Assembly: GCA_023396915.1 (NCBI GenBank)
Contig: JAEWUV010000007.1
Location: 146,077 to 210,076, forward strand
Direction: 5' to 3'
Source: Candidatus Parcubacteria bacterium
GTDB lineage: Bacteria > Patescibacteriota > Microgenomatia > UBA12405
Length of the DNA stretch: 64,000 nucleotides
Shown here: positions 1 to 64,000 of the stretch, piece by piece
Numbering within the stretch: the stretch's first letter is position 1
Layout of the letters: every line of letters starts with the position of its first letter
Notes under the pieces: model-generated
Databases searched by the model: none
The model's input: the letters and a program-made list of their open reading frames with translations, nothing else
Told to the model about the DNA's origin: nothing
Made by a program: the position numbers and the translations under genes

Positions 1-573
1 AGATAAACCAACATTAATCAATAATGGAACAATTTTTTTTCGACCGTCACCCGGACCATAAACATTATAAAGATTTAAAGTTACTGCATTGAAATCACAA
101 ACTTGAACATAATATTCAAGGACATCAAAAAAAGATTTTTTCAATGAAGCATATAAATCAACTGGATTATACTTAGAATCTTGTCTATAACTTTCCCAAT
201 AAGTACCAGTAGAAATTATATTTTTAACACCAATCTTTTTCATTGCGTCCAACAACTTCACTCCAAAAACAAAATTCGAATCAATCAATGGAATTAGATC
301 ATCTTTCTTAGGTTCAGCAACAAAACTTCCGGCTAAATGAACCACAACATCAGGCTTAACATCTTCTAAACAATTATAAATATCAAAAGCATCATCATTG
401 TAACGGTAATATTTTACACGTTCCTCTTCAAACAAAATGGGAGAATCTTTCCCTTGCAATAAAAACAAAGAATAATCACTTTCTTTTAGGAGACAATCAA
501 CTAAGTGTCTGCCTATATAACCAGATGCGCCAGTAACTATAACTTTAATCTTTCTTTCAGGTTCTTTAATCAT
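1..573 (-). CDS. NAD-dependent epimerase/dehydratase (N-terminal ~190 aa; gene runs off the window start)
   Basis: Minus-strand ATG at 571-573. Translation MIKEPERKIKVIVTGASGYIGRHLV... has the GxxGxxG Rossmann motif and a YASLK (YxxxK) motif. Open to position 1. Confidence 0.7.
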   Translation of the reverse strand, partial: MIKEPERKIKVIVTGASGYIGRHLVDCLLKESDYSLFLLQGKDSPILFEEERVKYYRYNDDAFDIYNCLEDVKPDVVVHLAGSFVAEPKKDDLIPLIDSNFVFGVKLLDAMKKIGVKNIISTGTYWESYRQDSKYNPVDLYASLKKSFFDVLEYYVQVCDFNAVTLNLYNVYGPGDGRKKIVPLLINVGLS

Positions 574-641
574 TTTCTAAAGTATAAAGCTTTTTTCAAA
601 AATATAATTATATAAATCGCACAAAATAAATTATTCTAAAA

Positions 642-1481
642 CTACTTAATCGAAAACAATATAAAAAGTTTTCCAAAATAATTTATTATTAATCGTAAAT
701 ATAATAAAAATTGCTCAAAGTTAGAAAGATCATATTCATCTTTATATTTTCTAAAAAGTAGAATATGTTCTTTTAGGGCTTTTTTAAAAAACAAAATAGT
801 TCCCTGACCTTTATGTAAACAAAAACCAAATTGAATATTTCGACAAAAATAACCATTCCCATATTGAAGTATTTTAATCCATAAATCCATATCACTTATA
901 TATTTAAAAGCGCTTTCAAAAAAAAGTTTATTTCTCTTAATAACTGAAGTTCTTAACGTTACTCCAGTTGGTTCACCTAAAGGATTCCTGCCAGATAATA
1001 AAATTTTATTTATCAAAACACCGCCATTAACTTTCTTGCTATATTTATAATGTTTACGAACCATTATTCTCTTGAACTTATTTGTTAAAACATTACTTGA
1101 ACCATAAACCAATACTACATCATCAAATCTATCTAAAATATTAACTTGTTCCAACAAACAATTTTTATATAGAATATCATCTGCACATAATATTTTTAAA
1201 TACTTTCCACTGGCTACCGATAAGCATTTATTCATATTTGGAAACATACCAATATTTTTTTTATTTCTATAAAGATGAATATTATTATATTTTTTTACAA
1301 ATGAATTTATAATTTCAACGCTATTATCAATAGAAGCATTATCAAAAATATAGACATCAAAATCTTTATACGACGAGCTCATTAGTGATTCCAAAGTCCT
1401 AGCTATATATTTTCCAGCATTAAAACAAGGAATACAAACTATTAATTTTTTACTTTTTTTCATTTGTCTTTTCAAGACCAA
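642..1481 (-). CDS. family 2 glycosyltransferase
   Basis: LIVCIPCFNAGKYIARTLESL...DVYIFDNASIDNS is a GT2 N-terminal signature. Confidence 0.75.
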   Translation of the reverse strand: MVLKRQMKKSKKLIVCIPCFNAGKYIARTLESLMSSSYKDFDVYIFDNASIDNSVEIINSFVKKYNNIHLYRNKKNIGMFPNMNKCLSVASGKYLKILCADDILYKNCLLEQVNILDRFDDVVLVYGSSNVLTNKFKRIMVRKHYKYSKKVNGGVLINKILLSGRNPLGEPTGVTLRTSVIKRNKLFFESAFKYISDMDLWIKILQYGNGYFCRNIQFGFCLHKGQGTILFFKKALKEHILLFRKYKDEYDLSNFEQFLLYLRLIINYFGKLFILFSIK

Positions 1482-3477
1482 GTTTAATTAAATAATAAAA
1501 ATGCAAAAGAATAAAAATATTTTTGACTCTTACATCAAACAATGAAAAACCATTTGACAAGTAATAGCAAAACCATAAACCTGCAACCATAAAACATAAA
1601 ACCGATTTTAAAAATAAAACTTTTTCTTTTGAATCTTTATCAACTTCAGTTAAAAGTACCAACATAATAGGAATTGAATATAAAAGACGATAAGCATACA
1701 CACTATTAGGAATTAAATTAATTACGGCACATGACAATATATACAATAATATATATAATTCTCTTTTTTTTAAAACTAAATATGAAAACATCTTGAAAAT
1801 ATTTTTCTTCCTCAAGTGAATAAAGGGTAAAACGAATACAAACAACAACCAAAATTTTGATATAAACGATACTAAACCAAACCGTATCAAACAAGTACCT
1901 TTGTTTACGCAACCAGTAAACAAAGTAGATATTGCCTTTATTGAATGGTTTGATACTAGGTAAAAAGGTTGTGAAAAATTACCATTAGAACCATTGTTAA
2001 ATAACAAAATACCATTCCAAATAGAAAAAATATCAGTACTCACCCCATATAAAACTGGCAAATAAGAAAAGGCTATAAAAGAAAACAAAAAAGACAATAA
2101 TGAAACCAAAACACTTCCAGAAAATAAGATTTCAATAATAGCAAATGGTAATAAAAAAAACTTTACATTACTTATATATCCAACCAAAAAACCAATAAAT
2201 AAAGACCGTAAAATCCTATTTTTTACAGGTATTTTAAGAGAAAAATAAAATAAAAAACCAATTAAAACAAATAAAAATAAATCTAAATTACCCCTCTCTA
2301 CCCCAAAAGCAAAAGGAAGCTGTAAAGAAAAAATTGAAACAAAAAGCAATAACAATAAACGATTTTTACTCTTAACTTTTAAAAAACATATCCAAATAAA
2401 TATTAAAAACAATAAAAAAAATAAAAATAGATACCACTTGTATAAAGTAATATGACAATTTAAAACATCATCAAAACTACAAACTCCATGATTTTTTAAA
2501 ACACTCAATAATGGAGCAAATGTGACTACTATACCAGTACCATAATTAGCAGCACCTTCAACAAAATTTCTTCCATTTAATAAATTATTGGCCGGTAAAA
2601 CTACACCAGTAAACAAATCTCTACCAACGGGAGATAAATAAAACAAAGACTCTGGTGCTTGAATTAAATTTTCAGAATTTCTATAGGAAACAACATACCT
2701 TGACAAGATAGTTAATAAAAGAATTACTAAAAACAAAATCAACGGATCCTTTTTAAGATTATTTTTAAACCACAAAAATATATTTTTGACTAACCAAGAA
2801 AACCAATAAAAAGCTTTCTTAAAAAAGTTAAATATGTTAATAATAAAAATCGAAAAGATAATTGCCAATAAATAATCTCCAATTGACAAAGATTTTAAAA
2901 GAGAAAATAACTTAGAAAATAAAAATATTGGAATTTCACGTTTATTTTGCAACAAATATTCCTTCGAATAACTATACTTACTAAGAAAAGAATTATTGAC
3001 AGCAAGTAGCTGAACTGAATTACCAATAACACCATCTACAGACTCGATTTCAATTACATATTCCTTCCCTTTTGATTTAGTTATCTCTGGAAAACCAAAA
3101 GGGAAATATAAACTATCTTGAAATTTACTTATTTCATAATCATTAACGTAATACCAATCATTACTAATAGATTCTTTAATCTTAAATCTTAGTAAACCAT
3201 GGTTAACTCTATTGTGTATATTAAATCTCATCGAAACTATACCTAATCTATTACTACTAGCTTCAAATCTTAAAACAACTTTTTCTCCTTCTAAAAGTTC
3301 TACGTCTTTAATATCATTAAATTTGTTAACTTGAGTTATTACTGTAGGATTAAATCCAATATAATTACTAAAACTTCTACTTTTTAACATCCCCATTAAT
3401 ACCAACACTAAAACAAAAACAAAAGGGAATAAACAAAACTTTACTTTATTAATATTTCTCATTCTCATACCAATCAT
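1450..3477 (-). CDS. large polytopic membrane protein (putative glycan polymerase / GT-C-like); function unknown
   Basis: 675 aa. N-terminal TM, then a ~150-aa soluble domain, then more than 10 hydrophobic helices. Lies inside a glycan operon. Confidence 0.4.
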   Translation of the reverse strand: MIGMRMRNINKVKFCLFPFVFVLVLVLMGMLKSRSFSNYIGFNPTVITQVNKFNDIKDVELLEGEKVVLRFEASSNRLGIVSMRFNIHNRVNHGLLRFKIKESISNDWYYVNDYEISKFQDSLYFPFGFPEITKSKGKEYVIEIESVDGVIGNSVQLLAVNNSFLSKYSYSKEYLLQNKREIPIFLFSKLFSLLKSLSIGDYLLAIIFSIFIINIFNFFKKAFYWFSWLVKNIFLWFKNNLKKDPLILFLVILLLTILSRYVVSYRNSENLIQAPESLFYLSPVGRDLFTGVVLPANNLLNGRNFVEGAANYGTGIVVTFAPLLSVLKNHGVCSFDDVLNCHITLYKWYLFLFFLLFLIFIWICFLKVKSKNRLLLLLFVSIFSLQLPFAFGVERGNLDLFLFVLIGFLFYFSLKIPVKNRILRSLFIGFLVGYISNVKFFLLPFAIIEILFSGSVLVSLLSFLFSFIAFSYLPVLYGVSTDIFSIWNGILLFNNGSNGNFSQPFYLVSNHSIKAISTLFTGCVNKGTCLIRFGLVSFISKFWLLFVFVLPFIHLRKKNIFKMFSYLVLKKRELYILLYILSCAVINLIPNSVYAYRLLYSIPIMLVLLTEVDKDSKEKVLFLKSVLCFMVAGLWFCYYLSNGFSLFDVRVKNIFILLHFYYLIKLGLEKTNEKK

Positions 3478-4294
3478 ACAAAATTTTTATACATTTTTTT
3501 ATATCTAAAAATTTGAAATCACCCAGTTCTTTTTTTAATCTCTTATTATCGCAAGTATATTCATCATTTAACCCCTCATTTTTTACTACAACCTCTGATT
3601 TTTTTTCTGCCACTTCGTTAATTATTCTAGCTATTGTCAATAAATCTATCTTTTCACCATTTCCAATGTTATAAAACTTATATTTCGCTTCGTGATTAAT
3701 AAAAAAATCAACAATTTTTACAAAATCATCAATATAAACATAAGTAAAATAAACATTTTGACTTATAGTGATTGGTAATCCAGCTAAATTTTGACAAATT
3801 GCATTTGAAATAAACCGATATCGATAATCTTCGTGTTTACCAAATAAACCAAAAATTCTTAAACTAACAATATCGTCCTGTCCTTCAATATATTTTGAAC
3901 AAATATATTTAAAAAATCCATAATCATCAACAGGAATATTTTTATCAAAATCACTTTCCTTTACATCAACAATAGACTTCGATTTATCATATTCCGCCCC
4001 TGATCCTAAATTAATCATTTTTCCAAATTTGTGTTTATTCCTAACAATATTAAAAAACATTCTTAAATTCTGAGACAATGCCGAATCAACTTGTTCTGCA
4101 GCTGTACTACCACCCACTATCGCTGCATGTATTACTACGTCAATTTTATTTTTATTAAAAAAATCATCTACCTTTTTACCATCAGTTAAATCCAATTCCA
4201 ATCTTGTTGGTGCTAAAAAATCATATTCATTTCTAAGTTTCTCATAAATATTTTTTCCTACGAAACCATTAACACCAGTCAACAAAATTTTCAT
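3449..4294 (-). CDS. short NAD(P)-dependent sugar-nucleotide reductase/epimerase (RmlD / CDP-paratose-synthase-like)
   Basis: MKILLTGVNGFVGKNIYEKL Rossmann motif, YICSK (YxxxK), 281 aa. Confidence 0.65.
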   Translation of the reverse strand: MKILLTGVNGFVGKNIYEKLRNEYDFLAPTRLELDLTDGKKVDDFFNKNKIDVVIHAAIVGGSTAAEQVDSALSQNLRMFFNIVRNKHKFGKMINLGSGAEYDKSKSIVDVKESDFDKNIPVDDYGFFKYICSKYIEGQDDIVSLRIFGLFGKHEDYRYRFISNAICQNLAGLPITISQNVYFTYVYIDDFVKIVDFFINHEAKYKFYNIGNGEKIDLLTIARIINEVAEKKSEVVVKNEGLNDEYTCDNKRLKKELGDFKFLDIKKCIKILYDWYENEKY

Positions 4295-4313
4295 ATTAAT
4301 TTAATATCCATTG

Positions 4314-4997
4314 TTATTTTATTGAAAAACCACCATCTATAACCACCACCGAGCCAGTCATATAAGTGTTTTTTTCAGAAACTAAAAACAAAACCAATTG
4401 GGCAATTTCCTCCGGATTAACTAATCTCTTTAAAGGGATATCTTCCTCCAATGCTTTTATCTTTTCTGGTGAATTTCTGGCTGTTACCAATTCAGTGTTG
4501 GTAAAACCAGGACAAACTGAATTTACTAAAATATTATCCTGTGCCAACTCTAAAGCCAAAGCCTTTGTCATTCCATTAATTCCATGCTTTGCAGAACAAT
4601 ACAAAACCTGTTTACCTCTAGCTACCACACCAAAAGCCGAACTTATATTAATAATTCTTCCCCATTTGTTTTTCTTCATATTACCAACAAAAGCTCGAGT
4701 TAATTTAATTGGAGCCAATAAATCTATCTGAAAAGTATCCTTTATATTCTTATCGTCCATCTCTTCAATCCACTGAGGGTAATTAATCCCAGCATTATTA
4801 ATTAATATATCTACTTTCAAACTCTTATTTTTTTTAATATATTGATTAATTGATTTATCATCAGACAAATCTAACTCCTGTCTAGTAGGGGAAATAACAC
4901 AATATTTATTCTCTAACAATAAATCCTTTATAGCCTTACCTATTCCCCTAGAAGCACCTGTAATTAAAACATTCTTCTTTAGATTGTTAATCATCAT
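4314..4997 (-). CDS. SDR-family short-chain dehydrogenase/reductase
   Basis: VLITGASRGIGKAI and NAG motifs, classic SDR, 227 aa. Confidence 0.8.
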   Translation of the reverse strand: MMINNLKKNVLITGASRGIGKAIKDLLLENKYCVISPTRQELDLSDDKSINQYIKKNKSLKVDILINNAGINYPQWIEEMDDKNIKDTFQIDLLAPIKLTRAFVGNMKKNKWGRIINISSAFGVVARGKQVLYCSAKHGINGMTKALALELAQDNILVNSVCPGFTNTELVTARNSPEKIKALEEDIPLKRLVNPEEIAQLVLFLVSEKNTYMTGSVVVIDGGFSIK

Positions 4998-5012
4998 ATC
5001 GTATTTTACATC

Positions 5013-6833
5013 CTATTCTTTGGTACCTCCACTTATGATCATGTTTTCTTTCATTTCCTTTTCTGAAATGAACGGACACATATCTTCAAGTGGAGGAGAA
5101 ATAAACCGGCCACCATCTACCATTTTTGTAGTTAATTTAGGAGTTAAAACTAAATCTCTAACAGTATTAATATCGCAAAGAACAGGGCCATCAAAATTCA
5201 AAACTTGCTTTATTTTCTTAACCATTTCTTGGTGATTATTAATTCTTACAGTCTTAATACCATAAGCCTGTCCTACTTTTACATAATCAGGACAACTAAC
5301 CCCACTGTTAGGATCAGACGCGACATGTCTACCATTAAATAAATTATCTTGGGTATTAACAATTGACCTGTATCCATTATTGCTATAAACAAATAATTTT
5401 ACTGGTAATTTATAATGTTTAATAACCTGTAATTCATGAACACTTAATTGCAAACTTCCATCACCCTCAAAACAAATAACCCTTTTTTTATTATTAGCAA
5501 AACAAGCACCTATCGCCGCCGGTAAACCATAACCCATCTGAGCAGCTCCCAAATTTAAAATTATCCTTTGATTTTTTTTAACTTTAAAAACTTGATAAGA
5601 ACAGTTCATTGGACCAATTCCATTAGACAATACCACAACCTCATTTTCCTTTAAAAAATCACAAACAGTGTTTATAAAACAATATTGATTAACATATTTT
5701 TTATCTTTACAAAAATCTTCGGAAAAGGGTGGATATTTTTCATTAATTTTCGAACAATAATTCAACCACCTCTTTATTTTTAAACTACTATTTTTTACTT
5801 TTTCTTTTAATTGTTTGATCATTTCGTCAATAAAATCTTTAGCGTCAAAATTAATCGGTAAATCCACTGATAAAATCGGTTTATCTAATTCGTTCTTGTC
5901 AATATCAACCATAATCTTATAAGCTTTTCTGGCAAAAGCCTTATAGTTAAAACCTACCGTTAAAATATCCATTCTAGCTCCAACAGAAAGTAAAAAATCA
6001 CTATTTTGAATAATAAAATTTGCTGCCCGTTGCCCCAAAGCATGAGCTCTTCCAAAATAATACGGATTATCATCAGCCACTAAATCATAACCCACATAAC
6101 TTGTTAAAACTGGTATTTTAAGTAACTTTATTAGTTTTAATAATTCTTTACTAGCGCCTGACAAATGAACTCCATTCCCAACATACAAAACCGGCCTTTC
6201 TGATTTTAAAAGTTTATTTATTGTTTTCATTACTAAACTAGACAACTTTTTTTTATCAATAGAAAAATCTAAATTGATTTCACTTTCTTTAAACTCCTTA
6301 AAATTCTTCTCATCAACCAAAGCCCCTTGAATATCCAACGGTATATCTAACCAAACTGGGCCTTGTCTTCCATGAGTTGCTAAAAACAAAGCTTTGTCTA
6401 AATGATATTTAATCTCATTAGGGTCCATCACTGTTACTGCATATTTTGTAATTGGTTTAACTAAATCAACTATATTAATTTCTTGTGGACCTAATTGTCT
6501 CATCCCTCCAATTTTAGCCCCCATTAATTCTCTTTTAACTTGACCAGAAATCATTAAAACCGGAATAGAATCCAACCAACTTCCCATCACTCCCGTAATC
6601 GCATTTGTTCCACCAGGACCAGTAGTAACCAAACCAACACCAAATCCACTTAAGCGCGAATATCCTTCAGCAGCGGTAGACACTGCTTCTTCGTGGTGAC
6701 AACAAACATAATTAATATTACTTCTACCCAAAGAATCAACTAAATGTATATTTCCACCACCAGACAAAAGAAAAACATCCTTTATTCCTTTAGTATTTAA
6801 ATACTTAAAGACAAAATCGCTAAGTTTTATCAC
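5013..6833 (-). CDS. thiamine-pyrophosphate-dependent enzyme, acetolactate-synthase large-subunit-like (YerE-like sugar branching enzyme candidate)
   Basis: N-terminal TPP pyrimidine-binding region (LVTTGPGGTNAITGVMGSWLDSIPVLMISGQV) and C-terminal GDGS...NN TPP-binding motif. 606 aa. Confidence 0.8.
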   Translation of the reverse strand: MIKLSDFVFKYLNTKGIKDVFLLSGGGNIHLVDSLGRSNINYVCCHHEEAVSTAAEGYSRLSGFGVGLVTTGPGGTNAITGVMGSWLDSIPVLMISGQVKRELMGAKIGGMRQLGPQEINIVDLVKPITKYAVTVMDPNEIKYHLDKALFLATHGRQGPVWLDIPLDIQGALVDEKNFKEFKESEINLDFSIDKKKLSSLVMKTINKLLKSERPVLYVGNGVHLSGASKELLKLIKLLKIPVLTSYVGYDLVADDNPYYFGRAHALGQRAANFIIQNSDFLLSVGARMDILTVGFNYKAFARKAYKIMVDIDKNELDKPILSVDLPINFDAKDFIDEMIKQLKEKVKNSSLKIKRWLNYCSKINEKYPPFSEDFCKDKKYVNQYCFINTVCDFLKENEVVVLSNGIGPMNCSYQVFKVKKNQRIILNLGAAQMGYGLPAAIGACFANNKKRVICFEGDGSLQLSVHELQVIKHYKLPVKLFVYSNNGYRSIVNTQDNLFNGRHVASDPNSGVSCPDYVKVGQAYGIKTVRINNHQEMVKKIKQVLNFDGPVLCDINTVRDLVLTPKLTTKMVDGGRFISPPLEDMCPFISEKEMKENMIISGGTKE

Positions 6834-6835
6834 TA

Positions 6836-7891
6836 CTATTCCTTATTATTAAAATAAACTAAATAATCTTCTATATCTTTTTTAAATTCTTTGTTAAATT
6901 TTAATCTAACAACACTTATTTTACCAATCCCTTCACATAAAATAGCATCCACTTCGTCTCCAATGACTTTCTTGTCTGTTTTTAAAAATTTCATATATAA
7001 GTCGATATTATCAACTGGAAACGTTTTAAAAGATATAAATTTTTTAATAAAAAGATGAATCCTTAAAAATTCATCTTTTAGTAAAATTCCTCTTTTCATT
7101 GAAATAAAATTAGCTAAATCTATCCCCATTAAAACAGCTAAACCATGAGGGATTTTATTTTTTGTATAGCCTTCTAATGCATGTCCAAAAGTATGACCAT
7201 AATTAAGTAATTTTCTTATATTTTTTTCTAATTCATCTTTCTCAACAATTTCCTTCTTTATAAGCAAACTCTTATAAACTACATCTTCAGTTACTTTACT
7301 ATTCTTTTCCAAATCAGAATAAAACACTCCTCCTTTAATTAATGCGTGTTTTATTATCTCTCCAATACCATTAATTGAATCGACTTCAGACAAAGTATTT
7401 AAAAAACTTATATTTATATATATTTCTATAGGAGGATGAAAAGAACCAACTTGATTTTTAAAACCGCCTATATTGATTCCAGATTTAGCCCCAATACAAC
7501 TATCCACCATAGAAAGAAGTGTAGTGGGAACAAAAACCCAATCAATCCCTCGTTTTATTATATGTGAAGTAAAAGATCCAATATCTTGAACTAAGCCACC
7601 TCCAATTACAACAACTTTATCTTGTTTTTGAATCCCGTTATCCAATAAAAAATAAACATACTTGTTAACTTCATTTAAGGTTTTATTTTTTTCAACCGCT
7701 TCAAAATAATTAACCGATTTAGCCAACGAAACTCCTAATTTCAAATTATCCTTATAAAGATTCCAAATATTTTTATCTATTAAAAAATGACAACGATATT
7801 TTTTAACCAACTCGTTGGTTAAATTATTTAAATTTTTAATAAAAATAACTTCATAATCTTTAATACTAGATTTTATTTTTATATTTCTCAT
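6836..7891 (-). CDS. 3-dehydroquinate-synthase-like sugar phosphate cyclase family protein
   Basis: VVVIGGGLVQDIGSF...PTTLLSMVDSCIGAKSGIN...GSFHPP...HGHTFGHALE aligns to AroB core motifs. Confidence 0.75.
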   Translation of the reverse strand: MRNIKIKSSIKDYEVIFIKNLNNLTNELVKKYRCHFLIDKNIWNLYKDNLKLGVSLAKSVNYFEAVEKNKTLNEVNKYVYFLLDNGIQKQDKVVVIGGGLVQDIGSFTSHIIKRGIDWVFVPTTLLSMVDSCIGAKSGINIGGFKNQVGSFHPPIEIYINISFLNTLSEVDSINGIGEIIKHALIKGGVFYSDLEKNSKVTEDVVYKSLLIKKEIVEKDELEKNIRKLLNYGHTFGHALEGYTKNKIPHGLAVLMGIDLANFISMKRGILLKDEFLRIHLFIKKFISFKTFPVDNIDLYMKFLKTDKKVIGDEVDAILCEGIGKISVVRLKFNKEFKKDIEDYLVYFNNKE

Positions 7892-8820
7892 TTTTTAATT
7901 AAATAATTTATAGCTTCATAAACCGCACCTACTGGAGATTTTTTTATTTCCAAAACATACGGAGGTGCATACACATTCGATTTTATAATATTACCATCAT
8001 TAGTGAAACTATAAGGATAGCTTAATAATCCCTTATTATTATCATTAGGAGAATCTCCAAAAGTAGCTAATTGATTATCTTTTATTTTTAATTTCTTAAC
8101 TAAATTTTTCATCATATACAATTTCCCATCAACAATCTTTCCATTAATTCTTAAGTTTCTACCCACATCAGCAAATGGTAAATTTCCCCAAGAAACACAT
8201 AAATCATAAGGGGTCAACTTTCTTCTCAACACATTAATGATTTTCTTTTGTTCATTAATATCTGACGGTAAGACAAAAGTAACCTTAACAGCTTCAGCAA
8301 AAACACAACCCTTAGAATTACAAGAAATCTTGTAACAAGTCTCTGGCATTAAATCCTTTGGAGGTTTATTTTTCAAAAATTCATTAAAAAAAATTTTTGA
8401 TTTTAGGTCTGGTTCAACCTTTAACTTCTTGTAAACATCAAACGTTTTTTTTAATAAAGATTTATCAAAACTATTAGAATATATTTTTTTAACAAACACT
8501 TTTTTAGGAGTAAAAGTTAATCTATTTAAAACTGCTCCTGTTCCGCCAGACCGCCAAACAGTAAAAGAACAGTCGTTCTTCATACAAAATATCAAACCCA
8601 ACTCTCTAAGTTTAATGTCTAAAGTGGTGTTTCTTCCTGATACAAAAGCAAAATCTATTCCACTCTGAAACACACGAAAAGCCAACTCAATCACATTATC
8701 TAGTGAATTATAAGTTTTATCATTCCTATCATACACTGTTCCATCATAATCAACCGCAATTAATTTTACACCTCCACACTTTACTTCTTCTAATTTTTGC
8801 CACACTAAACTATTTTTCAT
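7888..8820 (-). CDS. HAD-superfamily (IIB, Cof-like) phosphatase
   Basis: KLIAVDYDGTV (DxDGT motif I), FVSGR, FGDSPND (motif IV). Confidence 0.7.
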   Translation of the reverse strand: MKNSLVWQKLEEVKCGGVKLIAVDYDGTVYDRNDKTYNSLDNVIELAFRVFQSGIDFAFVSGRNTTLDIKLRELGLIFCMKNDCSFTVWRSGGTGAVLNRLTFTPKKVFVKKIYSNSFDKSLLKKTFDVYKKLKVEPDLKSKIFFNEFLKNKPPKDLMPETCYKISCNSKGCVFAEAVKVTFVLPSDINEQKKIINVLRRKLTPYDLCVSWGNLPFADVGRNLRINGKIVDGKLYMMKNLVKKLKIKDNQLATFGDSPNDNNKGLLSYPYSFTNDGNIIKSNVYAPPYVLEIKKSPVGAVYEAINYLIKK

Positions 8821-9401
8821 TTACCTAATTTTAAATCATTTAAATTTTTTAAAATAAATTTAAGACAATCTGAATTTTCCGTATCCACTTCTACAACTGG
8901 CCAAAAATCTATCTTTTCAAAAAAACTTTCTGCCCATCTTAATTGTTTCAAGGTAGTTATATTTGAAAAACTACCTTCCTTTTTTCTTTTATTCAATCTT
9001 TTAACAATTTCATTATCTCCCGGCTTTTTTAAATAAAATATTCTTAAAGGTATCTTATACTTAAGCAAATAATCCTTTAAGACAACCAATGGCGCCTTAA
9101 ATTCTTTCCTTGAAAACGTAGCCGGTAACAAAACTGATTCACCTGAAGAAACCATATACCAAGCCTTAGAACAAAAATAAGCATAAACCGCAGCCATTAT
9201 AGGAAATTCTTCACTTTCAGTTAATAATTTAGGAGTCTCTCCATTGCATCTGTTTGGATCGATTAAGGTTCTAATTCTGTCCAACTCTAAAATCTCAAAG
9301 TTTGACACGCTTTTAATTTTCTTAGCCAAATAATCCTTTCCTCTCAAGGGGGAGCCATATACAACAACCACACAGGGTTTATATTTATGTTTTTTTACCA
9401 T
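8817..9401 (-). CDS. P-loop kinase-like protein (divergent Walker A GSPLRGKD)
   Basis: VVVVYGSPLRGKDYLAKKI looks like a P-loop at the N-terminus, 194 aa. Translationally coupled to the HAD and DHQS-like genes. Confidence 0.4.
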   Translation of the reverse strand: MVKKHKYKPCVVVVYGSPLRGKDYLAKKIKSVSNFEILELDRIRTLIDPNRCNGETPKLLTESEEFPIMAAVYAYFCSKAWYMVSSGESVLLPATFSRKEFKAPLVVLKDYLLKYKIPLRIFYLKKPGDNEIVKRLNKRKKEGSFSNITTLKQLRWAESFFEKIDFWPVVEVDTENSDCLKFILKNLNDLKLGK

Positions 9402-9456
9402 ATTTGCCTACAAAAGTCATTATAACAAACTAGTTGGTATTATTATTTTTTAATTT

Positions 9457-10650
9457 ATGATACAATCATCCTATAATAATTACAACGTTATGAACAATAA
9501 TTCAATTTTCGATGATCTTTTCGTTTTAGAATTAGCCAATAACCATTGGGGAGACGTAAATAGAGGACTAAAAATTATCAGTGACTTTTCTAAAATTGTT
9601 AGATTTAATAATGTACGTGCTGCTATAAAATTTCAATTTCGCGATGTTGATAACTTTATTCACCCAGATTATATAAATAGAACTGATGTTCGATATATAG
9701 GCAAAACACTAGCCACTAAACTATCAGATCAAAATCTCGATATCCTAGTAAAAGCTTGTAAAAAAAGTGGTTGTATTACTATGGCCACACCTTTCGACGA
9801 AAGATCAGTTGATCTTTGTACCGAATTAAATATTGAAATAATAAAAATTGCTAGTTCTGATATTAATGATTGGGTTTTAATTGAAAAAATCGCCACTACT
9901 AAAAAACCAGTGGCTATGTCTACAGGAGGATCATCTTTAAAAGATATAGATGATTTAGTAAAATTCTTCGAAAATCGCAATATTCCATTAGCTATTAATC
10001 ATTGCGTATCTATTTATCCATCAGAAGATAACGAACTTGAATTAAACCAAATTGATTTTCTTAAAAACAGGTATCCTGACCACGTAATCGGGCTATCTAG
10101 CCATGAATACCATGATTGGGATTCATCAATAACGATTGCCTATGCCAAAGGTGCTAGGACTTTTGAAAGACATATAGACATAAGCACTGAAGATAAAACA
10201 GTTAGTCCATACTGTTCCTTACCACACCAAATAGACAAATGGTTCAAAGCTTTTCATAAAGCCAGAGAAATGTGTGGTGGTAGCGCAGATACAAAAAGAG
10301 TCCCTCCAAAAAAAGAAATTGATTATTTAGACCAATTAGTCAGAGGTGTCTATGCCAAAGAAGACCTACCAATAGGACATGTATTATCTGATGCAGATAT
10401 ATTTTTAGCAATTCCTTTACTTAAAGGTCAAATTTCTTGTCGAGAACTTATGTCTGGAGAAGTTCTCATCAAGCCAGTTGAAAAAAATAAACCAATTTTT
10501 ATTGATATGATAGATAGCCCATACGCTTACAATGAAGAACTTAAAAAAACAATATATGAAAGAGGAATAGATATGACTCCACCCGCAGAGACAGAAACAC
10601 CAAAAGAAAGTACTAATCAAACTCAACCAATCTTCAACAATCCTAAATAA
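9457..10650 (+). CDS. NeuB-family PEP-dependent aldolase (sialic/pseudaminic/legionaminic acid synthase-like) with C-terminal SAF domain
   Basis: LELANNHWGD, IKFQF, MATPFDERSVDL...IIKIASSDINDW, CVSIYPS, IGLSSHE and TFERHID all align with NeuB motifs. Confidence 0.8.
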   Translation: MIQSSYNNYNVMNNNSIFDDLFVLELANNHWGDVNRGLKIISDFSKIVRFNNVRAAIKFQFRDVDNFIHPDYINRTDVRYIGKTLATKLSDQNLDILVKACKKSGCITMATPFDERSVDLCTELNIEIIKIASSDINDWVLIEKIATTKKPVAMSTGGSSLKDIDDLVKFFENRNIPLAINHCVSIYPSEDNELELNQIDFLKNRYPDHVIGLSSHEYHDWDSSITIAYAKGARTFERHIDISTEDKTVSPYCSLPHQIDKWFKAFHKAREMCGGSADTKRVPPKKEIDYLDQLVRGVYAKEDLPIGHVLSDADIFLAIPLLKGQISCRELMSGEVLIKPVEKNKPIFIDMIDSPYAYNEELKKTIYERGIDMTPPAETETPKESTNQTQPIFNNPK

Positions 10651-11614
10651 TTTTTTTGTACCAATCAAAAATACCTTTAGAAGTTTTTGATATTAAACTT
10701 TCATTTTTCCACCCAATCTTTTTTATTTTGTCATAATTTAATGATTGGTAGGGGATTTCGTTTTTAGCAATATTTAAAACTTTATAAGGAACTTTTTTAC
10801 CCAAAGCTTTTTCAATTTCTTTTATTAAATCTATTACCGACAAAGTATCATTTGATCCAAAATTAAAAGCTTCACCTTTTACTTCATCAATTTTTTCGGC
10901 CAACATCAAATAACCTTTCACCACATCTTTGACATATAAATAATCACGCACTGCTTTACCATCGCTTCTCAACTCTAAAGTTTCATTTTTAAGTAAAGAC
11001 ATCATAATTCCTGGAATAATCCGAGAAAAATTATTATCACCTTCACCATAAATATTTCCAAATCGAGTAATAACCACTGGTACTTGGTAAGTTTTAAAAT
11101 ACATTCTCGAAATCAAATCAGTCGCCGATTTTGACACATCATAAGGATGATCACCTTTTACCGGGTCTGTTTCTATATACTGTCCCGAAGCTAATTTACC
11201 ATAAGCTTTATCTGACGATGCCACTACAACTGCTTTTATTTTTGGATAAAGCCTGGCGCTTTCCAATATATTTGTTGTCCCCATCACATTCGACTTTATG
11301 GTTTTTAACGGATTAGCATAAGCTGTAGTCACTATTGCCTGAGCCGCCAAATGGAAAATATAATCAATTTCAAATTTCGTTACTAAATCCATCACTCCAT
11401 CAAAATCAGCTATATCTACCTGTGCCATAACAACTTTTTTATCAAATCCTTTCACCATAAAATAAGACAAAGGATCGGTGTATTCAAAAGTAGTTACAAC
11501 ATTAGCCCTCTGATTGATTAATTCCTCAACTAAATGAGATCCAACAAAACCAGTTCCACCCGTCACTAAAACATTTTTTCCTGCAAATTTATTTTTTATT
11601 TCCATATTTTCCAA
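10643..11614 (-). CDS. rfbG: NDP-hexose 4,6-dehydratase, CDP-glucose 4,6-dehydratase-like
   Basis: VLVTGGTGFVGSHL, FHLAAQ, TNVMGT, SSDKAYG, YDVSK. Lies adjacent to rfbF. Confidence 0.65.
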   Translation of the reverse strand: MENMEIKNKFAGKNVLVTGGTGFVGSHLVEELINQRANVVTTFEYTDPLSYFMVKGFDKKVVMAQVDIADFDGVMDLVTKFEIDYIFHLAAQAIVTTAYANPLKTIKSNVMGTTNILESARLYPKIKAVVVASSDKAYGKLASGQYIETDPVKGDHPYDVSKSATDLISRMYFKTYQVPVVITRFGNIYGEGDNNFSRIIPGIMMSLLKNETLELRSDGKAVRDYLYVKDVVKGYLMLAEKIDEVKGEAFNFGSNDTLSVIDLIKEIEKALGKKVPYKVLNIAKNEIPYQSLNYDKIKKIGWKNESLISKTSKGIFDWYKKII

Positions 11615-12375
11615 GGTGGATTAGATTCACTCCACCAAGTGTTTAAATCCTTTAATTCCTTATTAGTATCCATACAAGCCCAAAAACCATCATGGTTATA
11701 CAATGAAAGCTGTTTTTCTTTGGCCAATCTTTGCAATGCTGGATGCTCTGTTTCACCAGGTCTTAAATATTTAAAAAATTCTCTATTAAACACCATATAT
11801 CCACCGTTAACCCAATCGTTCATTACTGGTTTTTCAGTAAACTCTTTAACCTTATTTTTCGAATCAACTAAAACAACACCAAATTTAGAAATCGGATGTA
11901 TTCCGGTTATTGTCCCTATTGTTTTTTGTCTTTTGTGAAATTCTAATAATTTTTTTATATTAATATCACTCACACCATCTCCGTAAGTCACCATAAAACT
12001 TTCATCTTCTTTTGGAATATATTTTTTACATTTTAAAATTCTTTCGCCTGGCATAGTTTCTAAACCCGTATCCACAAAAGTAATTTTAAAATCATCAACT
12101 TCTTCTCTGTTTTCCATATGGTACTCACATTCAAAATCTTTTGTATTTAAAGTAAAATCAGAAGTCAAAGCCTTTTGGTTCAAAAAGAAAGTTTTTATAT
12201 AGTCACCTTTGTAACCCAAAGCCAAAATAAACTCATTAAATCCGTAAAACGAATACATTTTCATGATATGCCACAAAATTGGCTTATTACCCACATATAC
12301 CATTGGCTTTGGTTTAAATTCCGTTTCTTCTCGCAACCTAGTTCCTTGACCACCACAAAGAATAATAACTTTCAT
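11596..12375 (-). CDS. rfbF: glucose-1-phosphate cytidylyltransferase
   Basis: MKVIILCGGQGTRLREETEFKPKPMVYVGNKPILWHIMKMYSFYG is nearly diagnostic of RfbF. Confidence 0.85.
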   Translation of the reverse strand: MKVIILCGGQGTRLREETEFKPKPMVYVGNKPILWHIMKMYSFYGFNEFILALGYKGDYIKTFFLNQKALTSDFTLNTKDFECEYHMENREEVDDFKITFVDTGLETMPGERILKCKKYIPKEDESFMVTYGDGVSDINIKKLLEFHKRQKTIGTITGIHPISKFGVVLVDSKNKVKEFTEKPVMNDWVNGGYMVFNREFFKYLRPGETEHPALQRLAKEKQLSLYNHDGFWACMDTNKELKDLNTWWSESNPPWKIWK

Positions 12376-12415
12376 AAAGTGATGATACCACAGCCCAATA
12401 TATAGTAGAATATGT

Positions 12416-13648
12416 TTGCAAATGTTTAATTTTAAATATTACTTCAAAAAACAAGTTATCGATTTTCAAAAATATGGTTGGGCTGGAGTATTTACCAAAA
12501 TCAAAAATAGACTTATATACCCAATTTTAAAAATTAGGATAAAAAAAATTCTAAAAACAGCCAAAAACTATCATCGTAAATCCATACTCATCGTCAATGG
12601 TGCCGAAAAATCTGTTTCTGAAATTCACCGAGTAAAACATTTAGAAGACAAACTTAAAATATTAAACATTCCTTTTTTATCCTTAACTGATAATTTACTT
12701 AATCGTTTTACTCCAAGAAATATTAATAAATTTAATTTACTTTATATTCATCGATGCCCTTACAAAAATAACATTATTACATTAATTAACGATTTTAAAA
12801 ATCAACACAAACTGGTTATCTATGATATTGACGATCTAATTTTTGACAAAGACCAACTTAAAAAAATAAGTTTTCTTAAAAACATGAACTCACGATTTTG
12901 CCATCAATTTATTCAAAATACCGACGTTCATTTAAAAATTATGAAGAGGTGTGATTTTACAATCACACCAACTAAATTTCTTTCTCAATACATCAACAAA
13001 AAATATAAAATCCATACCAAAGTTTTACGTAACCACTTGGATCAAAGCAGTCTAGACAAAGGCCGAAAAATTTACCAAGCTCAAAAACAATCTCAAAATA
13101 AAAATATAACCATCGGCTATTTTTCCGGTACTAAAACTCATGACAAAGATTTTCAAATTATTCAACCTTCACTTCAAAAACTTTTGACTCAAAACCCAAA
13201 TTTAAATCTAAAAATAGTCGGTATCTTAGATATAAATTCAAGTCTTAACAAATTCAAAAATCAAATAATCACCCACAAAAAAGTTCCTTATAAAAGATTA
13301 ATGAACTTGTATAAAGGTGTTGATATCAATATCGCCCCTTTAGAAATAAATAATGATTTTTGTGAAAGCAAAAGTGAATTAAAATATTTCTTTGCCGCCG
13401 CTTGTGGTATTCCTACCGTCGCTTCTGCCACCGACGCTTTTAAACACGCTATCAAACAAGGAGAGAACGGTTACCTTTGTAAAAATTCATCCGATTGGTA
13501 TCAATATTTAAATCGACTTATTCAAAATAAAAAAGAAAGATTAGTTATGGGTAAAAAAGCCTTTATCCAAACCAAACAAGAATATTCACCCAAATATCAA
13601 GCTAAACAACTTAAAAAGATACTAGAAGAAGTAAAATTTTATGACTAA
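12416..13648 (+). CDS. GT-B fold glycosyltransferase (GT4-like C-terminal domain)
   Basis: C-terminal ESKSELKYFFAAACGIPTVASATDAFKHAIKQGENGYLC resembles the GT4 E-x7-E region. Divergent from rfbF with a 40-bp spacer. Confidence 0.6.
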   Translation: MQMFNFKYYFKKQVIDFQKYGWAGVFTKIKNRLIYPILKIRIKKILKTAKNYHRKSILIVNGAEKSVSEIHRVKHLEDKLKILNIPFLSLTDNLLNRFTPRNINKFNLLYIHRCPYKNNIITLINDFKNQHKLVIYDIDDLIFDKDQLKKISFLKNMNSRFCHQFIQNTDVHLKIMKRCDFTITPTKFLSQYINKKYKIHTKVLRNHLDQSSLDKGRKIYQAQKQSQNKNITIGYFSGTKTHDKDFQIIQPSLQKLLTQNPNLNLKIVGILDINSSLNKFKNQIITHKKVPYKRLMNLYKGVDINIAPLEINNDFCESKSELKYFFAAACGIPTVASATDAFKHAIKQGENGYLCKNSSDWYQYLNRLIQNKKERLVMGKKAFIQTKQEYSPKYQAKQLKKILEEVKFYD

Positions 13649-14627
13649 TCAAGTATACGGTGTCAGCTTTATTATTCCCACCTGGAACAAGAAAGATTTA
13701 ATTATAAAATGTATCCAGCTACTTGATAAACAACTGTCTATCGAACGTCCTGAAATCAAAAAAGAAATTATTGTGGTCGAAAACGGCTCTACTGATGGTA
13801 GTTTTGAGGCTTTATCAAAACTTAAAACTAAAACTCCTTTTAAAATCCTTGCTCAAAAAACTAATCTGGGTTTTGCCAAAGCTATTAATTTGGCCGTCAA
13901 AAAGGCTAAATATGACTACCTTTATTTTCTTAATAATGACATGGAAGTTCAAAATGGATTTTTCACAGAAATTACCAAAACAGGCAATAATCTATTATCA
14001 AAAAATATTAGCTTTTTTGGCATTGCTTCACAAATATTTTTCTTTAATCCAAAGGTAAAGCGGGTAGAATCCGGCAAAACCTGGACTCAGTTTAAAAATG
14101 GAAAATTATTAGTGGGGCATGAATTAAACCCCAAAAAACTTACTCAAATTTCACCAACTGCTTACTGTGGAGGGGGATCATCTTTGATTAATAAACAAAT
14201 ATTTAATCTCCTTGGTGGCTTAGATAGCAAAGTTTATATTCCTATGTACTGCGAAGATTTAGATTTAAGTTTTGTTGCCTGGAAAAAAGGTTACCCATCC
14301 TACTTTTGCCCCAATTCAAAAGTAATTCATCACCACCGCAGCAGTAGTAAACTTTTATCTATTAGCCCCGATTATTATATTCACAAAAATTATTTATCTT
14401 TTTGTCTTAAAAATTTTGACAGTCCAATATTATTATCCAAATTATTTTTATACTACCCACTTTATTTAATCTTTAAAAAAGATTATGGGAAATATTTAAT
14501 TGATAACCTAAAAAACCTAAAAAATATTAAACGTTCTAAAGATAAATTAAAAAAAATACCCAATAAATACAAAGATATTAAACTAATAAATTTCAAATTT
14601 TTTATTAAAACATATGAACAAACCTAG
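13641..14627 (+). CDS. family 2 glycosyltransferase
   Basis: VSFIIPTWNKKDLIIKCIQ...VVENGSTDGS. Confidence 0.75.
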   Translation: MTNQVYGVSFIIPTWNKKDLIIKCIQLLDKQLSIERPEIKKEIIVVENGSTDGSFEALSKLKTKTPFKILAQKTNLGFAKAINLAVKKAKYDYLYFLNNDMEVQNGFFTEITKTGNNLLSKNISFFGIASQIFFFNPKVKRVESGKTWTQFKNGKLLVGHELNPKKLTQISPTAYCGGGSSLINKQIFNLLGGLDSKVYIPMYCEDLDLSFVAWKKGYPSYFCPNSKVIHHHRSSSKLLSISPDYYIHKNYLSFCLKNFDSPILLSKLFLYYPLYLIFKKDYGKYLIDNLKNLKNIKRSKDKLKKIPNKYKDIKLINFKFFIKTYEQT

Positions 14628-14706
14628 TCTTCTTCTTGTCTCGGCCATTCCACCTCAACCCCAAACAAGTGGGGGAGCCAACAATCACGTCAAAACTATG
14701 ATATAA
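14614..14706 (+). pseudogene. 30-codon remnant of a GT4 glycosyltransferase 5' end (MNKPSLLLVSAIPPQPQTSGGANNHVKTMI*)
   Basis: ATG overlaps the GT2 stop. LLLVSAI..PQTSGG matches the N-terminus of the downstream truncated GT4 (16126-). Terminates after 30 codons. Confidence 0.6.
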
Positions 14707-14733
14707 CCATATCAAAACGATATGGTTTTTATT
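14706..14733 (+). terminator. rho-independent terminator hairpin (ACCATATC-AAAAC-GATATGGT + TTTTTATT)
   Basis: Perfect 8-bp inverted repeat with a 5-nt loop, followed by a T-run. Confidence 0.55.
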
Positions 14734-14753
14734 AATTTTTGATATGATTTTAT

Positions 14754-14811
14754 AAAAACTTGCGAAAACGTGCAATTTCTATATAAAAAAACTTGCGAAA
14801 ACGTGCAATTT
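14754..14811. repeat. two perfect 25-bp direct repeats (AAAAACTTGCGAAAACGTGCAATTT) with 33-bp period, 17 nt upstream of the ATPase start
   Basis: Copies at 14754-14778 and 14787-14811. Each contains a TTGC-N8-GCAA partial dyad. Confidence 0.8.
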
Positions 14812-14827
14812 TTACTAAAATTTTAAT

Positions 14828-16123
14828 ATGAAACGAGATATCACAAGTAAATTATTGGAATGGAAAAACTCAGAAAACCGTAAACCATTAATTTTAACCG
14901 GCGCCAGACAAGTTGGGAAAACCTGGATTTTAAAAGAATTTGGCAAGCAATACTATCAAAATACTGCGTACATCATGTTTGAAAAAAACGAAAACATGAA
15001 AAAATTATTTGACGGATCTCTGTCGCCCAAAGATTTATTACCTTTTCTTCAAGCAGAGACTAACATCTCAATAGACCCAAAAAATACATTGATAATTTTT
15101 GATGAAATCCAAGCCGTCCCCAATGCCATTACCTCTCTTAAGTTTTTCAACGAGGAAGCACCGGAATATTCAATTATTGCTGCCGGTTCCACGTTAGGAG
15201 TTACCTTACACAATAGTGGATCTTTTCCCGTTGGTAAGGTAAATTTTATGACTCTTTATCCTATGACGTTTTTGGAATTTTTAGATGCCAACAATGAAAA
15301 ACAATTAACAGATTTAATAAAAAATACAAAAGAGTTATCTTCGATAAATATATTTCACGAAAAATTAGATAAATATCTCAAACAATATTTTTTGATTGGC
15401 GGGATGCCTGAAGTTGTTAAAAAATATATTGAAACAAACAGTTTTGAAGAAGCTCGTACAATTCAAAAACAATTACTTGACTCTTACAACCAAGATTTTT
15501 CCAAATATACAACACCCATAGCTGCAACTAAACTTCAAATGGTTTGGAAATCAATTCCTTCTCAAATAACCAAAGAAAATCGTAAATTTATATATGGAGC
15601 AGTTAAAAATAGTGCCCGAGCCAGAGATTTCGAAACCACTATACAGTGGTTAGTTGACAGTTCATTAGTAAATAAAATTAATCGAGTTAGTCTACCTAAA
15701 CCACCATTAAAAAGTTACGAGGAATTTGAGATTTTTAAGTTATTTCTGCATGATATTGGTTTACTTGGAGCTATGGTTAACGCATCACCAAAATCAATCA
15801 TCAACAATAATAATATTTACACTGAATTTAAAGGAGCATTAGCAGAACAATTTGTTTGTCAGGAGTTAATAGCCTCCGGGATAGAAACATTCTATTGGTC
15901 AGCTAATGACTCAAGACAAGAAATAGATTTCTTGACAGAAAGAAATAATGAAGTTATTCCTATTGAAGTAAAATCAGGAAAAAATTTAACATCAGTTTCA
16001 TTTAATAGATTTATGAAGGCTAACCAGTCAAAATATGGTTATAAAATATCAAATAGGCCTTATATGAATAACAAAAAAATAATAAATTTACCATTATATT
16101 TAACCTCAACAATATCCCAATAA
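14828..16123 (+). CDS. AAA+ ATPase of the AAA_14/DUF4143 family (function unknown)
   Basis: Walker A TGARQVGKT, Walker B LIIFDEIQ, then a C-terminal DUF4143-like region. 431 aa. Confidence 0.7.
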   Translation: MKRDITSKLLEWKNSENRKPLILTGARQVGKTWILKEFGKQYYQNTAYIMFEKNENMKKLFDGSLSPKDLLPFLQAETNISIDPKNTLIIFDEIQAVPNAITSLKFFNEEAPEYSIIAAGSTLGVTLHNSGSFPVGKVNFMTLYPMTFLEFLDANNEKQLTDLIKNTKELSSINIFHEKLDKYLKQYFLIGGMPEVVKKYIETNSFEEARTIQKQLLDSYNQDFSKYTTPIAATKLQMVWKSIPSQITKENRKFIYGAVKNSARARDFETTIQWLVDSSLVNKINRVSLPKPPLKSYEEFEIFKLFLHDIGLLGAMVNASPKSIINNNNIYTEFKGALAEQFVCQELIASGIETFYWSANDSRQEIDFLTERNNEVIPIEVKSGKNLTSVSFNRFMKANQSKYGYKISNRPYMNNKKIINLPLYLTSTISQ

Positions 16124-16125
16124 AA

Positions 16126-17184
16126 AATCTTCTTCTAGTCTCTGCTATTTCACCAACCCCTCAAACCAGTGGGGGATCGGTAAGAATAAAAAACACACTC
16201 GAACAACTTTCAAAATATTACCACGTCGATTTTGTTACTTTTGACGAATCAAAAATTAAAACTCAATCAAAAAAAATAACTTCAAAAATCCCTTATTGGT
16301 TTTCACCTTGGTATAACCCAAAATTAATTTCTCAAATTCAAAAATTAACCTCCGAAAACAAATACGACATTATTCAAATCGAGTTTAGCCAATTACTTTA
16401 TTTAGCTAAATATTTACCCCAAAACACCCGAAAAATCTTCACTGCTCACGACATTTCCACTATTTCTTTTTATCGTCGTGTTTCAGAAGACAATCCATCA
16501 ATTTTAAAAAAAATAATCAGGCTTTTATTTTTTCTTCAAATTTATTTCTACGAAAAAAAATACCTACCAAAATTCGATACTATTATTACTGTTTCCCAAA
16601 AAGACCAACAAACACTACAAAAATGGCTACCAGACAAAAACATAATTTGTTTGGAAAACGGCATTGAAAAAATAAATTTTCTGTCTAAAAAACCATCAAA
16701 AATACTTAAACTTGGCTATATCGGATCCTTTAACCATACTCCAAACTTAAATGCTGTTAAATATTTTTTCGACAAAATCGCCCCGTTATTTAACAAAGAA
16801 AAAATTAAATATGAATTCTACTTAGCCGGAAACAATGATCCTCAATTCATTAAAAACAATTTCCCTAAGGCCATAAATTTAGGAAAAGTAAAATCAGTAA
16901 AGGATTTTTACAAAAAAATCGACTGTCTAATTACCCCGATTTTTGCTGGCTCCGGTTCTCGAATCAAGATTCTTGAAGCGTTAAGTTTTGGTATTCCTGT
17001 CGTTTCCAGCCCTGTTGGTGCCGAAGGAATAAATGTAAAATCCGACTACCTTCAAATAGCCAAAACTCCACAAGATTATATAAAATACCTTAAAAATCTC
17101 TCCAAAAGCAATCAACAACTCAAAAAAGAACTTAGCCCATTATTATGGACAAACATATTTAAAAAATACCCACAATTTATTTAA
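16126..17184 (+). pseudogene. GT4 glycosyltransferase lacking a start codon (5' end displaced by the ATPase insertion)
   Basis: Frame open from 16072 with no ATG/GTG before the TTG at 16651. Translation NLLLVSAISPTPQTSGGSVRIKNTLEQL... through to the C-terminal GT4 motif EALSFGIPVVSSPVGAEG. Confidence 0.6.
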
Positions 17185-17189
17185 CCATT

Positions 17190-18179
17190 ATGGTCAATAT
17201 TGCTTTTTCCTCCGATAATAATTACGCCTCATTTTTGTGTGCCTCCATTTTTTCTTTACTCAAAAATTCCAATAAACAAAACAAATATAATATTTATATT
17301 TTAGACGGAGGAATATCTAAAATAAACAAGACCAAAATTTTAAACAGCATCAAACAATTTAAAAACAAAAAAATAGAATTTATTAAAGTAAACCAAGAAA
17401 TTTTTAAAAATATTAAACAGTTTCTCTAACTTAATCAATCATCATATTACCGTTTATTATTACCACAGATTCTTCCAAAAATTAAAAAAATAATTTACTG
17501 TGACTGTGACCTTTTAATTTTAAAAGATATTTCAAATTTATATAACCAAAAACTTGGCAACAATTTGATTGGTTGCTGTCAAATATTTCACCCAAATTAC
17601 CAATCAATCTTACAAAGAATACATCCCCAAACAAAAATCAGACAGGCTATAAATTCGGGTGTAACCTTAATGAATTTAGATAAACTCAGACAAGGAAACT
17701 ATTCTAAAATTTTTATAAACTTTGTTAACAGAAATTCTCACAAACTTATTGCTGGTGACCAAGATGTTTTAAATATTGTTCTGTCTAACAAAATTAAGAT
17801 CATCAACCCAAAATGGAATACCACATCATATCTTTTTGTCGTTAATAATTATAAAAAATGTAATTTATCCAAAAAATTATTTAACACATGTACCCAAAAT
17901 CCCTCAATTGTTCATTTTGACGGTATAAAACCATGGATTAGCGGATCGTCTCATCCATACAAAAAAATATTTTTCAAATATATTAAAAAAACTGAATTTA
18001 AAGACTACAAAATAAAACCAAATCTTAAAAAATTTTTATTTAATCAAGTCTTTTATCTTGGTAATAAGATCGCTAATTTATTACCCCAAAAGATATATAA
18101 TCTAGTCGAAAAACAATATCTTAAAAATAATTTTTTAGAAAAACGTTACCAACAAATTATTAAAAATGAAACTAAGTAA
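17190..18179 (+). pseudogene. GT8-family glycosyltransferase interrupted by an in-frame TAA at 17427-17429
   Basis: ORFs 17190-17429 and 17565-18179 are in the same frame. Sequence after the stop reads LNQSSYYRLLLPQILPKIKKIIYCDCDLLIL (GT8 DxD region). Preceded by MVNIAFSSDNNYA (GT8 N-terminus). Confidence 0.6.
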
Positions 18180-18771
18180 GCCTCTCTTAAACTATTTAAA
18201 TTTTATTCTCGGCCAAATTAAAAGAGGTTTTGGTATTTTTTATACCAAAGATTTAATTCCCGAATATAAAAATTCAATCGGAAAACATACCTATGGTTTG
18301 CCAAAAATTTTTAAACTAGAACCAGACAGTAAATTAACCATCGGAAAATTTTGCTCTATTGCCAATGGTGTAAAAATATTCCTTGACGGAGAACACAATA
18401 CCAAAAATATTTCAACTTATCCTTTTGGATATTTTAATAATTTTAAAACTAAAAAACGTTACAAAACGCTATCAAAAGGTGAAGTAATCATTGGAAATGA
18501 TGTTTGGATTGGTTATGGGGTAACTATCCTTTCTGGAGTCAATATTGGCGACGGAGCCGTGATCGGTGCTTGTTCCCTTGTCACCAAAGATATTCCACCA
18601 TACAGTATCGTCGGTGGAATCCCGGCTAAATTAATTAAAAAAAGATTTAATCAACAAACTATAGACAAGTTAGAAAAAATAAAATGGTGGAATTGGAGTG
18701 ATAAAACAATCCAAAAAAATATAAAAATACTACAATCAAACAATCCAAAATTACTTAATAAACTTTACTAA
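18166..18771 (+). CDS. hexapeptide-repeat (left-handed beta-helix) acetyltransferase
   Basis: IGNDVWIGYGVTILSGVNIGDGAVIGACSLVTKDIPPYSIVGGIPAK. Confidence 0.8.
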   Translation: MKLSKPLLNYLNFILGQIKRGFGIFYTKDLIPEYKNSIGKHTYGLPKIFKLEPDSKLTIGKFCSIANGVKIFLDGEHNTKNISTYPFGYFNNFKTKKRYKTLSKGEVIIGNDVWIGYGVTILSGVNIGDGAVIGACSLVTKDIPPYSIVGGIPAKLIKKRFNQQTIDKLEKIKWWNWSDKTIQKNIKILQSNNPKLLNKLY

Positions 18772-19788
18772 AGCCCAATAAACCCTATAAATCGGATTAA
18801 TTATATAAGTAATTAAAACATTATTTAACTCAGGGAAATCCAATCGTAAACTAAAAAAGGGCAATATTTTTGAATCCGGCACAATCCTACTTTTTTGAAT
18901 TTCCACCCTTCTAGCTTTTATCTTCTCTTTGTTTTTTATCAAAAAATCATATGATTTTAATTTCAAGATAAACCATCCCGTAAACAGTGAATAAACCATC
19001 ATTAATATCTCATTAAAAATTAAAATTGGTAACAACTTTAACAAAGTCCTTTTTTCATAATTTTCAAAAACCATCATCAACCTATTTTTTTCCGAATGAT
19101 ACATTTTACTTTTATTTTTCGAAAAATTGTATTTGTGCCAAATCACTCCATTAGCTGATAAAAAATGTTTATATCCCAACATTAACCCCCTCCACGAATA
19201 ATTTTGATCCTCATTATACATAAAAAAATCTTCATCCAACAAACCAACATTTTCATAATAATCCCGAGAAATTAACATCGCCGTTCCTGAAACTGAAACT
19301 ATTTCCTCATCATTTTTTGGAACTTTTGTTTTTAAATAATTGCCACAATAACCGAAACCCAAATAATGAATAGTATTCCCAATGGTATTTATTTTTCTAG
19401 GCTCACTATAGAGCATCACTGTCGGTTGAATTAAACCAACTTTCTGCTCCTTCGATTTTTCTTTATAAGACTTTATTAAATTCGTTAATAAATTTTTATC
19501 AACTTTTGTATCAGCATTTAAAAGTAAACAAAAATCAGCCTTATTGGCAAAAGCTTGTTTAATTAATTTATTATTACCTCCGGCATACCCGGTATTTTCA
19601 TTAAATTGAAAGGTCTTAACTTTAGGAAAATTTTTAGCAATATATTCTACTGAACCGTCTTTTGAATTGTTATCAGCAAACCAAACCTCGTAATTATCAT
19701 AATTTTGTTTTAAAAGCGACCCAAAACAATCGTCTAAATTTTTCAAATCATTATAACCCAATACCAAAACAAAAACTTTATTTCTCAC
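18751..19788 (-). CDS. family 2 glycosyltransferase
   Basis: VLGYNDLKNLDDCFGSL...FADNNSKDGS. Confidence 0.7.
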   Translation of the reverse strand: MRNKVFVLVLGYNDLKNLDDCFGSLLKQNYDNYEVWFADNNSKDGSVEYIAKNFPKVKTFQFNENTGYAGGNNKLIKQAFANKADFCLLLNADTKVDKNLLTNLIKSYKEKSKEQKVGLIQPTVMLYSEPRKINTIGNTIHYLGFGYCGNYLKTKVPKNDEEIVSVSGTAMLISRDYYENVGLLDEDFFMYNEDQNYSWRGLMLGYKHFLSANGVIWHKYNFSKNKSKMYHSEKNRLMMVFENYEKRTLLKLLPILIFNEILMMVYSLFTGWFILKLKSYDFLIKNKEKIKARRVEIQKSRIVPDSKILPFFSLRLDFPELNNVLITYIINPIYRVYWALVKFIK

Positions 19789-20110
19789 TTTTAACTGAAA
19801 TCTTTCTAACTAATTTCTCTATCTGACTTTCCAAATTTCTTATCTTTATATTATTTTCAATAGTTATATAAGTCAAAACCATAAATGCCAAAATCATTCC
19901 CAAATCCATTACCCGAACAATAAATAATTCTTTTAACAAAGGCTCTAATAATTTTGGAAACAAAGCCATAAAAGCAAATACCCCAAAAATAATAATCCAA
20001 CCAATAAATAATTTCGTCGAAATGTTTTTCTTTTTCCAATGCAAAAACAACGAATAAGTCATAAACAAAGCAAAAGCCAACAAAATTATTTGTAAATAAA
20101 TAATACTCAT
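19778..20110 (-). CDS. small 3-4 TM membrane protein (DUF2304-like GT2 partner)
   Basis: 110 aa, hydrophobic helices, overlaps the GT2 start by 11 nt. Confidence 0.4.
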   Translation of the reverse strand: MSIIYLQIILLAFALFMTYSLFLHWKKKNISTKLFIGWIIIFGVFAFMALFPKLLEPLLKELFIVRVMDLGMILAFMVLTYITIENNIKIRNLESQIEKLVRKISVKSEK

Positions 20111-20742
20111 ATTGTCGCTTTAATATCACCAATAACTACCTGATTTTTAAAGTCATGATATAAACAATTAACAGTATTGTCTTTATCCTTAGTTTTCCCA
20201 GCTAAAATTTTAGATATATTTTTTGCCAATAATTTTTTAGACTTCATATCAGCAATTTCAACTGTATTTCCTTTTAACAAACATTCCACTATCATGTTTG
20301 ACGGTTTTAAAAACAAAGCCGCCATCGGATCCATCCACGGTCTTGTCATATATCTTTGTGAAGTTTTAACAATATAATCATCCCTATAACCAACAAAAGC
20401 TATCGTTCCATTTTTAACTAAAAATTTTCCTAAAACTTTCGCGCATCGACAACTTCTAGCAACTACAACCGACCCTCTCAAATCTATCTTGTTCAACCCA
20501 TCATCTATTAATACTTTATCATCATATCCTGTAATCAAATTATCATAACCATGACCATTCAGAAAAAGCAAACTATGTTTATGTTTTTTATAATAACTTA
20601 ATAAATTATTCCTATTAGCCTTCTTCGACGACAAATCAGTCACGTTAATACCTCTTTTATAAGCTTCGTCTATTACCGACTTCGACCAATAATATAAATA
20701 ATTAGTTCCATAGTCGTGATTTGGTCGGGTTACTAACATCAT
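20107..20742 (-). CDS. hypothetical protein; candidate caspase-like (clan CD) fold
   Basis: Hydrophobic strand + HG (SLLFLNGHG) and, ~44 aa later, hydrophobic strand + small-Cys (VVVARSC). No other recognisable motifs. Confidence 0.25.
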   Translation of the reverse strand: MMLVTRPNHDYGTNYLYYWSKSVIDEAYKRGINVTDLSSKKANRNNLLSYYKKHKHSLLFLNGHGYDNLITGYDDKVLIDDGLNKIDLRGSVVVARSCRCAKVLGKFLVKNGTIAFVGYRDDYIVKTSQRYMTRPWMDPMAALFLKPSNMIVECLLKGNTVEIADMKSKKLLAKNISKILAGKTKDKDNTVNCLYHDFKNQVVIGDIKATI

Positions 20743-20969
20743 AAAGCATTATTCAAGGCTTCATAAAACTTTCCATTAGTTAAATCCGTCATAAATTCAT
20801 TTTGAATTTCAACCATCTTTAAACCCGCTTCAGTTTCATTTTCAATTTCTTTAGTAATAGATTCTTTATTAAAAGAACCATTTCCTCCAATAGTTATCAT
20901 CCAATCGTCATCATAACTCTCAACTTTAGCTAAGACTATCTTTTTTAAATCTGAATCAATTTTTTTCAT
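20739..20969 (-). CDS. hypothetical small protein (76 aa)
   Basis: Translationally coupled (4-nt overlap) within the glycosylation operon. No recognisable motif. Confidence 0.35.
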   Translation of the reverse strand: MKKIDSDLKKIVLAKVESYDDDWMITIGGNGSFNKESITKEIENETEAGLKMVEIQNEFMTDLTNGKFYEALNNAL

Positions 20970-21159
20970 CTTTAACTAAATAATTTAATTTATTTAATAT
21001 TTCCAAACCTTTTTTACCAAGTAAAGTATTGTTATCCACCTCAATTTTTAATACATTCCAAGAAATGGGTTCATCATCAATAACCACAGCTACTTCACTT
21101 CTAACCGGTAATGGTAAATTAGCGTAAGTTCGGTAAAACCTTGTCTTCAAATCAACCAT
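20956..21159 (-). CDS. hypothetical small protein (67 aa)
   Basis: 14-nt overlap with the downstream gene. No recognisable motif. Confidence 0.3.
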   Translation of the reverse strand: MVDLKTRFYRTYANLPLPVRSEVAVVIDDEPISWNVLKIEVDNNTLLGKKGLEILNKLNYLVKDEKN

Positions 21160-21183
21160 AATTAATTATATCATCAACTTCTC

Positions 21184-21855
21184 TTATTTCTCGAAATACC
21201 ATCCAGGGATTTTCAGAAAAATTTTAAAAGAATCAAAAAGAGTCATCCCTTTGTATTTATCAATATAAATTGTATCAATTTTTAGCTCACTAAAGGGAAG
21301 TTTATTTTTCCCCACTTTTGTTGCTATTTCAGTTTCGACTCCATATCGACAAGACTGCCACCTCACTTTTTTATAAACATCTTTTCGTATTGCCATAAAA
21401 CCACAAAGTAAATCTTTTCTCTTGATTTTAAAAAGGTTACCTATAAACCAACCGGCTATTTTATTCCCTGTTCGTCTTATCCAGGGAGCATTTTTATCTA
21501 AAACCCGATAACCAAAAACCAACGGATAGTCATTTAATTTTTTGATAAATTCTGGCAGATACTTTGGATTATGTTGCCCATCGGCATCAATAAAAATTAC
21601 TGCCTCGGCCCCCATCTTCCAAGCAACCTGAGCCCCAGTTTTCATTGCCGCTCCTTTACCCAAATTAATCAAATGACTGCAAACCATTATTCTTTTATTT
21701 TTTTTAAACGCACCTTTTATTCTTTGAAGCGAATTATCACTCGAGCCATCATCAACTACAATTACCCCAAAATTAATCGTTCCTAAAATCTCTTTGATTA
21801 CCTTTACTGCCCTTTCTTCCTCATTATAAACCGGAACCACCACCAAAACTTTCAT
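21184..21855 (-). CDS. GT2 polyprenyl-phosphate sugar synthase (DPM1/ArnC/GtrB-like)
   Basis: MKVLVVVPVYNEEERAVKVIKEI...VVDDGSSDNS, 223 aa, followed by a GT-C gene. Confidence 0.75.
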   Translation of the reverse strand: MKVLVVVPVYNEEERAVKVIKEILGTINFGVIVVDDGSSDNSLQRIKGAFKKNKRIMVCSHLINLGKGAAMKTGAQVAWKMGAEAVIFIDADGQHNPKYLPEFIKKLNDYPLVFGYRVLDKNAPWIRRTGNKIAGWFIGNLFKIKRKDLLCGFMAIRKDVYKKVRWQSCRYGVETEIATKVGKNKLPFSELKIDTIYIDKYKGMTLFDSFKIFLKIPGWYFEK

Positions 21856-23432
21856 TTTTTCAAATCTAATTTATATATTTTACATTCACCCAAGCAACCG
21901 TCGCCCACCTGTTCAAACCTAAAATTCTTTTCTAACTCAAAATAATCTCCATCCAAACCACCATGATAATAAGTCAGATAATAATTAGTTACATAAACTT
22001 CTTTTCCTTTGTCTAACAATTTTTGATATATATCAACTAACGAATCATTACCCTCAAAATATTTATCGATAAAACCCTTACCCAACCCGGAAAACTCTTG
22101 TCTTGGTGATAAAGGTACAAATTTATAATTTCCATTACCAAAATAATTTATATAAAAAGGATTGGTCGCCGTCCCCAAATAAACATCAGTTTTATCCTTA
22201 AAATATTCATTAAAACTTTGTACTGCTACCCAAGTCCAAGGAATTTCATTTTCCTCTAATCGATTGTTTAAAATTTGTCGTTTTAGTGAAGTGGCTTTTC
22301 TTTCATAAAAACCGTTAACCGTTCCTCTGGTCAAAAAATAAACTCCCAAAAACAAAATTAAATAAATATTTTTATTCAATTTGTCTAAAATTACTCCGGC
22401 TCCTAACATAAATAGGGGAATTACAGTTGAAATATATCTCCCCTCCGGATAGCTCATCATCGAATGAAACACTGTTACTGCCAAAATAAGTGCCAATAAA
22501 ATCAAAACCTTTTGTCGATATTTTTTCCAAACTAATCCCACCACCATTCCCACCAAACAAAATATTCCTAACCACTGCTCAATTTGTTGATTGGCAAACC
22601 ACAAATAACTGCCGTTAATTCCCACAAATTCTTTTAAATATATCGGTAAAGTTTTTGAAATAAATTTTATCGAAAAAGAACCACTTGCCGCAGGTAAATT
22701 TTTTATATTAGGTAAAGCCACTTTAACCGCTGCCGCTGTAAAAATAGAAATTAATAAAACACTCAAAACTATCAACTGTTTTTTTGAAAGGTTTTTCCAA
22801 AATTTTGACTTAATTATTTTTACCAAAAAGACTGTACCCAAAACCGCCAAAACCGGGAAACTGGAAATTTTTGTAAAAGCCAACAATCCCATTACTGTCA
22901 AAGTTTGGATAAAAGTAGATATTTTTAAGGGTTTAAACATTAAAATTACTGCCGCCAAAGTTAGTGGAATCAAAATATTTTCCGCCATCAGCAAAGTCGG
23001 CAAATTATAAAAATAAAAATTAGTTACCAAAACTAAACCCAAAGTAAACTGCAAAAACAATTTCCTTTTTTCTAAAAATACTTCTACTAATTTTAAAAAG
23101 AGATAAATGCTTAAAATCCCCAACAATACATTGGCATAGTAATAACACCTGACATCACCCCAAATTTTAAAAAACGGCGCCAAGACTATTCCGTAAAGTG
23201 GGGGGACTATTTTTTTGATTTCAATCCCAAAAGCCTCCATTTTAAAACCATTACCATGAACCCAATTCCACGCCGGCACCGAATAATAATAAACATCGGG
23301 TGATGGCTCTAAATTTGAAATCAAATTATTTGTTTTAAACGGGTTTTTGTAAACCAAAGCCAAATAAACCACCACACAAACCAAAAAACTGATCCCAAAA
23401 CCATATTTCTTTAAAAACTTCGCCACAGTCAA
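21852..23432 (-). CDS. GT-C fold membrane glycosyltransferase (ArnT/PMT-like)
   Basis: 526 aa, more than 10 TM helices, coupled to the polyprenyl-P sugar synthase. Confidence 0.55.
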   Translation of the reverse strand: MTVAKFLKKYGFGISFLVCVVVYLALVYKNPFKTNNLISNLEPSPDVYYYSVPAWNWVHGNGFKMEAFGIEIKKIVPPLYGIVLAPFFKIWGDVRCYYYANVLLGILSIYLFLKLVEVFLEKRKLFLQFTLGLVLVTNFYFYNLPTLLMAENILIPLTLAAVILMFKPLKISTFIQTLTVMGLLAFTKISSFPVLAVLGTVFLVKIIKSKFWKNLSKKQLIVLSVLLISIFTAAAVKVALPNIKNLPAASGSFSIKFISKTLPIYLKEFVGINGSYLWFANQQIEQWLGIFCLVGMVVGLVWKKYRQKVLILLALILAVTVFHSMMSYPEGRYISTVIPLFMLGAGVILDKLNKNIYLILFLGVYFLTRGTVNGFYERKATSLKRQILNNRLEENEIPWTWVAVQSFNEYFKDKTDVYLGTATNPFYINYFGNGNYKFVPLSPRQEFSGLGKGFIDKYFEGNDSLVDIYQKLLDKGKEVYVTNYYLTYYHGGLDGDYFELEKNFRFEQVGDGCLGECKIYKLDLKK

Positions 23433-23464
23433 TTCTAGCCTAAGTAATAATAATATCCAATAAT

Positions 23465-24238
23465 TTAGATGACTACTTCCAAATCATCCATAGCCACAAA
23501 CGAACCTGAAAATATTTTTTTGGCCAATTTTTCAGTTTTCTTTTTTAATTCAATCGAAGAATAGACGCTAGCATCAAAATGAGTCAAGGCTAATTTTTTG
23601 ACACCCTGTGCGGCTGCCATTTCTGCTACTTCAATTGGCGAACTATGACCCCAAGCATTAGACTCAGGTGCTTTCAAAAAACTACATTCATGAATCAGCA
23701 AATCAGCATTTTTTGATAATAATTCGTCATTTTTACATACGGCCGTATCACAACAATAAGTCAAAATCTTACCATCTAAATTTATTCTAAAACCAAAAGT
23801 CTCGTCTGCGTGAAACAATTTTTTGACTGTAAAAGTAAAAGGGGATTTATACTCGCCTTCTTTAAAAGATTGAAATTTAAAATTCGTAAATAATTCTTTT
23901 GGATTGGCAGTAAAAGGACTATCTAAAAAATTTTGCAACTTATCTACATACACTTCCGGACAATAAATACTTAAATCCAATTTTCCCTTTAATTTTGCCA
24001 ACGTATGCAAGCCTTCGATATGGTCAATATGAAGATGGCTAATAAACAGATAAACCGGTTTATCAAAATTGACATAACGACCAAGTTTAGACAAACCATT
24101 TCCGGCATCAAACACTAAATTAAATTTATCTGTTTCTACAAAGGTAGAAATTGTATTACCCGTTTCAGTGTCATACCAACCATTAGTCCCCAAAAAAATT
24201 ATTCTCATAATAGTCAATTTTACCCCATCTAAAAGCAT
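23465..24238 (-). CDS. MBL-fold metallo-hydrolase (RNase Z/beta-lactamase superfamily); real start probably the ATG at 24206-24208
   Basis: LFISHLHIDHIEGL (HxHxDH motif). Confidence 0.7.
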   Translation of the reverse strand: MLLDGVKLTIMRIIFLGTNGWYDTETGNTISTFVETDKFNLVFDAGNGLSKLGRYVNFDKPVYLFISHLHIDHIEGLHTLAKLKGKLDLSIYCPEVYVDKLQNFLDSPFTANPKELFTNFKFQSFKEGEYKSPFTFTVKKLFHADETFGFRINLDGKILTYCCDTAVCKNDELLSKNADLLIHECSFLKAPESNAWGHSSPIEVAEMAAAQGVKKLALTHFDASVYSSIELKKKTEKLAKKIFSGSFVAMDDLEVVI

Positions 24239-24302
24239 TTTTTCAATTTAAATGTTATAATCCCTATCCCAAGGTAACAGCACCTTGAGCACACATTAAA
24301 AT

Positions 24303-24308
24303 AGGAGG
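24303..24308 (+). promoter_or_regulatory. Shine-Dalgarno AGGAGG 10 nt upstream of the 24319 start
   Basis: Read directly from the sequence. Confidence 0.5.
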
Positions 24309-24318
24309 AAACATTTCA

Positions 24319-24549
24319 ATGGCAAAAGGACGACTTACATCCTCGGACCGACTCTGCCGAACCGCCATATGGTATTATGGCAACAACTGTTGGACAGTAC
24401 GTAAACTATCTGAACTTACCGGGTTCTTAGTAAGAGACATACTATCTGTAATCCAAAAAAATCCACAGGACTACCAAGAAAACAAAGGCAAGATTTCCAC
24501 GTATCAGGTAAAAAACCCAGAAAAATACCTTATCCCGGAAAACAATTAG
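24319..24549 (+). CDS. small winged-helix/HTH-like protein (paralog 1 of 3)
   Basis: CWTVRKLSELTGF aligns with the W-x-T-x-x-E/K-I/L-A-K-K motif of the next two ORFs. Lies in a GC-rich island. Confidence 0.45.
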   Translation: MAKGRLTSSDRLCRTAIWYYGNNCWTVRKLSELTGFLVRDILSVIQKNPQDYQENKGKISTYQVKNPEKYLIPENN

Positions 24550-24589
24550 AGACTAATTTCCTAAAAAATAAAACAGGAGAGTCTAAAAA

Positions 24590-24865
24590 ATGTCGACTTA
24601 CCCAAAAACTTTTCTAGAAAGCAGCGACGATTATACACTCACTACATTGGATCTATGTCTCAAAGTTGTCCGGTTACACAATCCATGGCTGACTCCGCAA
24701 GAGATGGCCAAAAAAACAGAGTTACAAGGGCACGAAGGTAGAATCAACTTTTTAGTCAGTCACTATGATTACCCTTTTCAGAAAAGGATTAGAAACGGTA
24801 TTGCCGAATATCGGTTAATAGACGCTAATCAATTTAGGAAAAGGAGACGTAGTCGCTGTGTTTAA
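24590..24865 (+). CDS. small winged-helix/HTH-like protein (paralog 2 of 3)
   Basis: LHNPWLTPQEMAKKTE, basic C-terminal tail RKRRRSR. Confidence 0.5.
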   Translation: MSTYPKTFLESSDDYTLTTLDLCLKVVRLHNPWLTPQEMAKKTELQGHEGRINFLVSHYDYPFQKRIRNGIAEYRLIDANQFRKRRRSRCV

Positions 24866-25067
24866 TAAATTTTTGAAAAGAATTTTTTCCCGGCAAAGAA
24901 ATAAAGACCACTATGAACTTTTCCATGTCATTTCTGATCATCCATGGATGACAGCGGAACAAATTGCCAAAAAATATTTTAAAGGAGACATTGAATGGGT
25001 AAATTTAATGACAGAACGCTATCATCTACATTTAGTCCGCAGCAATAGTCTCCACCGCCACAGGTAA
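24858..25067 (+). CDS. small winged-helix/HTH-like protein (paralog 3 of 3)
   Basis: SDHPWMTAEQIAKKYF, basic tail. Confidence 0.5.
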   Translation: MFNKFLKRIFSRQRNKDHYELFHVISDHPWMTAEQIAKKYFKGDIEWVNLMTERYHLHLVRSNSLHRHR

Positions 25068-25087
25068 ATACCCCTCCTAAATTCACG

Positions 25088-25141
25088 CCGGCAGGTTAGT
25101 GCGCATTCGCTCACTTATAAAATCCTGCCGGCCCTTTTTTT
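25088..25141 (+). terminator. rho-independent terminator (GCCGGCAGG...CCTGCCGGC + CCCTTTTTTTACC)
   Basis: 9-bp perfect inverted repeat at 25088-25096 / 25125-25133, followed by a T7 run. Confidence 0.55.
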
Positions 25142-25209
25142 ACCTTTACACATAATATTTTATTATTCAAACTCTAGCCAAAAATACACTCCTACATTAA
25201 AATAGGTAT

Positions 25210-26934
25210 ATGGACGGAGAAAGCCGCTATCAACCCGGAAAAAACACTGCCAAAGAAAAACAACCAGAAACAGTGTCAAAATTCAATACTGAAATCCAAA
25301 GTCTCATTGATCAAAAGCCTTTTGAACCAAGAATAGAACAACTTGCACTTATGGATCTACAAAAAGGACTTAAAACATATCGAATTGATGGAAAGACTGC
25401 CCCCACTTTATCCCTTTGGAATATGGCTTCAGAAACAGAAAAGATAAATGGAAACAACTTAGTTAGTGTAGGAATAAAAAAACATGGAAGATTAATTCAA
25501 AAGGCAGCAATTTATATCGCCAACAGGGTCAAAGATGGAACTATTACATTAGGGATGGACAGAGCCCAAATCTTTTCAGAACAATTATTCAACTATGGTA
25601 AAAGTTTAAATGAAGGTAGGTCAAATACCAGAACAACACCATTCGAGCAAATAGTTGAAAAAGAAGAGCTTGATCAACAACAAAGCCAAATAATCGAACA
25701 TTTATTAGGTATCGATACTTTTTTAGAAACACCAACCAGCCAAAATGATATTGAACTACAAAGAAAATCAATACTAAGAAAATTTTTTATTTCTGTCGGG
25801 GATAATCAAAGAAACATGGCCGTATTATCACAAGATTCAGATATTGTCCAAGATCAATATCAAGCTAACCAAATAATAGAAGCTATCAAAATAGCCATTG
25901 AAAAACCAGCCAGAGAATTAGAAGGTAGTATCATTCTACAGGGAATAAAACAATCACAAGAAACTATGTCATTAGTACCTTTACATGTAAAGGAGTTTTT
26001 TGACTGGCTTGGAATAAAAACAGAAGGTCTCTTTTGTTCCTTAACCATACCAAAATATAGAAGTAAACTTGAAAAGCATCGTAATAATATAGATCTTTCT
26101 AATGAAAAAATCGGAGAAAAAGAAATATCAACCGCAAAAAAAATTAGAAACGCTACTACCATTCTCACTGGTAAAGAAAGAGCCAAAAATCATAATCGAA
26201 TTCATAAGCCAACCAATAAAGAATATCATGTTCTAGCCACCACCTCAGGTGCTATCTGGATGCAACAGGCTGGAATAAATTGTGCCATTGCAAATATCCC
26301 TGACGCTTCTGGTATATTTTTTATGACCACCGACGGTAGAGTCTTTTCAATGGATATGACCAATCCAACAAAAACCTTTGATGTAACTGAAAATGTTCAA
26401 AACTCCCCATTGTTTAAACAATCTCTCAAAGCTGAAGGATTAAGAATGAGAAACCCAAAACAAACCGGTGAAAAAGCATATCTGACACTATATCCTCCAA
26501 AAGACGGTCGAAGGATTTTAACCCTTTTTAATAAAGCTATCGAATATCGAAATGCACCTCCTATAGAAGGAAAAGATCGCAATCACGCTATGGACAAATT
26601 TCGAAATTATCAATTATCTATCAAAACTTTTGAAAAAATTATTACTCCTAATCTCCAAGATGAAGATATTTGGTATCAATATGCTGTAACCCTTATGAAA
26701 AGTGTTACTGATGAACAGTTTAAAAATACAAATATAATATCAAACCAAAACAAAAATTATTCTCTTCAAAAAGCTATCGACGCCTTTTTTCAAACCACTC
26801 AATTAAATCATAACAACCACCAAGCGTATACTCATATTGCTGAAATTCTTGAAATGAATTCTCTTGACCAAGAGGCAGCCAAATTCCGTAAACAAGCAAG
26901 AGAAGCAAAGAAAAGGCAAAAACTCGTCGCCTAG
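25210..26934 (+). CDS. hypothetical 574-aa soluble protein in GC-rich island; function unknown
   Basis: Long ORF whose GC content is clearly higher than the flanks. No recognisable catalytic motifs. Helical, repeat-like C-terminus. Confidence 0.5.
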   Translation: MDGESRYQPGKNTAKEKQPETVSKFNTEIQSLIDQKPFEPRIEQLALMDLQKGLKTYRIDGKTAPTLSLWNMASETEKINGNNLVSVGIKKHGRLIQKAAIYIANRVKDGTITLGMDRAQIFSEQLFNYGKSLNEGRSNTRTTPFEQIVEKEELDQQQSQIIEHLLGIDTFLETPTSQNDIELQRKSILRKFFISVGDNQRNMAVLSQDSDIVQDQYQANQIIEAIKIAIEKPARELEGSIILQGIKQSQETMSLVPLHVKEFFDWLGIKTEGLFCSLTIPKYRSKLEKHRNNIDLSNEKIGEKEISTAKKIRNATTILTGKERAKNHNRIHKPTNKEYHVLATTSGAIWMQQAGINCAIANIPDASGIFFMTTDGRVFSMDMTNPTKTFDVTENVQNSPLFKQSLKAEGLRMRNPKQTGEKAYLTLYPPKDGRRILTLFNKAIEYRNAPPIEGKDRNHAMDKFRNYQLSIKTFEKIITPNLQDEDIWYQYAVTLMKSVTDEQFKNTNIISNQNKNYSLQKAIDAFFQTTQLNHNNHQAYTHIAEILEMNSLDQEAAKFRKQAREAKKRQKLVA

Positions 26935-26944
26935 ATATGGAAAG

Positions 26945-27028
26945 GGGTCGCGACGTTGGTACGGGAAAGTAGGGGGCGGCAAGCATACGCTAGCCACATC
27001 TATCTTCCGACACAACGTCACGACCCGC
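26945..27028. other. GC-rich (~55% GC) structured non-coding segment with a 14-bp imperfect inverted repeat enclosing ~55 nt
   Basis: GGGTCGCGACGTTG (26946-26959) pairs with CAACGTCACGACCC (27014-27027). No ORF; lies between convergent genes. Confidence 0.4.
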
Positions 27029-27168
27029 AATCCGCAGAAAACCTTTTAAGATAACCAATAATAAGCCACCAGCGCCGCCAGACACACACCGACCGAGACC
27101 AAAAATACAAGCAGAACTCGAAGGGTTCCCCTACAGTCTTCTTTTTTTTCCTCTTGTGATCTTTTCAC

Positions 27169-27789
27169 CTAAACACCTCCTTCAACGTCTTCCCAAGTGG
27201 AAAAATATTTTGGCTTGACTGACTCATAATTATAAACGGCCTTTATAATTCCAACAATCGTGCGTATATCTTGCAACGAAACACCATAAATAATATACGC
27301 AGGATTAATCGCCGCCATAATCTTACATGAACGCACATCAACCCAAAACATAGTCAGAGTGTCCATCTCAAAATCTTTGTCGTATAAGGATCTAATCACT
27401 TCGTCATCTTGATTAAGAAGCAATGTGTCCCCCAAGATAAGCGACCCATAAGGAGCTGATTCTTTTGCCCCTTGCGGCACGTATTTTCCAGAATATCCAC
27501 AAGAGATCAGCAGATTGACAGGATCAATTTCATGATGCAGACTTTCTTGAAACTCAGTCAAGGGTAACCACCCCAGTCCAGCATCAAATCCCGTTCTCAC
27601 CTTAAGGCTCTGCAAAAGCCCAACATGGACGATTGCAAAAAATCCCAAAAGAAGAAAAGCATAAACAAGATAGGATAAAACCCTTAAAAAAAACTTTTTA
27701 ATTGGGCCATCCTCCTTCTTAACTTCAGCCTTCTGGGGTTCCTTGGGTTCTTGGGGGACAGCATAGGGGTTAGGTTTCATAATTTTCAT
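27169..27789 (-). CDS. membrane-anchored hypothetical protein (single TM, ~150-aa extracytoplasmic domain)
   Basis: Start chosen at the ATG preceded by AAAGGAGA (MKIMKPNPY...); the longer ORF to 27882 begins with TTG. TM FFLRVLSYLVYAFLLLGFFAIV. Confidence 0.5.
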   Translation of the reverse strand: MKIMKPNPYAVPQEPKEPQKAEVKKEDGPIKKFFLRVLSYLVYAFLLLGFFAIVHVGLLQSLKVRTGFDAGLGWLPLTEFQESLHHEIDPVNLLISCGYSGKYVPQGAKESAPYGSLILGDTLLLNQDDEVIRSLYDKDFEMDTLTMFWVDVRSCKIMAAINPAYIIYGVSLQDIRTIVGIIKAVYNYESVKPKYFSTWEDVEGGV

Positions 27790-28138
27790 TCTCCTTTTCA
27801 ACGATAAGTTACAAAAACTTTCAGTGCGTCTTCTGAATAGATTCCAAAGAGACAAGAGATAACCACCTTTACCCAGACCCAAAAATCAATTTTTTTCATG
27901 CTAATTCTCCTTTATTTTGGTTAGTTACATAGCAACGATATATTCAAGCTTCAAAAAAGTTTAAGAAGCATTAATTTTCTGCGGATTTTAAAAGAGCGAA
28001 TAAAACATACATTTCGGACGCCTTGTCCAAAAGAATTTTATTCACAAAAACAATGATATTCTATTGAATATCGACGGTAATTTTACCAAAACCAAACTTA
28101 GAAGTCAAAAATTATAGGATATACTTTGTCTTGTAATT

Positions 28139-29458
28139 TTAATCAATCTGACGTCTTCCCACCGGAATATATCTAAAACCTAACCTCTTCATATCCTTAA
28201 GTTTAAATACATTTCGGCCATCAACCACACAAGGACAATTCATAACCTTTTTAATTTTCTCCAAATCCACCTCTTTAAACTCTTTCCATTCGGTAGTAAT
28301 TACCAAACAATCCGATTTTTCCACCGATTTTAATAAATCAGTTTCATAAACTACGCTATCACCCAACACCCCTTCGACACCTTTCTGAGCTATTGGATCA
28401 AAGACTCTTACCTTTACCCCTCTGTCTAATAATTGATGGATTACCACCAATGCCGGTGCTTCACGTATATCATCAGTTCCTGGTTTAAAAGCCAAACCCC
28501 AAACAGTTATTGTCTTGCCGGCCAAATCGTCTCCTAATATCTTTTGAATCTTAGCCAACAAAGATTTTTTCTGTGCTTCATTGGTATTTTCCACTTCTTC
28601 CAATATTCCAAAACGAATTCCGTTTTCCTGGGCCATTTGAATCAAACCTTTGACATCTTTTGGAAAACAACTACCTCCATATCCCACTCCAGCTTTCAAA
28701 AAAGCCTTAGTTCCAATCCTTTTATCCAACATCATTCCTTTAGAGACTTTTTCTACGTCGGCTCCCAGTTTTTCACACAAATTAGCAATTGAATTTATAA
28801 AAGAAATTTCCGTTGCCAAAAAAGCATTAGAAGCATATTTAATCATTTCTGCCGTTTTTATATCAGTAAAAATTAAATTTTCCGTTTTAAAACCTCCATA
28901 AAGTTCTTTTAAAATCTCTTTGGCTTTTTCCGAGGCAGCCCCAACAACAATTCTATCCGGATTCATAAAATCAGACACCGCCATTCCTTCCCTCAAAAAT
29001 TCTGGATTCGAAACCACATCAAACTCCCCTTTATAATTTTCACAAATAATTTTTGTTACCAAATCACCAGTCCCGATTGGTACAGTTGATTTGTTAATAA
29101 TTACTTTATATCCATTCATATTTTTTGCCACCGTCTCGGCCGCTGATCTAACATAATCCAAGTTGACGTTTCCATTAGGCATCGGCGGAGTTCCCACCGC
29201 AATAAAAACTATTTCTGAATTTTTTATCGCCCTCCCAGCATCAACAGTAAAACTTATCCTTTTTTCATCAATGTTTTTTTTAACTAATTCTTCCAAACCT
29301 TCCTCATAAATTGGGATAATTCCTTTATTTAAATCATTTATTCTCTTCTCATTAATATCCACCCCGATCACCTCATTACCCAATTCTGCCAAACAAGCCC
29401 CGGTCACTAAACCAACATACCCTACACCGATAACTGCAATTCTTTTCATATAAACCAA
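28139..29458 (-). CDS. ugd: UDP-glucose 6-dehydrogenase (nucleotide-sugar dehydrogenase family)
   Basis: MKRIAVIGVGYVGLVTGACLAELGNEV, GGSCFPKD (catalytic Cys motif). Likely start at M4 (29449). Confidence 0.85.
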   Translation of the reverse strand: MVYMKRIAVIGVGYVGLVTGACLAELGNEVIGVDINEKRINDLNKGIIPIYEEGLEELVKKNIDEKRISFTVDAGRAIKNSEIVFIAVGTPPMPNGNVNLDYVRSAAETVAKNMNGYKVIINKSTVPIGTGDLVTKIICENYKGEFDVVSNPEFLREGMAVSDFMNPDRIVVGAASEKAKEILKELYGGFKTENLIFTDIKTAEMIKYASNAFLATEISFINSIANLCEKLGADVEKVSKGMMLDKRIGTKAFLKAGVGYGGSCFPKDVKGLIQMAQENGIRFGILEEVENTNEAQKKSLLAKIQKILGDDLAGKTITVWGLAFKPGTDDIREAPALVVIHQLLDRGVKVRVFDPIAQKGVEGVLGDSVVYETDLLKSVEKSDCLVITTEWKEFKEVDLEKIKKVMNCPCVVDGRNVFKLKDMKRLGFRYIPVGRRQID

Positions 29459-29470
29459 TTATAGATAAAT

Positions 29471-30859
29471 TTAGGCATTTAATAAAGTCAATAAACTAAA
29501 CCCAGCAAAAAACACCACTATTAATACCAAAATCAATTTTCGCCACCAAACAGGCCTTAACGCTTTATCTAAAGTTTTTTGATTTAACCACAACAAAGCT
29601 ACTGTATAAACCATCATCGCTACTGCGTTTAAAAAGGCACTAGTCCTAACTAGTTGCCAAGGTTGTTGAAAGCCTAAAAGCAAGATTGATATTCCCAAAA
29701 AGATTTGAGTCCACAAAAAAATAAAATAAAATTTAGGTAAATTTTTTGGCTTAAATTTTTCTTTGTTCAAAATCACTAAATTTTCCGACGTAATTCGACT
29801 GGTTGCGTCCATGACTGACAATTGAGTTGAAAATAAAGTTACTGATACTAAAATCAAAAACAAAGTACCTATAAACGGCAAAGTCTTTTGTCCAATAACC
29901 CCCGCCTCCATAAACAAAAAGTTAATCCCTTCCACACCACCAGATTGACGATATACCGTCGCAAAAGCCAACAAACTTAACATCAGTATTGTCAAAGCTC
30001 CAGTTGCCCAAAAAACCATTAAGTGTTCCGTATTAATTTTTTTCCACCAATCTTTAAATTTTATTAAATTTTGTTGATTAATCTCAAACGTTTTTCCCTC
30101 TAAAGGAAAATCATCCGTCTTCTTTCGCAATAAACTGGTAATTTTACCACCATATTTACCCATACCATACTCTTTTTCGCGAATATAAAAAGATTGGGCT
30201 AAGTTTAAATTTCCTCCAGCCCCACTATAAGCAAACGCTCCCAAAAAAGTAATTAAAGACAAACCTACTGGAAAGAACCAAAAATTATCTCCTTTACCAA
30301 ATAATCCGCTTGCCAAACCCTGCCAATCGCTACCTTTGGCAAAAAACAAAGCTAATAAGAATACAATTGGCACACTAATAAAAATTAAATATTTTTGGAA
30401 TACTTCCTGTGTTTTATAAACCACTCTACCTAAACTTAAAATTAAGCCTACCAAAACCAACATAACAATTGCTATCCAACTTGGTTGGCTAAAACCAAAA
30501 ACACTGGATAAAACTACCGCCGAAGACAAAATAATTCCCGGCCACATCCAGGGAATCACCGTTGACAAGATAAACCAAATAGGGGAGAGTCTTCCAAATT
30601 TTCTAGCCCAACCTACAAACACACTTTCCCCATTAATCAATGTGTACCTTTCAATTTCCATATTAATAAAAAATTGAAAAGTAATTCCAATTACTGCCGC
30701 CCAAATTATTCCTAATCCAAAGTTAGCCACTAAATAGGGCCACATAATTAACTCGCCACTTCCCAAACCCATTCCCAACAATACAAAACTCGGACCCACC
30801 ATCTTCCTTAGCTTAGGAGCTTTTACTAATTCCCCTCGACCAATTTTTTCTATTTTCAT
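29471..30859 (-). CDS. Nramp-like polytopic membrane transporter (tentative)
   Basis: 462 aa, ~11 TM. N-terminal VGPSFVLLGMGLGSGELIMWP resembles the Nramp first-helix region. Confidence 0.4.
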   Translation of the reverse strand: MKIEKIGRGELVKAPKLRKMVGPSFVLLGMGLGSGELIMWPYLVANFGLGIIWAAVIGITFQFFINMEIERYTLINGESVFVGWARKFGRLSPIWFILSTVIPWMWPGIILSSAVVLSSVFGFSQPSWIAIVMLVLVGLILSLGRVVYKTQEVFQKYLIFISVPIVFLLALFFAKGSDWQGLASGLFGKGDNFWFFPVGLSLITFLGAFAYSGAGGNLNLAQSFYIREKEYGMGKYGGKITSLLRKKTDDFPLEGKTFEINQQNLIKFKDWWKKINTEHLMVFWATGALTILMLSLLAFATVYRQSGGVEGINFLFMEAGVIGQKTLPFIGTLFLILVSVTLFSTQLSVMDATSRITSENLVILNKEKFKPKNLPKFYFIFLWTQIFLGISILLLGFQQPWQLVRTSAFLNAVAMMVYTVALLWLNQKTLDKALRPVWWRKLILVLIVVFFAGFSLLTLLNA

Positions 30860-30866
30860 TTGTTTT

Positions 30867-31856
30867 CTACTTGCTACCAGCTAATTTGCTATTAACTAAT
30901 TGATGCCATTTCCAAGCACTTTCAATAATTGTTTCTAAATCTGCATATTTCGGCTCCCAGCCCAAAACCTCTTTTGCTTTTTTAGAATCAGCCACTAGTA
31001 CTGGTGGATCACCTTCACGTCTGCCAGCTACAGTCACCTTAAAATCAACTCCCGTAATTTTCTTTGCTGCTTCTATAACTTCTTTTACCGAAAAACCCTT
31101 TCCATTACCCAAATTAAAAGCATCACTCACCCCACCATCTAATAATCTTTTTAACGCCAAAATATGAGCCTGAGCCAAATCAATTACATGAACATAATCC
31201 CGAACACAAGTTCCATCCGAAGTAGGATAATCATTTCCAAAAATTTTTATATCCTCTCTTTTTCCGGTTGCCGCATCCAAAACCAAAGGTATTAAATGTG
31301 ATTCCGGGTTATGATTCTCACCAATTTCACCGTCTAGATCAGCACCGCAAGCGTTAAAATATCTCAAGGCTATATATTTCATTCCATAAGCCACATCGTA
31401 ATCTTTTAAAACTTTTTCAACGACTAACTTAGCCTGACCATAAGGATTAATCGGATTCTGCGGATGTTTTTCATCTATCGGGGTATATTCTGGGTTACCA
31501 AAAGTCGCTGCCGTCGAAGAAAAAATTATTTTTTTAACATCATTTTCCAACATTACTTGAAATAAATTTAAAGTGTTAGTCACATTATTTCTATAATATT
31601 TCTGCGGATCTTTAACTGATTCACCAACTTCAATAAACGCCGCAAAATGTAACACCGCTTCAATTTGATATTTCTTAAAAACACCCCTAACATCGTCTAA
31701 GTTTTCCAAATCACCTTGATAAAATTCACCCCATTTTACCGCCTCTTTGTGACCCTTAACCAAGCTATCAAACACCACTGTTTTGTAACCCTGCTTAACC
31801 AATTCTTTATTTATATGAGAACCAATATAACCAGCTCCTCCGACAATTAAAATCAT
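30867..31856 (-). CDS. galE: UDP-glucose 4-epimerase
   Basis: MILIVGGAGYIGSHINKELVKQGY...RYFNACGA..., YGQAK (YxxxK). Confidence 0.8.
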   Translation of the reverse strand: MILIVGGAGYIGSHINKELVKQGYKTVVFDSLVKGHKEAVKWGEFYQGDLENLDDVRGVFKKYQIEAVLHFAAFIEVGESVKDPQKYYRNNVTNTLNLFQVMLENDVKKIIFSSTAATFGNPEYTPIDEKHPQNPINPYGQAKLVVEKVLKDYDVAYGMKYIALRYFNACGADLDGEIGENHNPESHLIPLVLDAATGKREDIKIFGNDYPTSDGTCVRDYVHVIDLAQAHILALKRLLDGGVSDAFNLGNGKGFSVKEVIEAAKKITGVDFKVTVAGRREGDPPVLVADSKKAKEVLGWEPKYADLETIIESAWKWHQLVNSKLAGSK

Positions 31857-31899
31857 AAATTAGTAATTAATAAATAAATTTTTACAAACAATTTTACCA

Positions 31900-33045
31900 T
31901 TAAAAACTAACGCCCTGCCCTGTCAAGGGAAGGGATGGGGAAGGGTTTGTCTTTTCCCAAGAAAACTCTTCTCGACCAAAATGACCATACTTGGCTGTTT
32001 GTTGATATATCGGCCTTTTTAAATCAAATTTTTCAATAATCCCTTTAACCGACAAATCCATTAAATTCCAAGCAAAATCCTCAATAATTTTGATATCTTT
32101 TTTAGCTGTTCTAAAAGTTTCGATTGATTTTACTATCGGTTCTCTTTGACCAATCACATAAGCTAGTTGTACTTCACATCTATCGGCCAAACCAGCCGCC
32201 ACCAAATTTTTAGCCAAAAATCTGGCCGCATAAGCTGCACTTCGATCTACTTTGCTCGGATCTTTTCCCGAAAAACAACCACCACCAATTCTACCCATTC
32301 CCCCGTAAGTATCTACTACAATTTTTCTACCAGTCACTCCGGTGTCACTTGCTGGCCCTCCGATTTCCCAAATTCCGGTTCCATTAAAAATTACCTTATC
32401 TTTAGGTATTTTAGTTAAATCATATTTTTCCAACACCGGCAAAACTGCCAAATTATATAAATCTTGCTTAACTTCTTCTGTTTTATTTTCTCTTCCAAAC
32501 GGTTTAGCTAAAACCACCGTATCAACCCCCATTACTTTTCCATTATCATAAATTACACTCACTTCTGCTTTACCATCAGGTCTTAGATAATTTAATTTTC
32601 CAAATTGCAGTTCATCCATTTTTCGGCATAACTCATGCGCCAAAACTATCGGCAACGGCATTAACTGAGGAGTCTCATTACAGGCATAACCAAACATCAT
32701 TCCTTGATCATCAGCTCCGTCATTATCCGCCCCAACAGCAATATCTTTTGACTGCTCGTGAACCAAAACTTCAATATCGGCATTTTCATCAAAATTAAAA
32801 ATTGAGCTTATAAAACCAATTTCTCTAATCTTTTTTTTGGCAATCTCTTTATAGTCCAAACTTTGTTTACAACTTACTTCACCCGCCATTACCACTTTAT
32901 TAACAGTCACCAAGGTTTCCAAGGCTACTCTTGATTCTTTGTCAACCATTAACGCTGCATCCAAAACAGCATCAGAGATTTGATCACAAATTTTATCCGG
33001 ATGACCACTACAAACCGACTCTGAAGTAAATAAAGAATAATTCAT
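31900..33045 (-). CDS. metK: S-adenosylmethionine synthetase, with C-terminal 12 aa (PSPSLPLTGQGVSF region) encoded by the 37-bp repeat
   Basis: SESVCSGHPDKICDQISDAVLDA, GGGCFSGKDPSKVDRSAAYAAR, AKYGHFGR..WEKT are canonical MetK motifs. Confidence 0.9.
   Translation of the reverse strand: MNYSLFTSESVCSGHPDKICDQISDAVLDAALMVDKESRVALETLVTVNKVVMAGEVSCKQSLDYKEIAKKKIREIGFISSIFNFDENADIEVLVHEQSKDIAVGADNDGADDQGMMFGYACNETPQLMPLPIVLAHELCRKMDELQFGKLNYLRPDGKAEVSVIYDNGKVMGVDTVVLAKPFGRENKTEEVKQDLYNLAVLPVLEKYDLTKIPKDKVIFNGTGIWEIGGPASDTGVTGRKIVVDTYGGMGRIGGGCFSGKDPSKVDRSAAYAARFLAKNLVAAGLADRCEVQLAYVIGQREPIVKSIETFRTAKKDIKIIEDFAWNLMDLSVKGIIEKFDLKRPIYQQTAKYGHFGREEFSWEKTNPSPSLPLTGQGVSF
31912..31948 (+). repeat. 37-bp GC-rich element copy 1 (GCCCTGCCCTGTCAAGGGAAGGGATGGGGAAGGGTTT), inside metK 3' end
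   Basis: Exact match to the consensus shared with copies at 34719, 35760 and 38560. Confidence 0.9.
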
Positions 33046-33998
33046 TATTTGTCTCCTAAACGACTTTTTCTAAAATCAGGAGTCAAAGAAAGCAAACCAC
33101 TAAGTAAAGCTACAATTATTCCCAATATTCCCGAAAAAGTTGAAGTTAATAACAGGCTCTCTGTTGAAGTCGCCAAACCGGTAAAAAATATTAAATATAA
33201 TTGCTCTCTAGCCCCAAATCCAGCAAAAGAAATTGGCAATGCCAAAATCATTGACATAATAGGTAAAAATATAAACACAGACCAAATTGACAAACCTGCC
33301 CCGAAGTACCAAGAAATAAACCAAATTTGTATAATCCAAAAAAATTCACTAACAAAACAAAGCAATAAAGATTTTAAAATTTGAATCTTGTTATCTTTAG
33401 AAACTAATTCAGCCACTGACTTTATTTTTTTTACCAACCTAAAATTCCATAGTTTTAAACTAGCTAATCTCCCTGAAAACAATAACAAGTAAAAAATCAA
33501 ACAAACCGTAAATAAGGCCAAAAAAGCCAATTTAATCCATAAAGGAATAAAACCTTTATCAACTCCTACTAAAAAAACCATTCCTGTTCCTACAAAAACA
33601 AACATTGACAATCCAATAAATCTATCTAAAAAAACAGAGGCTAAAATTTTTGACTTGGGTATATCTGGATATTTTTCATCAATAATCATCCATTTAAATA
33701 AATCCCCGGCGACTGAAGTATTAAAAAACAAACCATAAAAACCAGATACCAAGCTCGACTTAGTAAAAATTATAATATCCTTTAATTTTGGTTTTTTAGT
33801 CAATAACAAAGACCATCTAAAAGAAACCAAGGTAGTTGCTAATAATGACAAAAGAATATTAACCAAAATAAACCATAGTTTTATTTGCTGGAGTTGTTGC
33901 CACAAAGACCGAAGATCTACTTTTTTAAAAGCAAAATATATCAATACTAAAGACACCAATATTCTAAAAATTCGCGAAGTAAAAATTTTCTTTACCAT
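33045..33998 (-). CDS. UPF0104/YbhN-like (lysylphosphatidylglycerol-synthase TM-region-like) membrane protein
   Basis: 317 aa, 8 TM, N-terminal LVLIYFAFKKVDL...W pattern typical of this family. Confidence 0.45.
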   Translation of the reverse strand: MVKKIFTSRIFRILVSLVLIYFAFKKVDLRSLWQQLQQIKLWFILVNILLSLLATTLVSFRWSLLLTKKPKLKDIIIFTKSSLVSGFYGLFFNTSVAGDLFKWMIIDEKYPDIPKSKILASVFLDRFIGLSMFVFVGTGMVFLVGVDKGFIPLWIKLAFLALFTVCLIFYLLLFSGRLASLKLWNFRLVKKIKSVAELVSKDNKIQILKSLLLCFVSEFFWIIQIWFISWYFGAGLSIWSVFIFLPIMSMILALPISFAGFGAREQLYLIFFTGLATSTESLLLTSTFSGILGIIVALLSGLLSLTPDFRKSRLGDK

Positions 33999-34041
33999 AG
34001 ACTATTATTTAGCATAACACGTATAATTTCACCAGCACTAT

Positions 34042-35295
34042 ATGTCAAAAATTCTTTGTCTTAGTCATATTTTCCCCCCGGCAATAGATGGGGGATCTCG
34101 GGTCGTCTACAAACTCGGCCAATATTTTCAAAACCAAGGTAATCAAGTTTTATTTCTTTCTTCTGACTGTTCTTCCACCGACGATTTCACCAAAAAAGTT
34201 TCCCTTTTTAAGGGAAAAACCGGTTTATCCGGAAAGGGTTTCATCAAAATTCCTGTCTATCATCATCTCCGCCGCTTTTTAAAATTTATTAATCTTTTTA
34301 TTCCTCCAAAAACCTATCTCCATCAGCTACTCAAAGTTTTTCAAAAAGGACCTATTTTTAAATTTATACCTTTTATAAAAACCACTTTCAAAATTATAAA
34401 ATTTAAACCTGACTTAATTATCGCCGGACCACTCCCCACCACCATTATTCTCTACGCCAATTTTCTCAAAAAAATATCTACGATCTACAATCTACGACCT
34501 AAAATCTTACTTAATGCTTCTTTTCACCCCACCGACCACGACTTTCACTGTCTTCCTTTAATTAAAACCTTACAAAAAGCCGACTACCTTTGGACCCTGA
34601 CCCAATTCGAAACTAACTATTTTATAAAAAATTTTAATATTAATCCAAAAAAAATAATTCTTGCCGGCAACGGCATCGACCAATCATTTTTAAAAACTAA
34701 TAAACAAAAAAAAGTAGTGCCCTGCCCTGTCAAGGGAAGGGGTAGGGAAGGGTTTCGTCTTTTATTTATCGGCTCACTTTCCGCCCATAAAGGCCTTGAT
34801 ACCCTTATCACTTCTTTCTCTAACATCTATCGTCCAAAATCTAATATCTCGTTAACCATTGCCGGTCAAAAAACTCTCTACTACCCCCAAATCAAAAAAC
34901 AAATCCAAACACTTCCTCAAAATATTAAATCCAAAATAAAATTTATTTTTAATTTCTCCCAGAACAAATTAAGCCAAATTATCGACAACTGTGATATTTT
35001 AATTTTACCCTCAAAACAGGAAAGTTTTGGCTTAGTTATTATTGAGGCTTGGGCCAGACAAAAACCGGTTATTGTTAGCGATATTCCTTCACTTTCTGAA
35101 ATAACCCAAAAAGCCAATGGGGGTCTAACCTTCAAACTCAACAATTTTTCCAATCTAAATCAAAAAATATCAAAATTATTAAAGAACTCCAAACTTGCCA
35201 ATCAACTTGGCAAAAATGGTTTTAATTATGTTAAAAATAATTACACATGGAACATAGTCGGAAGAAAAATAAAAGAAGAAATCTCATTATATTAG
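34042..35295 (+). CDS. GT4 glycosyltransferase (carries repeat copy 2 at its inter-domain linker)
   Basis: MSKILCLSHIFPPAIDGGSRVV...; C-domain start LLFIGSLSAHKG; ...LPSKQESFGLVIIEAWA. Confidence 0.8.
   Translation: MSKILCLSHIFPPAIDGGSRVVYKLGQYFQNQGNQVLFLSSDCSSTDDFTKKVSLFKGKTGLSGKGFIKIPVYHHLRRFLKFINLFIPPKTYLHQLLKVFQKGPIFKFIPFIKTTFKIIKFKPDLIIAGPLPTTIILYANFLKKISTIYNLRPKILLNASFHPTDHDFHCLPLIKTLQKADYLWTLTQFETNYFIKNFNINPKKIILAGNGIDQSFLKTNKQKKVVPCPVKGRGREGFRLLFIGSLSAHKGLDTLITSFSNIYRPKSNISLTIAGQKTLYYPQIKKQIQTLPQNIKSKIKFIFNFSQNKLSQIIDNCDILILPSKQESFGLVIIEAWARQKPVIVSDIPSLSEITQKANGGLTFKLNNFSNLNQKISKLLKNSKLANQLGKNGFNYVKNNYTWNIVGRKIKEEISLY
34719..34755 (+). repeat. 37-bp GC-rich element copy 2 (translated VPCPVKGRGREGF)
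   Basis: GCCCTGCCCTGTCAAGGGAAGGGGTAGGGAAGGGTTT. Confidence 0.9.
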
Positions 35296-35723
35296 CTTTT
35301 ATTGGTTTGCTGATTATCATTGGTATAATTTCACTTTTGCTTAAAAAGCAAAATACCTTTCCAAAAAGTTTAGGCGTAGTCATCAAAAACAACGGCTACT
35401 ATCTAGAAGTGGCTCAAAGTAACCAAGAAACAAAAAAAGGGTTATCCAACAGAGACCAGCTTTGCCCTAATTGCGGTATGCTTTTTGTTTTTAACAAGGA
35501 AGATCAACATGATTTTTGGATGAAGGATACCCATATTCCGCTAGACATTATTTGGATTAATTCAAAAAAAGAAATTGTCAAAATTATTGTCTCCGCCAAA
35601 ACTGACTCTGAAACCATCTATAGCAACAAAGCTCCCGCTCAATACGTTATTGAACTGCCAGCTAACGAAAGTCTAAAACTCAACCTGCAAGTAGGGGACA
35701 CCATTCCTATCTTTGACCAGTGA
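35247..35723 (+). CDS. DUF192-domain protein
   Basis: LCPNCGMLFVF...DFWMKDTHIPLDIIWIN...YVIELPAN matches the DUF192 pattern. The listed start overlaps the upstream GT by 48 nt, so the true start may be downstream. Confidence 0.6.
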   Translation: MEHSRKKNKRRNLIILAFIGLLIIIGIISLLLKKQNTFPKSLGVVIKNNGYYLEVAQSNQETKKGLSNRDQLCPNCGMLFVFNKEDQHDFWMKDTHIPLDIIWINSKKEIVKIIVSAKTDSETIYSNKAPAQYVIELPANESLKLNLQVGDTIPIFDQ

Positions 35724-36775
35724 AAGTTAAACAAAAGTTTACTAACAAAAAGAAGAAGTGCCCTGCCCTGTCAAGGGAAGGGATAGGGAAGGGTTTATCT
35801 TTTTCTATAGTCATTCCCAATTACAACGGAAAAAATTTTTTACCGAATTGTCTTCAATCCCTACTTCAATCAATCAAAAATTGTCCTAAGTCAAATTTTG
35901 AAATTATCATTGTCGACAATGGTTCCACCGACAACAGCATTCAATTAGTCAAAGATTTTTTTACCAAACATAAACTCCAAAATCTAGAATCTAAAATCTT
36001 ACATTTAGAATCTAACACCGGTTTCGCTTTTGCCGTTAATCAGGGTATTAAAATTGCCAAATATCCATATGTTTGTGTTTGTAACAATGATTTAAAATTA
36101 AAAAACGATTGGTTTAAAATTATTAGCCAAGAAATCAAAAACAACCAAAAAAATCATAAAATTACTACTTTTTTTAGTACTGTTCTCAACTATAATGGCA
36201 CTAAATTTGAATCCCAAGGTTTTGAATTTAATTACTCCGGCAAATGCACCAACATCAGCAACGATAAAATATTTTTAGCATCTAGCATCTTGCATCTTAA
36301 ATCTAATTTAGTATGGGGTGCTCCTGCTGCCCTTATAGTTTATAAAAAGGAAATTATCCAAAAAATAGGCGCCTTTGATTCTGACTTTTTTGCCTACGAA
36401 GAAGATGTCGATTTAAACCTCAGACTTAAAAATTTCGGTTATCAAACCCTATATATTCCCCAAGCTATTTGTTACCATCTTGGCGGCGCCACCAGTAATA
36501 GAATGGGGAATTTTAGAAACAGAATGGATGCCAAAAATTGGATTTATATTATCATCAAAAACTACCCCGCTAAATTTATTTTTAAATATTTCTTTCCTAT
36601 CATAGAACAAAGGCTCAGAAATTTATCATCTTTAATCAAAAATACGTCAATTAAAAAACTTCCAAAAGACATTATCGCTACCTATGGCGAAGTCTTATTC
36701 AACCTACCCAAAATGTTCCAAAAACGCCGCTATACCCAAAAAATGTTAAAATCAAACCATGATTATTGGACTTGA
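35720..36775 (+). CDS. family 2 glycosyltransferase (GTG start; repeat copy 3 encoded in N-terminal extension)
   Basis: SFSIVIPNYNGKNFLPNCLQSL...IIVDNGSTDNS. Confidence 0.75.
   Translation: MKVKQKFTNKKKKCPALSREGIGKGLSFSIVIPNYNGKNFLPNCLQSLLQSIKNCPKSNFEIIIVDNGSTDNSIQLVKDFFTKHKLQNLESKILHLESNTGFAFAVNQGIKIAKYPYVCVCNNDLKLKNDWFKIISQEIKNNQKNHKITTFFSTVLNYNGTKFESQGFEFNYSGKCTNISNDKIFLASSILHLKSNLVWGAPAALIVYKKEIIQKIGAFDSDFFAYEEDVDLNLRLKNFGYQTLYIPQAICYHLGGATSNRMGNFRNRMDAKNWIYIIIKNYPAKFIFKYFFPIIEQRLRNLSSLIKNTSIKKLPKDIIATYGEVLFNLPKMFQKRRYTQKMLKSNHDYWT
35760..35796 (+). repeat. 37-bp GC-rich element copy 3 (translated CPALSREGIGKGL, a different frame)
   Basis: GCCCTGCCCTGTCAAGGGAAGGGATAGGGAAGGGTTT. Confidence 0.9.
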
Positions 36776-37892
36776 TATTTCCTCTGTTGCTTATCAGACA
36801 GGAGTAAGCAATTATACCCTTAACTTAGTCAAAAACTTAATATCTATTGATAAAACCAACCACTACAAACTTTTCTTTTCCTCTCTCAGGCTACCTCTTC
36901 CCTCAGAAATTATTAAACTTAAAAACAATCGTAACGTTACCATATACCATTTTCGACTTCCTCCAACTCTTTTACAAATTCTTTGGAATCAGCTGCGACT
37001 GTTTCCCGTCGAAATGTTTATCGGTAAATGTGATATTTTTCACACCTCAGACTGGACCCAGCCGCCAACATTAAAAGCCAAAACTATTACCACAATTCAC
37101 GATTTAACTCCGTTTCTTTTCCCTCAATGGCACCACCCCAAAGTCATCAACGCCCATCATAATAAAATGTATTGGGCTGCCAAAAAATGTACCAAGTTTA
37201 TTTGTGTATCGAAAAATACTAAAAATGATTTAATCAAACTTTTCCCAAAAATTGACGAATCTAAAACAGAAGTTATTTATGAAGCCGCCGAAAATAAATA
37301 TACCTTGTTTCATAAACTTCCATTAAAAACTCAACAACAAAAAATCTCCTTGATAAAAAAACAATATAACTTAAACGAGTTTATTCTGGCTCAAGGCACC
37401 AGAGAACCTCGTAAAAATCTAGACAGACTAGTCAAAGCTTTCCTTAAATTCAAACAGGAAAATCCAAAAAACAAAATTCAACTGGCCATTACCGGCAAAT
37501 ACGGTTGGGGAAAAGATATTTCTACCTCTGACTCCGATGTAAAAATTCTTGGATTTATCCCAGAAATTAACATGGTTGCTCTACATGCCGCCGCCACTTG
37601 TCTTGTTTATCCTTCCCTTTACGAAGGCTTTGGATTACCTATTATTAAATCCTTTACCGTCGGCGTTCCAGTTGTTACCAGCAACAACTCGTCTTTGGCA
37701 GAAATTTCTCAAGATTCCGCTATTTTAGTTAATCCAAATTCAATTAATAATATTCAAAATGCCATAAAAAAAATAATTTCTTCCCCAAAACTCAGAGACG
37801 AATTATCCCAAAAAGGACTTAAGGTGGCCAATAAATTCAGCTGGGAAAAAACCGCCCAACAAACTTTACAAGTTTACAATTCATTATGTTAA
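36759..37892 (+). CDS. GT4 glycosyltransferase
   Basis: MIIGLDISSVAYQTGVSNYTLNL...; C-terminal LYEGFGLPIIKSFTVGVPVVTSNNSSLAEI. Confidence 0.8.
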   Translation: MIIGLDISSVAYQTGVSNYTLNLVKNLISIDKTNHYKLFFSSLRLPLPSEIIKLKNNRNVTIYHFRLPPTLLQILWNQLRLFPVEMFIGKCDIFHTSDWTQPPTLKAKTITTIHDLTPFLFPQWHHPKVINAHHNKMYWAAKKCTKFICVSKNTKNDLIKLFPKIDESKTEVIYEAAENKYTLFHKLPLKTQQQKISLIKKQYNLNEFILAQGTREPRKNLDRLVKAFLKFKQENPKNKIQLAITGKYGWGKDISTSDSDVKILGFIPEINMVALHAAATCLVYPSLYEGFGLPIIKSFTVGVPVVTSNNSSLAEISQDSAILVNPNSINNIQNAIKKIISSPKLRDELSQKGLKVANKFSWEKTAQQTLQVYNSLC

Positions 37893-39034
37893 TTGGAATT
37901 GACGGCAACGAGGCTAATATTTCTCAAAGGGTCGGAGTCGGGCAATATGCCCTTAAATTACTTTGGCATTTGTATAAATTAGATAAAAAAAATAAATATT
38001 TAATTTATTTAAAAGAAAAACCCTCAAAAGAACTACCTCCAACCACCGAAAACTGGCAGTATCGTGTTTTTGGCCCTAGCAAAATGTGGACCAGACTAGC
38101 CTTACCTTTCCACCTGTTCACAGACAAAATTCCACTTGATTTATTCTTTTCTCCCAGTCATTACTCACCAAAATTTTCTCCCTTTCCCACCATCCCCACT
38201 ATTCATGATATCGGTTATCTTCAATTCCAAGACCAATTTACTAAAAAAGACCTCTACCAGCTAATCAATTGGACCAAAGAATCCATAAAAAAAGCCAGTC
38301 ATATTATTACTGTTTCCAAATTTTCCCAAAACGAAATTATCAAAACTTACAACGTTAACCCAAATAAAATAAGTATCGCTTATAACGGAGTAGAGGAACC
38401 ACCTAAAATAAATCCAAAAAACCAAGCTCAAATATTGTCTTCCTACAACCTCGTGTCTAAAAACTACTACCTATACTTAGGGACCTTAAAGCCTAATAAG
38501 AATATCCCATTTTTAATCAAAGGATATTCAAAATTCATTAAAAAATTCACTAATTCAACACCCTGCCCTGTCAAGGGAAGGGTTGGGGAAGGGTTTGGTC
38601 CTAAATTAGTTATTGCCGGCAAGAAAGGCTGGCTTTTTGATGAAATTTTTAAAACAGTCAAACAAGAAAAATTGGAGGATAAAGTTATTTTCACTGATTT
38701 TCTTGATAACTTACAAAAATGGACCTTATATCAAAACGCCATTGCTACAGTTTTACCCAGCACGTACGAAGGTTTTGGTATCCCAGCCATTGAATCTATG
38801 AAAACCGGTACACCAGTAATAGTTTCTGACATTCCGCCATTCAAAGAAGTGGTGGGGGATTGTGGCCTAATTATCGACCCCAACGATACTGCTGACTTAT
38901 GTCAAAAAATGATAAATATAAATAATCCTAATATTAGGCAAAAGTATTCACACCTAGGCAAAGTGCAAGCTGATAAATTCACTTGGAACTCTACCGCCAA
39001 ATCAGTCTTAAAAGTCTTTGAAAAATTCTGCTAA
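37886..39034 (+). CDS. GT4 glycosyltransferase (carries repeat copy 4 at its inter-domain linker)
   Basis: MLIGIDGNEANISQRVGVGQYAL...; KLVIAGKKG; TYEGFGIPAIESMKTGTPVIVSDIPPFKEV. Confidence 0.8.
   Translation: MLIGIDGNEANISQRVGVGQYALKLLWHLYKLDKKNKYLIYLKEKPSKELPPTTENWQYRVFGPSKMWTRLALPFHLFTDKIPLDLFFSPSHYSPKFSPFPTIPTIHDIGYLQFQDQFTKKDLYQLINWTKESIKKASHIITVSKFSQNEIIKTYNVNPNKISIAYNGVEEPPKINPKNQAQILSSYNLVSKNYYLYLGTLKPNKNIPFLIKGYSKFIKKFTNSTPCPVKGRVGEGFGPKLVIAGKKGWLFDEIFKTVKQEKLEDKVIFTDFLDNLQKWTLYQNAIATVLPSTYEGFGIPAIESMKTGTPVIVSDIPPFKEVVGDCGLIIDPNDTADLCQKMININNPNIRQKYSHLGKVQADKFTWNSTAKSVLKVFEKFC
38560..38596 (+). repeat. 37-bp GC-rich element copy 4 (translated TPCPVKGRVGEGF; first base A instead of G)
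   Basis: ACCCTGCCCTGTCAAGGGAAGGGTTGGGGAAGGGTTT. Confidence 0.9.
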
Positions 39035-39043
39035 ACTACTCTT

Positions 39044-39637
39044 ATGCAAGACCGTAACGGTAAAGAATTGTCTCCTAACCAAGTTACTTCCAAAATTTTT
39101 ACTCGTATCAAAACTATTTTTTTAGAATTTTGGTTAATGGTTTTACGTTTTATCGGTTTTATTCCCTTGCATTTTGTCCGTAAATTCTTTTATCTTCTTT
39201 CCGGTGTCAAATTAAAACTGGACTCTACTGTCCATATTGGTGCTAACTTTTTTAATCCTTCAAACGTTTCTATTGGTCACGATACTATTGTTGGCGATCA
39301 CTGTTTTTTAGACGGCCGCGCCCCTTTAAAAATTGGCAATCATGTTGGCATCGCCAGTCAAGTTTTAATTTACAACGACGAACACGACATTAATTCCCCA
39401 ACTTACGGCAATTCTTTTGGACCAGTTGAAATAGGAGATTATGTTTTTATCGGACCCAGAGCTATTATTTTACCCAATATCAAAATCGGTAAAGGTGCTG
39501 TTGTCGCCGCCGGTGCTGTGGTCACCAAAGATATCCCTGAAAACGAAATTTGGGGCGGAATTCCTGCAAAAAAAATTAGTGATCGTAAAATTGACAAACC
39601 CAATTACAAACTCGGCCGCCCCATGCTTTTCCAATAA
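39044..39637 (+). CDS. hexapeptide-repeat acetyltransferase
   Basis: IGDYVFIGPRAIILPNIKIGKGAVVAAGAVVTKDIPENEIWGGIPAK. Confidence 0.75.
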   Translation: MQDRNGKELSPNQVTSKIFTRIKTIFLEFWLMVLRFIGFIPLHFVRKFFYLLSGVKLKLDSTVHIGANFFNPSNVSIGHDTIVGDHCFLDGRAPLKIGNHVGIASQVLIYNDEHDINSPTYGNSFGPVEIGDYVFIGPRAIILPNIKIGKGAVVAAGAVVTKDIPENEIWGGIPAKKISDRKIDKPNYKLGRPMLFQ

Positions 39638-40176
39638 TGCTCAAAAAAATTTTAGTATCAATTTTAGTAATTTTTAATCTCCTAGCTGTTTTCTATTTAA
39701 TTTCGCCCACGCCCATTCTTCCTGATCTTCCCAATAGTGCTAAATCTGATTTACCCGGAGATACCACTCAAATTAGTAATGTATCTGCCTATTTTACCAA
39801 CATGACCCGTACCGAAGTTATCAATTTTTACAAAGCCTACTACAGTGGTCTGTTTCGAATTAATTTAAATCACCCACCGGAACGAGCCAAAGATATTATT
39901 GTCGACACCATTCAAAGTTATTATTTGGAAGAATTCGTCCTCCCCTTCAAAGAATCGCTCTACATTAATGGCTTTGAATGGGAAAATGATGTTTTTACTA
40001 AAGTCGAAAACCGCAGTAAAAATAAACTTATCTATAACGATATAGAATACAAAGCCAAAATTACTTTACGCCGTTTCCCTGTTTCCATTCCCTCCCGCCT
40101 TATTGCTTTTTTCTCTGTTGAAACCGGAATTATTGTCGTCTTTTTGGTTTTTAAAACTTTTCTTCGCAAAAAATGA
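39637..40176 (+). CDS. hypothetical membrane protein (N- and C-terminal TM)
   Basis: 179-aa ORF overlapping its neighbours by 1-4 nt. Confidence 0.4.
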   Translation: MLKKILVSILVIFNLLAVFYLISPTPILPDLPNSAKSDLPGDTTQISNVSAYFTNMTRTEVINFYKAYYSGLFRINLNHPPERAKDIIVDTIQSYYLEEFVLPFKESLYINGFEWENDVFTKVENRSKNKLIYNDIEYKAKITLRRFPVSIPSRLIAFFSVETGIIVVFLVFKTFLRKK

Positions 40177-41099
40177 ACCCGATAATTTCTATTATTATAG
40201 TCTCTTACAACACTGCCGATATTACTATTGATTGTCTTCGTTCAATTTTTGCTGACAAAGGTCTAAAACAAACCCCTTTTGAAATTATCATTGTTGATAA
40301 CAATTCTCATGATGATAGTGTTACCAAAATCAAACAATTTAAAAACAAATTAAAAAACAAAAACGGCACTTTAACTTTGATTACCAACAAAGACAACCGT
40401 GGCTTTGGGGGAGCCAACAACCAAGGTCTAAAAATCGCCAAAGGTAATTATATTTTATTTTTAAACTCAGACACTATTATTCTTCATTCGGCTATCAGCC
40501 AAAGTCTGGACTGGCTTTCATCCCACCCAGAAGCCTCTACTTGTACCGCCCAACTTCTGAACAAAGATAAAACTATCCAAGCTTCCGGCGGTTTTTTCCC
40601 TAATCTTGCCAACATGTTTACCTGGTGTCTTAGCCTTGATGATCTACCCTTAGTCAACAAAATTATTAAACCTATTCATCCTCACACTCCCCAATTTTAT
40701 ACCAAAGATAAATTTTATACCAAAGATCACCAACAACATTGGGTTACCGGCGCTTTTTTACTTACCCGCAAACCTATTTTAGACAAAGTTCATGGTTTTG
40801 ATGAAAATTATTTTATGTATGGTGAAGAGTTGGAACTATCTTATCGGATTTATCAAAACACCAAGCAAAACCAGGTCTGGTATCTGGTCGGACCTCAAAT
40901 AATTCATCTTGGCGGCGCCTCAGCTGTTAATCGCATGGATCCTATCTTAAACGAGTATCGGGGTTTTATTTCCTTCTTTAAAAAACATCGCCCCTCTTGG
41001 CAACTACCCATAATTCGTTTATTGCTAAAATTAAATGCCTTTATCCGATTTATAATTAGACGTTCACCCATGTATTTGGAAATATGTTCAAAAATATAA
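40173..41099 (+). CDS. family 2 glycosyltransferase
   Basis: ISIIIVSYNTADITIDCLRSI...IIVDNNSHDDS. Confidence 0.75.
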   Translation: MNPIISIIIVSYNTADITIDCLRSIFADKGLKQTPFEIIIVDNNSHDDSVTKIKQFKNKLKNKNGTLTLITNKDNRGFGGANNQGLKIAKGNYILFLNSDTIILHSAISQSLDWLSSHPEASTCTAQLLNKDKTIQASGGFFPNLANMFTWCLSLDDLPLVNKIIKPIHPHTPQFYTKDKFYTKDHQQHWVTGAFLLTRKPILDKVHGFDENYFMYGEELELSYRIYQNTKQNQVWYLVGPQIIHLGGASAVNRMDPILNEYRGFISFFKKHRPSWQLPIIRLLLKLNAFIRFIIRRSPMYLEICSKI

Positions 41100-42511
41100 A
41101 AATAAATATATTCCGTTCACTTCTGGCTATAATTCTTATTTTTATTCCGCTGTACCCTAAATTTCCCTTACTAAGTATCAAGGGCACATACGTAGCCGTC
41201 CGCCTTGACGACATTGTTATTGCCGCTGCTGCCTTAATTTGGCTTGTCTATCAGATTAAAAATAAATTTCCCGTTTTTAAACTAAAAATTACCAGACTAT
41301 TTTTAGTCTATTTTATGGCCATTTTAGTTAGTTTTCTTAATGCTTTTTTAGTCTACCAAACTGAACCAACTAACATTCTTTTACTCCATGTTTTTCGTCG
41401 TTTCGAATATATTTCTGTCTTCTTTATTGCTATAAACGCCATTAAAAACCAAAAAGATTTCAAATTTACTTACATCTTTTTTCTTTTATCTACTGCTTTG
41501 GTGACTTTCTACGGTTTTGGCCAAAAATACCTCAAATTCCCGGTAATTTCCACCATGAATGAGGAGTTTTCCAAAGGTCAACTTATTCAGATGAATATCT
41601 GGACCCGAATTAGTTCCACTTTTGCCGGACATTACGACTTGGCCGCTTTTCTTAGTGTAGCTCTTATCATAATTCTAGGTGCCGCCCTGATTACCAAAAA
41701 TAGAATTATTAAAATTACTAGTTTTATAGTTTGGATTCCTGCTTACTATATCCTCACTCTCACTGCCTCACGGGTTTCTACTTTTGCTTTTTTAGGCGGA
41801 ATCATTATCACCCTTACATTGCTTAAAAAATATTGGTGGATAGTTCCAGTTACAATTTTAGTTATTTTTAGTATTTTTAATTCAGAAGATCTCAATCAAC
41901 GTCTGTTAGCCACTATCCCTGCTCTTAAAAATCAATTTACTTCAAACCAAACAACTGAAAACACCCCAACACCAACAGCAACCCTTATTCCTACTCAAAC
42001 TACAACAACTCCCGTAGCCAAGCCAACTAAAACTAATCTCAGCCCTACCCCCACAATTTATCGCCACCCGGTCGAAGAATATCCCGTCGCTGACGCCGAC
42101 GTCGGTGTTGCCAGATCCGGAGAGATCCGCTTCAACGCCGAATGGCCCCGAGCTATCAATGCTTGGCGTAAAAACATCTTTGTCGGCAGTGGTCTTGGAT
42201 CAATCACCTTAGCCACCGATAATGACTACTTACGCTGCTTAGGTGAAAGTGGACTGCTAGGGTTAATAACCTTTAGTGCCATTTTCATCTTTTTTATAGC
42301 AAAAACTTTACCTCTACTTTTTAAAAAATCATCTAACATCTATCATCTAACATCTATCATCTTTCTCGGTGGTTTATTAGCCACACTGGCTAATGCCGTT
42401 TTTATTGATGTTTTTGAAGCCTCAAAAACAGCTTATCTTTTTTGGATTATGATGGGACTTTATTACCAATCGTTAACTATTAAACAAGAAAATGAAAAAT
42501 CGCAAACGTAA
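41084..42511 (+). CDS. O-antigen ligase/polymerase-like (Wzy_C family) membrane protein with Thr/Pro-rich loop
   Basis: 475 aa, ~10 TM, large loop with TTENTPTPTATLIPTQTTTTPVAKPTKTNLSPTPT. Confidence 0.5.
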   Translation: MFKNIKINIFRSLLAIILIFIPLYPKFPLLSIKGTYVAVRLDDIVIAAAALIWLVYQIKNKFPVFKLKITRLFLVYFMAILVSFLNAFLVYQTEPTNILLLHVFRRFEYISVFFIAINAIKNQKDFKFTYIFFLLSTALVTFYGFGQKYLKFPVISTMNEEFSKGQLIQMNIWTRISSTFAGHYDLAAFLSVALIIILGAALITKNRIIKITSFIVWIPAYYILTLTASRVSTFAFLGGIIITLTLLKKYWWIVPVTILVIFSIFNSEDLNQRLLATIPALKNQFTSNQTTENTPTPTATLIPTQTTTTPVAKPTKTNLSPTPTIYRHPVEEYPVADADVGVARSGEIRFNAEWPRAINAWRKNIFVGSGLGSITLATDNDYLRCLGESGLLGLITFSAIFIFFIAKTLPLLFKKSSNIYHLTSIIFLGGLLATLANAVFIDVFEASKTAYLFWIMMGLYYQSLTIKQENEKSQT

Positions 42512-43706
42512 AATTTTAATGATAACTCCCTACATTCCACGTCTTTCTCAATCAGGCGGACAAAACAGTTCTTTTTACTCTATAAAATATTTATCACCCA
42601 AAAACGATATTACCCTAATTTGCCTTAGTCCTGACGAAGAAGGTCTTAACGACGTCAAACAATATTGCTCAAAAGTTGTTGTAGTTAAACGAGGTAAAAC
42701 TTGGGATCCCAAAAAAGTTTTTCTTACTGGGCTCTCTCCTTATCCATTTTTGGTTATGAAACATATCAATAAAAATTTTCGTTTAGCTATCAAAAATGAA
42801 CTGGACCATAACAAATTTGACCTAATTCATTGTGATTGTTTTTATCCTATGCCCAATATTCCCAAAACCAAAGTCCCCATCGTTTTAGTTGATTTAACTG
42901 TCGAATATAATGTTTATAAACATTACGTTGAAACCGTTACCGGTTGGAAAAAACTTTTTAAACCCATCCTTTGGCTTGATGTCCTTAAACTTAAATATTG
43001 GGAAACTTATTATTGGAAAAACACCCATACTGTCGTTGCCTTTGCTCACGAAGACCAACAATTAATCAGTAAAATTACCGGTAGAACTGATATCCAGCTC
43101 TTTCAAAACGGAGTCGACAATAAATTTTTTGAATCTACTCCAAAAACTCCAAGAAGCAGTTTTCCGTCTATTCTTTTTGGTATTTCCAATATGAAATGGA
43201 TGCAAAACAGAGAATCTGTCGAAATGATTATGAAAGATTCCTGGCCAGAAATAAAAAAAACCATACCTAACGCCAAACTTTATATCATTGGTCGTCATGC
43301 TCCCGATTACTACAACCACTACAGATCTCCTGATGTAATCATTGAAGAGGCTGATTTTGACGGGGAAAGCCATGATCCTATGTACTACTACCAGTATTGT
43401 TGGATATTATTAGCTCCCATGGGCAGTGGGGGAGGCACCCGCAATAAATTTCTCGAGGCCATGGCCTGTCAACTTCCTATTGTAACTACACCTGAAGGTA
43501 TGGGTGGAATAAAAATTAAAAATTATCAGGAATCTATTGTTTGCAACTATTCCGATGTCGGCAAAAATGCTATTAACCTACTTAAAGATAACCAAAAACG
43601 TAATGCCATGGGTAAAGCCGCTAACAAACTTATTGCTCAAAATTATTCCTATCAAAATAGTGTCGACGGTCTTAATAAAATTTACGACAAAATAACCAAT
43701 GAATAA
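42492..43706 (+). CDS. GT4 glycosyltransferase
   Basis: ILMITPYIPRLSQSGGQNSSFYSIKYL...; C-terminal GSGGGTRNKFLEAMACQLPIVTT. Confidence 0.7.
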   Translation: MKNRKRKILMITPYIPRLSQSGGQNSSFYSIKYLSPKNDITLICLSPDEEGLNDVKQYCSKVVVVKRGKTWDPKKVFLTGLSPYPFLVMKHINKNFRLAIKNELDHNKFDLIHCDCFYPMPNIPKTKVPIVLVDLTVEYNVYKHYVETVTGWKKLFKPILWLDVLKLKYWETYYWKNTHTVVAFAHEDQQLISKITGRTDIQLFQNGVDNKFFESTPKTPRSSFPSILFGISNMKWMQNRESVEMIMKDSWPEIKKTIPNAKLYIIGRHAPDYYNHYRSPDVIIEEADFDGESHDPMYYYQYCWILLAPMGSGGGTRNKFLEAMACQLPIVTTPEGMGGIKIKNYQESIVCNYSDVGKNAINLLKDNQKRNAMGKAANKLIAQNYSYQNSVDGLNKIYDKITNE

Positions 43707-44625
43707 TCCCAAAATTAAACTCTCAATTATTATTCTCAACTACAACTCCGGCGATTATCTTACCAAGTGTCTTCAAAGTATTGCCAAATCAAAACCGAAC
43801 CTTAATGATATCGAAACCATTATTGTCGACAATTCCTCTACCGACGAAAGTGCTAAATTAGCTCAAAAAGTAAAACTAAAAAATAGTAAATTCCTACTTT
43901 TGAAAACTAACAATGGTTTTGCCGCCGGTAATAATAAAGGAATAGAACAACTCAATCCAAATACGGAATACGTTTTATTTCTAAACCCTGATACTACCGT
44001 AGAACCTAATACTTTTAAAACTATGATTGAATTTTTTGATAAAAATCCAAGCGTCGACGCCGCCACTTGTTATATTAAATTAGCCGCTACCAATCAAATG
44101 CAGCCAGAATGCCACCGTGGCTTTCCAACCCCCTGGAATTCTTTTTGTTATTTTTCCGGTATCTCTAAAATATTTCCAAAATCCGCCATATTCAATGGTT
44201 ATTTTCAAGGTAACTTAGATATCACCAAAGTCCATCAAATCGAAGCTTGTGTCGGTGCCTTCTTAATGGTTAAAAAAACTGTTGGACAAAAAATAAAATG
44301 GTGGAACGAAAAGTATTTCTTTTACGGCGAGGATTTAGATTTTTGTTATCAACTTAAACAAAACGGCTTTAAATTATTTTTTAATCCAAATTGTAAAATT
44401 ACCCATTTTCAGGGAATTTCTTCCGGACTTAAAAAAGCTACCAGCAAATTAACCAAAGCCAATCGTCAAACCAAAGTTAAAGTCGCCAAAGCCAGTACCA
44501 ACGCCATGAGAATCTTTTATCGTGAGAATTTATTTAAAAAATATTCACCTCCAACCCGTATTTTAGTTCTTTTTGGGATAAAACTTTTAGAATGGAAACG
44601 TATCCTCAAAGCCAAATTTTTATAA
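43699..44625 (+). CDS. family 2 glycosyltransferase
   Basis: LSIIILNYNSGDYLTKCLQSI...IIVDNSSTDES. Confidence 0.75.
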   Translation: MNNPKIKLSIIILNYNSGDYLTKCLQSIAKSKPNLNDIETIIVDNSSTDESAKLAQKVKLKNSKFLLLKTNNGFAAGNNKGIEQLNPNTEYVLFLNPDTTVEPNTFKTMIEFFDKNPSVDAATCYIKLAATNQMQPECHRGFPTPWNSFCYFSGISKIFPKSAIFNGYFQGNLDITKVHQIEACVGAFLMVKKTVGQKIKWWNEKYFFYGEDLDFCYQLKQNGFKLFFNPNCKITHFQGISSGLKKATSKLTKANRQTKVKVAKASTNAMRIFYRENLFKKYSPPTRILVLFGIKLLEWKRILKAKFL

Positions 44626-44885
44626 TAAATTATGTTTGAAGCTAAAATAATAGCCATTTTTGACAAATACACACCAACCCCCCGTTTTTTCATTCAAAAT
44701 CCTGAAAAAAACCAACCTCAAGAAGTCAAAACATCACCTGGTTTCACCCCTGAATTTCAATCGATGGTTCAAGTTGAACAAAGAAACGAAAAAGACAAAT
44801 CTCTTCCTGAAATTTTACCAAGACAAAAAACTGATACGTAACCTCTAAAAACTAAAAATTTTTAATATGTGATAAAATCGACCAA

Positions 44886-45185
44886 ATGCCGGCAGAGCAC
44901 CAATCAGAAACAAAAAACGCCACTAGACCAATTCTACAAGGTTTTGTTGCACCAGTAATAGGTGCCAAAATAATCGAAGTTTATACCAAAAATCCAGAAA
45001 CAGGGGATGTTGTAACATGTCCAACCCCTATTGAATTTAATATCCCAGGTCTATCAGACTGCTTTATTTTAGTCACACCAGAGGCAGGGAAATCTTGTAA
45101 AACCACCCCTTATAACACCAGATCAAGAATAAAACAAAATTCTTTACCTACACCTTCCAATATCTTTCAATCTCTTCTAAAATAG
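44886..45185 (+). CDS. hypothetical protein (99 aa); coding status uncertain
   Basis: ORF in a 350-bp gap with locally higher GC. No recognisable motif. Confidence 0.2.
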   Translation: MPAEHQSETKNATRPILQGFVAPVIGAKIIEVYTKNPETGDVVTCPTPIEFNIPGLSDCFILVTPEAGKSCKTTPYNTRSRIKQNSLPTPSNIFQSLLK

Positions 45186-45189
45186 GGCA

Positions 45190-46314
45190 GTGGTAAACAA
45201 AAAGTCACATATAGTAATTGACGCCCGACTCTATGGCCCCAAACACACCGGTATTGGCCGCTACACCAAAAATCTTTTGGTTGCTTTATCAAAATTACCT
45301 GACTTCAAAAATTATTCTTTTACTTTAATTATTTATCCGAAATTAGAATTAGAAATCAAAAAAGATTTAGGCAATAATTTTAATTATGTCACCACCAATA
45401 TTCGTCATTACTCTCTGAATGAACAACTATTCTTACCGTTTCTAATTTATCGTCTTCACCCAACTTTAGTTCACTTCACTCATTTTAATAAACCAATTTT
45501 TTATTTTGGCAAATCTATCGTTACTATCCACGACCTCATCAAACATTTTTTCAAAGGCCGTTTAACCACCACCAAAAACATTTCTCTTTACTGGCTAAAA
45601 CATCTATTCTATTTAATTTTAACCAATATTACCATTAAAAATAACACCATTTTAGTCCCCAGTAACTATTGGCGTGATTATATTATTAAAAAATTCCATA
45701 TATCACCCGACAAAATTACCACTACCCACGAAGCTGTCGATCCAACATTTTTAGAAAAACTAACCAAAAATCCAAAACCAACTAAACCATCAAACTATGT
45801 TATTTACACCGGTAACTTATACCCCCACAAAAACATCGAGATTATTCTCAAAGCTCTTACAAAAATGCCTGACTTGAAGTTAAAGATTATCTGCGCCCGT
45901 AGTTTTTTTACCCAAAGAATTGAACAGTTAATTAAACAATACAAAATTAATAAACAAGTCGAATTTTTAGGTTATTTACCTGATGCTAAATTTAAACAAA
46001 TTTACTCTCAAGCACTAGCCTTAGTCCATCCATCATTAATGGAAGGATTCAGTCTCACCGGACTTGAAGCCATGAGTTTAGGTTGTCCGGTAATTTCTTC
46101 AAATAGCAGTTGCCTTCCCGAAATTTATCAAAAATCTGTTCTTTATTTTGACCCAAAAAATTCAGACGACCTGATAAGTCAAATCAAAAAACTTCAAAAT
46201 AATCCCAAATTAAGAGAAAAATTCATAAAACTCGGTTACCAACAAGTCCAAAAATACTCTTGGACCAAAACTGCCACCCAAACCCTCAATGTCTATCAAA
46301 AAAACATCACTTAA
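45190..46314 (+). CDS. GT4 glycosyltransferase
   Basis: HIVIDARLYGPKHTGIGRYT...; C-terminal PSLMEGFSLTGLEAMSLGCPVISSNSSCLPEI. Confidence 0.8.
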   Translation: MVNKKSHIVIDARLYGPKHTGIGRYTKNLLVALSKLPDFKNYSFTLIIYPKLELEIKKDLGNNFNYVTTNIRHYSLNEQLFLPFLIYRLHPTLVHFTHFNKPIFYFGKSIVTIHDLIKHFFKGRLTTTKNISLYWLKHLFYLILTNITIKNNTILVPSNYWRDYIIKKFHISPDKITTTHEAVDPTFLEKLTKNPKPTKPSNYVIYTGNLYPHKNIEIILKALTKMPDLKLKIICARSFFTQRIEQLIKQYKINKQVEFLGYLPDAKFKQIYSQALALVHPSLMEGFSLTGLEAMSLGCPVISSNSSCLPEIYQKSVLYFDPKNSDDLISQIKKLQNNPKLREKFIKLGYQQVQKYSWTKTATQTLNVYQKNIT

Positions 46315-47410
46315 AAATCTTAAAATAGCTATCTTTTACGACTGGCTTAACCAATGGGGTGGTGCTGAAAAAGTTTTACTCGATATTTTTTCTGTTTTTC
46401 CACAAGCAGACCTTTATACCTTAATTTATGACCCAAAAAAAACCAACTGGCTACCAAAAAACATTAAAGTCTACTCTTCAATCCTTAATAAATTTTCTCT
46501 ATATAAAAAAAATAATATTTTTCACACTCCATTTTATGGCTTATGTTTAGAACAATTCGATTTTTCTCAATACGATATTGTTATCTCTACCACCCAAGTC
46601 AGCGGACAGTGTCTCTTGACTCCACCCAAAACCCTTTATATTTGCTATATGCACAACATTAATCGATATGTTTATCAAACACCAAAACAATTTAAAATTT
46701 TGACTCCTTTGCTTAAACATTATCAAAAAACTGATTTTATTTATGGACAGCGACCTGATCAACTTATATGCAATTCTAAAACAGTCCAAGACAGAATCAG
46801 AAATAATTACCACCGTCAAGCCAAAATTATTTATCCCGGAATCGATACTTCATTTTTTATTCCCAATAAAAATCAATCTGTTAATCCATATTTTTTAGTT
46901 GTATCTCGTTTAGTCCGTCATAAAAAAATCGATTTGGCTATTCGAGCCTGCCAAGAGCTTAATCAAAAACTAATTATTGTCGGAGACGGCAGAGATTATC
47001 CTTATTTTTTTAAGATAAGAAATAAAGTTCCTAATTCTAAAATAATTTTTATGAGACACGTCTCAATAAAAAAACTTTTAACCCTTTACCAAAATTGTCA
47101 GGCCTTAATCTGTCCCCAAATAGAAGATTTTGGGTTAAGCCCGTTAGAAGCCCAAGCTTGTGGCAAACCGGTTATTGCTTTTCATCAAGGAGGGCTTACT
47201 GAAACAGTAATAGACGGAAAAACCGGTATATTCTTTAATTACCAAACAGTCAAATCTCTTAAAAAAGCTATTAAAAAATTTAACTCTATTTTGTTCAACC
47301 CTAAAACGTGTATTGACAATGCCGTTAGATTCTCCCGTCAAAATTTCATGTTAAACTTTAAAAAGACTATTGAAAAATTATGGCACCAACATCAAATCAC
47401 TATATCGTAA
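46289..47410 (+). CDS. GT4 glycosyltransferase
   Basis: LKIAIFYDWLNQWGGAEKV...; C-terminal EDFGLSPLEAQACGKPVIAFHQGGLTETV. Confidence 0.8.
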   Translation: MSIKKTSLKNLKIAIFYDWLNQWGGAEKVLLDIFSVFPQADLYTLIYDPKKTNWLPKNIKVYSSILNKFSLYKKNNIFHTPFYGLCLEQFDFSQYDIVISTTQVSGQCLLTPPKTLYICYMHNINRYVYQTPKQFKILTPLLKHYQKTDFIYGQRPDQLICNSKTVQDRIRNNYHRQAKIIYPGIDTSFFIPNKNQSVNPYFLVVSRLVRHKKIDLAIRACQELNQKLIIVGDGRDYPYFFKIRNKVPNSKIIFMRHVSIKKLLTLYQNCQALICPQIEDFGLSPLEAQACGKPVIAFHQGGLTETVIDGKTGIFFNYQTVKSLKKAIKKFNSILFNPKTCIDNAVRFSRQNFMLNFKKTIEKLWHQHQITIS

Positions 47411-48474
47411 TCCTTTGTGGTGGCACTGGACCACGCCTTTGGCCTTTATCCCGAGCTTATCATCCAAAGCAATTCTTAAATCTTTTTGGTAAAAAAAGTC
47501 TTTTAGAACAAACCATTTCTAGAGCTCAAAAAATAGTTCCCTCAAAAAGAATCTTTATTATTTCTAACTATCGATACAACCCTATACTTGAAAAGTATGT
47601 CAGTAAAAAAATTCCCCGCCAAAATATCATTTACGAACCAGCCAAAAAAAATACTGCCATGGCCATTCTTTTAGCCACCTGTTTAATAAAAAAAATTGAT
47701 CCCAAAGCCACCATTAGTACAATGCCTTCAGATCATTATGTCAAACAAGTCCTTCGTTTCAGCCAAACCATAAATTTTGCCACCACCATAGCCAACAGAC
47801 ATCAACAAATAGTTACTATTGGCATCTCTCCAACTTTTCCCAACCCTTCCTTTGGCTACATTGTCCCTCAAAAGAAAAAACAACAACTTTCACAAGTCAA
47901 TCTTTTTATTGAAAAACCGGATATTGATACGGCTCAAACCTTAATCAAAAAAGGCGCTTTCTGGAATTCAGGTATCTACACTTTTTCTGTCGAAACCATG
48001 ATTAACGAATTCCAAAAACTTCAACCAGAGTTCAAACCAATTATAAAACAGCTTCTTTCATCAAGCTCAACTAAAACCATAAACAAAGTTTATAAACTTG
48101 CACCTAATATTCCTATCGACAAAGCTATTTCAGAAAAAACCAAAAGTATTATGGTAACTCCAATTAAATCAGATTGGAGTGACGTAGGAGAGTGGAAGGC
48201 TATTTACCAACATTTAACTCATGACAAATCTAATATTTCCAAACTTAACAAAGAAACAAACTTTCTACAAATAAATTCCAAAAATTGTCTAGTTTCATCT
48301 TCAAAAAATAAACTTGTGGGGTTGGTAGATGTTAATAATTTAGCTATAATCGATACACCCGATGGTCTTTTAATTTGTAATATTGCCCACGACGGCAGCG
48401 CTAAAGTCAAAGAAATTGTTCGTCAAATGGTAAAAAACAAAAAATATCAAAAATATTTTCTAAAAAAAATATGA
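47380..48474 (+). CDS. mannose-1-phosphate guanylyltransferase-like nucleotidyltransferase
   Basis: [26 protein letters not shown] (NTP_transferase G-x-G-T-R-L motif). Confidence 0.7.
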   Translation: [364 protein letters not shown]

Positions 48475-49112
48475 AAAACAGATTTTTCTTTAATGTTTTT
48501 AAACGTTGTTTAGACATTTTTGGTTCCATTTTCTTATTAATTCTTTTTTCTCCGGTCTTTCTGATAACTATTATCCTGATTAAAACAACTTCTTCTGGAC
48601 CAGTTTTTTTTAAACAAAAACGAGTCACCCGAAATGACAAAGAATTTTGGATGTATAAATTCCGATCTATGTATACTGGCGATAATGACAAAAGACTAAA
48701 AGAAAATTATCCTGAACTTTGGAAGAAATATAAAAATGCCGGATGGAAACTTCCTATGTCAGAAGACCCCAGAATTACTCCTATTGGAAAAGTTATTCGA
48801 GCTACCTCTATAGACGAATTTCCCCAACTTATAAATGTTCTTAAAGGAGAAATGAGTTTAATTGGACCCAGAGCCTATCGTGAAGAAGAACTCCAGGAAT
48901 ACGAAAAAAAATACCCTTCAACCAAAAAATACATCAAAGAGATTAGATCTGTAAAACCGGGTATCACCGGCCTTTGGCAAACCTCTGGCAGAAACGAACT
49001 CAACTTTGAACAAAGAGCTAAGCTTGATTCAAGATATATCCGCAATCAAAATATTTGGACAGAGATATTAATTATTCTTAAAACCCCCATGTCGATGATA
49101 TCTCGCTGGTAA
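48471..49112 (+). CDS. polyprenyl-phosphate sugar-1-phosphate transferase (initiating phosphoglycosyltransferase, WbaP/WcaJ C-domain type)
   Basis: DIFGSIFLLILFSPVFL...SGPVFFKQKRV...FRSM...PRITPIGKVIRATSIDEFPQLINVLKGEMSLIGPRA. Confidence 0.85.
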   Translation: MKNRFFFNVFKRCLDIFGSIFLLILFSPVFLITIILIKTTSSGPVFFKQKRVTRNDKEFWMYKFRSMYTGDNDKRLKENYPELWKKYKNAGWKLPMSEDPRITPIGKVIRATSIDEFPQLINVLKGEMSLIGPRAYREEELQEYEKKYPSTKKYIKEIRSVKPGITGLWQTSGRNELNFEQRAKLDSRYIRNQNIWTEILIILKTPMSMISRW

Positions 49113-49141
49113 ATTGTCAAATTATTGTTTAAACTTATTCT

Positions 49142-51067
49142 ATGGATTTATTTACCAAAGCCGCCAATACTTCTCCAAGTAAAAAAGTCAAAAAAAGCAG
49201 TAAGCGTCATATCTTAAAACCAGTCTTAATTATTCTTACCGTCATTTTAATAATCTTGGGTGGACTTTTCCTTTCTGCCTATTTTCCAACAAAAACTCTA
49301 CTTACTCAAATCGACTCAATTAAAAGCGAGGTGCAAAACCTCCAACAGTCAGTCAATAACAAAGATCTTGATCAAGCTAAAATTTCTCTTGATAATTTAA
49401 AAACTAAAATTAATGAAACTGAACAAACATATTCCAAACTTAAATTAATTGGTTCACTTCCCTATGTTAATCAATTTTACCAAGATGGACAGCAAGTATT
49501 AAAAATTGCCACAAACGCGTCAGAAACCGGAGAAATTTTAATCACCGCTATTGAACCTTACAAAGACTTTTTAGGTATCAAAGGTGGCGCCACCAGTAGC
49601 ACTGATACTACCGAAGATAGAATCGAATTCTTAACAAATTCGGTTGAAGGATTGATTCCGTATTTGGACACCATCGAAGCTAAAATAAAGGAAATTAATG
49701 ATTCAATTAGTCAAATCAACGCTTCCAAATATCCGGATGAATTCAGGGGAATAGTTTTAAAATCAAACATAATTAAAGCCCAAGAATTAACCGATCAAAT
49801 TTATAAATACGTCAAAGACGGTAAACCCTTATTAACCAAAATATCCTGGCTTTTGGGTAAAGACGCCCCCCGAAAATATCTTATGATTTTTCAAAATGAT
49901 GGCGAACTTAGACCCAGTGGAGGATTTTGGACAGCCTACAGCACTATCACTGTCAGTAACGGTAAGGTAACTCCGGGATCCGCTAGTAATATTTACGACC
50001 TCGACGATCTTATCGGCAGTCTGGGCAAATCTCCTAGACTTATTCAAAGCTATCATATCAATGTTCCTAATCTTTATCTCCGTGACAGTAATCTTTCTCC
50101 TGATTTTCCGACAGATGCTCAACTTTTTTTGGAAGAATACACCAAAGTTAAAAAAGGCGAATTTGATGCTGTTGTCGCCATTGACACCCAACTTTTAGTC
50201 GATATGGTTTCAGTCCTAGGCAAACTTGACACCCGTGTTGGCACTTTCACCACTGAACCGGATGCACGTTGTGATGGTTGCCCCCAGATTATTTATGAAA
50301 TGCAGTACATGTCCGGTCGCCCCCGTGATTATCTTGAAGCCAACCGCAAAGATTTCATGAACCCTCTTATGTCAGCCCTACTCGCCAATGTCATGGGTTC
50401 AGAAAAAAATAAAATGGGAGAATTAATGCAAGCTTTCTTTAAAGATATTAACGAAAAACATATCTTGGTCTATTTCCCCGATTCCGATATGCAACAAATT
50501 GGAAATTCCGCTAACATTACCGGGAAAATATTTGATATTGACTCTTCCGTTGATTACCTTCACTTAAATGATGCCAATTTCGCCTCAGCCAAAAGTAATA
50601 TGTTTATCACTCAAAAAATTAAACACAATATTGACATAAAAGCTGGAGTTGCTACTCACAAAATTTCTGTCACCTATACCAACTCTGCCGCCGGATCAAA
50701 TTGCAACTTAGAAAGGACTGACGGCCTCTGTCTTAATGCTTCTGTTTACCGTGACCTATTCCGTTTTTATACTCCTATCGGTTCCAAACTTATAAAAATG
50801 ACCGGATCTGAAGTGGAAACAGTCCAATATGAAGAGCTTAATAAACAAGTTTTTGAAGGCTTTTATGGAGACAAAACCGGTCTTAACCCAAAATCAAGCC
50901 TAATAACTTCAGTAGAATATACTTCAGGTGCCAAAATCGGATCTACTTACACCCTCATGCTTCAAAAACAACCTGGGACTAAAAGTGTGGAATACGATCT
51001 AACTATTAATGGTAAAAAACAAAGCTTTAACTGGACTGCTGATAAAACCATTAAGTTCTCTCTTTAA
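49142..51067 (+). CDS. DUF4012-like membrane-anchored protein
   Basis: N-terminal TM. KYLMIFQNDGELRPSGGFWTAYS resembles the DUF4012 motif. 641 aa. Confidence 0.5.
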   Translation: MDLFTKAANTSPSKKVKKSSKRHILKPVLIILTVILIILGGLFLSAYFPTKTLLTQIDSIKSEVQNLQQSVNNKDLDQAKISLDNLKTKINETEQTYSKLKLIGSLPYVNQFYQDGQQVLKIATNASETGEILITAIEPYKDFLGIKGGATSSTDTTEDRIEFLTNSVEGLIPYLDTIEAKIKEINDSISQINASKYPDEFRGIVLKSNIIKAQELTDQIYKYVKDGKPLLTKISWLLGKDAPRKYLMIFQNDGELRPSGGFWTAYSTITVSNGKVTPGSASNIYDLDDLIGSLGKSPRLIQSYHINVPNLYLRDSNLSPDFPTDAQLFLEEYTKVKKGEFDAVVAIDTQLLVDMVSVLGKLDTRVGTFTTEPDARCDGCPQIIYEMQYMSGRPRDYLEANRKDFMNPLMSALLANVMGSEKNKMGELMQAFFKDINEKHILVYFPDSDMQQIGNSANITGKIFDIDSSVDYLHLNDANFASAKSNMFITQKIKHNIDIKAGVATHKISVTYTNSAAGSNCNLERTDGLCLNASVYRDLFRFYTPIGSKLIKMTGSEVETVQYEELNKQVFEGFYGDKTGLNPKSSLITSVEYTSGAKIGSTYTLMLQKQPGTKSVEYDLTINGKKQSFNWTADKTIKFSL

Positions 51068-51627
51068 TGCAAAAGTATCAATCAACTTTGGGTATTGTTA
51101 TTAACAAAAAAACTTCCAAAGAATCAGACCTGGTTATCACACTTTTAACCCCACATTTAGGCAAAATTATTTCCCTAGCCAAAGGAGCCAAAAATATCAA
51201 AAGCACCCGGTTGGGAAATCTCCAACTAGGCAATACTATCAAAGTTCAACTTTATCAAAAAGATGATTTTAATTGGATATCTGACTCCCAAAATATTTCT
51301 CCTTTTCTTCAAAACCCCAAAAATCTAGCCCAATTAAATCTACTTTTTTATTTTCTGGAAATTGTTAACCAATTAATTGCCGAAAACCAACAAATAGAAC
51401 ACATTTTCGAAATTTCTCAAAACATTATTAATTCCATCAACAAAAATCAAGTTCCTTCATATATTCAAAATGAAATTAAATTTTTAGAAATTTTAGGGTT
51501 CGGTTTACCTGACGAAATCAAACAAAGTTTTTTTAAAAAAGACTACAAAACCAGTCAAAAACTCATTCAACGCTTCTTTGAATCTATTGCCGAAAAACCC
51601 CTCCAAAGCAACAAACTATTTAAATAA
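51067..51627 (+). CDS. recO: DNA repair protein RecO (short form)
   Basis: LGIVINKKTSKESDLVITLLTPHLGKIISLAKGAKNIKS matches the RecO N-terminal OB-fold region. Confidence 0.55.
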   Translation: MQKYQSTLGIVINKKTSKESDLVITLLTPHLGKIISLAKGAKNIKSTRLGNLQLGNTIKVQLYQKDDFNWISDSQNISPFLQNPKNLAQLNLLFYFLEIVNQLIAENQQIEHIFEISQNIINSINKNQVPSYIQNEIKFLEILGFGLPDEIKQSFFKKDYKTSQKLIQRFFESIAEKPLQSNKLFK

Positions 51628-52906
51628 AAATATGCTTTTCTCGTGATTCCTGTTTCTTCCACTTCGGGTGTTGACGACTACATATTTCTATTTCATGAGC
51701 CGCAATTTCTGCCTTTCTTTTAGCTTTTTCAACATCTTTATCAATTGCCAAGACCACTCCCATTCGTCTGTTTATATGTGCTTCATTTTTACCAAAAAGT
51801 AAAACCGTAACTCCTTGCGTTTTTAAAGCTTTATCAATATTTTTACAACCTATATCATCACCCTCAACCGGGGACAAAATCACATGTGAAGCCGCTGGAC
51901 TAATAATTGGAATTAAATCAAAACCCAAATGCTTTTCAGTCGGAATTGGTAATCCAGTTATGGCTTTAACATGCAATGCTGCCTCAGAAAACCCAATTTG
52001 GTGTGAGGCAAAAGTCACCATGCCGGTATCATGTGGTCGGGGACTACATTCATTGGCCCAAACCATATCACCTTTAACAAACAACTCACAACCAAAAACA
52101 CCCACTCCACCCAAAGCATCAGTAATTTTTTTAGCAATTTGGTAAACTTTCTTTTCTGCCTTTTTACTAATATCCGCCATTTGCCAACTGGAATGATAAT
52201 CACCACCTCTGGTTTGATATTGCCCGATAGGATGGCAAAAAGCTGTTTTTACCTTACCCTCCTCATAATGTCTTACCACCAACTCAGTTATTTCTATATC
52301 AAAATCAATATTCTTCTCTACAATTAACTTATCTGATGATCCACGAGCTTCTTTATGTGCCTTTTCATAGGCCCCTTTAATATCCTCCTCTGTCTTAACT
52401 TTACTTGAGCCACTGCCGGAAGAATCCTGAATTGCTTTTACCCAACAAGGAAAACCGGCCTTCTTACAAGCTTGTCTTAATTCATCCAAAGAACCGACAT
52501 AAAAATATTCCGATACCGGCACCCCGGTTTTTACAATCAACTCCCTAATTCGTTCACGTTGCATGGCAGTGTAAACAGCCCTAGCATTAGGAACAACATT
52601 AAACCCCTCTTTTTCCAAATCAAATAAAACATCTAAATTAATTGCTTCAATTTCCGGAACAATATAATCTGGTTTCTCTTTTTTAATCACTGATTTTAAA
52701 AATTTTGCCTCCCGCATATCACCGGTATAAAACTTATGAGCCACTTGCTGACCCGGAGCGCCTTCATATCTATCCACTGCTACAGTAAAAAAACCTAGTC
52801 TCATCGCCTCTATAATTATTTCTTTACCTAGCTCCCCAGACCCTAAAAGCATTATTTTAGTCGCCTTTTTAGATAGGGGAGAAAAAATAGTATCTCTTTG
52901 TTTCAT
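51620..52906 (-). CDS. purT: formate-dependent phosphoribosylglycinamide formyltransferase (PurT, ATP-grasp)
   Basis: KIMLLGSGELGKEIIIEAMRLGFFTVAVDRYEGAP...KPDYIVPEIEAI aligns closely with E. coli PurT. Confidence 0.8.
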   Translation of the reverse strand: MKQRDTIFSPLSKKATKIMLLGSGELGKEIIIEAMRLGFFTVAVDRYEGAPGQQVAHKFYTGDMREAKFLKSVIKKEKPDYIVPEIEAINLDVLFDLEKEGFNVVPNARAVYTAMQRERIRELIVKTGVPVSEYFYVGSLDELRQACKKAGFPCWVKAIQDSSGSGSSKVKTEEDIKGAYEKAHKEARGSSDKLIVEKNIDFDIEITELVVRHYEEGKVKTAFCHPIGQYQTRGGDYHSSWQMADISKKAEKKVYQIAKKITDALGGVGVFGCELFVKGDMVWANECSPRPHDTGMVTFASHQIGFSEAALHVKAITGLPIPTEKHLGFDLIPIISPAASHVILSPVEGDDIGCKNIDKALKTQGVTVLLFGKNEAHINRRMGVVLAIDKDVEKAKRKAEIAAHEIEICSRQHPKWKKQESREKHIFI

Positions 52907-52907
52907 A

Positions 52908-53438
52908 TTAAAGATTATCTAAAATAAATTTTACTCTCTTCTCAATTGACATTTTAGGCACATATACCACATCCATTCCCAAACTCTTGTAATCGCGTAT
53001 CAGAAAATCTTCTAATTCTTGCGCTTCTTTGGCATTTTCTAATCTGGCATAATCCTTTTGGTAATCCAACAATTGGAATAAAAAAACTTTCTTATAACTA
53101 CACGTTTTTAATGCCTCTTTTAATAATTCATCGCATTTGATTCCACAAGACTGGTCGTAATAAGACAATGTATCGGGAATACCTCTTTCTATAAAAATTA
53201 ACTCGTCTTTAGGAAACTCTTTCTCTTTTTCAATTTTCAATTCCAATATTTTTTTCTGAAATAAATGTTCATCTTTTCTCATTTCTTCCAACGTTTTCCC
53301 ATTTTTTAATTCCTGTTCAATCCAAAATCTGGCTGTTTCATATTCCACTCTATAACCCAACTTTTTTATCTCATCCAAAGTAGTCGTCTTGCCAGAACAC
53401 GGGCCACCGGTGATTACGTACCAATTATTGTTTTTCAT
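52908..53438 (-). CDS. P-loop ATPase, AAA_28/NadR-like nucleoside kinase family
   Basis: WYVITGGPCSGKTTTLDEI Walker A, 176 aa. Confidence 0.5.
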   Translation of the reverse strand: MKNNNWYVITGGPCSGKTTTLDEIKKLGYRVEYETARFWIEQELKNGKTLEEMRKDEHLFQKKILELKIEKEKEFPKDELIFIERGIPDTLSYYDQSCGIKCDELLKEALKTCSYKKVFLFQLLDYQKDYARLENAKEAQELEDFLIRDYKSLGMDVVYVPKMSIEKRVKFILDNL

Positions 53439-54241
53439 TTTTGTTTAAAATATTCCACTGCATTTTTAAATACTTGCAAAGCTAAACCGTAATAAGGCAA
53501 TTTTTTATTTTTTCTTTTTGCCTCTTCTTTAAACCAGGTCCATTTTGGTGATTGAGTCAAAAATATTGCTCTTTCAGGGTGGGGCATTAGACCTAAAATT
53601 CTTCCACTTTCATCGGTAATTCCGGCAATATCTAAAAGAGAACCGTTTGGATTCGCCTCCAAATCATGATAATCACAAATTTCACCTTTGACATATTTCA
53701 AAGCTATTAAATTTTTCTTCTTTAGCTCTGCCAAAGTTTTTTCATCAGCATAAAATCTTCCCTCACCATGGGCAATTGCCGCCGAAAACCCATCTAAATC
53801 TTTTAACCAACAAGAATCATTCGTCACTTTTAAATCCACCCATCTGGTCATATACCGAGCTGTTTTATTAAAAAGTAATTCCACTTGCTGTTCTCCATAT
53901 TTTCCATTTAGTGCTGGTAATAAACCTAGTCTGGTTAAAACCTGGAAACCATTACAAATTCCAATTATCAAACCACCACTTTTAACAAAATTTTTTACAT
54001 CCTTCCATAAATGATTTTTTACTTTTTGGGCAAAAGCATTTCCCGAACCGGTATCATCTCCATAAGAAAAACCACCCGGAACAGCCAATATTTGATAATC
54101 CTTTATTTTTTTAAGACCAATAATCAAATCATTTACATGGACAACTTCTGCCTCAGCCCCAGCCAAATCAAAAGCAAATTTTGTTTCCTCTTCACAATTT
54201 AAACCATAACCGGAAAAAACCAAAACTTTAACTTTTTTCAT
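53435..54241 (-). CDS. purQ: phosphoribosylformylglycinamidine synthase glutaminase subunit
   Basis: KVLVFSGYGLNCEEE, GICNGFQVL, AHGEGRFY. Confidence 0.8.
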   Translation of the reverse strand: MKKVKVLVFSGYGLNCEEETKFAFDLAGAEAEVVHVNDLIIGLKKIKDYQILAVPGGFSYGDDTGSGNAFAQKVKNHLWKDVKNFVKSGGLIIGICNGFQVLTRLGLLPALNGKYGEQQVELLFNKTARYMTRWVDLKVTNDSCWLKDLDGFSAAIAHGEGRFYADEKTLAELKKKNLIALKYVKGEICDYHDLEANPNGSLLDIAGITDESGRILGLMPHPERAIFLTQSPKWTWFKEEAKRKNKKLPYYGLALQVFKNAVEYFKQK

Positions 54242-54242
54242 A

Positions 54243-57146
54243 TTAAAAATTTTTAAATGGCAACCTATAAGCCTTAAGCATTTCTTTGACTTTATTAGTC
54301 AAAATCCTTTTAGTTTTATTTCTAACTATAAAATCATCACCTCTAACCTGACCTAAATAATGTTGATTGTTTCCCATATTTTTCTCAAATTCTTTTCTAT
54401 TTTTAGAGTCAACTGAAACTAAAATACAACCCTGATTTTCAGCCAATAAAATATCTTCTAGTTTTAGTCCATTCGTCAACAGGGGAGACAAATCAATATC
54501 CACTCCTAACATCCCTGCCATTGAAGTTTTAGCCAAAGCCATTAGCAAACCTCCTCTTTCAATACTTACCGCTGACGCTATTAATTCTTTTTTAGTACAA
54601 CCATAAAAATTTCTATATAATTTCAAATTTCTTTTAGCGTCAACCTTCGGTACTTCTCCATATCTAGTTTCAAAATTTCCCAAAACATAAAGCAAATCAC
54701 CTTCAAATTTAGAATCAATTGAAACCACTTTATTAATATCATCCACTACTGATATGGATGAAATTAAAAGTGTTGGAGGTACCGATATTTTTAACTCTTT
54801 ACTGTTTTTATCATACCCAAAAAAATCATTAAACATACTATCTTTCCCCGATATAAACGGTGTTCCCAAAGCAACGGCAAAATCATAAGCCGCCTGAGTT
54901 GACTGTTTCAATTGGCCTAATCTTTTTGGATTTTTTGAATCACACCAACAAAAATTATCCAAAATTGCCACTTTGTCCGGGTTTGCTCCTACCGCTACTA
55001 AATTTCTTACTGCCGTATCTACAGCACAAGCCGTCATCCAATAAACATCCCTATTGGCATATTCCGGATACAAACTTGACGACAAAGCCACTCCTTTTTT
55101 AGAATCCAAAACCGGTCTAAACACCGAAGTAGAAGCATTGATTCTACCCCTTCCCTGTAAAGGTTTTAACACACTTCCACCGCCAACCTCGTGATCATAC
55201 TGAGAAGATAAAAATTCAAATCCGGCTAAATTCAAATCTTTCAACATGTTTATTACTTTTTTATTCCAATCTTTCACTTTTTCAAACTTTATTTTTTCAC
55301 TAAAATCAGGGCTTTGAGTTATCATCGGTCTTGGAGGTAAACCATCGTGCAAAAAATCCATTGTTAAATCCAATACTTTTTTATCTTTAAATTTACACAC
55401 GCATCGTCCGCTTTTGGTAAATTTACCAATCACACTTGCTTCCACCCCCCGTCTTTTCATTAATTCTTCAAACTTTTTCCATTTATTTTTCGGTACCGCC
55501 AAAGTCATTCTCTCCTGCGACTCAGAAATCCAAATTTGCCATGGTTCTAATCCCGGATATTTTAAAGGCACTTTGTCCAAATTAACTTCACAACCACCGG
55601 CTTCCCGGGCCATCTCTGCTACCGAAGACGACAATCCCCCGGCCCCATCATCAGTAATACTGGTATATAAACCCAAATTCCTGGCTTCTTTTATCAAAGC
55701 ATCACTCATCTTTTTTTGAGTAATTGGATCCCCAATTTGAACTGCTGTTGCTGGACTCCCTGAACTTAACAACTCCGATGAAAAAGTTGCTCCATGAATT
55801 CCGTCTTTACCCACTCTACCCCCCACCATTACTATCAAATCGCCCGAATTTGCTTTCTTCTCATACATTTTTTTCTTCCCCATCTTTTTGGGAATTAACC
55901 CCACAGTACCGCAAAAAACCAAAGGTTTTCCTCTATAATTTTTATCAAAATACAAAAATCCATGTTCTGTCGGAATACCTGACTGGTTTCCTCCTTGATT
56001 TACTCCATTAACTACTCCATCCATAATTCTTCTAGCTGACAACATTTTCTGAGTTAATTTTTTATCTCTAAAAAGTTCGCTTTCATCACTTGGGCTCGCC
56101 AAACAATAACCATAAACATTAGCTACTGGTTTTGCCCCCATCCCAAAACCCATTGCATCCCGGTTAACCCCTACAATTCCGGTAATCGCTCCACCAAAAG
56201 GATCCAAAGCTGATGGGCTATTATGAGTTTCCGTTTTATGGCTGATCAAATAATTTTCATCAAACTCTATCGCCCCTGAATTATCCTTAAACACCGACAC
56301 ACAAAAATCATTTTTACCTTTATTTTCTCTAACTTTTTCAGTTGCCGCCCTAATATGTGCTTTAAATAAACCCTTGTCAATTTCATCGATCTTATTGGCA
56401 AAAATTGTATGCTTGCAATGTTCCGACCAGGTTTGAGCAATTGTTTCTAATTCAATATCAGTTGGGTTTCTTTTTTCTTTTCTAAAATAATTAGCAATCG
56501 CTTTCATATAGGTTAAATCCAAAGCTAACGGCCCTCGACTTACCCCATTCTCATCCAAAATTCCCTCTTTACCTAACTTTACTAATTCATCATCGCTCTT
56601 TTTTTCCAAATCAATTTCTAACACTTTAAACTTATCGTTTAAATTAACTTTCGGGATCACCACACCCATCCCTTTATCTTTTTTGTATTCACTAAAACTT
56701 TTTATTACCGCCCTTTGTATTAACGGGTTATACAACCGCTGTGCCATTTCCTCAATTTCTTTTTTAGAAAGTTTTCCATCAACAAAAGTTATTTGAGAAG
56801 AGTACCACCCTTCACTTTTACCAAACTTTACTTTCAATAAATCCTCAATCATTTCCTTGGCACTATTAGCTACATTATCAGTCACTCCGGGTAAATAACC
56901 AATCTCTATCGCCCAGGAAAAATCTTTTGGACAAATCCTGTCTCCGGTTATTTGGCTTACCTTACTCGACAAGGCTGATGCTATTTTAGATAAATCTTTC
57001 TTTAAGAACTTTTTATCAACAGTGTGGACGTCGACAATAACTAAATCCGTTATCTTAGGGAAAAAACTCAAATCACTTAAACTTTTTTTTCTGACGGCAG
57101 CTCGGGTATCTTCTATTTTTGATCCTATTTCTATGCGTACTGCCAT
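54243..57146 (-). CDS. purL: phosphoribosylformylglycinamidine synthase (PurL), probably with fused N-terminal PurS-like domain
   Basis: 967 aa. AIR-synthase-related domains. N-terminal ~80 aa resemble PurS. Confidence 0.7.
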   Translation of the reverse strand: MAVRIEIGSKIEDTRAAVRKKSLSDLSFFPKITDLVIVDVHTVDKKFLKKDLSKIASALSSKVSQITGDRICPKDFSWAIEIGYLPGVTDNVANSAKEMIEDLLKVKFGKSEGWYSSQITFVDGKLSKKEIEEMAQRLYNPLIQRAVIKSFSEYKKDKGMGVVIPKVNLNDKFKVLEIDLEKKSDDELVKLGKEGILDENGVSRGPLALDLTYMKAIANYFRKEKRNPTDIELETIAQTWSEHCKHTIFANKIDEIDKGLFKAHIRAATEKVRENKGKNDFCVSVFKDNSGAIEFDENYLISHKTETHNSPSALDPFGGAITGIVGVNRDAMGFGMGAKPVANVYGYCLASPSDESELFRDKKLTQKMLSARRIMDGVVNGVNQGGNQSGIPTEHGFLYFDKNYRGKPLVFCGTVGLIPKKMGKKKMYEKKANSGDLIVMVGGRVGKDGIHGATFSSELLSSGSPATAVQIGDPITQKKMSDALIKEARNLGLYTSITDDGAGGLSSSVAEMAREAGGCEVNLDKVPLKYPGLEPWQIWISESQERMTLAVPKNKWKKFEELMKRRGVEASVIGKFTKSGRCVCKFKDKKVLDLTMDFLHDGLPPRPMITQSPDFSEKIKFEKVKDWNKKVINMLKDLNLAGFEFLSSQYDHEVGGGSVLKPLQGRGRINASTSVFRPVLDSKKGVALSSSLYPEYANRDVYWMTACAVDTAVRNLVAVGANPDKVAILDNFCWCDSKNPKRLGQLKQSTQAAYDFAVALGTPFISGKDSMFNDFFGYDKNSKELKISVPPTLLISSISVVDDINKVVSIDSKFEGDLLYVLGNFETRYGEVPKVDAKRNLKLYRNFYGCTKKELIASAVSIERGGLLMALAKTSMAGMLGVDIDLSPLLTNGLKLEDILLAENQGCILVSVDSKNRKEFEKNMGNNQHYLGQVRGDDFIVRNKTKRILTNKVKEMLKAYRLPFKNF

Positions 57147-57201
57147 CTACAAGAACAATTATATGTAAAAAACCTCAAAAATAAACCACTCAAATTACTT
57201 T

Positions 57202-57849
57202 TTATTCGCTACTAAGACCACCTACCAAATTCCCATATCGCAAACTAACTTCCAATTTCAAATTATTACCAACTAAACAGCCTCCGTCGTTAAAAGAAAC
57301 TCTTCTAATTTTCATTGCCTCTTCAATTAAAGGCTTTTTATCAGCAGAAAAAAAAGTATTATGTAAAAAGTTGTCGTTCTTACCTGAATCACAACCTCTC
57401 TCAGAATAAACTCTCCTCAATCCATCAATCAAAACTCCCATTGCATCTCTATAATGAAACATTAAAATATCTCTCCTTTCCTCAGAACAAACATCTTCAT
57501 CTATCTCATCTTTTGTAACTCTTACCACCATTTCCGCGTCTAATATCAAAGCCATATTTCTCACTATATAATTCATTCCTGAGTGTTCCGGAGCATATCT
57601 TCCGATAAAAGAATCAACACCTTCATCCTTATACCCATCTTTTTTAGCAGAAGTTCTGCAATATCTATGAAAAGGTAAATCAAACCCCAAATCAACCAAT
57701 AAGTCCAAATATCTTCTCGCTTTATCTTCAATAGGTATCTCCTTATTCGCCGCATTAACGACAACAAAGGAAGAAGAACCATCACCTGCACTTCGTTCTA
57801 TATGATTTCTCATGTAACGGTACAATACCACTTTAAAATTCTCTGTCAA
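57202..57849 (-). CDS. hypothetical protein (215 aa), unknown function
   Basis: Only long ORF in the interval. Has a VVVNAANKE segment but lacks the following GGGV of macro domains. Confidence 0.35.
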   Translation of the reverse strand: MTENFKVVLYRYMRNHIERSAGDGSSSFVVVNAANKEIPIEDKARRYLDLLVDLGFDLPFHRYCRTSAKKDGYKDEGVDSFIGRYAPEHSGMNYIVRNMALILDAEMVVRVTKDEIDEDVCSEERRDILMFHYRDAMGVLIDGLRRVYSERGCDSGKNDNFLHNTFFSADKKPLIEEAMKIRRVSFNDGGCLVGNNLKLEVSLRYGNLVGGLSSE

Positions 57850-57901
57850 CCCAACTTCTATTCCATAACAATCTCCAACTTAAGTACGCTATAATACTTT
57901 C

Positions 57902-59224
57902 ATGCCAGAAAATAACCAAAATGAATTAGTCAGTAAAATCGTTAGCCTCTGCAAACGCAGGGGAATTATTTTTCAAAACTCAGAAATTTATGGTGGTGTT
58001 CAGGGTTTTTACGATTACGGACCAGTCGGATCACTGATGAAAAAAAATTGGAAAGATTTATGGATTCACGATAATGTTACCTCTCGTCGCGATGTAGTCA
58101 TGATTGACGGATCTATCATCACTCATCCAACTGTTTGGCAAGCCTCAGGCCATGTCAAAAATTTTGCCGACATTATGGTCGAATGTAAAAAATGCCACAA
58201 ACGTTTTCGACCCGACTTGCTTGATGATTCCACCAAGTGCCCAGAATGTGGTGGTGAATTTACTGAAGGTCGCAAATATAATATTTTATTTGAAACCGAA
58301 ATTGGAGTTATTGAAGGTGAAAAACTTCATGCCTATTTACGTGGTGAAGCTTGCCAAACTATTTATTTAGACTTTAAAAATATAGTCGATTCTACCCGTG
58401 TCAAAATACCATTTGGTATCGCTCAAATTGGAAAAGCTTTCCGAAATGAAATTACTCCCAAAAATTTTCTTTATCGTACCCGAGAATTCGAACAATGGGA
58501 TATTCAATATTTTGTTCATCCGTCAGAAATGGACAAATGGTATGAATACTGGAAAGAGACTCGTATGAGTTGGTATCAATCAATTTTTAATAATTCTAAA
58601 AATCTTAGATTCCGACAACATGCTTCAGACGAATTAGCTTTTTATGCCAAAAAAGCCTTCGATATCGAATACAACGCCCCTTGGGGTTGGGCCGAAATGG
58701 AAGGTATTCATTGGCGATCAGATTACGACTTAACTCAACATTCCAAATTTAGTGGTAAAGACCTATCTTATATTGACCCGGAAACTCACGAAAAATACGT
58801 TCCCCACATTACCGAAACTTCCGGCGGTGTCGACCGTAGTTTTTTCTTTTTACTTTTAGACGCTTATAACGAAGAAAAAACCGAATCCGGAGACATACGT
58901 ACCGTATTAAAAATTAATCCTAAAGTTTCTGCCTACAAGATGGCTATTTTTCCACTTGCTAGCAACAAACCAGAATTAGTCGACAAATCAAAAACCATTT
59001 TTGAAAAACTTGTTCAAAAATATTCTGTCGACTATGACGACTCTAGTAATATTGGTAAAAAATATCGTCGCCAGGACGAAATCGGTACACCCTGGTGCGT
59101 CGTCGTCGACTATCAAACACTAGAAGACAACACTGTTTCTATTCGCGACCGAGACACTATGAAACAAATCCGTCTAAATGCTGACGAAATTGACACTTGG
59201 CTTGAAAAAGAGTTAAATAAATAG
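57902..59224 (+). CDS. glyQS: glycine--tRNA ligase (alpha2 dimeric type)
   Basis: IYGGVQGFYDYGPVG...WQASGHV...GIAQIGKAFRNEITP...ETSGGVDR. Confidence 0.9.
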   Translation: MPENNQNELVSKIVSLCKRRGIIFQNSEIYGGVQGFYDYGPVGSLMKKNWKDLWIHDNVTSRRDVVMIDGSIITHPTVWQASGHVKNFADIMVECKKCHKRFRPDLLDDSTKCPECGGEFTEGRKYNILFETEIGVIEGEKLHAYLRGEACQTIYLDFKNIVDSTRVKIPFGIAQIGKAFRNEITPKNFLYRTREFEQWDIQYFVHPSEMDKWYEYWKETRMSWYQSIFNNSKNLRFRQHASDELAFYAKKAFDIEYNAPWGWAEMEGIHWRSDYDLTQHSKFSGKDLSYIDPETHEKYVPHITETSGGVDRSFFFLLLDAYNEEKTESGDIRTVLKINPKVSAYKMAIFPLASNKPELVDKSKTIFEKLVQKYSVDYDDSSNIGKKYRRQDEIGTPWCVVVDYQTLEDNTVSIRDRDTMKQIRLNADEIDTWLEKELNK

Positions 59225-59225
59225 T

Positions 59226-59933
59226 ATGAAAAAACTAAAATTTTTATCCCTGTTTATAACCGTATTAGCTTCGTCTTTTATTTTGTCAGGTTGTGGTAAA
59301 AAGGATACCAGTAATACCTCCAACACTAACACTGCTAATTCTAAACAAAACAGTGAATTAGTTTTGCAAGATTCAGAAAAACCAATTATTTCTTTAATTC
59401 CTCGAGCCGACGGCCACGAGCTTAAACTCAAAATCGAAAATATCCCCTCAAATGTTAGTCAAATTGAGTATGAATTAATCTATTCAGCCACCGACAGTGG
59501 TTTAACTATGGAAAAAGGAGTAGGGGATACTGTTAAAATCAGCTCTTCTTCAATTGAAAAAGACCTTTTATTGGGTACTGCCAGTTGTACTAACGGCTGT
59601 AAATATAAATACGATGAGAATGTCGATAGCGGCACCTTAACCTTGTACCTTTATACCGATGACAATCAAAGCACCACTTTTGAGACACCTTTTATTCTTA
59701 CCACTTCCTCTAAAATTAAAACCAATAGCGGATTTAGTTTAGACACCCAGAATTTTTCCGTCAAAGCTACTACCACTACTAAAAGCGATTACTTCGTAGT
59801 TATCAAAAATTATCCTAGCTATTACTCCGTTTTTTCTAGTGGAACTGGCGCTGGTAAAGTCACCTCCATTACTCCCGACACAGTCACTAAGGATGATATG
59901 ACTTCACTTGTCGGCAACTATAAAATCCAATAA
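59226..59933 (+). CDS. hypothetical lipoprotein
   Basis: Signal peptide with lipobox ILSGC, Ser/Thr/Asn-rich linker. Confidence 0.6.
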   Translation: MKKLKFLSLFITVLASSFILSGCGKKDTSNTSNTNTANSKQNSELVLQDSEKPIISLIPRADGHELKLKIENIPSNVSQIEYELIYSATDSGLTMEKGVGDTVKISSSSIEKDLLLGTASCTNGCKYKYDENVDSGTLTLYLYTDDNQSTTFETPFILTTSSKIKTNSGFSLDTQNFSVKATTTTKSDYFVVIKNYPSYYSVFSSGTGAGKVTSITPDTVTKDDMTSLVGNYKIQ

Positions 59934-60808
59934 TGGACTATCACACACCGGTACTATTAACAGAAACCATCGATGTTCTAGAAGTTAATCCAAATAAGGT
60001 TTTTGTTGATGTTACTTTGGGTCACGGTGGTCATACTATCGAAATTCTTAAAAACGGAGCCGAGGTTTATGGTTTTGACCAAGACCCCATAAACTTAAAA
60101 ATTGCCACCGACAGAATCACCCAACTTAATCTTTCTTCAAAATTTCATCCCATCCATGCTAATTTCAACCAACTAAAAAATATTTTCAATCAACAAATCA
60201 AAATCAAAGTCGACGGGTTACTGGCTGATTTGGGTTTAAGTCAAAATCAACAAACCGGCCAAGACAGGGGTTTTTCATTTAATGACCCAAACTCTTTGGA
60301 TATGCGACTTGATTCACAAAAGCAAAATTTAACCGCCGAAGAGATTATTAATACTTACTCCTTCGATGACCTTTATCAAATATTTACTAAATACGCCCAA
60401 GAGCTTTATGCCAAACCAATAATCCTCAGAATTATTCGCCAACGCCAACAATCACCAATTAAATCAGGCCAAAGATTAGCTGAAATTATTAACAACTACT
60501 ACCGGGAACATCACATAAAAACAAAAATAAATCCGGCCACTAAGATTTTTATGAGCTTACGAATTGCCGCTAACAACGAATTTTTTAACCTTTCTCAATT
60601 GTTGGAACAAAGTCTTTCAATAGTCAAAAATAATGGCACAGTTGCCATTATTACCTTTCACTCCGGTGAAGATAGAATTGTCAAAAATTTCATCTCATAT
60701 CATCAAAAACAAATAATTGCCCAAAAACCGGTAAAACCTAGTAAACAAGAAATCCTTAAAAACCCTTTATCTCGCTCAAGTACCCTAAGAGCGTATAAAA
60801 TAATTTAA
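59933..60808 (+). CDS. rsmH: 16S rRNA (cytosine1402-N4)-methyltransferase RsmH/MraW
   Basis: YHTPVLLTETID...VDVTLGHGGHT...GFDQDP. Confidence 0.85.
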   Translation: MDYHTPVLLTETIDVLEVNPNKVFVDVTLGHGGHTIEILKNGAEVYGFDQDPINLKIATDRITQLNLSSKFHPIHANFNQLKNIFNQQIKIKVDGLLADLGLSQNQQTGQDRGFSFNDPNSLDMRLDSQKQNLTAEEIINTYSFDDLYQIFTKYAQELYAKPIILRIIRQRQQSPIKSGQRLAEIINNYYREHHIKTKINPATKIFMSLRIAANNEFFNLSQLLEQSLSIVKNNGTVAIITFHSGEDRIVKNFISYHQKQIIAQKPVKPSKQEILKNPLSRSSTLRAYKII

Positions 60809-61059
60809 TGCCTAAAATTTTTACCGCGATTATTATTGCTAGCTTAATTCTTCAGATAATCTTTTCTTTTTTTTACTCCAACGAAATTTTGACCCAAAAT
60901 AGTCAGCTTAATCAATCTCAATCGAAAATTGAAATAAATTCATTAGAAATTGAAACACTCCAAAAACAAGCCTCTGACTTATCATCTATTCATCTTCTGA
61001 ACCAAAGTACTCCCTCAGCTTCTTATAATTTTATTAATCAGTCATTAACCGTCAACTAA
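60808..61059 (+). CDS. ftsL: FtsL-like small single-TM division protein
   Basis: 83 aa, N-terminal TM, lies between rsmH and ftsI. Confidence 0.45.
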   Translation: MPKIFTAIIIASLILQIIFSFFYSNEILTQNSQLNQSQSKIEINSLEIETLQKQASDLSSIHLLNQSTPSASYNFINQSLTVN

Positions 61060-61062
61060 TAA

Positions 61063-62715
61063 ATGTCTCGCTATAAAATTATTCTTATTAGTTTTTTATT
61101 TTGTTTTTTTGTAATTAGTTGTCGTCTTTTTTATTGGCAAGTAATTAAAAGTTCAGAATATAGTCAAAAAGCCAATAATCAAACTTATAAAATGGAAGTA
61201 AGCAAACCTACTCGTGGTTTAATTTACTCATCAGATGAATTTCCCCTAGCCGTCAATCAAACTGATTATGTTGTTTCTCTTTATAAACCTAATTTTAAAC
61301 AAAATACCGAGTCGGTTTATCAACAAATTGAGCAAATCCACCCCGGATTCATTCGCGACAATCAAAATCTTCTAGAAAATTTTAGCAAAAATGACCGGCA
61401 ACTTTGGATCGATTTAAACACTTTTTTTAATAAACCTGAATCTGAACAACTGGCTCAAATTCCAGGAATAACAGTAAGTCAACTCAAATCACGTTATTAT
61501 CCGGAAGGGGATTTGGCCCAAAACATTCTTGGGTTTATTGCCAAAAACACTCAAGGTAATTACATCGGATATGGTGGACTAGAAAATTATTACAATAAAC
61601 AACTCCAGGGGAAAACCGGTTTTACTTGGGCTCCTCAAGACGCCACTGGTAAAACTATTCTAACCAAAAAAAGCTGGAATTCTCCGACATATGACGGCAA
61701 CAATCTTTACACTTCTATAAACAGAGCTGTTCAACACTTAGTGGAAGCTACCATAACTCAAGGAGTTGAAAAATATCAAGCCGATTCTGGGTCCGTCAGT
61801 GTAATGGAAAGCGGTACCGGACGAATAATTGCCATGGCTAGTATTACTGCTACTTCTTCTGCCACTCCCAGTGCATCAAAAAATCCGGCTATTTCTGATC
61901 TTTTTGAACCAGGATCAATTTTTAAACCAATAATCATGACCATGGCTCTAGATCAAAAATCTATTAACACTGATTTTATTTGTACTGAATGTAGTCATTC
62001 TAGAACCATTGGCCAATATACTATTAGCAACTGGGATAATTCAGTCCACCCTGATTCGACTCTCAAAGACATCATCAAAAATTCCGACAATATCGGTATG
62101 AGTTATATTATTACTCAACTAGGACTAGATAACTTTTTAAAATATTATCAAAAACTAGGATTAAATCAAAAAACCGGTATTGACCTCCAAGGAGAAACAC
62201 GTCCTACCCTAAAAAGTTCCTGGCCGGAAATAGATTTAGCCACTGCTTCTTTTGGACAAGGCATAGTTGTCACTCAAATCAATATGCTTAGAAGTTTCAA
62301 TACTATTGCTAATGATGGAATTATGGTTAATCCAACCATAGTTGATTACTATACTGACTATTTAAACAAAAAAACCGTACCTAAAAACAGAAATGAACAA
62401 ACCCGTGTTTTTTCCCAAGAATCAGTTTCTCAAATGAAAGAAATTCTAAAATATGCGGTCGAAAATGGAGTAGTCGACCAATTCCGCCCCGACGATCTTG
62501 AAGTTTGCGCCAAAAGCGGAACTGCCCAAATTGCTGTTAAGGGTAATTACACCGATTCCGCCACTATTGCCTCTTATATCGGTTTTACCCCTTGTGATAA
62601 TCCAAAATTTACCATGATTGTTACCATTAACAACCCAAGATCATCACCTTGGGGTTCAAGTACTGCCGCTCCTATTTGGTATGAGCTAGCTTCAAAAATT
62701 AGATTTTTGTTATAA
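61063..62715 (+). CDS. ftsI: penicillin-binding protein 2B / FtsI transpeptidase
   Basis: N-terminal TM, GSIFKP (SxxK), ...KSGTAQ (KTG-like). Confidence 0.8.
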   Translation: MSRYKIILISFLFCFFVISCRLFYWQVIKSSEYSQKANNQTYKMEVSKPTRGLIYSSDEFPLAVNQTDYVVSLYKPNFKQNTESVYQQIEQIHPGFIRDNQNLLENFSKNDRQLWIDLNTFFNKPESEQLAQIPGITVSQLKSRYYPEGDLAQNILGFIAKNTQGNYIGYGGLENYYNKQLQGKTGFTWAPQDATGKTILTKKSWNSPTYDGNNLYTSINRAVQHLVEATITQGVEKYQADSGSVSVMESGTGRIIAMASITATSSATPSASKNPAISDLFEPGSIFKPIIMTMALDQKSINTDFICTECSHSRTIGQYTISNWDNSVHPDSTLKDIIKNSDNIGMSYIITQLGLDNFLKYYQKLGLNQKTGIDLQGETRPTLKSSWPEIDLATASFGQGIVVTQINMLRSFNTIANDGIMVNPTIVDYYTDYLNKKTVPKNRNEQTRVFSQESVSQMKEILKYAVENGVVDQFRPDDLEVCAKSGTAQIAVKGNYTDSATIASYIGFTPCDNPKFTMIVTINNPRSSPWGSSTAAPIWYELASKIRFLL

Positions 62716-62726
62716 TTAACAACTAA

Positions 62727-64000
62727 ATGACATCAAAATCAATAAATTTTTATATTCAAAAAATAAAAAATATCTTTTGGCATTACCCTAAAAATATTTT
62801 TCTTACTCTTAAATATCATCATCCAGCCAAAAAACTTACTTTAATCGGAGTAACCGGAACCGACGGAAAAACAACTACCTGCACTCTTATCTACGAAACT
62901 CTAAAAAAAGCCGGAATTAACGCGGGGTTAATCACTACTATTGGAGCTAAATTTGGCAACGACAAAGAAATTGACACTGGTCTGCACATGACCAGCCCAG
63001 ATCCGTATCTCATCCAACAAATTCTGAGTCAAATGTTAAAAGCCGGCGTTACTCATGTTGTCTGTGAAGTCACCGCCCACGCTCTTGACCAACATCGCTT
63101 TTATGGTTGCCATTTCCAAGTTGCTTTAATCACCAACACCTCACACGAACACTTAGATTATTTCCTTAATATGGAAAATTACATCCAGGCAAAAAGTAAA
63201 CTCTTTACACAAGCCAAGTTTTCAATCTTTAACAAAGACGACCCCTCGTTCAAACTTTTGATATCAAAATTCCCCAAGGCCAGAACTTACAGCATTGACA
63301 AAAAATCTGATTTTCAGGCTAAAAAAGTTCAGATAACTCCTCAAAAAGTAACTTTTTCTGTTAACCAACAAAAAATCACTACGGACACCATCTATCGCTA
63401 CCAAATTTACAACATTCTGGCTACACTGGCCACAATCTCTCAATTAAATATCGACACTGACTATCTTGTTAAGACAGTAATAAATTTTCCTCTTACCAAA
63501 GGACGCCGTGAAGAAATTACCAATGATTTAGGAATAAAAGCCATTATTGATTTTGCCCACACCCCTAACGCTATCGAAAACACGCTATCTTCTCTCCAAA
63601 CAATTAAACAAGCAAAAATTATCGCTCTTTTTGGAGCCACTGGCGGACGGGATCAGAGTAAGCGCCCGGAAATGGGGCTAGCCGCTTCAAAATTTGCCGA
63701 CATAGCCATAATTACTGCCGATGATACTAGAAATGAAAAAATTGATGATATTAATAAACAAATAATCAGTGGTATCCCCAAAAACAGTCTCCTAATTGAA
63801 TCTACTAATATTTCCCAAATCAAAAAAATTATCAAGGATAACCCTAAAAAATTTATTTATTTCAATATTCCCAACCGTCAAGACGCTTTTAATCTAAGCA
63901 TTAAACTAAGTCAACCAAAAGACATCGTCATTGCCATGGGTAAAGGCCATGAAACCACTATTCTTCATGGGCAAACCGAATACCCTTGGTCAGAAAGTGA
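62727..64000 (+). CDS. murE: UDP-N-acetylmuramoyl-tripeptide ligase MurE (3'-truncated by window end)
   Basis: GVTGTDGKTTT, TAHALDQHRF, DDTRNE (DNPR-like), GGRDQSKRPEMG. Confidence 0.75.
   Translation, partial: MTSKSINFYIQKIKNIFWHYPKNIFLTLKYHHPAKKLTLIGVTGTDGKTTTCTLIYETLKKAGINAGLITTIGAKFGNDKEIDTGLHMTSPDPYLIQQILSQMLKAGVTHVVCEVTAHALDQHRFYGCHFQVALITNTSHEHLDYFLNMENYIQAKSKLFTQAKFSIFNKDDPSFKLLISKFPKARTYSIDKKSDFQAKKVQITPQKVTFSVNQQKITTDTIYRYQIYNILATLATISQLNIDTDYLVKTVINFPLTKGRREEITNDLGIKAIIDFAHTPNAIENTLSSLQTIKQAKIIALFGATGGRDQSKRPEMGLAASKFADIAIITADDTRNEKIDDINKQIISGIPKNSLLIESTNISQIKKIIKDNPKKFIYFNIPNRQDAFNLSIKLSQPKDIVIAMGKGHETTILHGQTEYPWSES

Follow-up and report, generated by a model that had tools for sequence, protein, structure and literature searches.

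The metK gene and its 3' end

We analysed a 64,000-nucleotide stretch of DNA (hereafter the window; 33% GC), in which metK, the gene for S-adenosylmethionine synthetase, lies on the minus strand and galE starts 44 nt downstream of it on the same strand. The positions of the features are given in Table 1. Residues 5-365 of the encoded protein correspond to three Pfam MetK domains (PF00438, PF02772 and PF02773), the last of which is complete (profile positions 1-138 of 138, at residues 228-365). MetK sequences in the PDB match it at E = 1e-109, and the AlphaFold (AF2) model of the protein (mean pLDDT 83, pTM 0.84) compares with E. coli MetK at a TM-score of 0.84-0.85. The window MetK is complete, with all three domains and the MetK fold.

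Translation of the reading frame yields a C-terminus that reads ...WEKTNPSPSLPLTGQGVSF before the stop (also given as ...AKYGHFGREEFSWEKTNPSPSLPLTGQGVSF), and the stretch ...EEFSWEK/TNPSPSLPLTGQGVSF spans the passage into the tail. An identical protein is encoded on 16 contigs of independent ENA and Logan assemblies, the longest of them a scaffold of 906,714 bp, indicating that the tailed MetK is not an assembly artefact.

Table 1 Coordinates of metK, of the parts of repeat copy 1 and of the further repeat copies in the window.
Feature	Position	Strand	Sequence or product	Basis
metK (S-adenosylmethionine synthetase)	31900..33045	-	381 aa including the repeat-encoded tail	ORF, Pfam, PDB match, AF2 fold
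Probable ancestral metK end	31900..31912	-	third base of the G378 codon, V379-S380-F381, TAA	outside the repeat unit
Repeat copy 1, 36-nt core	31913..31948	+	CCCTGCCCTGTCAAGGGAAGGGATGGGGAAGGGTTT	boundaries from the base profile of 85 copies
Copy 1, pyrimidine (Y) stem	31913..31921	+	CCCTGCCCT	pairs with 31926-31934 in DNA and RNA folds; triad scan
Copy 1, loop 1	31922-31925	+	GTCA	
Copy 1, purine (R) stem	31926..31934	+	AGGGAAGGG, complement of the Y stem	fold, triad scan
Copy 1, loop 2	31935-31937	+	ATG	
Copy 1, third stem	31938..31946	+	GGGAAGGGT, mirror image of the R stem	triad scan, covariation
Repeat copy 2	34720..34755	+	encodes PCPVKGRGREGF, in frame, in the interdomain linker of a GT4 glycosyltransferase (34042..35295)	
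Repeat copy 3	35761..35796	+	encodes PALSREGIGKGL, in frame, in the N-terminal extension of a GT2 glycosyltransferase (35720..36775)	
Repeat copy 4	38561..38596	+	in frame in a second GT4 glycosyltransferase (37886..39034)	
Possible decayed copy	34207..34242	+	FKGKTGLSGKGF	weak nhmmer hit, E = 4.4

Most of this tail is encoded by a dispersed repeat, as an earlier note on this DNA had claimed. On the minus strand, copy 1 runs from the third base of the T366 codon through N367-Q377 to the second base of the G378 codon; residues N367-G378 (NPSPSLPLTGQG) are thus encoded by its reverse complement. With the borders of the repeat marked by slashes, the end of the gene runs TGG GAA AAG AC/A AAC CCT ... 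CAG GG/C GTT AGT TTT TAA. The 3' end of an essential housekeeping gene has indeed been altered by the element.

The earlier note had also derived the stop codon from the element, and this part of its claim does not stand. The TAA stop (31900-31902) and the codons of V379, S380 and F381 (31903-31911) are not within the repeat unit: across 85 copies from many genomes, the base profile loses its conservation 1-2 nt past the CCCTG end and passes into AT-rich flanks, and the metK stop lies 11 nt beyond that end in copy 1. When the 36 nt are removed in silico, the gene ends in ACC GTT AGT TTT TAA (T V S F stop), giving a protein of 369 aa that closes with ...WEKTVSF. This is the usual MetK length in the lineage, and the ending is of the same type, any residue followed by F and the stop, as in the element-free relatives P0004 (KIQF), P0006 (KIEF) and P0016 (KIRF). 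The ending AGTTTTTAA is identical in the window and in the more distant locus L162, which encodes the homologue P0061, and L162 has TTTGATGATAAAAT downstream in common with a further related locus, L004. Since they lie outside the conserved unit and match the endings of relatives, the VSF codons and the stop are best read as ancestral.

The dispersed repeat family and its symmetry

Four copies of the core CCCTGCCCTGTCAAGGGAAGGG-NNN-GGGAAGGGTTT are present in the window, every one on the plus strand and within an ORF, compared with 0 matches to the 37-mer in dinucleotide-preserving shuffles. The extension of the GT2 glycosyltransferase that carries copy 3 measures about 20 residues, precedes the Pfam domain and is missing in the orthologues of the related loci L004 and L005. 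Copy 4 is an exact 12-residue insert (CPVKGRVGEGFG) relative to the L004 orthologue. A further site may, with low confidence, be a decayed copy; the orthologous site holds an intact copy in L004 and in the related locus L007.

To follow the repeat beyond the window, one genome per GTDB species was scanned for its invariant 22-mer, which was found in 74 stretches of these species-representative genomes, mostly Shapirobacteria MAGs. Some loci titled 'Gammaproteobacteria' share synteny with the window, their proteins being 55-77% identical; these bins are evidently mis-titled. The 22-mer occurs in unrelated genes and also in intergenic DNA. A census of 79 copies in genomes below 50% GC placed 56 (71%) in ORFs of at least 100 codons, against 89.5% for random positions in the same loci; the ORF-borne copies run with the ORF in 27 cases and against it in 29. 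They are mostly in-frame inserts, and 47/56 have the 36-nt length. Seven copies are metK-like, lying at most 15 codons from a stop.

Five frames of the element are used (PCPVKGRVxEGF, PALSREGxGKGF, LPCQGKGxGRV, NPSPTLPLTGQG and KPFPNPSLDRAG), while the sixth is closed by TGA. Given the length of 12 codons and the five open frames, the host protein would often be left intact if the insert hits a loop or a terminus.

Searches for known relatives of the element were negative. No Rfam family matches it, whether in the window region or at seven further loci, a viral contig scan gave no match, plasmid BLAST returned insignificant partial matches only (E of 1 or more), and a literature search on the sequence or on CPR intragenic repeats found nothing. 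The flank profile of the 85 copies contains neither terminal inverted repeats nor a target-site duplication, its two ends are not inverted copies of one another, and the element is not known to have a transposase.

The element has an internal symmetry of three stems. Of the nine triads of copy 1, eight obey the rules of a purine-motif triplex (C-G·G, T-A·A, T-A·T); the G-rich strand of the element is the 34-nt sequence CCCTGCCCTGTCAAGGGAAGGGATGGGGAAGGGT. A scan of the window for nine-triad motifs recovered exactly 4, namely the four copies (9-nt stems, loops of 4 and 3 nt, 8/9 legal), and 20 shuffles contained 0. Across the 85 copies, loop 2 (positions 22-24) varies and the third stem hardly changes; as the search pattern prescribed the first 22 nt, their invariance is uninformative.

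A profile search of the collected loci revealed a superfamily of variants with a common layout: a pyrimidine stem of 9 nt, a first loop (usually GTCA), a 9-nt purine stem complementing the first stem, a second loop of 3 variable nt and a G-rich 9-mer that mirrors the purine stem. The canonical family has the stems and loops of copy 1 (CCCTGCCCT / GTCA / AGGGAAGGG / ATG / GGGAAGGGT), whereas variant A reads CCCCGTCTT / GTGA / AAGAAGGGG / TTA / GGGGAAGAT in the same order. The two differ at 3 positions, with corresponding changes in all three stems at each. In 98 hairpins the arms allow a mirror to be distinguished from a direct repeat. Of these, 29 carry the mirror form of the third stem, allowing one mismatch at most, where a permuted control expects 4; the 29 represent 14 distinct arm pairs. 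None of the 98 has a third stem that matches the R stem only as a direct repeat. The pairing observed, G opposite G-C and A or T opposite A-T, follows the rules of the antiparallel purine-motif triplex.

Anatomy and covariation point to a class II purine-motif intrastrand-triplex repeat of the BoxC/PIT/TMECO architecture. They also suggest that the element is under selection for a three-stranded fold on single-stranded G-rich DNA, which in metK is the template strand. The covariation of three stems across subfamilies provides a natural data set on whether the triplex fold is under selection.

Two other candidate structures were rejected. Canonical copies contain the G-quadruplex pattern G3N2G3N2G3-4N2G3; variant A keeps the hairpin-plus-mirror layout with two G-runs only, indicating that G4 is not the conserved feature. 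An outward sigma-70 promoter starting from the loop TTGACA (minus strand) lacks a properly spaced -10 hexamer and was not reported by the scan. The folding energy of the hairpin is unremarkable for its base composition (z about -1.4 with ViennaRNA, which models hairpins only).

Origin and consequence of the MetK tail

We compared the C-terminus with those of the best 120 MetK homologues, the nearest of which belong to Candidatus Shapirobacteria (CPR/Microgenomates). Nearly all of these proteins have 363-372 aa and stop 1-4 residues past (P/S)WE(K). Within this set only P0002 (83% identical, ...KTNPSPTLPLTGQGVNF) and P0003 (81%, ...KTNPSLSLPLTEQGASF) have the tail in common with the window protein, and P0061 (74% identical) has a shorter one, ...ETPPLKKGRSF. 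The P0002 and P0003 tails are near-identical to that of the window, and the differences among the tails of the three MetK lineages (81-83% identical) are non-synonymous: S/T, P/L, G/E, V/A and S/N. A metagenome scan with the whole MetK gave, among the matches listed, distant MetK only (at most 68% identity) and no close relatives.

Four syntenic loci, the window, L004, L005 and L007, were then compared over the LPG-synthase-like gene, metK, galE, the transporter and the upstream glycosyltransferase cluster. The tail is present in L004, where it is encoded by the same repeat, found also elsewhere at that locus, and not by non-repeat DNA. The case that the earlier note had named as refuting its claim, an identical tail from non-repeat DNA in related taxa, was not encountered. 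It is missing from the syntenic metK genes of L005 (...PWEKIQF) and L007 (...PWEILDK). A comparison of five genes was used in place of a single-gene MetK neighbour-joining tree, which was too poorly resolved to date the insertion, and gave the tree ((L004,L007),L005),window. The LPG synthase, GalE and transporter proteins are 86-97% identical within the trio L004/L005/L007 and 60-77% identical between the trio and the window. The tail thus occurs in one member of a tight trio and is missing from its two nearest relatives, a distribution discordant with the species tree.

The metK gene itself is a mosaic among these genomes, with 67-95% nucleotide identity per 150-nt segment. The history of the tail may comprise one ancient insertion followed by losses, two independent insertions at the same site, or allele exchange. 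Between the window and L004, the element is identical at 33/36 positions and the rest of metK at 80%; this excess conservation is not significant (binomial P = 0.05 for nucleotides, 0.13 for synonymous codons).

In the AlphaFold model, residues 369-381 have a pLDDT below 50 and no secondary structure, and the last Pfam domain ends at residue 365. Because MetK exists with and without the 12 residues and the tail is predicted to be disordered, the tail appears to be tolerated and probably neutral. It is probably dispensable. From sequence comparison and the predicted model, we infer that it is a disordered, probably neutral passenger and that the MetK C-terminus is a permissive site.

We consider it likely that the metK 3' end results from the in-frame insertion of a 36-nt dispersed repeat of triplex type, which extended a 369-aa MetK to 381 aa, kept the old stop and left a probably neutral tail. 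Sequence comparison places the insert between the second and third bases of the T366 codon, with three codons left before the original stop, turning the lineage-typical ...WEKTVSF (369 aa) into ...WEKT-NPSPSLPLTGQG-VSF (381 aa), with the old stop codon still in use. Survival of the insert would be owed to its 12-codon length and to the lack of a stop in five of six frames, and the persistence of the repeat inside genes would likewise be a filter effect of element length and open frames. Any structure would form on the single-stranded G-rich DNA, the metK template strand. The word 'remodelled', as applied to the gene in the earlier note, is right in that the 3' end has changed, but it overstates what is an in-frame insertion of 12 codons, three codons ahead of the old stop.

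A more far-reaching reading is possible, though we regard it as doubtful. It holds that protein-coding DNA would be the main habitat of triplex-type 36-nt repeats, and that at least 10 co-varying subfamilies would imply selection for the three-stranded fold and perhaps a dedicated copying machinery. Permissive orthologous sites would be occupied, according to species, by canonical copies, by variant A or by (CCAGAGCA)n arrays, suggesting site-directed turnover and not random insertion. If this were true, the metK tail would be one product of a continual editing of the loops and termini of CPR proteins.

It is unlikely that the element owes its retention at the 3' end of metK to a role as intrinsic terminator or as stabiliser of the mRNA 3' end, acting as a hairpin with a T-run on the sense strand. 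The minus strand does offer a hairpin, CCCTTCCCT-TGAC-AGGGCAGGG, followed by CGTTAGTTTTT, that a consensus scan marks as terminator-like, and L162 has at the same place a different short hairpin followed by TTTTT. However, the scan listed the copy 1 site with a stem shortened to 5 pairs, and the full 9-pair hairpin is separated from the T-run by a 6-nt spacer. The same scan flags copies 2 and 3 antisense to their genes, which indicates that AT-rich flanks suffice for such a call. Moreover, the hairpin is located within translated sequence, 10 nt ahead of the stop codon, galE begins 44 nt downstream on the same strand, and the relatives L005 and L007 have no hairpin at this site. PIT/TMECO motifs are also described as inactive as promoters or terminators in E. 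coli, according to an earlier study of PIT motifs as cited in PMC4666352.

The insert might, alternatively, have taken the place of a tail like that of E. coli, about 12 residues long, and supplied the stop codon as well, a reading close to that of the earlier note, which we find very improbable. In E. coli MetK (384 aa), WEKT is followed by 13 residues (DKAQLLRDAAGLK) and in the window MetK by 15, a similarity in length that would favour replacement; the alignment of the two proteins stops at residue 374 of the E. coli enzyme. The statement that canonical MetK continues for about 12 unrelated residues is correct for E. coli, but it fails for the Shapirobacteria lineage, where the protein ends 1-4 residues past WEK in nearly all of the best 120 homologues. 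As no tail of the E. coli type exists in this lineage, nothing of that kind was replaced, and the element is a 12-residue addition to a naturally short protein. The VSF codons and the stop, outside the conserved repeat unit and matching the endings of relatives, argue against replacement as well.

There is similarly little reason to expect a protein-level function of the tail, such as that of an interaction or sorting motif. The tail has changed little among three MetK lineages (81-83% identical), and it contains LPLTG, which fits the LPXTG motif of sortase substrates. Such substrates have an N-terminal signal peptide and, beyond LPXTG, a hydrophobic segment and then a positively charged tail. 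MetK, on the other hand, is cytoplasmic; by inspection its N-terminus (MNYSLFTSESV...) has no signal peptide or hydrophobic stretch, and LPLTG is followed only by QGVSF and the stop, with no hydrophobic segment and no charged tail. The substitutions among the three tails are non-synonymous, close relatives do without the tail, it is predicted to be disordered, and insertion of the element in that frame gives unrelated proteins the same peptide. The consequence for MetK is small, and the tail should not be annotated as a functional domain or a sorting signal.

That there was no insertion at all, the tail being ancestral coding sequence from which the other copies derive or which they resemble by chance or convergence, is hardly conceivable: nothing more than the similarity itself speaks for it, against the occurrence of the 22-mer in 74 stretches from many genomes, in unrelated genes and intergenic DNA, the use of five different reading frames, the exact 36-nt presence or absence between orthologues and a chance expectation of 0.

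Comparison with known repeat systems

Intrastrand-triplex repeats are known from E. coli and cyanobacteria, where they are intergenic and tied to local genome instability. The element has the layout of the BoxC/PIT/TMECO repeats, with a 9-nt C-rich stem, a loop 1 of 3-6 nt, a 9-nt G-rich stem, a loop 2 of 3 nt and a second 9-nt G-rich stem. It further resembles TMECO in its total length of about 36-37 nt, in a commonly mismatched single triad and in a loop 2 that is more variable than the stems. Both exist in many near-identical copies, with presence, absence and degenerate copies differing among related genomes, and neither has a link to phages, plasmids or transposons.

In E. coli, TMECO forms a stable triplex in vitro as a single strand, and none was detected in duplex DNA or in vivo; purine-motif triplexes are not possible in RNA (Holder et al. 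2015, Nucleic Acids Res 43:10126, PMC4666352). The same study finds TMECO in strain MG1655 to be intergenic without exception and without a mobile-element link, and its loci to vary between strains more than control loci (PMC4666352). Our element differs in several respects. Its stems (CCCTGCCCT, AGGGAAGGG and GGGAAGGGT) do not fit the TMECO pattern CCCTCNCCC N3-6 GGGNGAGGG N3 GGGNGAGGG, its host is an AT-rich CPR lineage, and the inverted pairs of TMECO are not seen for it. Above all, it lies in long ORFs in 71% of cases, in frame and adding 12 residues per protein, in contrast to the intergenic TMECO of MG1655.

In its habit of entering genes, the element resembles the Rickettsia palindromic elements, which are described as in-frame dispersed repeats in unrelated genes, housekeeping genes included (Ogata et al. 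2000, Science 290:347, as summarised in PMC10969869). Both reside in reduced genomes, insert in frame into coding sequence and add a peptide that is tolerated. The Rickettsia elements, as described, are set apart by a length of about 100-150 bp, Rickettsia-specific families and one conserved peptide, whereas ours has 36 nt, a triplex-type layout and five frames.

The likeness to two other classes of repeats is less complete. REP/REPIN sequences are, like the element, short, GC-rich, imperfectly palindromic and dispersed in many copies, but they are extragenic, often form inverted doublets and are accompanied by a RAYT transposase gene; the element is mostly intragenic, shows no doublet rule and has a mirror third stem that goes beyond the REP design. 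MITEs such as ERIC, BOX and Correia (PMC10969869) can also extend or fuse ORFs when inserted at gene ends; they have terminal inverted repeats, target-site duplications and a length of at least 100 bp, none of which applies to the element.

By its layout, the element can be placed in the known class of intrastrand-triplex repeats, where it forms a new, intragenic variant with a habit that parallels that of the Rickettsia palindromic elements (PMC10969869). Intrastrand-triplex repeats would appear here as in-frame passengers in the genes of a streamlined CPR genome, a core metabolic gene included. With the Rickettsia palindromic elements as the first case, this would be the second in which selfish repeats shape the termini and linkers of proteins in a reduced genome.

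Repeat families at glycosyltransferase sites

We compared the repeats found at equivalent sites of glycosyltransferase genes. The interdomain linker of the GT4 glycosyltransferase carries the canonical 36-nt element in the window (copy 2, 34720-34755), whereas L004 and L007, the metK loci of two relatives, carry variant A, a subfamily with the same three-stem layout (CCCCGTCTTGTGAAAGAAGGGGTTAGGGGAAGATTG, encoding the peptide PRLVKEGVRGRL); in L004, another copy of variant A follows 33 codons farther downstream. The presence of different subfamilies at one linker site could result from replacement, gene conversion or repeated targeting. Another position of the window gene (34207-34242, peptide FKGKTGLSGKGF) is occupied in L004 and L007 by an intact element (PCPVKGRVGEGF). 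Since the 3' GGAAAGGGTTT is the only part of the element still recognisable there, the window sequence is possibly a decayed copy.

L005, which is closely related to both L004 and L007, contains tandem arrays of the 8-mer CCAGAGCA at three glycosyltransferase sites that harbour the triplex-type element in other genomes, and these arrays encode peptides such as QSTRAPEHQST. The permissive glycosyltransferase sites host either the triplex-type element or, in L005, an unrelated repeat family.

Coordinates of repeat copies in loci from other genomes
Feature	Locus	Positions	Remark
Variant A	L004	8275-8310	
Variant A	L004	8176-8211	
Variant A	L007	766-801	
CCAGAGCA array	L005	8799-8830	
CCAGAGCA array	L005	8295-8326	
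CCAGAGCA array	L005	4387-4418	
Listed with CCAGAGCA arrays	L005	8193-8208	further position
Listed with CCAGAGCA arrays	L005	6281-6296	further position
22-mer	L068	268-289	
22-mer	L079	4903-4924	
22-mer	L080	4955-4976	
22-mer	L045	803-824	
22-mer	L053	2909-2930	
22-mer	L053	4997-5018	
22-mer	L022	1444-1465	Sumerlaeota MAG

The invariant 22-mer outside CPR

The same element stems are found across phyla. An identical copy of the invariant 22-mer of the element is present in non-CPR MAGs of high GC content (56-61%), as well as in a Sumerlaeota MAG of 38% GC. In L068, L079 and L080 it directly follows the stop codon of a gene; the three genes are orthologues, and the one in L079 encodes a hexapeptide-repeat acetyltransferase.

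The metK locus and the MetK C-terminus

Among L004 (9938-11252), L005 and L007, metK is a mosaic, with nucleotide identity per 150-nt window ranging from 67 to 95%, and MetK is just 79-86% identical as opposed to 92-97% for the adjacent GalE and transporter proteins; this contrast suggests recombination across metK. L005 and L006 have an additional 557-aa ORF between metK and galE (L005 11126-12799), without a Pfam match and missing from the window, L004, L007 and L162.

Other MetK homologues present different C-terminal additions: P0076 has a stretch of some 30 residues containing SDLRSQVSDLKEQ-type repeats, P0069 and P0075 have KTPLSR, and P0061 has ETPPLKKGRSF, whose coding sequence is a short hairpin, CTCCCCTT-AAAA-AAGGGAG (L162 5099-5134). 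In this clade, repeats or expansions seem to arise repeatedly at the MetK C-terminus, as a landing or expansion site.

In the AlphaFold monomer model of the window MetK, residues 227-257, including the conserved GGP..D.G.TGRK region, show pLDDT below 50, which may reflect the modelling of an oligomeric enzyme as a monomer and has no connection with the tail.

Read in the metK frame, the element encodes LPLTG (window 31921-31935, minus strand, residues 372-376), matching the LPXTG sortase motif; every insertion in this frame yields the same peptide. The fit is probably coincidental, because the window MetK has neither signal peptide nor membrane anchor; it could nevertheless misdirect motif scans.

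Follow-up and report, generated by a model that had tools for sequence, protein, structure and literature searches.

The window, a 64-kb stretch of DNA that was analysed as a whole, carries four copies of a short GC-rich hairpin repeat in its glycosyltransferase (GT) locus, and these copies are members of a repeat family that extends across the lineage of Candidatus Shapirobacteria, a group of tiny, uncultured bacteria. With a probability of about 0.68, we regard the repeat as a REP-like element that was probably mobilised through single-stranded DNA and that selection has confined to permissive sites, as with the Rickettsia palindromic elements (RPEs).

The 22-nt core of the repeat matches the 64-kb window at exactly four places, each on the + strand, and has no match in 100 shuffles; the repeat recognised in the sequence-only reading is thus real, with four core copies against a chance expectation of 0. 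The complete unit has the architecture CCCTGCCCTGTCAAGGGAAGGG-NTN-GGGAAGGGTTT, a GC-rich hairpin of 36 nt or 12 codons, and with the exception of the NTN triplet this block is invariant among the four window copies, while beyond the 36 nt their flanks display no mutual similarity. The copies have identical orientation, are spaced by 1–2.8 kb and span 6.7 kb of the 64 kb (clustering p≈0.004 by our scan-statistic estimate). All four are located within ORFs, and the reading frame stays open in each case. The copies, their host genes and one distinct insert are the following:

31900 to 33045, - strand: metK (S-adenosylmethionine synthetase), host of copy 1
31913 to 31948, + strand: copy 1, CCCTGCCCTGTCAAGGGAAGGG-ATG-GGGAAGGGTTT, in metK, read antisense as NPSPSLPLTGQG
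34042 to 35295, + strand: GT4a, GT-B fold family-4 glycosyltransferase, host of copy 2 and of a 45-nt insert
34198 to 34242, + strand: distinct 45-nt mini-insert VSLFKGKTGLSGKGF, in a GT4a N-domain loop that is disordered at aa 56–63
34720 to 34755, + strand: copy 2, GT4a aa 227–238, read as PCPVKGRGREGF
35720 to 36775, + strand: GT2 glycosyltransferase with a GTG start, host of copy 3
35761 to 35796, + strand: copy 3, GT2 aa ~14–26, in a different frame, read as CPALSREGIGKGL
37886 to 39034, + strand: GT4b, GT-B fold family-4 glycosyltransferase, host of copy 4
38561 to 38596, + strand: copy 4, GT4b aa 226–237, read as PCPVKGRVGEGF

Copies 2 and 4, 3.8 kb from each other and each in a GT4 gene, share both frame and orientation. 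The earlier count of over 10 GTs within 15 kb comes close, as the syntenic annotation comprises nine GT2/GT4 genes and one Bac_transf gene. Gene order is the same in the syntenic relative (L075), and metK is missing from the locus there.

In GTDB genomes the 22-nt core was recovered in 74 stretches, nearly all from Shapirobacteria-type MAGs of ~1 Mb, which carry approximately 1–12 exact-core copies each; together with the window, these 74 loci contain 82 exact-core copies. Outside the window the copies occur singly. ORFs of 150 aa or more contain ~46 of the 83 copies, and these are read in four frames and in either orientation, which indicates that selection acts on the DNA and not on the peptide. 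Four of the six frames of the element are stop-free, and the stop-containing frames are never internal to a gene. Besides glycosyltransferases, the host genes include ValRS, TsaD (one site of which holds the element in two different frames), a TsaC/TsaE fusion, TatD and MetK, and the element is also present in intergenic DNA. Orthologues of the window GT genes hold ~8 of the ~46 intragenic copies found elsewhere.

Orthologous sites are polymorphic for the presence of the element. The two closest GT4b orthologues, each of 370 aa (P0002 with 85% identity and P0003 with 81%), lack precisely the 12 insert residues, which more distant GT4b orthologues carry, and empty-site DNA is available for GT4b in L076 and L075 and for the GT2 site in L075. 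With no more than 85% identity in the nearest empty site, the insertion boundaries cannot be fixed. Neither a target duplication nor a strong target motif was seen at the element sites, where a C at position -2 is the sole preference observed. The insert is identical in five of six insert-carrying GT4b proteins and has one residue changed in the sixth, and four of these proteins are orthologues ~74–78% identical to the window protein. The insert is more faithful than its flanks, which hints at selection or gene conversion over plain junk.

The hairpin has a GTCA loop on a 9-bp stem that is interrupted at its centre by a G·A mismatch, and its G-rich tail ends in GGGTTT. Three sequence families, namely CCCTGCCCT/AGGGAAGGG (82 copies), CCTTGCCCT/AGGGAAAGG (10 copies) and CCCCGTCTT/AAGAAGGGG (3 copies, three compensated pairs), all retain the stem, the mismatch and the loop through compensatory changes. 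Control loops gave 0–4 hits in the hairpin search, and none of these hairpins occurred in 329 kb of unrelated loci of REP-associated tyrosine transposases (RAYTs). Furthermore, the GT4a junction and the GT4b loop are each occupied by family 1 as well as by family 3, in each case at the same nucleotide position. The orientation of the element is also constrained: of 64 AT-rich sites left after de-duplication, 59 have its G-rich strand on the genome strand that is richer in C (p=9e-13). This bias is independent of gene direction, and the genes of the window are distributed ~50:50 between the strands.

The copies had been proposed to sit precisely at domain boundaries, in the linker between the two domains of both GT4 enzymes, and AlphaFold2 models uphold this for GT4a and contradict it for GT4b. 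In the GT4a model (pLDDT 88.9), a coil at 217–237 runs from the N-domain to strand 238–243, the first of the C-domain, and the insert at 227–238 lies within this coil and abuts the strand. In the GT4b model (pLDDT 87.6), the first C-domain strand is 194–198 (YYLYL), followed by a helix at 207–224, and the insert at 226–237 forms the loop between this helix and the second C-domain strand at 240–244 (KLVIA); the site is thus inside the C-terminal Rossmann domain. KLVIA had been taken for the first strand of this domain, an assignment that the model rejects, and the Pfam Glycos_transf_1 domain of GT4b also begins upstream of the insert, at aa 191. The GT2 copy does not mark a domain border either, as it is part of 24 extra residues at the N-terminus; the syntenic orthologue in L075 has neither this extension nor copy 3, and its ATG start lies 24 codons downstream. 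Copy 1 encodes aa ~366–378 of the 381 residues of MetK, in the C-terminal tail formed by the last 16 codons, directly behind the Pfam S-AdoMet_synt_C domain, which ends at aa 365. The accompanying expectation that linker, loop or terminal insertions are tolerated fared better: the modelled inserts are coil between confident secondary-structure elements, each a disordered loop with pLDDT below 50 (GT4b 228–235, GT4a 229–234 and GT4a 56–63, the last being the 45-nt insert), and the other two copies reside in N- and C-terminal tails. We propose that the element marks tolerated sites, that domain borders are not its property, and that the border placement in GT4a is a by-product of the selection filter.

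The structural results also bear on the idea that the element is a GC-rich homology block at GT-B borders, through which recombination swaps donor- and acceptor-binding modules among paralogous GTs. The common frame and orientation of the GT4a and GT4b copies 3.8 kb apart, the location of the former at the N/C junction, and the concentration of four copies in 6.7 kb of a GT locus whose genes have orthologues with further intragenic copies elsewhere would all fit such a role. However, the GT4b copy lies one strand-helix unit past the junction, so that a crossover between the two copies would probably delete or duplicate the first C-domain strand and its helix. In addition, the element occurs in an internal loop of the GT2 orthologues in L033 and L044, in several GT4a orthologues it replaces the 45-nt insert in the N-domain loop (aa ~56), and it is found in unrelated housekeeping genes and intergenic DNA as well. 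Synteny with L075 is conserved, the flanks are unrelated outside the 36 nt, and an admittedly crude comparison, in which N- and C-domain identities were contrasted for 119 orthologues per GT4, revealed no clear chimeric outlier (maximum |z| 2.4 and 3.1). Given the lack of domain chimeras and the structural non-equivalence of the two GT4 sites, module swapping is unsupported, and we hold it to be highly improbable.

The orientation bias relative to GC skew is very strong, as would be expected of a host-selected polar DNA signal read in replication or segregation, similar to KOPS for FtsK or to Chi. The consensus of the E. coli KOPS is GGGNAGGG, and the element tail holds GGGAAGGG twice, which we take to fit this consensus; moreover, the insert is more conserved than the flanking loop, and its sequence is common to several species. 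KOPS and Chi are recognised by over-representation on the leading strand and by high density, whereas the bias of the element is 59:5 towards the C-rich strand, which is the lagging strand if leading-strand identity is assumed from the usual GC-skew convention, and its density is low (about 1–12 exact-core copies per ~1-Mb MAG, four of them clustered in the 64 kb here). Close orthologues do without the element, the sister families keep the hairpin and lose GGGNAGGG, and an 8-mer would need no 36-nt hairpin with covarying stem pairs, which makes a polar signal very unlikely. Regulation by structure, in which the expression, termination or phase variation of surface-polysaccharide genes would be adjusted through a G-quadruplex or hairpin formed by DNA or mRNA, is in our view very unlikely. 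The G-rich strand contains four G3 tracts with a predicted quadruplex energy (-16.7 kcal/mol, ViennaRNA G-quadruplex option) that rivals that of the hairpin (-13 to -18), three of the four window copies score as terminator-like on the - strand, where copy 1 presents a terminator-like hairpin and then a T-run at the metK 3' end, and the copies cluster in the GT locus. Nevertheless, family 3 cannot form a quadruplex and still retains the hairpin at the same sites, copies take either orientation relative to their host gene and are carried by housekeeping genes too, no promoter-like site was found at the window elements, and the element has no match in Rfam. DNA uptake signals for natural competence can sit inside genes, are lineage-specific and occur about once per kb. 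The restriction of the highly conserved element to one lineage, its occurrence in coding regions and its absence from viral contigs would agree with such a signal, but its density is far lower, the 36-nt structured unit contrasts with a word of 9–12 nt, and the replication-strand bias and the presence/absence polymorphism at orthologous sites also speak against this function, which is extremely improbable.

REP sequences and REPINs are mobilised by RAYTs (PMC3116915, PMC3337134, PMC5581495). Like REPs, the element is a GC-rich imperfect palindrome of ~36 nt with many dispersed copies per genome and several families per lineage, is conserved across related species, shows no visible target duplication, and coexists with RAYT-family genes in the genomes that bear it, one of them directly beside a copy. 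Unlike REPs, which are extragenic by definition, most copies are intragenic and in-frame, and their orientation is strongly biased to the replication strand; unlike REPINs, they are singletons and not inverted doublets. The conserved GTAG (or GTGG) tetranucleotide is also absent, the position after the stem being a variable NTNG (TTAG, TTGG, TCGG, ATGG, GTAG and others).

Three Y1_Tnp/RAYT-like genes were found in element-bearing MAGs (L034, L017 and L053), and those of L053 and L017 exceed the Pfam cut-off and match NCBIfam REP_Tyr_transpos at E ~1e-16. A canonical copy lies upstream of each gene, at 65 nt in L034, ~300 nt in L017 and ~790 nt in L053. The 64-kb window contains no RAYT gene, and a Shapirobacteria RAYT clade exists, whose members are named RayT by JGI. 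The best-sampled clade (of the L053 type) is flanked by different REPs of the classical GTAG type, the sequence of which differs from the element, and among RAYT loci fetched independently of the element, a GTCA hairpin occurs within 3 kb in only one of three species. Since these independent loci mostly lack the element, the link between enzyme and element is carried mainly by L034 and L017.

Palindromic elements of Rickettsia were reportedly described by Ogata et al. in 2000. Similarly to the RPEs, the element is a palindromic repeat that resides in-frame, and in several frames, in many unrelated genes of a small-genome bacterium, at surface-exposed tolerated positions and in intergenic DNA. 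It is 36 nt long (12 residues) in comparison to the ~100–150 bp of RPEs, belongs to an unrelated phylum, is GC-rich within an AT-rich genome, has a marked replication-strand bias, and differs from RPEs also in that one nucleotide position in orthologous loops can be occupied by members of different families; membership of the RPEs is already excluded by length and taxon. RPEs are mentioned in PMC1458961 and PMC10969869, and GC clusters and palindromic elements are known from organelle genomes, including those of Volvox (PMC2670323) and palindromes in coding sequence (PMC6649704). The organelle GC clusters resemble the element as short GC-rich hairpins that are spread in an AT-rich genome and can leave the coding sequence intact, but they are organellar, their mobilisation is unknown or different, and they are not known to be linked to a Y1 transposase. 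Transposition by the Y1 enzymes of the IS200/IS605 family generates no target duplication, and the lack of a visible one at the element fits this mechanism. With IS200/IS605 (TnpA, HUH/Y1) the element further shares hairpin-defined ends, an orientation coupled to replication direction, and the presence of enzymes of the superfamily in its lineage; unlike IS200/IS605, it has no internal transposase gene, a single hairpin in place of distinct left and right ends, and no conserved tetranucleotide target that we could find.

Taken as a REP-like element, the repeat would spread, or would have spread, by a route through single-stranded DNA that is coupled to the replication fork, the most likely catalyst being a RAYT-like HUH/Y1 transposase with specificity for the hairpin. 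We infer that such an enzyme moves this particular element, which may still be active. Gene-breaking insertions would be purged by selection, and the surviving copies would be those between genes, at the ends of genes or in disordered loops on the protein surface, where they could persist because the unit is 36 nt long, leaves no recognisable target duplication and is stop-free in four of six frames. Intragenic copies are presumably translated as a 12-residue insert.

The occurrence of different families at the same position, the two frames at the TsaD site and the fidelity of the insert raise the prospect, unlikely in our estimation, that a RAYT-type system uses protein loops as fixed landing pads and that the elements are more than passengers. 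If so, this would imply targeted replacement of, or homing onto, existing copies, or else a replication-polar hairpin signal at the level of the host, with a supply of loop-diversifying cassettes for surface-polysaccharide enzymes as a side effect. The 45-nt mini-insert of the GT4a N-domain loop is itself composed of two short hairpins and a AAAGGGTTT tail.

The repeat in this window belongs to a REP-like family of hairpin elements of a CPR lineage, which shows marked replication-strand polarity and recurrently occupies permissive protein loops. The window is AT-rich (~33% GC), with a GC skew that is negative throughout, and contains a direct-repeat family of 77 nt in four copies (31885, 34692, 35733 and 38533). 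Alignment of the four copies reveals an invariant block of 36 nt, CCCTGCCCTGTCAAGGGAAGGG-NTN-GGGAAGGGTTT, and no relatedness between their flanks. The 22-mer core CCCTGCCCTGTCAAGGGAAGGG has exactly four matches in the window, all on the + strand, and was seen in none of 100 dinucleotide-preserving shuffles. All four copies fall inside 6.7 kb of the 64 kb (p≈0.004, our own estimate under uniform placement) and all four exact cores lie within ORFs, which bears out the sequence-only reading that a repeat is placed in frame in glycosyltransferase genes; the copy in metK, the S-adenosylmethionine synthetase gene, is outside the region covered by that reading. The host genes in the window are the following.

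31900-33045, - strand: metK; element at aa ~366-378 of 381, read from the opposite strand
34042-35295: GT4a, a family-4 GT-B glycosyltransferase; element at aa 227-238, peptide PCPVKGRGREGF
35720-36775: GT2, a family-2 glycosyltransferase; element at aa ~14-26, in a frame that differs from the GT4 copies
37886-39034: GT4b, a second family-4 GT-B glycosyltransferase; element at aa 226-237, peptide PCPVKGRVGEGF

Comparison of orthologous sequences identifies the element as an insertion. A set of 120 GT4b orthologues includes proteins with and without the insert: precisely its 12 residues are missing from the closest sequences (P0002 and P0003, 370 aa) and present in some more distant ones. Empty-site DNA was obtained from L076 (85% nucleotide identity) and from the syntenic relative locus L075. 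These two empty sites are too diverged to fix the insertion boundaries, and the flank logos, inspected for a target-site duplication or target motif, show only a C at -2 and an enrichment of T on the 5' side. Orthologues of GT4a carry the 36-nt element either at the junction of the N- and C-terminal domains or in an N-domain loop at aa ~56, and P0133 has it at both places; the GT4a junction of L075 holds a CCCCGTCTT variant that matches the window copy in position and length. The same loops hold other GC-rich mini-inserts in other orthologues, e.g. TPRLVKEGDGGRL, SSLHQGRMSEGQVG and VSLFKGKTGLSGKGF.

Several side observations concern such sites. In the TsaD orthologues of L014, L021, L029 and L071, the element is found at one common place (SGGHTKIILM[insert]..VGETLDD) and is read in two different reverse-strand frames depending on the genome, therefore this site was either hit independently or went through frame-restoring indels. 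An AT-rich repeat, TCTAACATCTATC..., at 34819-34849 and 42332-42362 encodes SNIY(R/H).. peptides and may represent another short insert family; in orthologues free of the GC-rich element, the corresponding loops of GT4a and GT4b are filled by related peptides (SNIQHLTS / STIYNLKT). The metK gene is located between LPG_synthase_TM and epimerase genes, which are 25 nt apart in L075 (3429-3454), where metK is missing from an otherwise syntenic locus, and the metK 3' end carries the element copy exactly at this indel junction.

The sequence-only reading had placed the element at the linker between the two GT-B domains in both GT4 enzymes. Confident AlphaFold2 models were obtained for GT4b (pLDDT 87.6, pTM 0.86) and GT4a (88.9, 0.88), and both have matches among GT-B family-4 structures, e.g. 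MshA, BshA, GlgM and PimA. The GT4a insert is modelled within coil 217-237, which runs up to strand 238-243, the first of the C-terminal domain, and thus agrees with a position at the N/C junction. In GT4b, however, the first C-domain strand is modelled at 194-198 (YYLYL) and is followed by helix 207-224, with the insert in the loop between this helix and the second strand (240-244); as Pfam Glycos_transf_1 begins at aa 191, the GT4b copy lies inside the C-domain and not in the linker. According to the models, placement at domain boundaries is only half correct as a general statement. In both enzymes the insert is disordered (pLDDT<50 at 229-234 in GT4a and 228-235 in GT4b), and GT4a has a second disordered loop at aa 56-63 that originates from a different mini-insert of 45 nt at 34198-34242. 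This mini-insert encodes the peptide VSLFKGKTGLSGKGF and has two short hairpins and a AAAGGGTTT tail; the same peptide fills the junction loop in the GT4a orthologues P0126, P0150, P0157 and P0179. The GT2 copy resides within an N-terminal extension of 24 residues, which is missing from the syntenic orthologue, and the MetK copy starts directly past the final Pfam domain position (aa 365). The shared factor of the insertion sites is the permissive loop and not the domain border, closeness to which is a survivorship effect.

The proposal that recombination between copies swaps modules between paralogous glycosyltransferases is unsupported. The insertion sites of the two GT4 enzymes differ by one strand-helix unit, so that, on the modelled folds, a crossover from one element copy to the other would leave the product with either no copy or two copies of the first C-domain strand and helix. 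A crude test that compared the identity of N- and C-terminal parts to the window protein in 119 orthologues per GT4 gave no clear chimeric outlier (maximum |z| 2.4 and 3.1), and the gene order in L075 is identical save for the missing metK. Other roles were considered for the element as well. Rfam returned nothing relevant, either for the whole window at the gathering threshold or for the locus at E≤1, and a known RNA family was rejected. Outward promoters are rejected as a general role, as a sigma-70 scan found no site at any element despite the TTGACA in the complement. The G-rich strand of family 1 could form a three-tier G-quadruplex (-16.7 kcal/mol, compared to -13 to -18 for the hairpin), but family 3, another stem variant, cannot form one, thus the hairpin is the conserved feature.

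Hairpins were scanned with a pattern of a 9-nt stem, a GTCA loop and a 9-nt stem, which recovered four main types.

CCCTGCCCT/AGGGAAGGG: 82 copies
CCTTGCCCT/AGGGAAAGG: 10 copies
CCCCGTCTT/AAGAAGGGG: 3 copies
CCCCACCCT/AGGGAGGGG: 1 copy

Control loop sequences other than GTCA gave 0-4 matches. All main types except the single-copy CCCCACCCT/AGGGAGGGG retain a central G·A mismatch, and the stem differences among the types with this mismatch are compensated on both arms. Looser criteria expose a superfamily with the common hairpin tip (C/T)T-GTCA-A(G/A); most of its families also end in GGGTTT, and a second hairpin is present in some members.

Among the species-representative genomes of GTDB, 74 stretches contain the 22-mer, and almost all of them come from Candidatus Shapirobacteria MAGs or from TPA MAGs with genes 70-78% identical to those of the window. 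About 46 of the 83 copies are located in ORFs ≥150 aa long, with ValRS, TsaD, a TsaC/TsaE fusion and TatD as further hosts. Relative to the host gene, these intragenic copies run in either direction, and they are read in four frames (PCPVKGR.., PALSREG.., KPFPNPSLDRAG and NPS..LPLTGQG); stop-containing frames were not seen inside genes among the 83 copies. The many hosts, both orientations and four frames therefore indicate a constraint on DNA and not on any peptide. Viral contigs gave no element matches and no sign of phage carriage. Several element-bearing loci (L002, L004, L011, L022, L041 and other CAY*/CAZ* loci) come from AT-rich TPA MAGs titled 'uncultured Gammaproteobacteria' or 'Pseudomonadales'; their GT4 orthologues (e.g. 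P0007 on L022 and P0016 on L051) share ~73-77% identity with those of the window, and the taxonomy given in the titles is probably incorrect. The 22-mer, without mismatch, and related hairpins (CCCTTCCTT-GTCA-AGGGAAGGG) are also present in contigs of 56-61% GC that come from other bacteria (L038, L046, L061, L072 and L073), and on this sequence likeness the hairpin superfamily may reach beyond Shapirobacteria.

For 69 of 78 copies, the G-rich strand of the element coincides with the C-rich strand of the genome. When orthologous sites are merged and local skew is used, this holds for 59/64 AT-rich sites (p=9e-13), and the variant hairpin families are biased in the same way. The bias is not explained by gene direction: ~19 intragenic copies are co-oriented with their gene and ~27 opposed to it, and the genes are evenly divided between the two strands of a window whose skew is negative throughout. 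Standard convention assigns the GTCA strand to the lagging strand and its complement to the lagging-strand template.

Of the known systems, REPs show the greatest functional likeness, but several of their defining features are absent from the element, which is not extragenic and has neither GTAG nor doublets; a scan for perfect 8-bp GC-rich hairpins found no classical REP in the window. Its behaviour in proteins is similar to that of the Rickettsia RPE, although the unit is about three times shorter and the very strong replication-strand polarity sets it apart.

Involvement of a REP-associated tyrosine transposase (RAYT) is plausible. A tblastn search with E. coli YafM and IS200 TnpA gave weak matches (E 0.16-0.34), a lead that brought up three RAYT-like ORFs in element-rich MAGs, with Pfam and NCBIfam support.

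L053 4983-5450: RAYT-like ORF, above the Pfam Y1_Tnp threshold
L017 1225-1755: RAYT-like ORF, above the Pfam Y1_Tnp threshold
L034 4722-5036: RAYT-like ORF, truncated

The top NCBIfam match of the L053 and L017 ORFs is 'REP-associated tyrosine transposase' (E about 1e-16, under the equivalog cut-off of the model). A canonical element copy lies 65 nt (L034), ~300 nt (L017) and ~790 nt (L053) upstream, always on the strand opposite to the RAYT-like gene. The L053 type represents a Shapirobacteria clade with members named RayT by JGI and a conserved synteny (S20-aaRS-TatD-RAYT...TsaD-TsaC/E), and its flanks carry a classical REP of its own, GTAG-GGGTTTGGCTTGCCCAAACCC, and not the GTCA element. 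Independently fetched RAYT loci are mostly without GTCA hairpins nearby, and the L034-type RAYT is a plausible best candidate for the partner of the element. As a negative control only, a RAYT-alignment scan found no GTCA hairpins in 329 kb of 80 metagenome loci of distant RAYTs (27-44% identity). The contexts of P0333, P0307 and P0327, which are the closest relatives of the L034 type in the database, are not Shapirobacteria-like (P0333 has neighbours with Por_Secre_tail domains) and were set aside as uninformative. GTAG-GGGTTTGGCTTGCCCAAACCC REPs flank the RAYT genes at L053 4940-5480, L158 2925-3470, L161 2860-3500 and L162 2960-3000, with three tandem copies upstream of the gene in L161, and the TAG stop codon of the Shapirobacteria RAYT gene is part of the downstream GTAG. 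The L034 (4980-5040) and L017 (1500-1560) ORFs contain GC-rich palindromes just past the HUH motif, e.g. GGGGCGTATTGCAATACGCCCC, which encodes RGVLQYAPT, and the L034 ORF stops or shifts frame at its palindrome.

REP/RAYT and RPE biology is already well documented. The literature, as far as it was covered, held no Shapirobacteria palindromic repeats, Patescibacteria RAYTs or CPR in-frame repeats, and with incomplete coverage this absence is weak evidence of novelty. If our reading is true, REP-type hairpin repeats extend past the intergenic DNA of well-studied Proteobacteria, and a CPR lineage with a ~1 Mb genome carries them largely within genes, where they are presumably translated as 12-residue loop inserts. 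When proteins of these genomes are annotated or aligned by homology, DNA repeats will give spurious 'conserved motifs' such as PCPVKGRVGEGF. The inserts naturally mark where GT-B enzymes, aminoacyl-tRNA synthetases and TsaD are permissive, and the strand bias makes single-strand transposition accessible to testing in uncultured bacteria.

The entire 64-kb window has no tRNA and no Rfam match at the gathering score, and this includes a GC-rich, very stable long hairpin of ~95 nt on the - strand at 26923-27038 (MFE -55.9 kcal/mol, z -6.0). Two similar intergenic GC-rich motifs (CAACCCC.CAAAC.AGTGGGGGA) are present at 14649-14682 and 16150-16182. A tandem pair of AAAACTTGCGAAAACGTGCAATTT at 14750-14814, upstream of an ORF at 14828, may be an operator or a terminator.
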